Shown here one piece after another: positions 1 to 32,090 of a stretch of 32,090 bases of DNA. Position numbers and translations under genes: made by a program. How positions within the stretch are numbered: the stretch's first letter is position 1; every line of letters starts with the position of its first letter. The notes beneath the pieces were generated by a model. The model searched no databases. It was given only the letters and a program-made list of their open reading frames with translations, and was not told the DNA's origin. The stretch is taken from the sequence record SRR31156797_6607; one strand, written 5' to 3'.

Positions 1-71
1 TTTAACATATACGTGACCCAGACCCAATTTATCTGCTGATCCGATAAAGATTGAGAGTTAAGAATAAAAAC

Positions 72-102
72 AAAAAAAAGGTTGATCACAATGACCAACC
101 TT
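72..102 (-). terminator. Rho-independent terminator of the aminotransferase gene
   Basis: On the minus strand AAGGTTGGTCA-ttg-TGATCAACCTT is followed by a T-run, about 25 nt after the stop at 127. Confidence 0.8.
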
Positions 103-126
103 CAAAACTCATCTTATTTTAGTTTT

Positions 127-1317
127 TTACTTTAATTGATCCAGTGCTTTTTTAATTCTATTCATCGCTTCAACTAATTGTTCATCTGAAGTAGCATACG
201 AAAATCTTAAACATTTTGAACTACCGAAAGCCTCTCCAGAAACTGTTGCCACATGCCCGACCTCCAACAAATACATAGCTAAATCACTGGCATTCTCGAT
301 ACTATAATTATCATATGATTTACCAAAAAAATAATCAACTTCAGGAAACAAGTAAAAAGCACCCTGCGGTACATTAGCTTTCATTCCATTGATTTCACTA
401 GCCATCTTTACAACTAAATCTCTCCTTCGCTTAAATACCTCTTTCATTTCCTCAGAAGGTTTTTGCGTACCAACTAAGGCTGTTGCTGAAGCTTTCTGAG
501 AGATAGCGCAGGCTCCTGAAGTATATTGTCCCTGCAATTTATTACAAGCATCGGCTATCCATTGTGGCGCTGCAATATATCCAATTCTCCACCCCGTCAT
601 GGCATACCCTTTAGAAACACCATTTACGATAACAACACGATCTTTGATTTCTTCAAACTGAGCAATACTTTCGTGTCTTCCTTGAAAGGTAATCAGTTCA
701 TAAATCTCATCCGAAACAATTACGACATGCGGATATTTTGCAAAAACTTTTGCCAGTTCTTTTAACTCATCCTTAGTATACAAACTACCGGTTGGATTTG
801 ATGGAGAGCTAAATAAAAACACCTTTGTTTTAGGTGTTATAGCCTTTTCTAATTGGTCTGGAGTTATTTTAAAATCCTGATCTAAACCTGCTTCAACAAC
901 CACATTGCTTGCCTGAGCCAGATTAACAATTTCAATATAACTTACCCAATAAGGAGCAGGAATTATCACCTCATCCCCGGGACCTGTTAACGCTAAAATT
1001 ATATTTGCAATAGACTGTTTAGCTCCATTTGAAACCACTATCTGAGAAGGTGCAAATTCTAAATCATTATCCCTCTTAAATTTAGTACATACAGCCTCTC
1101 TTATTTCTTGTAAACCCGGAACCGGAGTATATTTTGAAAAATTTTCATCAATAGCTTGTTTGGCAGCTTTTTTTATATGATCAGGTGTGTTAAAGTCGGG
1201 CTGACCGATACTTAAATTTATCACATCTACTCCTTTGGCTTGCAACTCTCTACTTCGTTGCGACATAGCTAAGGTAGCAGATTCATTCACATTGGCTAAT
1301 CTTTCCGATATATTCAT
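127..1317 (-). CDS. aspC: PLP-dependent class I/II aminotransferase (aspartate aminotransferase)
   Basis: 396 aa; GQPDFNTP, SPSNPTG, SDEIY and SKGYAMTGWRIG (PLP lysine) motifs. Confidence 0.9.
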   Translation of the reverse strand: MNISERLANVNESATLAMSQRSRELQAKGVDVINLSIGQPDFNTPDHIKKAAKQAIDENFSKYTPVPGLQEIREAVCTKFKRDNDLEFAPSQIVVSNGAKQSIANIILALTGPGDEVIIPAPYWVSYIEIVNLAQASNVVVEAGLDQDFKITPDQLEKAITPKTKVFLFSSPSNPTGSLYTKDELKELAKVFAKYPHVVIVSDEIYELITFQGRHESIAQFEEIKDRVVIVNGVSKGYAMTGWRIGYIAAPQWIADACNKLQGQYTSGACAISQKASATALVGTQKPSEEMKEVFKRRRDLVVKMASEINGMKANVPQGAFYLFPEVDYFFGKSYDNYSIENASDLAMYLLEVGHVATVSGEAFGSSKCLRFSYATSDEQLVEAMNRIKKALDQLK

Positions 1318-1450
1318 ATTTCAAAATTAATTTCTTTTAATACAGAACTGTTTTTGTCTATTCCTGAATCTACGGTTGCAAATCATAGTAATTACTAGTA
1401 TTTTCACCCGATAATAATTTTAATTGGCAAAAATAGCATTTTTCAATTTT

Positions 1451-1978
1451 ATGGAAGATCTAATTGAACTTATAAAATACGCAGTACCTTCTTTAATCGT
1501 ATTGATTCTTACTTTAATTTTAGTAAGATGGTTTTTAAAAAGCGAAACTGACAGACGAAAGCAGGAATTCTTGCTAAAAAGTAATACCGAAGCTTTGCCT
1601 TTACGCATTGCTGCTTACGAAAGATTAACCCTTTTTTTAGAACGCATTAGTGCTGAGTCTATCATCATCAGAGAACAACCAAAAGCTCTTACAGTAAAAG
1701 ATTTACAATCGATACTACTATCAAGCATTCGTACAGAATACGAACACAATATGGCTATGCAGGTTCATGTGCCTGTTTCAACCTGGGAGTTGGTTAAAAA
1801 TGCCAAAGAAGAAATGATTAGAACAATTAACATATCTGCTGATAAAAACAAACCAGAAGAAGCTTCTATGGCATTGGGAAAAACAATTTTAGAGCTTTAT
1901 CCATCCACAGCGTCATATCATGTTAGAAAAGCGTTGGCGCAGTTAAAATTGGATGTTCAATCATTTTACAACTTATAA
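1451..1978 (+). CDS. Conserved hypothetical membrane-anchored protein (N-terminal TM helix)
   Basis: Hydrophobic N-terminus followed by LPLRIAAYERLTLFLERI. ATG at 1451 preferred over TTG at 1424. Confidence 0.7.
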   Translation: MEDLIELIKYAVPSLIVLILTLILVRWFLKSETDRRKQEFLLKSNTEALPLRIAAYERLTLFLERISAESIIIREQPKALTVKDLQSILLSSIRTEYEHNMAMQVHVPVSTWELVKNAKEEMIRTINISADKNKPEEASMALGKTILELYPSTASYHVRKALAQLKLDVQSFYNL

Positions 1979-2003
1979 TTTCACATTACATTAATTACAC
2001 TAC

Positions 2004-4367
2004 GTGGAAAACACTATAAATCAACAAAACAAAACAGGAGGTCTCCCCGATATTCGTAAAATATTTTGGTTAGTTATCTCGAATTGGTATTTGTTTGTCA
2101 TCTCATTTCCAATTTGTCTTGGAACAGTCTATCTGATGCACCGTTATACATTAAATGTTTATCGAGGTTCGGTTACAATTATGATGAAAAGTGACGAACA
2201 ACGAGGGATAACCGGTGCCGGAATCATCGATGGTTTTGGGCTTTCTCCGGAATCAAAAAGTATAGAAAATCAAACGATTATTCTTAGATCAAAAAAATTA
2301 GTTAAAAGATCTATCGACAATCTTGATTTTGCTGTGGATATTCATAGTGATGGTTTTTTAAAAGATTACAATTTATATCATTCCAGCCCTTTTAATATAG
2401 AGTTTGACTCTACTCATGTTCAAATTCTTAATACACCTATTCTTATAAAACCTCAAGCAAATAATAAGGTTAAGGTGATAGTAAACACAGAAAACGCCAG
2501 CCTACATATTTTTAAAAACGAAGTTAATAAAGGAGGTTCCGGATTAATCGAATTTGAAAAGGAAATTAGTTGGGGAGAAGAAATCAATACGCCATTCTGC
2601 AAGTTTAAACTGATTGCCAACAAATCACAATTTAATCAGGATAATAATTTTTATTTTTATTTTAGATCACACAACTGGCTGGCTTCTCAATATCGCTACA
2701 AAGTAGGGGTTAAGCCACACCGTGAAGGAAGCTCCATTATTTATATTACTTCTACAGGTACCAGCAGGGCAAAAATTTTAGCATTTCTGAGAGAACTAAG
2801 TAAGGTTTACCTGGAACAAAGTTTAGAACGAAAAAATGAAATTGCAGAACAAACTATTTCGTTTATAGAATCACAACTTAAGCAAATTTCAGACTCATTA
2901 AAGGATGCTCAAGGGCAAATGATGGAATTCAGACGGGCACATACTTTTAGTGCTCCAACCGAAATCTCCAAACGTTTGGCGAATAATTTTTTTGATTATG
3001 AAAGCCAAATAGGGATTATTGAAATTAAGCAGAATTATTATGAGAAGCTCAGAACCATGCTCATTAACAATCCGCTTAGCAACGATTACTTATTACCTGC
3101 ATTTTCGTTAGATGCCAATAGTTTTATTACAAAAATGGTAACTGATTTACTTACTTTGCATAACGAGCGAACAGTACTTCTGGATCAATCCAATGAAAAT
3201 AACCCAATACTTCATGAAATAGACCAAAAAATTGAGGTTGGAAAAGCCAATATACTGGTAGCGCTTGAAAAAATCATTCAAAACATTGATATTGAAAAAG
3301 ATAAATTAAGAAATCAAATGAATGAGGCTGCGGCTAAAATGAACACTTTACCAGATAATGAGAGACAGTATCTTGATATTGAGAGAGAGTATAAATTAAA
3401 CGATGCTATTTATACATTTTTACTGCAAAAACACTCAGAAACTCAAATTGCAAAAGCCTCCAATACTCCCGATAATGAAATACTAGACGAAGCTGTTATA
3501 ACAGGCCTTATTTCTCCTAATAAGAGCAAAAATAATCAACAAGCCTTCATATTGGCACTCATTATACCCATAGCCATTATTGTATTAAAAGAATACCTAA
3601 ATAATAAAATTCGAAATAAGGATGATATATTGTCTATTGTTCCGGATGCGACCATTATTGGTTATATTCCCGAAAACAAAGGTTCAGCTCATAATATTAT
3701 TCAAACAGAACCTTTATCTAGTATTTCGGAATCTTTTAGAGCATTAAGAACTAAGCTAAAATTTATGGTAGCAAACAATAATAAATTGGTTATTACCATA
3801 ACTTCGACTAATACAAGTGAAGGAAAAACTTTTTGTGCTCTGAATTTAGCATCGGCCTTTGCCATTTCAGATAAAAAAACAGCTTTGGTTGGTTTTGATT
3901 TACGTAAACCCAGATTAACCCAATTATTCAGTCACCACAATCAACCTGGATTATCTAACTATTTAATCGGACAATCCAGTTTTGAAGAAATACAGTTTTC
4001 CGGTGGCATAGATAATTTAATTGTTATCCCTTCAGGAGCTATTCCGCCAAATCCTTCAGAATTAATTTCGCATGGAAATACAGCAAAACTTTTTAACCAA
4101 TTAAAGGAGGAGTTTGATGTTATCATTGTTGATTCTCCGCCAATTGGTGTAGTTGCAGATGCCCGACTATTGATGGATTATAGTAATTGCTGCTTGTATG
4201 TAACCCGAGCCAATAAAACGAACAAAGAGCATTTTAGGCATACTATTCTGAATTTAAAAGAAGAAAAAATACCTTCTTTTGGACTTATATTAAACGATAT
4301 TAATACCAGCGGTGGTCAATACGGCTACTATTCTGAGAAGTATTATATCGATCAAAAAAAATCATAG
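2004..4367 (+). CDS. wzc: Polysaccharide co-polymerase / BY-kinase (Wzc/GumC family)
   Basis: Two TM helices around a coiled-coil region, Walker A STNTSEGKT, DLRKP, Walker B IIVDSPP, C-terminal Tyr cluster QYGYYSEKYY; GTG start. Confidence 0.88.
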   Translation: MENTINQQNKTGGLPDIRKIFWLVISNWYLFVISFPICLGTVYLMHRYTLNVYRGSVTIMMKSDEQRGITGAGIIDGFGLSPESKSIENQTIILRSKKLVKRSIDNLDFAVDIHSDGFLKDYNLYHSSPFNIEFDSTHVQILNTPILIKPQANNKVKVIVNTENASLHIFKNEVNKGGSGLIEFEKEISWGEEINTPFCKFKLIANKSQFNQDNNFYFYFRSHNWLASQYRYKVGVKPHREGSSIIYITSTGTSRAKILAFLRELSKVYLEQSLERKNEIAEQTISFIESQLKQISDSLKDAQGQMMEFRRAHTFSAPTEISKRLANNFFDYESQIGIIEIKQNYYEKLRTMLINNPLSNDYLLPAFSLDANSFITKMVTDLLTLHNERTVLLDQSNENNPILHEIDQKIEVGKANILVALEKIIQNIDIEKDKLRNQMNEAAAKMNTLPDNERQYLDIEREYKLNDAIYTFLLQKHSETQIAKASNTPDNEILDEAVITGLISPNKSKNNQQAFILALIIPIAIIVLKEYLNNKIRNKDDILSIVPDATIIGYIPENKGSAHNIIQTEPLSSISESFRALRTKLKFMVANNNKLVITITSTNTSEGKTFCALNLASAFAISDKKTALVGFDLRKPRLTQLFSHHNQPGLSNYLIGQSSFEEIQFSGGIDNLIVIPSGAIPPNPSELISHGNTAKLFNQLKEEFDVIIVDSPPIGVVADARLLMDYSNCCLYVTRANKTNKEHFRHTILNLKEEKIPSFGLILNDINTSGGQYGYYSEKYYIDQKKS

Positions 4368-4374
4368 GCTAATA

Positions 4375-5388
4375 ATGATTATTCAAGATAACTATTCTCT
4401 AAAAGAATTAAATACTTTTCACTTCGATGTTAAATCGGATTTCTTTTGTGCACCAAAAAACGAAGAGGAAATCATTGAAGCTTTAAGTAATCCTCTGGTT
4501 AAAGACATTCCTTTACTAGTTTTGGGTGGTGGAAGCAATGTTTTATTTAAAACTGATTTTAAAGGTTTAATTCTTAAACCTAACATTCAAACAGTGCAAA
4601 TTATTGAAGAAAGTAATTCGCATGTAATTGTGGAATGTGGAGCTGGAGTTGATTGGGATTACTTTGTAGAATGGAGCGTGAATCAAGGCTATTATGGTAT
4701 TGAAAATCTATCGCTGATTCCAGGAAATGTTGGCGCCAGCCCTGTTCAAAATATTGGTGCCTATGGAGTAGAGGTGAAAGATGTTATTCTGCAAGTAAAT
4801 GGTATATTTTTAGACACACTTGAACCCTTTAGTTTTAAAAACGAAGAATGCCAATTTGATTATAGAAATAGCATTTTTAAAAATACACTCAAAGACAAAA
4901 CCATAATAACATCGGTTACTTTTGAACTTCAAAAGCAAGGAGATCTAAAAGCTGATTACGGAAACATCAAAGAAGAGCTTGAAAAATACGATGAAATCAA
5001 CTTAAGTACAATTAGAAAAGCAATTATAGCAATTCGCGAATCTAAATTACCAGATCATCAAGTATTTGGTAACTGTGGAAGTTTCTTTAAAAATCCTGTC
5101 GTTGAAAATGTCATTGCTAATCAAATTCTGGATCAATATCACAATGCACCACATTATAAGGTTGGAGATAGTTATACAAAAATTCCGGCCGGTTGGTTAA
5201 TAGAACAATGCAATTGGAAAGGGAAAGGAACCGAAAATGCTCAAGTACATCAGCAACAAGCCTTGGTTATCATTAATAAAACAGGAAGAGCAACAGGTAA
5301 AGAGGTCTTGCAATTAGCTGAAATGATTCAACAATCTGTGATGGAAAAATTCAATATTCAAATTGAAAAAGAAGTCAATGTAATTTGA
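4375..5388 (+). CDS. murB: UDP-N-acetylenolpyruvoylglucosamine reductase
   Basis: LGGGSNVL, GIENLSLIPGNVGASPVQNIGAYG, GNCGSFFKNP and terminal EVN motifs; ATG at 4375, 7 nt after the wzc stop. Confidence 0.95.
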   Translation: MIIQDNYSLKELNTFHFDVKSDFFCAPKNEEEIIEALSNPLVKDIPLLVLGGGSNVLFKTDFKGLILKPNIQTVQIIEESNSHVIVECGAGVDWDYFVEWSVNQGYYGIENLSLIPGNVGASPVQNIGAYGVEVKDVILQVNGIFLDTLEPFSFKNEECQFDYRNSIFKNTLKDKTIITSVTFELQKQGDLKADYGNIKEELEKYDEINLSTIRKAIIAIRESKLPDHQVFGNCGSFFKNPVVENVIANQILDQYHNAPHYKVGDSYTKIPAGWLIEQCNWKGKGTENAQVHQQQALVIINKTGRATGKEVLQLAEMIQQSVMEKFNIQIEKEVNVI

Positions 5389-5397
5389 ATAGGAAAA

Positions 5398-5468
5398 AAT
5401 TGCAGCATTTTACATAACTCAAAACTATAACCGTATTAATCAAAATTGCCTGTAAAAATGCTGCAATT
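5398..5468. terminator. Long-loop inverted repeat between convergent murB and thioesterase genes
   Basis: AATTGCAGCATTTTACA (5398-5414) pairs with TGTAAAAATGCTGCAATT (5451-5468) with one bulge and a 36-nt loop. Confidence 0.45.
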
Positions 5469-5506
5469 AAACAACCCAGAAATCAAAACAAATGGTTTTT
5501 GTTGTA

Positions 5507-5944
5507 TTAATTCCTTATTCCCAATTCTTCTTTTTCTTGAATAAATGTTTTTTCTAATACCTCTTTAATAAATGGAGGTACAACCATTGGTTTTCTTGTG
5601 GACTTATCCACAAAAACAACTTCAGATTTTGCTTTACTTACCAATACCTTTTCTTCATTCCTCAGTTCGAACTTAAATGCAAAACGAGCACAGGGCATCT
5701 GTTCTACTTTAGTCGTAATTGTTATCAACTCATCGTATTTGGCAGGCGTTTTATATTTTATATCAAATGAAATTACGGGCAACATCACACCCTTATCTTC
5801 CAGCATCGCATCATGAATTCCTAGCTTTCTCAATAGTTCAGTTCGAGCCTGATGACAAAAACTAACATGGTTTGCATGATATACATAACCCATCTGATCC
5901 ACATCACTATAACGCGGCCTTACTTGCCAATGATCTATAATCAT
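5507..5944 (-). CDS. Acyl-CoA thioesterase, YbgC/FadM (4HBT) family
   Basis: VRPRYSDVDQMGYVYHAN hot-dog-fold motif; ATG at 5944 overlaps the upstream gene end by 38 nt. Confidence 0.88.
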   Translation of the reverse strand: MIIDHWQVRPRYSDVDQMGYVYHANHVSFCHQARTELLRKLGIHDAMLEDKGVMLPVISFDIKYKTPAKYDELITITTKVEQMPCARFAFKFELRNEEKVLVSKAKSEVVFVDKSTRKPMVVPPFIKEVLEKTFIQEKEELGIRN

Positions 5945-6827
5945 TTTTTCTTTCTGTTTTAAAATCTTCAATATATTTCCACACCTTCATGATCTCTAAT
6001 GAGACAAAAGAGTGTTTATCATATTCAACAACTGTTTTACCCAAAATCATCGCCTCAACAATATCTTTATTAAAAGGAATTTGAGCTAAAACAGGAATAT
6101 CCTCACTTGTAAAATAGCCTATAATCTGGCTAGCCACTTCTTTATTTATATCGGCCTTATTTAAAACACCAACAACTGGAATATCAAAAGACTGTGCTAA
6201 TCTTATCAACCTCTTGGCATCACTTAATCCTGACAAAGTAGGCTCCGTAACCAACACTACTAAATCGACTCCTGAAATTGATGAAATAGCCGAACAACCA
6301 ACTCCCGGGGGACCATCATTAATAATATAATCCAGATCTTTTTCACGAGCTATTTCTCTGGCTTTAGTTCTAACTGTAGACACCAACTTTCCTGAGTTTT
6401 CTTCTCCCGGTCCCATTTGAGCATGAACCATTTCACCAAATCTGGTTTCAGAAATGAACCACTTATTATTAGTACTTTGCTTTGAATCAATAGCTCTTTC
6501 CGGGCATACTCTTTCACATAATCGGCACCCTTCGCACTTAAATGAGTTAACCTGAGGAAATCCTTCCTCATTAATATCAATAGCTTCAAACCTGCAATAA
6601 TCCATACATATCTGACAGTTAGAACAACTGTCCTGATGAATTGAAGCTTCCCATGCCCCCAAATAAATTTCCTGCTGAATAACTGTTGGCTTTAGGATTA
6701 GATGTAAATCGGCTGCATCCACATCATTATCACAGAGAACAGCATTTTTCGACAAAGAAGCTAACGCTGCTGTTATGGTGGTTTTTCCCGTTCCGCCTTT
6801 TCCACTAAGAACCGTGATTTCCTTCAT
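5907..6827 (-). CDS. MinD-superfamily P-loop ATPase with inserted 2x[4Fe-4S] ferredoxin domain (COG1149-type)
   Basis: SGKGGTGKT, DVDAADL, CSNCQICMDYC, CEGCRLCERVC, DGPPGVGC. Confidence 0.9.
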   Translation of the reverse strand: MKEITVLSGKGGTGKTTITAALASLSKNAVLCDNDVDAADLHLILKPTVIQQEIYLGAWEASIHQDSCSNCQICMDYCRFEAIDINEEGFPQVNSFKCEGCRLCERVCPERAIDSKQSTNNKWFISETRFGEMVHAQMGPGEENSGKLVSTVRTKAREIAREKDLDYIINDGPPGVGCSAISSISGVDLVVLVTEPTLSGLSDAKRLIRLAQSFDIPVVGVLNKADINKEVASQIIGYFTSEDIPVLAQIPFNKDIVEAMILGKTVVEYDKHSFVSLEIMKVWKYIEDFKTERKNDYRSLASKAAL

Positions 6828-7695
6828 CTATTTTTTCTTTTAATGATTGAACGATTCCTTTAAATGCCATTGAGATGTCCCGTGGAGTAACTTCCGTCTT
6901 AACCTCTCCTTTTGCATAACTGGATGCGAAATCCATATTGTAAGGAATCTCTCCCAGCAGTTCGACTTGCTCTGTACTGATATAGTTGTAAATTTCACTA
7001 TTCCCAACACCAGCTTTATTGACTACAACTCCAAAAGACTTTCCCAAGTCCCGCATTAATTCAACCGCAAGTTTCAAATCATGCAATCCAAACGGAGTTG
7101 GTTCCGATACAAGAATTACAAAGTCAGCATCAATAACTGTTTCAACAACAGAACAACTTGTTCCCGGAGGTGCATCGTAAAGCAAAATTTCTTCCGAAGC
7201 AGGAACAAGTTGTTTTAGTTTTTTTATGAGCATGGTTTGCATAGAAGAACCAACTTTTAATCGCCCTTCAAACAATGCTGTTTTATTATTATTTGTTGAA
7301 AAGGAAGATACCTCTCCTATTGACGAATCGTACTCTGTTATGGCCTTATGGTCACAAGCAACCAAACATGCACCACACGAATGACATAAAGATGCATTTA
7401 CTTCAGCAAATTGAGCTGAAGGAATTACCACAATAGCATTATAAACGCAATATTCAGCACATTTACGGCAATAAGTACAATTCTCATTTTGGATAACTGG
7501 TATTTTTTGAAATACTTCTTGGCGGTGATTTAAATCTGCCGAAGACAGAAATATCCGATCATTCGGTTCCTCAACATCACAATCAACCAAAATCACATTA
7601 TCAAACTCTTTTAGTAAAAGCTGAAAAATTTGAACTGAAACAGTCGTTTTTCCTGTTCCTCCTTTTCCACTCGCTATGGCTATTTTATATCCCAT
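6805..7695 (-). CDS. MinD-superfamily P-loop ATPase with inserted ferredoxin domain (paralog)
   Basis: ASGKGGTGKT, DCDVEEPN, CTYCRKCAEYC, CHSCGACLVAC, DAPPGTSC; ATG at 7695 preferred. Confidence 0.9.
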   Translation of the reverse strand: MGYKIAIASGKGGTGKTTVSVQIFQLLLKEFDNVILVDCDVEEPNDRIFLSSADLNHRQEVFQKIPVIQNENCTYCRKCAEYCVYNAIVVIPSAQFAEVNASLCHSCGACLVACDHKAITEYDSSIGEVSSFSTNNNKTALFEGRLKVGSSMQTMLIKKLKQLVPASEEILLYDAPPGTSCSVVETVIDADFVILVSEPTPFGLHDLKLAVELMRDLGKSFGVVVNKAGVGNSEIYNYISTEQVELLGEIPYNMDFASSYAKGEVKTEVTPRDISMAFKGIVQSLKEKIDEGNHGS

Positions 7696-8533
7696 GCTCT
7701 TGTTTTCTGATAACCAGTTCTCCAACCTTAACACCTAATTTATCCGCAATTGGCTGACATTTTGCCGTAAGTAAGAAATATGTATTCTCGTGCTTCACAT
7801 CCATCAGTCCTTCAAAATTCCCCTGTCCTTTAGATATAATCAAATCTGCAGCTTGATAAGCCTCTATAAATTCATCGGAACAATGATTTAATAAAGTGGA
7901 GGGCGCATCATAGCCATTATTAATTATGTGACAAGTTTTATCTAATCCCACCTGTAAAGCATCATCCATCGTTGCATCATTTATAACTTCTCTACCTCTT
8001 ACCGCAAAGGTTACATCATCATGCCTGATGGTTTCCAGCAATAATTTATCAAATACGATTTCTCCTGCATTATCACCCAAATACAATATCTTTTTAGCTG
8101 ATTGAATAGCCATATATAAGTCGTCCACAGCATGAAGCAATAATGGGCGACTTATCAATTCTAGTATTTTTGAATGAATATCATCCGGAACAGAATGTGC
8201 TGCATAATCGATTATATTACCTGCCAAGGCCAACTTTACTGCATTTGAAAAAGCACTACCTCCTGAGTAAATTAAATCTTTCCAAAACGAATAATTAGCC
8301 AACAAAACAGCATTAGCATTCGCTTTTTCATCTTTATATAAATCTGTAATTTGCAGCTTTTGCTTTACTTCTCTTTGAATTAGAGTAGCTAGATATGGAT
8401 TTGCATTATTCCTGTTGGCTGTTATGATGCGTTTAATTTCATCCGACAATTCTGCAGCAAGCGAAGCCGAAGGTTTAAACTTTTCAATCAGTTTATCTAC
8501 TGTTTTCAGATGGCATTGTTCGCAAATATGCAT
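7685..8533 (-). CDS. DUF89 / ARMT1-like damage-control phosphatase
   Basis: N-terminal CxxC, AGNIIDY, GDNAGEIVFD, INDAT, SKGQGNFEGL, AKC. Confidence 0.88.
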   Translation of the reverse strand: MHICEQCHLKTVDKLIEKFKPSASLAAELSDEIKRIITANRNNANPYLATLIQREVKQKLQITDLYKDEKANANAVLLANYSFWKDLIYSGGSAFSNAVKLALAGNIIDYAAHSVPDDIHSKILELISRPLLLHAVDDLYMAIQSAKKILYLGDNAGEIVFDKLLLETIRHDDVTFAVRGREVINDATMDDALQVGLDKTCHIINNGYDAPSTLLNHCSDEFIEAYQAADLIISKGQGNFEGLMDVKHENTYFLLTAKCQPIADKLGVKVGELVIRKQEHGI

Positions 8534-8545
8534 CTTTTGCCTCCT

Positions 8546-8887
8546 TTAATGATCACAATAATTTGCTGTAAAACTTAAGGAATCGCTTAAAAATCCTTCT
8601 ACAAGTTCCGGTGCTTTTAATTTAGGTGCTCCCACAAATGCATTAACCTGATTTGCATTAAATAACTGAATCGCTTTTTGGCCCATTCCGCCAGCTACAA
8701 TATCAGTTACATTTTTTTCAGCAAGCCATTTGGGTAGTAAACCCGGCTCATGAGGTGGAGGTACCACTTTTTCTGTTTTCACAACTTTTCCTTCTTCCAC
8801 AGTGGAAATATGAAAGAATTTACAATGTCCAAAATGGGCATCTAACACATCTAAATTATCTACCGGTATAGCAATTTTCTTATTCAT
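8546..8887 (-). CDS. NifB/NifX-family Fe-Mo cofactor-binding domain protein
   Basis: KIAIP...HFGHC, PPHEPG, AGGMG and C-terminal CDH; ATG at 8887 preferred over 8920. Confidence 0.88.
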   Translation of the reverse strand: MNKKIAIPVDNLDVLDAHFGHCKFFHISTVEEGKVVKTEKVVPPPHEPGLLPKWLAEKNVTDIVAGGMGQKAIQLFNANQVNAFVGAPKLKAPELVEGFLSDSLSFTANYCDH

Positions 8888-8938
8888 ATTATTGTTCTTT
8901 TTAATTCTTTTTTTATCCATTCTAAAGGCGAGACCTAT

Positions 8939-9106
8939 TTACTCTGCTGATTGCTGTCTTCCAAATCCGAAGTTTTGTTGATTTCTACCAGCTCTTTTTC
9001 CTGAAGTACCGCAGCTACCATCTCTCATTCTTCTTCTCCTTTTTTGGCCACAATTATTAATTTGACTTTCGGAGTTTCTTCCTCTTTGTTGTCTATTTCC
9101 TTTCAT
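8939..9106 (-). CDS. Small Arg/Gly-rich basic protein (55 aa), absent from the ORF track
   Basis: Manual translation: MKGNRQQRGRNSESQINNCGQKRRRRMRDGSCGTSGKRAGRNQQNFGFGRQQSAE. It starts 11 nt after the upstream NifX stop and fills the gap in the operon. Confidence 0.65.
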   Translation of the reverse strand: MKGNRQQRGRNSESQINNCGQKRRRRMRDGSCGTSGKRAGRNQQNFGFGRQQSAE

Positions 9107-9117
9107 TGGAATATGTT

Positions 9118-9435
9118 TTAAGCTTTTAATTTTTCTACAATATCATTTACAGTCTGACCTGTATTTTGCAGCACTACCATTTGAATATTGAATTTTTCCA
9201 ATAATTCCTTGGCTTTAGGTCCAAAATCACCGGATATAACTTTAGTTACACCAAGTTCTATCATAAGCTCAGCCACCTTAGTTCCGGCTCCTGAACTCTC
9301 TTTCTTGTATTCATTTTCGATAAATTCTATCGTTCCTTCTGTCTGATTAAAAACACAGAAAAAAGAAGCTCTGCCAAAACGCATATCAAAATCCGCTGAC
9401 AATTCACCTCCCATGGATGAAACAACTGTTTTCAT
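9118..9435 (-). CDS. NifB/NifX-family protein
   Basis: RFGRA, GAG, ISGDFGPKA motifs. Confidence 0.88.
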   Translation of the reverse strand: MKTVVSSMGGELSADFDMRFGRASFFCVFNQTEGTIEFIENEYKKESSGAGTKVAELMIELGVTKVISGDFGPKAKELLEKFNIQMVVLQNTGQTVNDIVEKLKA

Positions 9436-9465
9436 TATTATCTGTTTTTATTTAAAATACATTTA

Positions 9466-9876
9466 TTAGCTTTTTGCTGATAACAGCTCTATTTGCTCAC
9501 TTTTACATAAAGGGCACTGATTTGCAACAGCAGATTGAGGAATAGTAAATTTTGCCTGGCATTCGTGACATATATACCAGGTATCTGCCAGCGTTGCGTT
9601 TCCAAAAACCGATTTTATATCCTTGGCTTCAACCAATGCTACTGCAATTTTTCTTCGTGCACTTTCATATATTCTGGCAAATGTTGGTCTGGATATTCCC
9701 ATTAGAACAGCCGCTTCATCGTGTTTCATTAAATCATAATCCGCCAGTTTAATAGCTTCATATTCTTCGTATAATAATTCAACTGTTCCATTTGATTCCC
9801 CGGACAAACCATATGGCTTATATCCCTGAAATCGGGGAGGCTCCACTACTTTTCTCAATCTTTTTCTTCTCGGCAT
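9466..9876 (-). CDS. DUF134 HTH DNA-binding protein with C-terminal Zn-ribbon
   Basis: MPRRKRLR, EEYEAIKLADY, AAVLMGISRPTF, CHEC...CPLC. Confidence 0.9.
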   Translation of the reverse strand: MPRRKRLRKVVEPPRFQGYKPYGLSGESNGTVELLYEEYEAIKLADYDLMKHDEAAVLMGISRPTFARIYESARRKIAVALVEAKDIKSVFGNATLADTWYICHECQAKFTIPQSAVANQCPLCKSEQIELLSAKS

Positions 9877-9897
9877 AATATTAAAATCGAGTTTTAT

Positions 9898-9941
9898 ATT
9901 AAGAATATTCTCACTACAAATATAATGAGAATATTCTCATT
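9898..9941 (-). promoter_or_regulatory. Twin palindromic operator flanking a Bacteroidota -7 promoter element
   Basis: Perfect palindrome AATGAGAATATTCTCATT (9924-9941), a 15/18 copy ATTAAGAATATTCTCACT (9898-9915), and minus-strand TATATTTG (9917-9924) between them. Confidence 0.75.
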
Positions 9942-10074
9942 TAAAAATAACAATGCATTTTTTTTAAATTAACTAAATAGTCACCAGCTCAAAACAAACA
10001 ACATAACTACTTAATTTAATTGACTTTAAACCATATTATCACACATTTAAAGTCTATCAATTATTTTAAAAGAA

Positions 10075-12510
10075 TCAATCCATAGTTTCCTCTCCTCCAA
10101 AATCCAAACTTCTATTTCGTTTAGATTGGAATTGGTTGAACCTATAGGTAAGCGTAAAAGTTAAGATAGGCGTATAAAACTTTTGAAAGTAGACATCCTT
10201 AAAACCAAGCCCTTCATTAATATTTTCGCGGTTATTGGTAGAAAATACATCCCGAAGCTCAGCATATGCTGTTAATTTATTTCTGAAGAATTCTTTTTTA
10301 AGAGCAATATCAAGGGTATAAACAGGTTTGTAGTAACCTTGTGTAGTAATTCTTTTACTATAATAGCGCCAATTAGCTTGAAGTTGGGTTTGTTTCTTAA
10401 TTTTTAATGTTTGATTTACTCTGTAATTCCAGGTGAAATTTTCCTGATTATACTCTATTTCATCCCAGTTCCCCACCACCTTGTAGTGATAAAAATCACC
10501 GGATAAATCAATTCTCCACCAATTTATCAATCCCAAACTATAACTTGCTTCCAACCCTAATGCATAATCTTCACCTACATTTTCAGGAGACCGTTGAATT
10601 TTATCTTCCTTATAAACCCTTCTTACCCATTCAACCTTATCATGCGTATGGCGATAATATGCTTCCAGCGAAAGATGCGTTTTTTCCATCTTTTTATGAT
10701 AATTCAATTCATATGAATCAATAAATTCAGGCTCCAAGTTCTGGTTTCCTATTCGAACATTATAGGCATCTATCCTCGTATAAAATGGTTCAAAATAATA
10801 GCTACTTCCACGTTCAACTCTTCTTGAATAACTTGTCATGACTTCCTGATTATTGGGCAATTCATAAGAAAAATGAACTGAAGGAAAAAAGTCTGTTCTA
10901 GGCAAATCAACATTTAATGTCTTTGTTTCAGTTGGTGATCTATCAATCAATTCTCGTTTGGAATATTCTGATCTTAATCCTACTTGGTATCCTAAATTAC
11001 CAAGATAACTACCTACGATAGCATATATTGCATGAACATTATATGCGTATTTAATCCTGTTCTCAGACAAAGGATCATCCCAATTTATACCTAAAGCCTC
11101 ATCTTCTTCCCAATACTCAGATTCATCTTTACTTTTAAATAATCTTAGTTCATAACCTAGCTGAACATTACCATCTGAACCCACAGGTTTTGTATAATCT
11201 ATTTTTCCCTGCCATTTACGTGACGGTTCCTTTTCTTTTTGAAGATTTCTGTTGATTAATAATCCTTCCTTATCTATTAAGTGGTTATAGTTTTCCTCAT
11301 CATCGTGAATTTTGTGGTATGATAATGTACTTATGATTTTATGCCCAAGCTCCCAAAAAACATGACTGTATGATGCATTTCCGGAAAAACCATAAGCATC
11401 CCGGTTTCTTTCCTCTTTACTGAGATAACCATAAACCTCATCCCTGTATTCACGATAAAGCAGATCAGAATTTCGCTTGTGCGACCTGTTTCCATAACTT
11501 AATTCCAAACCAAACTGATTCACACTATCCGGCCGAAACTCAAAACCAGAACGCCAGTTATATCTTTCAAAACGATAACGAATAGTTCCTGTATGATCAA
11601 TCGAAGGTAGATTCTGCACAGAACGTTCACCATATTTTTCACCTTCAAAATCGCCGTAATTATAATCTGCTGCTAATAAATAACTCAATTTATTACTTTG
11701 CCAGTTTAGCTGAACATCCCCACCTGCATTGTTCGTTCCTCCTTTTAGGTTTACCAATCCATTAAGTCCTAAGCCTTTTTTTGTTTTGGTAATTACATTA
11801 ATAATTCCCGATGTTCCTTCCGGATTATATTTTACAGATGGATTTGTGATGATTTCAATGCTTTCGATGGTTGTGGAAGGAATTTGCTGAAGCGCTTCTG
11901 AAGGTTCGAGTACTGAAGAAACACCATTGATTAAAACCGTAAAACTATTACTCCCTCTAAGTGCTACATTACCTTCTAAATCAAGTGTAACAGACGGTAC
12001 ATTTTCAAGAATATTAACTGCAGAACCAGAAATAGAGGTATAATGCTTACTTACTTCAATTACTTTTTTATCTAATTGATAACTTATTGGAGCTTTATCC
12101 ACTCTAACCTCAACTTCTGCAACCTGAGTAGAAGATTGCTCAAGGTAAATAATACCCAGATCAAGATTTTTCTGAGATGATGAAATTTTAATATCATGGA
12201 TATTTTTCTTCTGATAGCCAATGCAACTTATTTGCAAATAGTATTCTCCAATTGGAATATCCTTCAGCACAAACACCCCGTCCTCATTTGTAATAACGCC
12301 TCCTGAAAGTTGATTATCTCCCAAACGAAAAACTGCCACACTTACATATGCTAGTTCATAGGAACCCGCTGCATCAACTACCTTTCCGCTTATACTTCCT
12401 TGTAAATCACTTGACGGATACGCATAAATCCCTCCACAATGAAAAATCATTAAGAGTACGCAAATCAACAAACAATTAACAACTTTGCTCATTTGATGTG
12501 AATTGGGCAT
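10075..12510 (-). CDS. TonB-dependent receptor / outer-membrane beta-barrel with N-terminal CarboxypepD_reg-like domain
   Basis: Signal peptide, ISGKVVD domain, plug IESIEIITNPSVKYNPEGTSGIINV, GNQNLEPE, terminal LTYRF. Confidence 0.88.
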   Translation of the reverse strand: MPNSHQMSKVVNCLLICVLLMIFHCGGIYAYPSSDLQGSISGKVVDAAGSYELAYVSVAVFRLGDNQLSGGVITNEDGVFVLKDIPIGEYYLQISCIGYQKKNIHDIKISSSQKNLDLGIIYLEQSSTQVAEVEVRVDKAPISYQLDKKVIEVSKHYTSISGSAVNILENVPSVTLDLEGNVALRGSNSFTVLINGVSSVLEPSEALQQIPSTTIESIEIITNPSVKYNPEGTSGIINVITKTKKGLGLNGLVNLKGGTNNAGGDVQLNWQSNKLSYLLAADYNYGDFEGEKYGERSVQNLPSIDHTGTIRYRFERYNWRSGFEFRPDSVNQFGLELSYGNRSHKRNSDLLYREYRDEVYGYLSKEERNRDAYGFSGNASYSHVFWELGHKIISTLSYHKIHDDEENYNHLIDKEGLLINRNLQKEKEPSRKWQGKIDYTKPVGSDGNVQLGYELRLFKSKDESEYWEEDEALGINWDDPLSENRIKYAYNVHAIYAIVGSYLGNLGYQVGLRSEYSKRELIDRSPTETKTLNVDLPRTDFFPSVHFSYELPNNQEVMTSYSRRVERGSSYYFEPFYTRIDAYNVRIGNQNLEPEFIDSYELNYHKKMEKTHLSLEAYYRHTHDKVEWVRRVYKEDKIQRSPENVGEDYALGLEASYSLGLINWWRIDLSGDFYHYKVVGNWDEIEYNQENFTWNYRVNQTLKIKKQTQLQANWRYYSKRITTQGYYKPVYTLDIALKKEFFRNKLTAYAELRDVFSTNNRENINEGLGFKDVYFQKFYTPILTFTLTYRFNQFQSKRNRSLDFGGEETMD

Positions 12511-12675
12511 GTGTAAAAAGAAATACCTGATAAGGTAATAATTCCAATTACAAGTGATTTACACAAAAATTAATAGCTCCATTCAAATAAAAAATGCAGC
12601 TATAAACTAAAGACCCTCAAATGTAAAAAAAGCGATTTGAACTTTTAAACTTTTTAACAAAATATTTAATTAATA

Positions 12676-14691
12676 TTATTCTGCTATCAGCTTTTTCAGT
12701 CCTAAAATAGACCGGATAGGTAAGTTACATGAGTTATTTTTACACAAGTAAAAAGTTAGCTCCTCACTTCTTTTTCCGCTAGCTACCGGAATTTGATCAC
12801 ACTCTCCGGCAATAAAAACAAATGGATTATAACTACTCAGGAACTCATCTCTCGCTTTATCTTTACCCACACCGGATAAAACCAATTCGTAGCTTTGAAA
12901 AATAAAATACAGTTTTAAGCGCTGCCAATTGGCATAATACTTTCCGTGATCATCAATTCGTCCTGACAAATTCTTAAGCATCTGCAAAGAAGTATGATAA
13001 GCTTGCTTATTTAAAAAGTATTTGCTCAATCGATACAGATTCATGGCCATTACAGAGTTAGAGGCCGGAATAACATTATCCGACAATTCTGATTTACGAA
13101 TCATCAAAGGATCATCTAAAATCGAAGTATAATAGAATAATTGGTTATCCTCATTAAAGAAATGACAGCTTGCATATTCACATAACTCATGCGCATAATT
13201 CAACCAGTTTTCATCAAAAGTAACTTGATATAAATCGATCCAGGCATCAATTAATAAGGCATAATCATCTAAAAAGGCATTAATCCTGCCGTGTTCTCCT
13301 TTTAGGTTTCGCCATAGGCCACCATCATCCTTCATGGCCTTTTTCTTAAGAAACTCTGAGGTTTCAATGGCATTCTGAAGAAATTCTTTTTCCTCGGTAG
13401 CTCGATAAGCGTGAATCAGACCTTTAATAATGATGGCATTCCAGGAAGTCAGAATTTTATCATCAAGCGCTGGTCTGACTCTTTTGTTACGTACCTGCAT
13501 TAGTTTTTTCGTACATCGGGAAATGACTTCATCTAGTTGCTCTGAACCTAAACCATATTCCTCAGCTATTTCTTCACCACTTCTGGTTTGGAATAAAATA
13601 TTTTTTCCATTCTCCCAATTACCATCCTTTGTGATATTGTAATAACTGGCAAAAACATTCAAATCATTTTCAAGAACAGATGATAGTTCATCATAAGTCC
13701 AGACATAAAATTTGCCTTCCTCTCCCTCACTATCCGCATCTAACGAAGAATAGTAACCACCTTCCGGTGATCTTAATTCACGGTTTACAAATGCAACTGT
13801 TTCCTCAACTACTTTTCGGTATAAAGGGTTTTGCGTTTCCTGATAAGCATTAGCATAAACTTCGAGCAATTGTCCTTGATCATACAGCATTTTTTCGAAG
13901 TGTGGTACTTTCCAGTACTCATCAACGGAATATCTGGCAAAACCTCCGCCAACCTGGTCATAAATACCTCCTCTAGCCATTCTGGTAAGAGATACATTTA
14001 TATAATCGGCTATATCTTTGTCTGCTTTTTTTTGCAGATAAGTCAAAAGAAAATTAAACTCCACCGGCATTGGAAACTTAGGAGCTCCTTTATTTCCTCC
14101 CCATTCAAAGTCAAGGTTGGCTTTCCAGTTACTGATATTCTGCTTCATCCGATCGGCTGTAAACAAAACCGAATCCTGAACCAAACCAACAAAGTCCATT
14201 CTTTCCACACCTTGCTTTATTTGGTCTGCTAAATCATTTAAGCGGTCTGGACTATCCTGAAACAAATGATAAACCTCATTGAGCAAATTCAACCATTGTC
14301 TCTTCTGAAAGTAAGTTCCGGCAAATACAGGTTTTCCATCCGGTAAGGCAATAATGTTTAAAGGCCACCCACCTCTACCTGTTGTTAAATGAGCCACATC
14401 CATAAATAACTGATCCAAATCAGGACGCTCTTCTCTGTCAATTTTTATGGACACAAAATGCCTATTCATCATTTCAGCTACTTCATCATTGCTAAAACTT
14501 TCGTGCTCCATTACATGACACCAATGACAAGCAGCATAGCCAATAGAAATAACCAACAATTTATTTTCGTCCTCTGCTTTTTGCAAAGCCTCTTTACTCC
14601 ATGGATACCAATGAACCGGATTATGGGCATGCATAAGTAAATAAGGACTGGTTTCCTTTAAAAGTGAATTTGTATATGTGGGTGTTTGCAT
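12676..14691 (-). CDS. Thioredoxin-domain protein, YyaL/DUF255 (SPATA20-like)
   Basis: SPYLLMHAHNPVHW, CHWCHVMEHESF, GGWPL, VPHFEKMLYDQ, DDKILTSWN. Confidence 0.92.
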   Translation of the reverse strand: MQTPTYTNSLLKETSPYLLMHAHNPVHWYPWSKEALQKAEDENKLLVISIGYAACHWCHVMEHESFSNDEVAEMMNRHFVSIKIDREERPDLDQLFMDVAHLTTGRGGWPLNIIALPDGKPVFAGTYFQKRQWLNLLNEVYHLFQDSPDRLNDLADQIKQGVERMDFVGLVQDSVLFTADRMKQNISNWKANLDFEWGGNKGAPKFPMPVEFNFLLTYLQKKADKDIADYINVSLTRMARGGIYDQVGGGFARYSVDEYWKVPHFEKMLYDQGQLLEVYANAYQETQNPLYRKVVEETVAFVNRELRSPEGGYYSSLDADSEGEEGKFYVWTYDELSSVLENDLNVFASYYNITKDGNWENGKNILFQTRSGEEIAEEYGLGSEQLDEVISRCTKKLMQVRNKRVRPALDDKILTSWNAIIIKGLIHAYRATEEKEFLQNAIETSEFLKKKAMKDDGGLWRNLKGEHGRINAFLDDYALLIDAWIDLYQVTFDENWLNYAHELCEYASCHFFNEDNQLFYYTSILDDPLMIRKSELSDNVIPASNSVMAMNLYRLSKYFLNKQAYHTSLQMLKNLSGRIDDHGKYYANWQRLKLYFIFQSYELVLSGVGKDKARDEFLSSYNPFVFIAGECDQIPVASGKRSEELTFYLCKNNSCNLPIRSILGLKKLIAE

Positions 14692-14884
14692 ATTCTTTCA
14701 GTGTTATCATAATCAATAACACACTAATCCTCGCAAAGGTTTAAACTATTTTATTCTGAATTTCTCCTTCCTCCTATTTTTAAACATATATGTTTGCTAA
14801 CTTTACCTCATTAAAACTTTTACACAGGTCTTAATCTTCATGCACTTTTTAACACACAATTCATTTAAATTATAATTTCAAATA

Positions 14885-15097
14885 ATGGATAAAAAAATCC
14901 TGTTGGAACTTGTTAAAACCCGTATGCCTTATGGCAAATACAAGGGTACGATTATTTGCGATTTACCAGAGTTTTATTTGGCCTGGTATCATCAAAAAGG
15001 ATTTCCGGACGGAAAAATTGGAATGTTATTAAATACCCTATACGAAATCAAACTTAACGGCTTAGAATTTTTACTTCGCGAATTAAAAAAGATGTAA
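14885..15097 (+). CDS. DUF3820 family protein
   Basis: MPYGKYKG...DLPEFYLAWY...GFP...LYEIKLNGLE. Confidence 0.85.
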   Translation: MDKKILLELVKTRMPYGKYKGTIICDLPEFYLAWYHQKGFPDGKIGMLLNTLYEIKLNGLEFLLRELKKM

Positions 15098-15219
15098 ATA
15101 CAGGTTATTTTATGGGCTTATCAATCAAGTTTTAGCACTAATCTATCTTAGCAGTGTTAAAAAACATGAAATATGTCATTATTTTTGTAACCCTCCAATA
15201 AAGAATACTTATCATTTAT

Positions 15220-15227
15220 TACATTTG
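15220..15227 (+). promoter_or_regulatory. Putative Bacteroidota sigma-70 -7 element for serB
   Basis: TACATTTG matches TAnnTTTG, 22 nt upstream of the ATG. Confidence 0.55.
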
Positions 15228-15249
15228 CTATTGAATATATCATTTTAAT

Positions 15250-16473
15250 ATGGCTAACAACAGAGAAATTATTCTTGTAAATATTTCCGGTGACGACAAA
15301 CCGGGACTAACATCCTCACTTACTGAAATTTTATCCCATTACAACGTTCAAATCTTAGATATTGGTCAGGCTGTTATTCATGATGACTTAGGGCTTGGAA
15401 TTTTGTTTGAAGTACCTCAGGCATACGAATCTGCACCTATTTTAAAAGATCTGCTATTTAAATCCTACGAGATTGGTGTAAAAATTAAATTTACTCCTAT
15501 TTCTGAAGCAAGATATGGAGAGTGGGTATCGCATCAGGGAAAAGAACGATATATTATTACTTTATTAGCACGAAGAATTACTGCAGAACACCTTGCAAAG
15601 GTAACCCGTGTTATTTCTTCTCAGCAATTAAACATTGATTCTATTTCCCGTTTATCAGGAAGAATTGATTTAAACTTAGAACCTACCGAAAATAAATCTG
15701 TAGTTGAGTTTTCGGTGAGAGGAACACCTATTGACGCAGAAATCATGAAAAGTGATTTTATGGAACTTTCCAGCAAAATTGGTGTTGACATCGCTTTTCA
15801 GGAAGATAACATTTTCAGAAGAAACCGTCGTTTAGTTTGTTTTGATATGGACTCTACTCTAATTCAAACAGAAGTAATTGATGAATTAGCAGAGAGAGCC
15901 GGCGTTGGGGATAAAGTGAAAAAAATAACTGAAGCTGCCATGCGTGGCGAAATTGATTTCAACGAAAGCTTTATCAAAAGGGTGTCCTTATTAAAGGGAC
16001 TCAACGAAAATGTGATGAAAGAAATTGCTGAAAACCTTCCTATTACAGAAGGTGCAGAACGTTTAATGAGAACATTAAATAAGTATGGTTATAAAACAGC
16101 AATCCTTTCTGGTGGATTCAATTATTTTGGAAACCACTTAAAAGCTAAGTTAGGTGTAGATTACGTTTTCTCGAACGAATTAGAAATTAAAAAAGGAAAA
16201 TTAACCGGAAAGCATTTAGGTGATATTGTTGATGGTAAACGCAAAGCTGAACTTTTAAAGTTATTAGCCTTCAAAGAAGATATTCATCTGGATCAGGTAA
16301 TTGCTGTTGGTGATGGTTCTAATGATTTACCAATGTTGCAGTTGGCTGGACTAGGTATTGCTTTTCATGCTAAACCAAAAGTAAAAGCAGGTGCTGATAG
16401 TTCTATTTCTACTATTGGTTTGGATGCTATATTATATATGCTTGGTTTTAGAGACAGAGAAATTAATAAATAG
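15250..16473 (+). CDS. serB: Phosphoserine phosphatase with two ACT domains
   Basis: HAD motifs FDMDSTL, LSGGF and GDGSNDLPM; N-terminal ACT domain (GDDKPGLT). Confidence 0.95.
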   Translation: MANNREIILVNISGDDKPGLTSSLTEILSHYNVQILDIGQAVIHDDLGLGILFEVPQAYESAPILKDLLFKSYEIGVKIKFTPISEARYGEWVSHQGKERYIITLLARRITAEHLAKVTRVISSQQLNIDSISRLSGRIDLNLEPTENKSVVEFSVRGTPIDAEIMKSDFMELSSKIGVDIAFQEDNIFRRNRRLVCFDMDSTLIQTEVIDELAERAGVGDKVKKITEAAMRGEIDFNESFIKRVSLLKGLNENVMKEIAENLPITEGAERLMRTLNKYGYKTAILSGGFNYFGNHLKAKLGVDYVFSNELEIKKGKLTGKHLGDIVDGKRKAELLKLLAFKEDIHLDQVIAVGDGSNDLPMLQLAGLGIAFHAKPKVKAGADSSISTIGLDAILYMLGFRDREINK

Positions 16474-16493
16474 TATTCTACTATATAAAATAC

Positions 16494-16527
16494 AAAAGCC
16501 ACACCTCGATTGAAGTGTGGCTTTTTT
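16494..16527. terminator. Bidirectional Rho-independent terminator
   Basis: AAAAGCCACAC-loop-GTGTGGCTTTTTT between convergent genes. Confidence 0.85.
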
Positions 16528-16550
16528 AATATCTTTTTAGCAAACTAAAT

Positions 16551-16592
16551 TCTGATTACTGTTCACTGATTACTGACAACTGCTTACCGTTA
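16551..16592. repeat. Degenerate 7-bp tandem array (ACTGnnn x6)
   Basis: tctgatt actgttc actgatt actgaca actgctt accgtta, adjacent to the stop at 16594. Confidence 0.85.
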
Positions 16593-16593
16593 T

Positions 16594-17745
16594 CTATCTA
16601 AACTTAATGATCTTCTTCATGGTACCATCATAGATATTGAATTTATGGAAACCACATTCCAAAGCTCCATTGTACAATTTTAATTTCTCCAGCGGCTTTA
16701 AACCTACGTTTTTAAGTGCCTCTTTATTGGAAGTAATCACCCAGGCATCATAACCAATAAAAGTTTGCTTTAACTGATTTCCAATCATACGGTAAAAGTC
16801 AACCATATCTTTATCCTTCATCAATCTCTCTCCATAAGGTGGATTCATAATAATCATCCCTTTAGGATAATCAGGCTCTAACTTTTCGAACGATGAAACG
16901 GAAAAACGAATATCACGATTAAATCGGAATTGTAAAGCAGATTCGCGGGCTACATCAATAGCTTTAATATTAGCATCACTACCAAAAATCTTCAATCGAG
17001 GATGTTCTATTTTATCTTTTGCTTCTTCCACCACCTTGTTCCACAAAGCCTCATCGTAATCTTTCCAGCCCATAAAACCAAAAGCTTTCTTGTGTAATCC
17101 CGGAGGATAATTTTTGGCTAACATAACCGCCTCCATCAAAATTGTACCCGAACCACACATAGGGTCAATCAAAGGCTGCTTTTTATCCCACCCCGAAAGC
17201 AATACCATTCCTGCTGCTAACACCTCGTTTAAAGGCGCCTTGTGATGTCCGGTTCTGTACCCTCTTTTATGTAAAGAATCTCCTGAACTATCCAATGAAA
17301 TAGTAAACTTATCCTTACTCACATGAATCACCAAACGAACACTTGGATTTTCAACATCTACCGATGGACGTTTCCCTGTTTTTTCACGAAACTGATCAAC
17401 AATAGCATCTTTTGCTTTTAAAGCTACAAACTGAGAATGCGTAAAAATATCAGAAAACACAACCGGATCGATGGCTAAGGTTTGTTCTATCCCCATCAAT
17501 TGAGACCAGTCAAATTCCTGAACTCTACTATAAAGTTCCTTATCTGTTTTTGCTGTAAAATGATGAAATGGATGAAGAACTCTGATTGCAGTACGAAGGT
17601 TTAAGTTGGCTTTATACATGATTTCCTTATCTCCCTCAAACTCTACCGCCCGGTTTACCTCCTTGATATTTTGAGCGCCAATACCTTTTAATTCTTCCGC
17701 CAGAACCCCTTCCAGTCCATGAAATGTTTTTGCAATCAGTTTCAA
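16594..17745 (-). CDS. THUMP-domain class I SAM-dependent rRNA methyltransferase (RlmL-like)
   Basis: SLHKRGYR, APLNEVLAA, DPMCGSGT, NPPYGER; TTG start. Confidence 0.9.
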   Translation of the reverse strand: MKLIAKTFHGLEGVLAEELKGIGAQNIKEVNRAVEFEGDKEIMYKANLNLRTAIRVLHPFHHFTAKTDKELYSRVQEFDWSQLMGIEQTLAIDPVVFSDIFTHSQFVALKAKDAIVDQFREKTGKRPSVDVENPSVRLVIHVSKDKFTISLDSSGDSLHKRGYRTGHHKAPLNEVLAAGMVLLSGWDKKQPLIDPMCGSGTILMEAVMLAKNYPPGLHKKAFGFMGWKDYDEALWNKVVEEAKDKIEHPRLKIFGSDANIKAIDVARESALQFRFNRDIRFSVSSFEKLEPDYPKGMIIMNPPYGERLMKDKDMVDFYRMIGNQLKQTFIGYDAWVITSNKEALKNVGLKPLEKLKLYNGALECGFHKFNIYDGTMKKIIKFR

Positions 17746-17844
17746 TGTAGTATGTATTAATGTGTTTATACAGCCCTAATCGTTACAAGGCTAAAATCGT
17801 TGCGAAGTTAAAAAAATACTCCCTGATATACATCTTAAAAAAAT

Positions 17845-17876
17845 AAAAAAGTGACCTCCCTGAGAAAGTCACTTTT
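17845..17876 (-). terminator. Rho-independent terminator
   Basis: AAAAGTGAC/GTCACTTTT stem with an A-run on the + strand (U-run on the minus transcript). Confidence 0.75.
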
Positions 17877-17908
17877 CCGTCGTTTTACTTAAATCTAACT
17901 ATTTGATA

Positions 17909-17964
17909 CCTGACAACTGTTTACTGCTAACTGGTATCTGAAAACAGTTAACTGATTACTGTTT
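17909..17964. repeat. Degenerate 7-bp tandem array (ACTGnnn x8)
   Basis: cctgaca actgttt actgcta actggta tctgaaa acagtta actgatt actgttt; the last unit overlaps the stop codon at 17963. Confidence 0.85.
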
Positions 17965-19267
17965 ATTCTCTTTTATCTAATCGCTTTTTAATTTTCTTAA
18001 TCACTGACTCAATAGAAGATTCCGGTTCTATCACATTGTAATCACCCCAAAACTGAGGATCTGTAAATCCTTCCACCTGATCTTGTAAAATAATATTCGG
18101 TTTAATTCGTTCTTTTACTCTAAATGGTTTTTCAGAAGCTTTTCGCCAATCCGTCATAGCCATTTCAATCGTTGAGGTATAGCTGGTGTTAAACAATTTC
18201 TTTTTCCAGTTAATTTTAAAAGTGACCTGTCCTCTGGAATAACCATAAAACCATTTTCCGTTTTGCTTGCGATAATTTACCAGATAACTAGCCTCAGTCG
18301 GATAAACATTGGCTCCCATTGGTTTTCTTTTAATAAACATGGCTGCAGCCTGATTTTTATCTTCAATATTAATGCTATAATTAGCCGATGTTACTGCCAT
18401 ACTTTCTGCATCGATGTATAGCTTACCATAGAACAGTGGTTCACTCACAAAGGGCTTTTGCTTGAAATTAATAACAAAAATAATTTGTTCATCCACCTTG
18501 GTTATGTTATCCAAAGAAAAATCGTAATAATCCAAATCCTGTACGGTTAAAATGGCATAAGGATCTTTCATAATATCTAACATTAAAGTTGAATACGGAC
18601 CGCCTTGTAATTTAAAAGTAACAGTATCCATTTTACTGTAATCCGCATCCTTACGAGCTTTATACAATTTCATTCCATCCGGCTTAAAATTAGAATAACC
18701 CTGCTTATGAACATCAATAACAGCTTCAGCCAATGACACGTATGTTCGTCTACGTTTTATTGTTTCTCTGTAAAAAGCCGTCATCCTTAGAGGTTCCTGC
18801 ACATAATTCTCTGGTTTGCGATGAATAACCTCGCGCATAATCTGATGTGCATCTTTAGGTGCCACATTTACTTCGGAAAGAGAAATAGTCAATAAATCCA
18901 GCTCTATTCTATTTTTTTCTCGCTTAAGCGACGATAAACTAATGGTTTTATTTTTATAGCCTAAATAAGAAATCGAAATTTTGGTATTCATTGGGAGATC
19001 TTTGGGAACTTTTAATAAAAAAAATCCCTCCGAATTAGATACGGTTGCAATATTGGTGTTTTCAATGGTAAGCGTTGCAAATACCAACGGATTATTTGAT
19101 TCACTATCTACAATTTTTCCTCGATACTGAACGGTATTCAATGTATCGGGAAGTACCTTTTCTTCTTCGCTAAGCATTCCATAAACAGAAGTTGGAATTA
19201 CTCCGACCATGATAATCATGAATATGAGCATCATGCTTGTTTTAATATTATGCAATGTATTTTTCAT
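17963..19267 (-). CDS. Secreted CarboxypepD_reg-like domain protein
   Basis: Signal peptide, GKIVDSESNNPLVFAT...SYLGY domain, AFYRE, GKLYID, FWGDYNVIEP. Confidence 0.8.
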   Translation of the reverse strand: MKNTLHNIKTSMMLIFMIIMVGVIPTSVYGMLSEEEKVLPDTLNTVQYRGKIVDSESNNPLVFATLTIENTNIATVSNSEGFFLLKVPKDLPMNTKISISYLGYKNKTISLSSLKREKNRIELDLLTISLSEVNVAPKDAHQIMREVIHRKPENYVQEPLRMTAFYRETIKRRRTYVSLAEAVIDVHKQGYSNFKPDGMKLYKARKDADYSKMDTVTFKLQGGPYSTLMLDIMKDPYAILTVQDLDYYDFSLDNITKVDEQIIFVINFKQKPFVSEPLFYGKLYIDAESMAVTSANYSINIEDKNQAAAMFIKRKPMGANVYPTEASYLVNYRKQNGKWFYGYSRGQVTFKINWKKKLFNTSYTSTIEMAMTDWRKASEKPFRVKERIKPNIILQDQVEGFTDPQFWGDYNVIEPESSIESVIKKIKKRLDKRE

Positions 19268-19375
19268 GACGATAAGTTTTAATTGAACATCCTGCTTTCA
19301 TTTATAAGACAAGCTGAATAAACTTTTACCCCTATCCTATTTTAAGATTTTTGATTGATGGATTGATGATTTTAC

Positions 19376-19479
19376 TTAGATCATTAGGTCTATTGTTCGT
19401 TAGATTATTAGTATTATTGTTAGACTGACAACTGTCTACTTCTAACTGATTACTGAAGGCTGCTAACTGTTAATTGAAA
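19376..19479 (-). repeat. Composite repeat element (7-mer array, 20-bp core, 8-mer array), inverted copy
   Basis: 8 x ACTGnnn at 19424-19479; core TTATTAGTATTATTGTTAGA at 19405-19424 (18/20 to the reverse complement of TCTAAGAATAATACTAATGA); TTAGnTCA-type 8-mers to the left. Confidence 0.8.
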
Positions 19480-19654
19480 TTCTGGTCTGGATATTGAACT
19501 ACATATACATGTCGGAACGGTATTTAAAACAAACTCTACTGATTAACCGACACTTAGCATATTAGTAGGCAGAAAATCATCCTACATTTTTGTAGAAAAT
19601 AGATTATCAACCTACATATAAGTGACAGATGTGTAACCTAAAAAATATATTCAA

Positions 19655-20053
19655 ATGAAAGCATGTTTACCAATTATGGGCGATTCAGCACTTACAAAAG
19701 AGCTAATGGCCAACGACTTTTACAAAGCGCAACACTATTGTATTTTCGACTTAGATACAGAAGAGTACAGTTTATATTCGCTAACTGATTCTGATTCTAT
19801 TTATATGTCGATGAGTGAAATTAAAAAGCTGGATATTCAGATAATCATCACCCCAAATCTGAGACCAATGGCTGCCAAAATATTATTTGAAAACGAAATA
19901 GAAGTATATCAGGCTGTAGGATCTGTAGTAAGCGAAAACATAGACCATTACAAAAGAGGTTTGCTGCGCGACTTTACGGCTGCCATGATTGAAAGTAAAA
20001 AAGATTGTTCTCCCGATGCTTGTTCTTCCTGCTCTTCGGGTAGTTGCAGTTAG
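19655..20053 (+). CDS. NifB/NifX-family protein with Cys/Ser-rich tail
   Basis: KACLPI...DFYKAQHYCIFD, IIITPNLRPMAAKIL...IEVY fold pattern; tail CSPDACSSCSSGSCS. Confidence 0.7.
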   Translation: MKACLPIMGDSALTKELMANDFYKAQHYCIFDLDTEEYSLYSLTDSDSIYMSMSEIKKLDIQIIITPNLRPMAAKILFENEIEVYQAVGSVVSENIDHYKRGLLRDFTAAMIESKKDCSPDACSSCSSGSCS

Positions 20054-20184
20054 CAGTCTTCAGTGAACAGTTAGCAGTGAGCAGTAGGCAGTCTTCAGTA
20101 GGCAGTACACAGTCTTTAGTTTGCAAGGAGCAGTAGGCAATATAGACTGAGAACTGTAGACTGAAGACTAAATACTGAGGACTC
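20044..20184. repeat. Palindromic 7-mer array: (nnnCAGT)x14 - ATAG - (ACTGnnn)x5
   Basis: Fills the whole gap between the convergent stop codons at 20053 and 20185. Confidence 0.9.
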
Positions 20185-20544
20185 TCAATTAAACTTTTCC
20201 GGGTATTTCATCATATAATGAAGTAATCGACCAACCTCTTCTGATAATAATATTAGTTCTTGATATTGATCTCTTGTTATAAATTCAAAAGTCAGAGCAA
20301 AATCAAGCCAAACTTGCGTCTCCGTATTTTCGCTATCAGAATCTGTAAGTTTACTTACAAAATGCTTCTTATAAACTCGCTTCCGATAAGCTTCTCCTAT
20401 ATTCGCACAGACAGAACGGGAAGATCTTCTGATTTGATCGGTTAGTGAATATTTTTCTTCTTTTGGAAATAATTTTGATATCTCATAAATATTTATGGCT
20501 AAATCAAATGCTTTCCTATAAGCTTTTAATTCCCTAAATGACAT
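20185..20544 (-). CDS. Four helix bundle protein (23S rRNA-IVP / Avd-like family)
   Basis: SFRELKAY, FPKEEKYSLTDQIRRSSRSVCANIGEAY, ETQVWLDFA. Confidence 0.93.
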   Translation of the reverse strand: MSFRELKAYRKAFDLAINIYEISKLFPKEEKYSLTDQIRRSSRSVCANIGEAYRKRVYKKHFVSKLTDSDSENTETQVWLDFALTFEFITRDQYQELILLSEEVGRLLHYMMKYPEKFN

Positions 20545-20568
20545 TATTGGTTACGTTTTGATTACCAT

Positions 20569-20576
20569 CAAACTTA
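20569..20576 (-). promoter_or_regulatory. Putative -7 promoter element for the four-helix-bundle gene
   Basis: Minus-strand TAAGTTTG (TAnnTTTG) 24 nt upstream of the ATG. Confidence 0.55.
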
Positions 20577-20604
20577 ACAAAAAAAAACGATGTTCATTGC
20601 ATTT

Positions 20605-20684
20605 TAACAGTGGGCAGTAAGCAGCAGTATACAGTGAGCATTAAACAATATAGGCAGAAGACTGCAGACTGTAGACTGAGGACT
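20605..20684. repeat. Palindromic 7-mer array: (nnnCAGT)x6 - ATAG - (ACTGnnn)x4
   Basis: taacagt gggcagt aagcagcagt atacagt gagcatt aaacaat atag gcagaag actgcag actgtag actgagg act. Confidence 0.88.
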
Positions 20685-20721
20685 AAAAAAAAGCCACACT
20701 TGAAATACAAATGTGGCTTTT
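20685..20721 (-). terminator. Rho-independent terminator of fumarase
   Basis: A8-GCCACA...TGTGGCTTTT. Confidence 0.8.
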
Positions 20722-20773
20722 GTTTATATTCTATACAATCAACTACTTGCCAATGGCTAATAGCTAAGGGCGT

Positions 20774-22381
20774 TTACTTCATATCAGCAAAGAAATCGTT
20801 TCCTTTATCGTCTACAATAATAAATGCAGGGAAGTTTTCAATGCGAATCTTACGAACCGCTTCCATTCCTAATTCAGGGAAGTCAACAACCTCTACTGAC
20901 TTAATATTTGTTTTAGCTAAAATAGCAGCTGGTCCACCTATGGAACCCAAATAGAAACCGCCATGTTTTTGACAAGCATCAGTAACCGCTTGTGATCTGT
21001 TTCCTTTGGCTACCATTACCATCGATCCGCCTTTACTTTGGAAAAGGTCTACATATGGATCCATACGTCCGGCAGTTGTTGGTCCAAAACTTCCTGAAGG
21101 CATACCTTCTGGTGTTTTTGCTGGTCCTGCATAATAAACCGGGTGATTCTTTAAATACTCAGGCATCTCAGCCCCCTCATCCAACATCTTTTTAATATTG
21201 GCATGTGCAATATCACGAGCTACAATTAGCGTTCCTGATAAGTTCAGTCTTGTTTTAATTGGATACTTTGTTAACTCCTTTAAAACATCTTCCATTGGTT
21301 GATCCAGGTCAATGTCTATGGCAGGAGCTAATTCTGGTGCTCTTTCCGGAACATATTTAGAAGGTGTTTTTTCCAGTTGCTCTAAAAAGATACCTTCTTC
21401 AGTAATTTTACCTTTTACATTACGGTCGGCACTACAGCTAACACCTAAACCAACCGGACAAGAAGCAGCATGACGAGGCATACGAATGACACGCACATCA
21501 TGAACAAAATATTTACCGCCAAACTGTGCTCCGATCTCACTTTCCTGGCAAATCTTCAACACTTTTTCTTCCCACTCTAAATCTCTGAAAGCCTGACCAT
21601 GGTCATTTCCTTCGGTTGGCAAGTGATCTAAATATCCGGCAGAAGCTTTTTTTACAGTAGCTAAAGTTGCCTCTGCTGAAGTTCCTCCAATAACCAATGC
21701 CAAATGATATGGTGGACAAGCAGATGTACCAAGATCTTTTATTTTTTCCTGTACAAATTTGGTCAGGTTCTCTTCTGTTAAAAGACTTTTAGTTTGTTGA
21801 TATAAGAAAGTCTTATTACCAGAACCTCCTCCTTTAGTTAAAAACAAAAAGTCGTATTGATTTCCTTGCTCAGCATAAATATCTATTTGAGCAGGCAAAT
21901 TGTTTCCTGTATTCTTTTCCTGAAACATGGTTTGAGGAACAACCTGCGAATAACGAAGGTTTCTATCCTTATATGTTTCGTAAATTCCTTTTGAGATGTA
22001 TTCTGCATCGCAAGCTCCGGTAAATACATTTTCACCTTTTTTACCAATAACGATAGCTGTTCCTGTATCCTGACAAGTTGGTAATTCTCCTTCTGCAGCA
22101 ACAACCTGATTCATTAACATGGTATGGGCTACAAACTTATCGTTATCAGAAGCCTCTTTATCCTCTAAAATACCCGCAAGTATTTCAAGATGTGCCGGAC
22201 GTAAATAAAAAGAAACATCAGCTATAGCTTCTTTAGCTAAAAGCTCCAAACCCTTAGGATCTACTTTTAATATTTTTCTGCCATCCACATCAATGGTAGA
22301 TACATAGTCCTTTGTTAAAAGACGATACTCCGTTGTATCCTTTTTAATAGGAAATGGTTTTTGATAGGTAAATTCAGACAT
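20774..22381 (-). CDS. fumA: Class I ([4Fe-4S]) fumarate hydratase
   Basis: [37 protein letters not shown] motifs; 535 aa. The fumA/fumB distinction cannot be made from sequence alone. Confidence 0.93.
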
Positions 22382-22461
22382 AATTATCTAAATATTTATT
22401 GTTAGTATTTAATATTTCGTGGTAAGTACAGACGATCAAACGCCCTCAAATAATAGAACGC

Positions 22462-22469
22462 CAAAGTTA
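22462..22469 (-). promoter_or_regulatory. Putative -7 promoter element for fumarase
   Basis: Minus-strand TAACTTTG about 80 nt upstream of the ATG. Confidence 0.5.
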
Positions 22470-22521
22470 AGAATTAACGGAATATATCAGCAATGAAGAG
22501 AAATGAATGTTTGATGTTTTA

Positions 22522-22626
22522 GAGCAGTAATCAGTCTTCAGTGAGCAGTTAACAGTTAACAGTAGGCAGTCAACAGTTTTCTGTCTAAGAATAATACTAA
22601 TGACCTAATAGCCTAACGATCTAATC
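22522..22626 (+). repeat. Composite repeat element (7-mer x9, 20-bp core, 8-mer array)
   Basis: gagcagt aatcagt cttcagt gagcagt taacagt taacagt aggcagt caacagt tttctgt; core at 22584-22603; ctaatgac ctaatagc ctaacgat ctaatc. Confidence 0.88.
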
Positions 22627-22709
22627 AAAATACCAAATCCAAGGTTTTCTGTTTAGTTGTACAATCGTTTAGTTGTTCAGTTGAATTATTATTGTAGTCA
22701 GTTCTGCAC

Positions 22710-22826
22710 TTCGACAAATCCCCACTTCGTCAATCTTCAGTCAACAGTTATCAGTCAGCAGTAATAACAGTAATTAGTCTTCAATCTAAGAATAATACTA
22801 ATGATCTATAGATCTAACGATCTAAA
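22710..22826 (+). repeat. Composite repeat element overlapping the nucleotidyltransferase 3' end
   Basis: Leader TTCGACAAATCCCCACTTCGTCAAT, about 7 heptamers, identical 20-bp core at 22785-22804, then ctaatgat ctatagat ctaacgat. Confidence 0.88.
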
Positions 22827-23921
22827 CAACATACCCACAGTACGTTTAATAAGGAGTGATATTCTTTTTAATACAGAACGAAATGTATTGTGTTCTTCTT
22901 TAAAAACAACACTTTTTATAAAGAGAAGCTTGTTTTTGATTCCATTGGTATTTCTCAATCGTTCCCAACCAATAGCATAACTATAGCTGGTATTTTGTTG
23001 TTCCGATTGTTGAATAAATTGAATGAATTGGTTTTTTTCTTTCGCATTTAATGAGATTCTATCGACATCTTTTATAAATGGAAATGTATAAGAAAGTACA
23101 AATTCAGTTTTCATTAACACTTCCAAGACCGTTTGCTCAATATTCAGTTTTTTAATGAATGCAATAAAATCCTGATCAGTATAAAAATAATTGGAAAGAT
23201 AAATTTCTTTAAGGTCTAAAAACCAGCTTAAACGAATTCCACCTCGTCGCATAGTATGATAAGCATGTAAGCAGAGGTAACACAAGTTAAGCATCGGAGA
23301 AAGTGTGGTAATTTGCTGATAAGATATACAGTTTTGATGAATTTCTTTATTGGATATATTTTCCTTGACATCCAAAGGAAACAGAGAGGTGTGAATCTCT
23401 ATCAATACGCCATTGTAGGTAATTCCGGGTAAATGATGACCGGTTTTTTGATCGTGTTCTGCCCATTCTGCAGCATTCACAATTCCTCCATTTTGAACCA
23501 AAAGATCAAAGGCATTTGTAGCCTTTTCATCTAATATCAGTATATCTATATCGCTCATTGGCCGTACCGATACATCCGAATAAATATACTGACTTAAAAA
23601 AATTCCTTTTAAAGGAATGACTTCAATTTGTTGATCTGATAATAATTGATAAACCTCTTTATAGACCTGAGTAATTTGCGTATTCCGCAGCAGATTCTTT
23701 AGATAATCTTTTTTTAATAATGAAAGTATGGCAGCGTCTACAGCTAACTTTTGACTTGTTGCTATCTTAAAAAGATAAGCAGAAAGTCCATTCCTATTGG
23801 CAAATTGATGCGCTTGGTTGACATCCAGGTTAGTAGGAGCCGAAACTTTATCGCCTTGCAATAACTCCAGAATATATTGTTCTTCCGGAGTAAAGGAATA
23901 TTTATTGGGGTGGCTAGACAT
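22806..23921 (-). CDS. Nucleotidyltransferase family protein (NTP_transf_5-like)
   Basis: PLKGIFL...RPMSDIDILI, IEIH, RLSWFLDL motifs. Confidence 0.8.
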   Translation of the reverse strand: MSSHPNKYSFTPEEQYILELLQGDKVSAPTNLDVNQAHQFANRNGLSAYLFKIATSQKLAVDAAILSLLKKDYLKNLLRNTQITQVYKEVYQLLSDQQIEVIPLKGIFLSQYIYSDVSVRPMSDIDILILDEKATNAFDLLVQNGGIVNAAEWAEHDQKTGHHLPGITYNGVLIEIHTSLFPLDVKENISNKEIHQNCISYQQITTLSPMLNLCYLCLHAYHTMRRGGIRLSWFLDLKEIYLSNYFYTDQDFIAFIKKLNIEQTVLEVLMKTEFVLSYTFPFIKDVDRISLNAKEKNQFIQFIQQSEQQNTSYSYAIGWERLRNTNGIKNKLLFIKSVVFKEEHNTFRSVLKRISLLIKRTVGMLFRSLDL

Positions 23922-23925
23922 TTGT

Positions 23926-23988
23926 GGGCAGTGAGCAGTGAACAGTTAGCAGTAAACAGTTAGCAGTCGGCAGTATTCAGTTAGTAGT
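23926..23988. repeat. 7-bp tandem array (nnnCAGT x9)
   Basis: gggcagt gagcagt gaacagt tagcagt aaacagt tagcagt cggcagt attcagt tagtagt, 4 nt from the ATG at 23921. Confidence 0.9.
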
Positions 23989-24001
23989 ATAATTAGTCAT
24001 T

Positions 24002-24107
24002 TGATGAATTGTTAAATCGTTAAGTCGTTTAATTGATGAACAAAAGATTAACGGTTTATCAATTCGATAAATAAACAATTCAACAAACAAATTTATCAAA
24101 TCGTCAA
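24002..24107. repeat. Inverted pair of degenerate 8-bp arrays
   Basis: tgatgaat tgttaaat cgttaagt cgtttaat tgatgaac ... tttatcaa ttcgataa ataaacaa ttcaacaa ... tttatcaa atcgtcaa. Confidence 0.65.
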
Positions 24108-25138
24108 TCCAAAACCATCTTTCGATAGACTTGCGCATATTCTTCTGCTATATAATGGGCATTAAAACGTTTGGCATTATCAAAGCCTTTTTCAATGAGT
24201 TGATCTCTAAGTTGAACATCTGTATAAATTGTATTGATGGCTTGCTGAATTTCATCAACATTATTAGGATTAACCAGTAAAGCACTATCTCCAGCCACTT
24301 CCTTCATCGCTCCTAAATTAGAAGTAATCACAGGTCGGCCTATCGCCTGTGCTTCAATAATCGGAACGCCAAAACCTTCGAAAAAACTTGGAAAGCAAAG
24401 CAAATCGCAACATACATATGCATCTATAATTTGATCGTAAGGAACATGTACCAGGTTCTCAATGGATAGCTGATATTTTTGGATTAATTCATTTTGTTGT
24501 TTTGTTAATTTTCCTACAATGATTACCCTAAGGGATGGTTTTGTATGATTTTCTTTTTCTGATGATATAAATTTATGAATAGCTTTTAATATTCCTTCTA
24601 CATTTTTATTGACCTTGGTTCCCATAATCAAAATGGAAAACGCTTGTTGTGCAGAATTTGCTTTAACAGCTACTATTTCATTTGGCAAAGGGTTATGAAT
24701 GACTTTTATTTTATCTGCCGAACACCCCGTCCACTCTAACAAACGTTGTTTAGTATGCTCAGAAATAGTGGTAATCACTTCTGCCCTTTTTACAGGAATA
24801 GTTATCCAAAGCCATTTTAAAATTCTGAATGCAAATCCTTTGTATGCTGCCAACGATTCCAGATCGTGATAGGTAATTACCAATCCTTTTTTAGGTAAAG
24901 CAAGCGCTGCAAAAGTTATATCTCCGGTTATATGATTGATAACTCCCTTGTTTCTTCTAACTTCCAACAATGCCTTAACTCTTCCCCACCAACCTGAAGT
25001 TCCGTTTTTTAATTTATACTCCCGGACATTGATGTCTTCAGGTAAATGTTGAATCACCTGTTCAAATACCTTTTCAATGCTGAAATATTGTGATTGTGGC
25101 TTTCGAAAGAAATATGTAACCGGTATTTTTATGGACAT
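24104..25138 (-). CDS. Glycosyltransferase family 4 (GT-B)
   Basis: FPSFFEGFGVPIIEAQA (E-x7-E), HITGD, TYHD. Confidence 0.92.
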   Translation of the reverse strand: MSIKIPVTYFFRKPQSQYFSIEKVFEQVIQHLPEDINVREYKLKNGTSGWWGRVKALLEVRRNKGVINHITGDITFAALALPKKGLVITYHDLESLAAYKGFAFRILKWLWITIPVKRAEVITTISEHTKQRLLEWTGCSADKIKVIHNPLPNEIVAVKANSAQQAFSILIMGTKVNKNVEGILKAIHKFISSEKENHTKPSLRVIIVGKLTKQQNELIQKYQLSIENLVHVPYDQIIDAYVCCDLLCFPSFFEGFGVPIIEAQAIGRPVITSNLGAMKEVAGDSALLVNPNNVDEIQQAINTIYTDVQLRDQLIEKGFDNAKRFNAHYIAEEYAQVYRKMVLD

Positions 25139-25139
25139 A

Positions 25140-26294
25140 CTAATTAAACAATGCTTTATAGCTATTTAGTAATTCAGGATTATGAATAAAGTTTTCTGCT
25201 TTTAACCTGGCTCCTTTGCATAAACTATCGAACTCCATTTGTTCCAAATTAATCAACTTTTCTATCGTTTTTGTCCATATAGACATTTCTGAAACAAGCG
25301 GTAAATCCCAACCACACTTTTCTTTTTCCAAATTTCTCCATGGTGTCTGATCACTGGTTAACACTGGTCTTCCCGACATAAAACTTTCCAGTATCACATG
25401 TCCAAAATTCTCTCCTCTTGATGGCAAAAACAGGATATGGTATTGTTGTATGGTCTCTCCTACCTCATCTGCATCTACCGTACCTTTATAAGTCACTTTT
25501 ATTTGAGGAGGCAGTTTACTGATAAGCAACTGACATTCCTGCCAATAGTCTTCATTATAAATCTGGCCATACAAATCCAATTCAAGCTGAAAATCCTTTT
25601 CCGGTTTTAATTCAGAAAGTTTTTCTAAAGCAAACAACGTATTTTTTTCCGGAGAGATTCTTGCCAGACTCACAAGCTTAAGCTTACCTTTTTCCTTTGA
25701 TAGATGCTTAAATGATGGCAGATCGCTTTTAGGTAAATTATCTGCAATCAATACTTTGGTTTCTTGTCCAATTGCATTTAATATATCCTTTTTTTCTTTC
25801 ACATTAGTGGCATGAAAGAACACATTCTTATATAAATTGATGAATTTAATGGCTTTTAAAAATAGTTGCTTTTTACCTGATTTCACATCAATGGCACTTT
25901 GCGCCAGCATTCCTCTCGAAGCTACTATTTTCTTTCCTTTAAACTTTTTTGCTGCCAGCAATGGTAAAATTGAGAACTTCCAGGAGTAGATACCATTGAT
26001 ATAAATAATTTCAAAATTATCAGATTGAATAATTCGTTGGTAATATTTCTTATTCTGTTGATCTCCAGATGTGTAATATACCTTTACATTATTGGAAAAA
26101 TCAGTCCATTGGTTAGGTGTAATTCCTGTATATGGTGTTGTTTCTGTATAATCAGTATTTCGGGTAACAATATAAAAATCGAATTCATCCTTTAAATACG
26201 CCACCATATTAGCCATAGACCTTACCGGACCACCGGCCTTATATCCCGGCAGAAACCAATCAATAAAAACAAGAATCTTTTTTTTGTGTTGCAT
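25140..26294 (-). CDS. Glycosyltransferase family 4 (GT-B)
   Basis: PGYKAGGP, ARISPEKN, PSRGENFGHVILES. Confidence 0.92.
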   Translation of the reverse strand: MQHKKKILVFIDWFLPGYKAGGPVRSMANMVAYLKDEFDFYIVTRNTDYTETTPYTGITPNQWTDFSNNVKVYYTSGDQQNKKYYQRIIQSDNFEIIYINGIYSWKFSILPLLAAKKFKGKKIVASRGMLAQSAIDVKSGKKQLFLKAIKFINLYKNVFFHATNVKEKKDILNAIGQETKVLIADNLPKSDLPSFKHLSKEKGKLKLVSLARISPEKNTLFALEKLSELKPEKDFQLELDLYGQIYNEDYWQECQLLISKLPPQIKVTYKGTVDADEVGETIQQYHILFLPSRGENFGHVILESFMSGRPVLTSDQTPWRNLEKEKCGWDLPLVSEMSIWTKTIEKLINLEQMEFDSLCKGARLKAENFIHNPELLNSYKALFN

Positions 26295-26328
26295 GCGTTA
26301 TTTTGTGCTTCAGTTATCGGTTTAACAA

Positions 26329-26480
26329 TTCGACATATCTAAACTTCGTTAATACCAGGTAATCAGTTAGCAATTTTCAGTCTTCAGTTAACAGTTAGCA
26401 GTCTAAAAAAAATACTAATGACCTTAGGCCCTAACCTAACGATCTAGTAGCCTAATAGCCTAATGACCTAACGACCTAAG
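26329..26480 (+). repeat. Composite repeat element (leader, 7-mer x7, core, 8-mer x about 8)
   Basis: Leader TTCGACATATCTAAACTTCGTTAAT (20/25 to the 22710 copy); core TCTAAAAAAAATACTAATGA at 26402-26421 (18/20). Confidence 0.88.
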
Positions 26481-26501
26481 TAAAATCATTCATATAAAAT
26501 A

Positions 26502-27836
26502 TCAAATCCTGATCCCCCATTGCCTCTTTATAAACCAAAGAAGACCAAATACAACAATCGAAGCTTTTAACAGGTGATTTAGTACCACCACAAACTCTGT
26601 TTCAGCTTTTACAACCTGCAGAAACAATATTGGACTCCATACCAACAGAGTAGGATAAATACTGGAAAGATGAATTAGTTTTTGCCAAAACCATGAAATA
26701 AATAATCCCCAACAAAACATAAATATCAATCCTCCCCAATATCCGTAATTAGCCCAACCTTCTCCTACAAGACTAATTCCCATACTGGTATTCTCCCCTA
26801 GTTCAAGGCCTGTGAATTTTTCAAAGTTTTCCTGACCTCCTGCTTTTTTCTTATTTGGAGCTATAATACGAGGAAGTAAGCTCGCTGTAATTGCTTCTGA
26901 AATTGTAGCTCCGTTAACAAAAGGCTGACTTTCCGGAACGTGATTCATGATGGCTGAGATAATCCAGCCCTGATTCAAACGTACATTCATATCCTCTTCC
27001 GAATTCGGCGTGAATATTGAACCATTGCTCCATTGGGAGACAGCCAAGCTCATAAATAATGAAAATTTACTGCCTTGATACTGACCGGACCAAACGATCT
27101 CCCGATATTGGCCTTTCACAGATTGTATAGTAGTTGCTAATAAAATTCCTATGATGGCATATATTAATTTAGAACCAAATTTTAGCTTTAGCTCCCTTGA
27201 AATAAAAGTAAACGTTAACAATGCCCATAATAATAAATCATGAAACATACCTGCAGCCAAAGAAGCGGCTGCTGTTAAAGACATGGTAATACCAAAAACT
27301 AACCATTTGTTTTTACTTGGTGAAAATATTAGATATATAGCACCAATATACTTAGCATTTGATAATAAAAAGAATACAAAACTAAGAGATGCCGGAATTA
27401 AGAATGAAAGATAAGGTATTATGATTCCTCCAATAACTAGTATATATGGTAACCTTGGATACTGACTAAGCAAAATATTCACCCTTTCTGCCATTTCTCT
27501 TAAATCAATCCGATCCTTATATACTTTAGCCCCTAACCGAAATAACAAAACTGCAGGTACTACAAAACTCATATATATTTCCTCATCAACATACATGTGA
27601 TATTTATAGTGATAGGCATCATTGTGATAATCTATAAAAGGACCAAGAATCCACTGCAAAGCAGCCATAGCAGTCATTAAATCAATAATTGGGATTTGTT
27701 CTCCCATATTATCAACAACCCGCAATACATAATATAAAGTAGCTCCAAGACCGATGGATGTCCAAAGAAGGTTTCCTGAAACAAGAAAAACTATACTACA
27801 AAAAACTGATAGACTTAAGATTAACTTCTTATTCAT
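26502..27836 (-). CDS. Polytopic membrane protein, probable Wzy-like polysaccharide polymerase
   Basis: Roughly 10-12 hydrophobic segments, a large loop with RLNQGWIIS and LLPRIIAPNK, GEGWANYG; lies between GT genes. Confidence 0.65.
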   Translation of the reverse strand: MNKKLILSLSVFCSIVFLVSGNLLWTSIGLGATLYYVLRVVDNMGEQIPIIDLMTAMAALQWILGPFIDYHNDAYHYKYHMYVDEEIYMSFVVPAVLLFRLGAKVYKDRIDLREMAERVNILLSQYPRLPYILVIGGIIIPYLSFLIPASLSFVFFLLSNAKYIGAIYLIFSPSKNKWLVFGITMSLTAAASLAAGMFHDLLLWALLTFTFISRELKLKFGSKLIYAIIGILLATTIQSVKGQYREIVWSGQYQGSKFSLFMSLAVSQWSNGSIFTPNSEEDMNVRLNQGWIISAIMNHVPESQPFVNGATISEAITASLLPRIIAPNKKKAGGQENFEKFTGLELGENTSMGISLVGEGWANYGYWGGLIFMFCWGLFISWFWQKLIHLSSIYPTLLVWSPILFLQVVKAETEFVVVLNHLLKASIVVFGLLWFIKRQWGIRI

Positions 27837-27991
27837 TTAAAGGAATTATACGGTGTGAAGATAACTGAAAATGACTAAATGTTGAATTGTTTATCTATTG
27901 AATTGTTCTGTTGAAATTTTTAAAGTAGTAGTAGTTGACAGAGAGCTGCTTGGAGAAGACAGACTTTAGTCAGATTATCTATATGAATAGA

Positions 27992-29245
27992 CTATACTTT
28001 CTTTATTTCTTTTTCAATACTTGCACATATACTTTCAAAACTCCATTTTGAGATGTGCCCTTGGTATTTCTCAGGAGTGTATGATTGATTCAGTAATTCG
28101 CTTAGGTTTTGAATTAGATTATGCATATCATTGCTTTTGAATATCCTTCCAATTTGATTTTTTACAATATCCACAGCACAACCCACTTTATCACTGACCA
28201 ATACAGGCCTTCCACAAGCCAATGCTTCGTTTACTGCTAAGCCCCAGGTTTCTTCTGGTCCCTTTGATGGTAAGCAAAAAACATCAGCCAGGCGATATAC
28301 AACAGGCATATTACTTTGATTTTGAAACGGTAGAAAGATAATATTAGTATCGTCTTTCGCTTGTTTTTTTAGCTCTTGTTCAAGTGGACCGGAGCCAAGG
28401 ATGATTAGTTTTAGTGGTGAGTTGCGAGTTACGGGTTGTGGGTTGCGGGTTGCGAGTTGTGAATGATTAAGTTCTTGGATGGTTTTTAACAAAAGCATCG
28501 GATTTTTCTTTGATTCTAGTTTACCGGCAAATAAAACCACCTTGTCTTCTAAATTAAATCCTAATCTTGTCCGCCATTGTTTTGCTTTTTCTTCTACACT
28601 AGGTTGACTTGAAAATCGTTCGTTATCGATGGCATGAGGAGCATAGATTAATTGACTTTCTTTTAGTCCATGCGCCTTAAAATAAGCTTTACTATTTGTT
28701 CCAACATAAAAGGCATTGTCGATGTATTTGTATACAAAACTAAGGATCGTTTGGCGCAGCCTATACTTGAGTAGCTGTAAAATTATTGATTTGTTGATTT
28801 GTCGATTTGTCGATTTGAATAACTGTTTTAAGCTTTGAATATCGTAGTCTAGTAATGTGCTATCTCCGCGGAACCAAATAGGTACTTTTCCCTTGAAATG
28901 CCTCATTAAGCCAAAGTGACTCTTAAACTTCCATCCAAATACAAGAATTGCATTAGGTGCAAAATTTTTGACTCTGTTTATTAAATCCGGATTATCAATT
29001 CCCTTATAGTTTTTTGATGTTGGATGCTTTGAAACATTCTCTACTAAATCATAACTATAACCTTCTAATAATGGAATATCCCACTCTACTTTATTACCGA
29101 AATCAGGATCATCATATCCATTTATTGCCTGAGGCCAGGTATAAAATACTTTTAGATCTATATGACCTCTATCTGCCAACATCTTAAACCATGGTGCATT
29201 GTATTGTATTGGATGGGTGGTGATGATAGCCAGTTTTTTTTTCAT
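27992..29245 (-). CDS. Glycosyltransferase family 4 (GT-B) carrying two repeat-encoded segments
   Basis: THPIQYNAP, FAGKLESKK, PSKGPEETWGLAVNEALA. Confidence 0.92.
   Translation of the reverse strand: MKKKLAIITTHPIQYNAPWFKMLADRGHIDLKVFYTWPQAINGYDDPDFGNKVEWDIPLLEGYSYDLVENVSKHPTSKNYKGIDNPDLINRVKNFAPNAILVFGWKFKSHFGLMRHFKGKVPIWFRGDSTLLDYDIQSLKQLFKSTNRQINKSIILQLLKYRLRQTILSFVYKYIDNAFYVGTNSKAYFKAHGLKESQLIYAPHAIDNERFSSQPSVEEKAKQWRTRLGFNLEDKVVLFAGKLESKKNPMLLLKTIQELNHSQLATRNPQPVTRNSPLKLIILGSGPLEQELKKQAKDDTNIIFLPFQNQSNMPVVYRLADVFCLPSKGPEETWGLAVNEALACGRPVLVSDKVGCAVDIVKNQIGRIFKSNDMHNLIQNLSELLNQSYTPEKYQGHISKWSFESICASIEKEIKKV
28419..28460. repeat. In-frame 7-bp array (GRGTTGY x6 = 42 nt)
   Basis: gagttgc gagttac gggttgt gggttgc gggttgc gagttgt, encoding SQLATRNPQPVTRNS. 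Confidence 0.9.
28783..28817. repeat. In-frame 8-bp array (TTGTYGAT x4)
   Basis: ttattgat ttgttgat ttgtcgat ttgtcgat ttg, encoding KSTNRQINKSII. Confidence 0.85.
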
Positions 29246-29869
29246 AACCGCATAGTTTTTTTAACCGCAAAGAACGATGAGTTGCATTTATATACCGCAG
29301 AGTGCGCAATGTATGTTTTTAACCGAATAGGCCGTAGAGTTGTTTTATTATCGCTAAGCTCGCAAAGTGTATATTAGTGTGGAATCTGCTTGATGGCTTT
29401 AGCTATTTAAGTTCAATTATAAATTATTGACTACTCTTTTGATACCTTGTTTAAGTAGCGCTACATTGAAATTAATAAGCAAACCTAATTTGTAATTACC
29501 CAATTTAAGATAGGTTAAAGTTTGTGCTAAATGAACATCATTTAAAGCTTCAACACTTTTAAGTTCAATTACCACTTTATTCTCAACAAGTATATCAATT
29601 CTGTACCCACAATCCAGGTTGACTTCTTCAAAAACCAGTGGCATTGATTTTTCTTTTTCAACTATAAAACCTTCTTGTTGAAGTTTGTAATAAAGACATT
29701 CCTGATAAGCTTTTTCTAATAATCCTGGTCCTAATGCCTGGTGTACTTTTATAGCGATACCGATTATTTTAGTGCTTAGTTCATTTTCGGTCATTGTTAG
29801 TTTGGTTTTATATCTTAAGTATGAAAAACTCTGCGCTCTCTGCGTATTCTCATTTAACTTTGCGGTTAA
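29245..29869. mobile_element. Putative inverted-repeat-bounded GxxExxY cassette
   Basis: Left end has several TAACCGCAnAG-like units; right end has CTCTGCG x2 and CTTTGCGGTTAA, the exact inverse of TTAACCGCAAAG at 29261-29272. Mobility is inferred, not shown. Confidence 0.5.
29417..29794 (-). CDS. GxxExxY protein (PD-(D/E)XK nuclease-like)
   Basis: LGPGLLEKAYQ (GxxExxY), RIDILVENKVVIELKS, AQTLTYLK, GLLINF. Confidence 0.93.
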   Translation of the reverse strand: MTENELSTKIIGIAIKVHQALGPGLLEKAYQECLYYKLQQEGFIVEKEKSMPLVFEEVNLDCGYRIDILVENKVVIELKSVEALNDVHLAQTLTYLKLGNYKLGLLINFNVALLKQGIKRVVNNL

Positions 29870-29870
29870 T

Positions 29871-31397
29871 TCAAATTACACTTTCAATCGCTTGCACCAA
29901 CTTCCTTGCTGATTCTCTAGCTGAATATTGATCAAGGGCAGATAAATCAGGTTGCCACTCTTGTGATTGTAATCTTTTAAGTAATGTTCCCTCAAAAGCT
30001 TTAACAATATCTTCCTGTTTCATTTCTGGCTCGTATCTAACCGTAAATTGATCAGCCTTACAATCTTCCATCACTTTAACAGCTGTACTTTCATGATGAA
30101 AAATACTGACTACAGGACGCTCACTTAAAATAGATTGGTATGTTTTACTGGCGGTGTAATGCTTTTCTGTACTTCCTATAACCATCACAGTGTCGGCTTC
30201 AGATAAAAAGTTTAATATATGCAGAAAAGGATATCTCTCCCTGCTTTCAAAAACTATGTCGTCTATTCCATGATCATTAGCATAGGCAGTAATTCTTTTG
30301 GCAGGATATAAACCTGTTCCAATAAACCAAAGTTGAATGTTATTATCCCAGTAATTAGCTTTTCTTAAATTAGAGATAGCCTTAAAGAAGGCATCCATAA
30401 GTACATGACTATTGGGCAGGAATGCTCCAGCGTAAAGCCAGATTTTATGTTGATCGTTAGATCTATTAGTCGTTAGGTCATTAGAAGCGTCTTTATGATT
30501 ATCTTCATTATTGCTAACTTCCGACAGGTTACTGTTTACTGGTAACCGATCACTGCTAAGCCATGGATATTGTATATTTTCTAACTTTATTTTATGGTCA
30601 TTGGGGTCGAAACCATATGGCATACCTACATGGGTGATGGGACGCTTGGTATGGGGATTGATGATTTTGCTTGTTAGATCGTTAGGTTTATAGGTCATTA
30701 GGCTATCAGTAGTATTTTGAATATTAGAATGTTGACTACTGACTAATAACTGTTGACTGATTTCAGAGAAGTTTCGTTGAATGACCGGCGCATAATAAGG
30801 CGTTGAGACTCCACTAATCACACTTACTTTTTTAATAGCAATCGGTTCTAAAAAACGAGCTACCCATTGACTAAAAACAGCTCTTATATTTCGCTGGTTA
30901 CTTAAATCACGTACCCAGGGATCTATATAGTCTATCCCATAAGGTACTTTTGTTTTATTGTATAACAAGCGACCAAATAATGCATTATAAAATGAAGGAA
31001 TAGGTAACCAAATAAAGTCTATTTCTTCTGTGGCTATAATGTGTTTGGCTTCCTTGTATAGTTGAAAAAAAGAACGTAAACCAATGTCTCCGATTAAACG
31101 AACTGAATAATTAAAAGTGATTAGCGAATGTATAATACGAAGAAAAATAAACCCTTTACGTTTCGTTTTTTGCGATTTATTTGAAGGTAAAGCATCTACT
31201 CTTGTTACCTTAAAATCTTCAGAAAATATCTTAAAAAAATCCTTATCAGGATTTTCTTCAAAATAGTTTTCTTTTACAGTAAGAACCCTGGGAGTCCAGC
31301 CAAACTCTTTTAAATAATTTCCAATTAATCGAGGACGTTGAACACCAGCCAAATTTGCAGGATACCAATGTGGATATATAATGAGAATATTTTTCAA
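29871..31397 (-). CDS. GT-B fold glycosyltransferase-like protein with repeat-encoded insertions
   Basis: AGVQRPR, DYIDPW, PYGFD, YAGAF and ASK motifs typical of polysaccharide-locus GT4-like proteins; TTG start. Confidence 0.75.
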   Translation of the reverse strand: MKNILIIYPHWYPANLAGVQRPRLIGNYLKEFGWTPRVLTVKENYFEENPDKDFFKIFSEDFKVTRVDALPSNKSQKTKRKGFIFLRIIHSLITFNYSVRLIGDIGLRSFFQLYKEAKHIIATEEIDFIWLPIPSFYNALFGRLLYNKTKVPYGIDYIDPWVRDLSNQRNIRAVFSQWVARFLEPIAIKKVSVISGVSTPYYAPVIQRNFSEISQQLLVSSQHSNIQNTTDSLMTYKPNDLTSKIINPHTKRPITHVGMPYGFDPNDHKIKLENIQYPWLSSDRLPVNSNLSEVSNNEDNHKDASNDLTTNRSNDQHKIWLYAGAFLPNSHVLMDAFFKAISNLRKANYWDNNIQLWFIGTGLYPAKRITAYANDHGIDDIVFESRERYPFLHILNFLSEADTVMVIGSTEKHYTASKTYQSILSERPVVSIFHHESTAVKVMEDCKADQFTVRYEPEMKQEDIVKAFEGTLLKRLQSQEWQPDLSALDQYSARESARKLVQAIESVI

Positions 31398-31452
31398 AAT
31401 TTATTGTTTTATTGTCTTACAGATTCTTAAAAACTTCCTTGTATTAATTAAT

Positions 31453-32090
31453 CTAAAAATCAATAGTCTTATGCCAAACATCAACTAACTTCTTATTTTC
31501 ATTTTCCCAGCTCAAACCATCTCTTATTTCTTTTGTTTCTTCACCTAAGTCTGTAAATGAATTATAAGCCGGAATACATTTTAGAATCCCCTCTTTTATT
31601 TGTTCTGCACTTTGCCCACAGACCATTCCTATTTGTGGATATTTACGAATGAAGTTTTCTTGAGCCAAGGTATTAGTTGCCAATATGAATATGCCTGCTT
31701 GTGCATATGTCATAATTTTATTGGTTAAACAAATTTGTCGATTTAGATCCGTATTGTTGAATTCTAATGCAAGTCCAACATCATGGTTTGCCAGCTCTTT
31801 GTGAAGATTTATTTGGGATAATGGAGGAATGATCGTAAGGTTAATGGGTTGAAAGGTTGATTGGTCGTAAGGTTTTAAGGTTTTAATAAAAGGTTGAATG
31901 ACTTGTTGGTTAAAATCCGAATCCATATCACCAATGATGGTTAGATTGATAGGTTGCCTGTTTGAAAGGTCATTAGATTTATAAAGAAGAGTCAGTGCTT
32001 CGAATAATTGCTCTAAACCACGACCAAATGAGATTTTTTGACTGAACCAGACTAATTTTAGTTGATTTGTTGATTTGTTGATTTGTTGAT
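31453..32090 (-). CDS. Glycosyltransferase (GT4-like), 5'-truncated by the window edge
   Basis: The frame stays open to the window end (QQINKSTNQLKLVWFSQKISFGRGLEQL...), then HDVGLALE and CLTNKIMTYAQAG; the Met at 31926 is internal. Confidence 0.8.
   Translation of the reverse strand, partial: QQINKSTNQLKLVWFSQKISFGRGLEQLFEALTLLYKSNDLSNRQPINLTIIGDMDSDFNQQVIQPFIKTLKPYDQSTFQPINLTIIPPLSQINLHKELANHDVGLALEFNNTDLNRQICLTNKIMTYAQAGIFILATNTLAQENFIRKYPQIGMVCGQSAEQIKEGILKCIPAYNSFTDLGEETKEIRDGLSWENENKKLVDVWHKTIDF
32061..32090. repeat. In-frame 8-bp array (GTTGATTT)n running off the window
   Basis: gttgattt gttgattt gttgattt gttgat. Confidence 0.9.

Follow-up and report, generated by a model that had tools for sequence, protein, structure and literature searches.

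Tandem arrays of heptamers have been known in cyanobacteria for decades, and reports from giant sulfur bacteria followed later. To our knowledge, neither their origin nor their function is agreed upon. We take the cyanobacterial STRR heptamers (e.g. CAACAGT) to belong with the TAACTGA repeats presented below. In Nostoc punctiforme, small dispersed repeats made of 21–27 nt hairpin-forming units reportedly nest in heptamer arrays and are said to occur occasionally inside conserved genes, according to Elhai and colleagues (2008). By that description, they resemble the element analysed here in being very short, dispersed and tied to heptamer arrays. Phase-variable contingency loci are simple-sequence tandem repeats in surface glycosyltransferase genes.

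The accessible text of MacGregor (2015, PMC4679880) reports TAACTGA heptamer direct repeats in Beggiatoaceae, Cyanobacteria and five Bacteroidetes. As presented in that text, these repeats share several features with those of our locus: tandem 7-nt units with a CAGT/ACTG core, a stop-rich forward strand upstream of start codons, an open reverse TCAGTTA strand that is the sole orientation inside ORFs, no predicted RNA structure and a patchy distribution. Two other classes are covered in the accessible part of PMC10969869. Rickettsia palindromic elements (RPEs) are ~150-bp palindromic repeats with a conserved encoded peptide; like our element, they are short and dispersed, and they occur in intergenic DNA as well as in frame within unrelated enzymes whose fold tolerates the added peptide. 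Bacterial MITEs (ERIC, BOX, Anabaena MITEb/MITEe) are, again like our element, small, non-coding and multi-copy, and they sometimes make in-frame ORF fusions.

We analysed a 32,090-nt stretch of DNA, hereafter the window, which was assigned to Marinilabiliaceae (a marine Bacteroidota bacterium) and whose closest locus belongs to a Saccharicrinis MAG. This family is outside the five Bacteroidetes named in the accessible text of PMC4679880. Literature searches for heptamer repeats jointly with Marinilabiliaceae, Saccharicrinis or Carboxylicivirga gave none among the matches listed, those for heptameric or octameric repeats jointly with Bacteroidetes found no paper, and no closely relevant paper was found besides PMC4679880.

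A composite element between genes

The window harbours four intergenic copies of a composite element and two copies within a gene (g1 and g2, described in the next section), all within 32 kb. The element is composed of an optional ~25-nt leader, TCAGTNN heptamers, a conserved ~20-nt spacer and CTAAYGAY octamers, in that order. The intergenic copies are i22a (22539..22642, plus strand, with the exact spacer at 22584–22603), i22b (22709..22844, plus strand, with the 5' leader TTCGACAAATCCCCACTTCGTCAAT, a heptamer array starting at 22737 and the exact spacer at 22785–22804), i26 (26330..26503, plus strand, with a leader and the spacer at 26402–26421) and i19 (19367..19470, minus strand, with the spacer at 19405–19424). 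The 20-nt spacer TCTAAGAATAATACTAATGA occurs four times in the window at ≤2 mismatches, against 0.02 occurrences expected. Furthermore, i26 and i22b have a 5' leader in common (TTCGACAWATC...ACTTCGTYAAT), and i19 and i26 share a AAGTAAAATCAT tail. Array lengths vary in every copy and heptamer units vary within each array, each array being joined to the conserved spacer and the octamer array. Period-7, -14 or -21 arrays with a CAGT-core consensus were detected by TRF at 20046–20120, 22539–22578, 22737–22762, 23924–23988 and 26363–26404.

The TCAGTNN heptamer is complementary to the TAACTGA-type repeats reported in PMC4679880. Nevertheless, in the window the heptamers make up one half of a composite, alongside a spacer, an octamer array and a leader, and the word 'octamer' is absent from the accessible text of that paper. 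In contrast with the TAACTGA repeats, which are simple arrays of one heptamer, the units here differ between copies, and every species has a type of its own.

The two strands of the element differ in coding capacity. The antisense strand contains at least one stop in all three frames in the four intergenic copies, only one of which, i19, is fully open in a frame of the TCAGT strand. Both in-gene copies are read in the single open sense (TCAGT) frame, and the open strand codes for a polar peptide rich in S, Q, N, T, D and L. The seven in-gene clusters of a related locus (L003) all lie on the open strand, and of its five intergenic clusters four lie on the stop-rich one. In the window, the array at 23927 starts 5 nt from the start codon at 23921. 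This strand pattern agrees with the rule in the accessible text of PMC4679880, by which no frame of the forward strand is free of stops and the reverse strand alone is found within ORFs.

The composite is not palindromic, and no stable hairpin was predicted for the four intergenic copies on either strand (RNA-fold z from -1.79 to +0.70); the corresponding values for the in-gene copies are -2.14 (g1) and -0.46 (g2). A reading of the composite as a hairpin or a terminator is ruled out by the fold z of -1.8 to +0.7. Separate inverted heptamer arrays at 20040–20185 and 20600–20700 do fold (z from -2.2 to -3.3). No known RNA family was detected at gathering score across the whole window, and the region 19300–26600 gave just four matches, all far below threshold (E 0.39–0.78). 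As for terminal inverted repeats, there are no inverted pairs in 26320–26515 around i26 and only short internal palindromes in 22690–22850 around i22b. The first-pass annotation had likened the element to RPEs. The analogy holds for the outcome, i.e. in-frame copies in tolerated loops, and fails for the kind of element: in the absence of a hairpin or terminal inverted repeats, the likeness is one of outcome only. The variable-length arrays and the low-complexity, poorly conserved peptide further set the element apart from RPEs.

Comparison with a close relative (L001), collinear with the window and 93–98% identical to it, revealed that the intergenic copies are gained, lost and recombined rapidly. 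The whole ~172-nt segment of i26 is missing at the orthologous site of that genome, and its ends are fairly sharp in the filled/empty comparison. The i19 copy is replaced by unrelated sequence, and for one heptamer array between genes the window exceeds that genome by 39 nt. Lastly, a single chimeric copy stands in L001 for both i22a and i22b, with its junction in the shared spacer, which points to homologous recombination between copies.

A ~172-nt segment present in one genome and absent from the same site of another, with sharp ends and a leader shared with i22b, is the expected look of a mobile unit with defined ends. Together with the tail common to i19 and i26 and the number of copies in 32 kb, it would be consistent with a non-autonomous transposable element (MITE- or RPE-like) inserted at defined ends by a recombinase encoded elsewhere, in which case g1 and g2 would be in frame by chance. 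However, the element has neither terminal inverted repeats nor a stable hairpin, its array length differs in every copy, and sequence was replaced rather than simply inserted at i19 and at 28413–28462. No clear target duplication is seen at the i26 junction, which is the sole filled/empty pair and is repetitive enough to allow several placements. No transposase is encoded in the window, and blastn of 22700–22850 against phage and plasmid collections gave no match, although the low-complexity filter may hide some. Compared with MITEs, the element differs by its lack of terminal inverted repeats, of an evident target duplication and of a partner transposase in the window. We regard this transposable-element origin as possible but rather unlikely.

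Two copies within a glycosyltransferase gene

The host gene of g1 and g2 (29871..31397, minus strand) has a TTG start and is open over 508 residues. Its product has no Pfam or NCBIfam match. The AlphaFold2 model (mean pLDDT 79.8) has two Rossmann-like halves like those of solved GT-B enzymes, and Foldseek aligned it with the retaining GT-B enzymes MshA (3c48/3c4q), BshA (6n1x) and OtsA (1uqu), with E values of 4e-12 to 4e-11 and query-normalised TM-scores of at most 0.54. Based on this model, the host protein is a GT-B fold glycosyltransferase. It has 1616 homologs, typically of 415–445 residues. A conserved core, HVGMPYGFDPNDH (30594..30635, minus strand, residues 255–268), lies between g1 and g2, flanked by two loops. 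Its invariant columns in the protein alignment are M259, P260, Y261, G262, F263, D267 and H268, and the model contains a strand at 255–258 and a helix at 265–269. According to the model, the two copies are located in the loops on either side of this core, between the two halves of the enzyme. The TAACTGA repeats within ORFs described in PMC4679880, by comparison, sit mostly at the termini of proteins.

The first copy, g1 (30655..30761, minus strand, with the core delimited by the first-pass annotation at 30673–30760), codes for residues 213–247. It is composed of the heptamers TCAGTCA ACAGTTA TTAGTCA GTAGTCA, a spacer containing AATACTACTGA, the octamers CTGATAGC CTAATGAC CTATAAAC CTAACGAT and a AAAATCAT tail. 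The second copy, g2 (30450..30558, minus strand), is more degraded and codes for residues 281–315. Its heptamers CAGTGAT CGGTTAC CAGTAAA CAGTAAC are followed by a decayed spacer and by the octamers CTAATGAC CTAACGA CTAATAGAT CTAACGAT. The peptides predicted from the two copies are SQQLLVSSQHSNIQNTTDSLMTYKPNDLT and SSDRLPVNSNLSEVSNNEDNHKDASNDLTTNRSND. In both copies, adjacent units are non-identical and the arrays are imperfect.

Both segments are homologous to the intergenic element. We built an nhmmer profile of 97 columns from the four intergenic copies only and searched the window and 80 other loci (81 sources) with it; i22a, a training copy, scored E 5.7e-22. The profile found g1 with E 7.4e-7 (aligned at 30760–30673, envelope 30773–30654) and g2 with E 1.5e-5 (aligned at 30558–30450). 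Since the matches span model positions 5–78 and 3–84, respectively, both arms and the spacer are covered in the two blocks. In local alignments, g1 scored 46–70 against each of the four intergenic copies (z 12.7–20.0), with maxima of 25–29 among 200 dinucleotide shuffles, and g2 gave z of 4.9–9.8 against such shuffles. The spacer core AATACTAMTGA is also present in the host gene at 30706–30716.

These results bear out most of what had been read from the letters in the first-pass annotation: the minus-strand sequence of 30760–30673 is as quoted there, its first 26 nt match 22737–22762 at 24 of 26 positions in our alignment, the intergenic-only profile places the composite twice in the gene at the coordinates given there, and the polar low-complexity peptides are encoded at residues 215–243 and 281–315. 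The 508-residue frame is intact as claimed, and the label 'glycosyltransferase' is upheld by the fold (Foldseek E about 1e-11) in spite of the lack of a Pfam or NCBIfam match. Similarity by chance between AT-rich, low-complexity sequences had to be considered, with a G+C content of 33–38% in the window and peptides of low complexity. Shuffle z of up to 20, profile E values of 7e-7 and 1.5e-5 over 81 sources and four spacers where 0.02 were expected make it extremely improbable, and we rejected it.

The in-gene arrays match the repeat units of their own genome. As the ~10% background of 10-mer sharing proved too noisy, 12-mers were used, over about 20 kb per genome and ignoring kinship, like the periodicity analysis below. 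Twenty-five of 215 insert 12-mers recur in the flanks of the window, every one inside the four composites, compared with 24 of 1257 for the rest of the host gene. None is shared with five related loci (L002, L004, L007, L052 and L008). Similarly, 29 of 120 12-mers of the L003 inserts are shared with the flanks of that same locus.

Both g1 and g2 are present in the 98%-identical ortholog of L001, and the host gene is equal in length there, without gaps; in contrast with the intergenic copies, the in-gene copies are thus kept in both genomes. No filled/empty pair was found for g1 or g2. The two genomes differ at 7 of 195 insert nucleotides and at 17 of 1329 elsewhere in the host gene (Fisher p 0.026, with small counts). 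In g1, all four changes alter the encoded residue, compared with 5 nonsynonymous and 10 synonymous events elsewhere (p 0.033, also with small counts). These small numbers of substitutions suggest that the inserts are under relaxed constraint.

Loop expansion in orthologs and neighbouring genes

In the model, pLDDT values fall below 50 at residues 223–241 (g1) and 284–314 (g2). Both segments thus coincide with low-confidence loops of the predicted structure, in line with the surface loops proposed in the first-pass annotation. As the model places a helix at the start of g1 (214–220), not all of g1 is predicted to be disordered.

The segments correspond to gaps in most orthologs, as the same annotation had anticipated; orthologs devoid of 7/8-nt periodicity simply lack g1 and g2 residues rather than having conserved ones. 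We surveyed the two loops in the 81 sources, of which 36 were left out because their anchor motifs were unmatched. Among the 45 anchored orthologs, the loops are short in 34, and in 32 loop 1 has 8–9 residues and region 2 has 25–26. Two sources have a 27-residue, non-periodic loop 1 whose sequence is unlike array-encoded residues, and the Flavobacteriaceae rows of the alignment have gaps at both sites. In the 11 anchored orthologs outside those 34, the loops are expanded, with 7/8-nt periodicity: lag-7/8 autocorrelation is 0.36–0.47 in all of them versus 0.26–0.30 at other lags, and it is 0.17–0.32 in the 34 unexpanded sources. Thus, the same two loops are expanded by other 7/8-nt arrays in related species, with heptamer and octamer units that differ per species and often follow each other in the heptamer-then-octamer order. 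The loop-spanning frame is intact in the 12 orthologs from which it was extracted. One locus (L037) has unexpanded loops in spite of its many arrays (217 bp per 10 kb), which speaks against the origin favoured below.

Part of g2 resembles an ortholog, with SSDRLPVNSNLSEVSNNEDN in the window corresponding to NSDKLSILNDQLTANDEN in L004 and to aligned residues in P0003. Orthologs at 66–74% identity have this part in common with the window, along with the I-[AS]-x-x-L-L start of g1, which indicates that at least part of the loops is old and vertically inherited. Expansion of the same two loops in 11 of 11 expanded sources and this apparent inheritance would also be expected if the arrays had arisen in place by polymerase slippage in old low-complexity linkers, the likeness to intergenic copies then being convergence through a common mutational bias, without transfer of sequence. 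The longer intergenic array relative to L001 and a change of exactly three heptamers in a neighbouring gene between close genomes point the same way. Yet slippage leaves unexplained the non-repetitive spacer and the heptamer–spacer–octamer order common to the intergenic copies, as well as the recurrence of insert 12-mers only in composites of the same genome. In addition, the non-identity of adjacent units makes g1 and g2 poor slippage substrates. An origin entirely in place thus appears improbable.

The neighbouring GT4 gene (27992..29245) contains two further in-frame arrays detected by TRF. The first (28413..28462, minus strand) consists of about six CAACYCG heptamers coding for ATRNPQPVTRNSP. 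Relative to L001, it shows a 21-nt (3 x 7) indel and replaced sequence, and it falls in an indel-variable loop of the GT4 protein alignment. This CAACYCG array has no second copy in the window and, among the 80 loci, was found only in L003 and L037. The second (28788..28817, minus strand) is made of 3.8 octamers ACAAATCR coding for STNRQINKS, within a ~24-residue segment absent from 6 of 16 aligned orthologs. A perfect in-frame octamer array (x 3.8) is found at 32061–32090. Small 23S-rRNA-IVP/bAvd-like and PDDEXK_3 genes are located among the arrays.

Apart from a trivial 15-nt TTTTATA repeat at 5749, the in-frame heptamer and octamer arrays in long ORFs of the window are confined to three adjacent glycosyltransferase genes (27992–32090), and related polysaccharide loci harbour many arrays within open frames (e.g. 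14 of 25 in L003). Units whose length is not a multiple of three, inside glycosyltransferase genes of a polysaccharide locus, are reminiscent of contingency loci. The arrays might accordingly be functional, either as phase-variation repeats that turn surface-polysaccharide glycosyltransferases on and off when one 7- or 8-nt unit is gained or lost, or as selected flexible linkers; the perfect octamer array, too, would fit such a role. Against this, the units of g1 and g2 are imperfect, g1 gathers nonsynonymous changes, no frame-switching variant appears between the two genomes compared, whose sole in-gene length difference observed is the 21-nt indel that keeps the frame, and all 12 extracted orthologs are in frame. 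We consider a functional role of this kind very unlikely.

Probable origin and implications

Taken together, the homology to the intergenic element, the sharing of units within a genome and the loop location argue that g1 and g2 probably derive from a dispersed repeat specific to the lineage of this Saccharicrinis-like genome, as old and diverged copies that are in frame and carried as passengers. The element may insert into genes, as proposed in the first-pass annotation. Copying from the genome's own array pool is the most likely route, likelier than cutting by a transposase at defined ends; as g1 and g2 are both present in L001, we infer this copying from similarity only. Because part of g2 is seemingly inherited across species, turnover in old arrays may explain as much as fresh insertion.

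Under this copy-derived origin, sequence from the array pool would be copied where short homologies allow recombination, gene conversion or template switching, and slippage and unequal recombination would then reshape the copied arrays. Where the element is intergenic, the stop-rich strand would be on the mRNA, while the other strand can be open. Survival in a gene would require that the open strand be the sense strand, that the length keep the frame and that the site tolerate extra residues. The host enzyme would then harbour both copies as disordered passenger loops whose constraint is relaxed.

More speculatively, and with a low probability in our view, such arrays could represent a class of self-propagating bacterial DNA that is neither hairpin nor transposon, with strand-asymmetric arrays whose open strand is repeatedly copied into genes. 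The open strand may then make new disordered protein segments and the stop-rich strand may be used between cistrons, and concerted evolution may keep the unit type proper to each species. Dedicated machinery is perhaps linked to the 23S-rRNA-IVP/bAvd-like and PDDEXK_3 genes. If such a class exists, surface-polysaccharide enzymes would steadily gain new loops from it, and it would also give a way to study the long-unexplained STRR/TAACTGA repeats.

The locus represents a tractable comparative case, with a defined composite, copies that come and go between genomes 93–98% identical, in-frame copies fixed in dispensable loops, and the same loops occupied by species-specific arrays across the family. 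If the pattern is general, arrays of this kind would routinely supply bacterial proteins with new disordered segments, and in Bacteroidota polysaccharide loci they would also be a practical nuisance, inflating gene lengths, adding low-complexity inserts and breaking assemblies.

Two copies of the composite in a glycosyltransferase gene

The window, with a G+C content of 33-38%, comes from a Marinilabiliaceae bacterium. About 20 kb was compared per related genome. The best related locus, L001, lies on a chromosome of an uncultured Saccharicrinis sp. and is collinear with the window, with 93-98% identity at the nucleotide level. Four intergenic copies of the composite lie at 19367-19470 (-; i19), 22539-22642 (+; i22a), 22709-22844 (+; i22b) and about 26330-26503 (+; i26). 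In all of them, TCAGTNN-type heptamers precede a conserved spacer, TCTAAGAATAATACTAATGA, and a CTAAYGAY octamer array; the spacer occurs four times in the window at ≤2 mismatches, against 0.02 expected. The 5' leader TTCGACAWATC...ACTTCGTYAAT is common to i22b and i26, and the tail AAGTAAAATCAT to i19 and i26. No folding was detected for the four copies on either strand (RNA z -1.79 to +0.70), and they have no terminal inverted repeats and no Rfam family match.

The first-pass annotation placed two further copies, in frame, in the gene 29871..31397(-), which has a TTG start and an open frame of 508 codons containing both blocks. Its product, 98% identical to its L001 ortholog, has no match in Pfam or NCBIfam. 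An AlphaFold model (mean pLDDT 79.8), built from an alignment of 24 of 121 listed sequences (A1), matches the retaining GT-B glycosyltransferases MshA, BshA and OtsA (Foldseek E ~1e-11). The neighbouring genes code for GT4 glycosyltransferases, and the cluster resembles a surface-polysaccharide locus.

The minus strand at 30760-30673 (block 1) and 30558-30452 (block 2) reads as annotated, and the 24/26 match to the intergenic copy at 22737 was recovered by local alignment. Both blocks are copies of the intergenic composite. Block 1 aligns with each intergenic copy at scores of 46-70 (z 12.7-20.0), 200 dinucleotide shuffles reaching a maximum of 25-29; for block 2, z is 4.9-9.8 in the same kind of test. 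A 97-position profile trained on the four intergenic copies alone and run over the window and 80 related loci detected block 1 (30760-30673, E 7.4e-7, model positions 5-78) and block 2 (30558-30450, E 1.5e-5, positions 3-84), covering both arms and the spacer in each. At E <1e-3, the only other matches are the four training copies, one L001 intergenic copy and the two orthologous L001 in-gene blocks. Comparison of 12-mers, performed for 11 of the 81 sources, showed that 25 of the 215 in the two loops have further occurrences in the window, every one within the four composites, compared with 24/1257 for the remainder of the gene; none was found in L002, L004, L007, L052 or L008. The corresponding loops of L003 share 29 of 120 12-mers with their own flanks and 15 with L002.

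Expanded loops among orthologs

As the annotation had proposed, the blocks map to predicted loops. Of the three stretches modelled with pLDDT <50 (residues 161-167, 223-241 and 284-314), the last two fall within block 1 (aa 214-242) and block 2 (aa 281-315), which flank an invariant HVGMPYGFDPNDH core on either side. The blocks are dispensable: among the 45 of 81 sources in which the anchor motifs were matched (the other 36 being left out), 32 have a loop 1 of 8-9 aa and a region 2 of 25-26 aa, two have a non-periodic loop 1 of 27 aa, and 11, each belonging to the Marinilabiliaceae side of the family, have expanded loops. Autocorrelation at lags 7/8 is 0.36-0.47 in every expanded source, versus 0.26-0.30 at lags 4, 5, 10 and 11, and 0.17-0.32 at lags 7/8 in unexpanded ones. 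The heptamer and octamer units differ per species, and the heptamer-then-octamer order is often repeated. A higher density of arrays outside the gene goes with longer loops (Spearman 0.46, p 0.0016, uncorrected for phylogeny), yet L037, an array-rich genome, has unexpanded loops. Two parts of the loops are common to orthologs at 66-74% identity, namely I-[AS]-x-x-L-L, with which block 1 begins and which is modelled as a helix, and SSD[RK]L...NE[DN] in block 2. The loops are thus old and remodelled rather than fresh insertions.

A third insertion in the 508-aa protein, at 31097-31190 (aa ~70-100), LPSNKSQKTKRKGFIFLRIIHSLITFNYSV, is missing from most orthologs and present only in the seven closest of 24 aligned sequences; partly hydrophobic, it is modelled as two helices (pLDDT ~70) and by eye has no obvious 7/8-nt periodicity. 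The C-terminus, ...QAIESVI in the window versus SAIESVILINRKVK in L001 (29871-29894), is seven residues longer in L001, and codon 502 differs by a 3-nt change. The octamer ATCAACAA/ACAAATCR (Q-I-N-K-S-T-N) is in frame in two other window glycosyltransferase genes (32061-32090, 28788-28817) and in loop 1 of orthologs in L004, L047 and P0007, so that one array peptide occurs in different genes and genomes. The partial ORF 31453..32088(-) at the window edge, with no Pfam match, harbours in-frame period-8/16 arrays (31833-31886, about 31940-31980) encoding, e.g., QPINLTII and KSNDLSNRQPINLT.

Strand preference of the arrays

In 4/4 intergenic copies, every frame of the antisense strand (..ACTGA) is interrupted by one or more stops. 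A fully open sense frame exists only in i19, where it encodes QLAAFSNQLEVDSCQSNNNTNNLTNNRPNDL, resembling the peptides of the in-gene blocks, both of which have a single open sense frame. According to our reading of the gene map, in intergenic arrays it is the stop-rich strand that the downstream gene's mRNA carries. At 23924-24033, a heptamer array that begins 5 nt before the start codon at 23921(-) is followed by a different octamer array, AATCGTTA, and the usual spacer is missing, hence a second composite type. In L003, whose repeat unit is CTCANNA, unlike that of the window, 7/7 shared clusters inside genes use the open strand, and 4/5 intergenic ones the complementary, stop-rich strand. 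Between 2531 and 14076 of this locus (Saccharicrinis sp.), CTCANNA arrays are in frame in at least four long open frames within 21 kb.

This pattern is that of the TAACTGA repeats of MacGregor as described in PMC4679880: forward repeats directly precede start codons, and only reverse ones (TCAGTTA, peptide LSVISYQ) occur inside ORFs, mostly at protein ends. The heptamer half belongs with TAACTGA/STRR-type arrays. The composite, with its spacer, octamers and leader, is absent from that text, in which 'octamer' does not occur, and our literature search found no paper tying such repeats to Marinilabiliaceae.

Turnover and origin of the copies

Breaks in collinearity between the window and L001 fall at arrays. 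In L001, i26 is missing (~172 nt, leader included) and ~208 nt of unrelated sequence replaces i19. Its single copy joins an i22a-like left half to an i22b-like right half in the shared spacer, indicating unequal homologous recombination or duplication. At 23953-23992, the window's heptamer array exceeds that of L001 by 39 nt. At the CAACYCG array of a neighbouring GT4 gene (28413-28462), L001 is 21 nt shorter and non-repeat; the L002 genome's ortholog shares this short form, and so the window's array is probably derived. Both blocks of the 508-aa gene have equal lengths in the window and L001. They differ at 7/195 nt, versus 17/1329 elsewhere in the gene (p 0.026); all four changes in block 1 are nonsynonymous, versus five nonsynonymous and ten synonymous events elsewhere (p 0.033).

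Two genes near the arrays may be mentioned. A 119-aa 23S-rRNA-intervening-sequence/bAvd-like protein (20185-20544(-); PF05635, E 4e-31) is encoded between two inverted heptamer-array hairpins (20040-20185 and 20600-20700; fold z -2.2 to -3.3); this ~560-nt block is missing from L001, where a heptamer array and a terminator are all that is present. A 125-aa PDDEXK_3 nuclease-superfamily gene (29417-29794(-); PF13366, E 1e-41) separates two glycosyltransferase genes, and the window/L001 alignment is lost next to it, at 29367-29417.

The likeness to Rickettsia palindromic elements drawn in the annotation holds for the outcome only, as the composite is not a palindrome in the sense of PMC10969869. 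The fairly sharp ends and shared leader of i26 point towards a transposon-like mechanism, which is less likely; the composite has no hairpin, no inverted ends and no clear target duplication. These absences, the recombination of copies with one another and the frequent replacement rather than insertion of sequence favour a different route. We infer that the in-gene blocks were copied from the pool of intergenic elements; recombination, gene conversion or template switching would have taken place among arrays, and slippage would have acted later.
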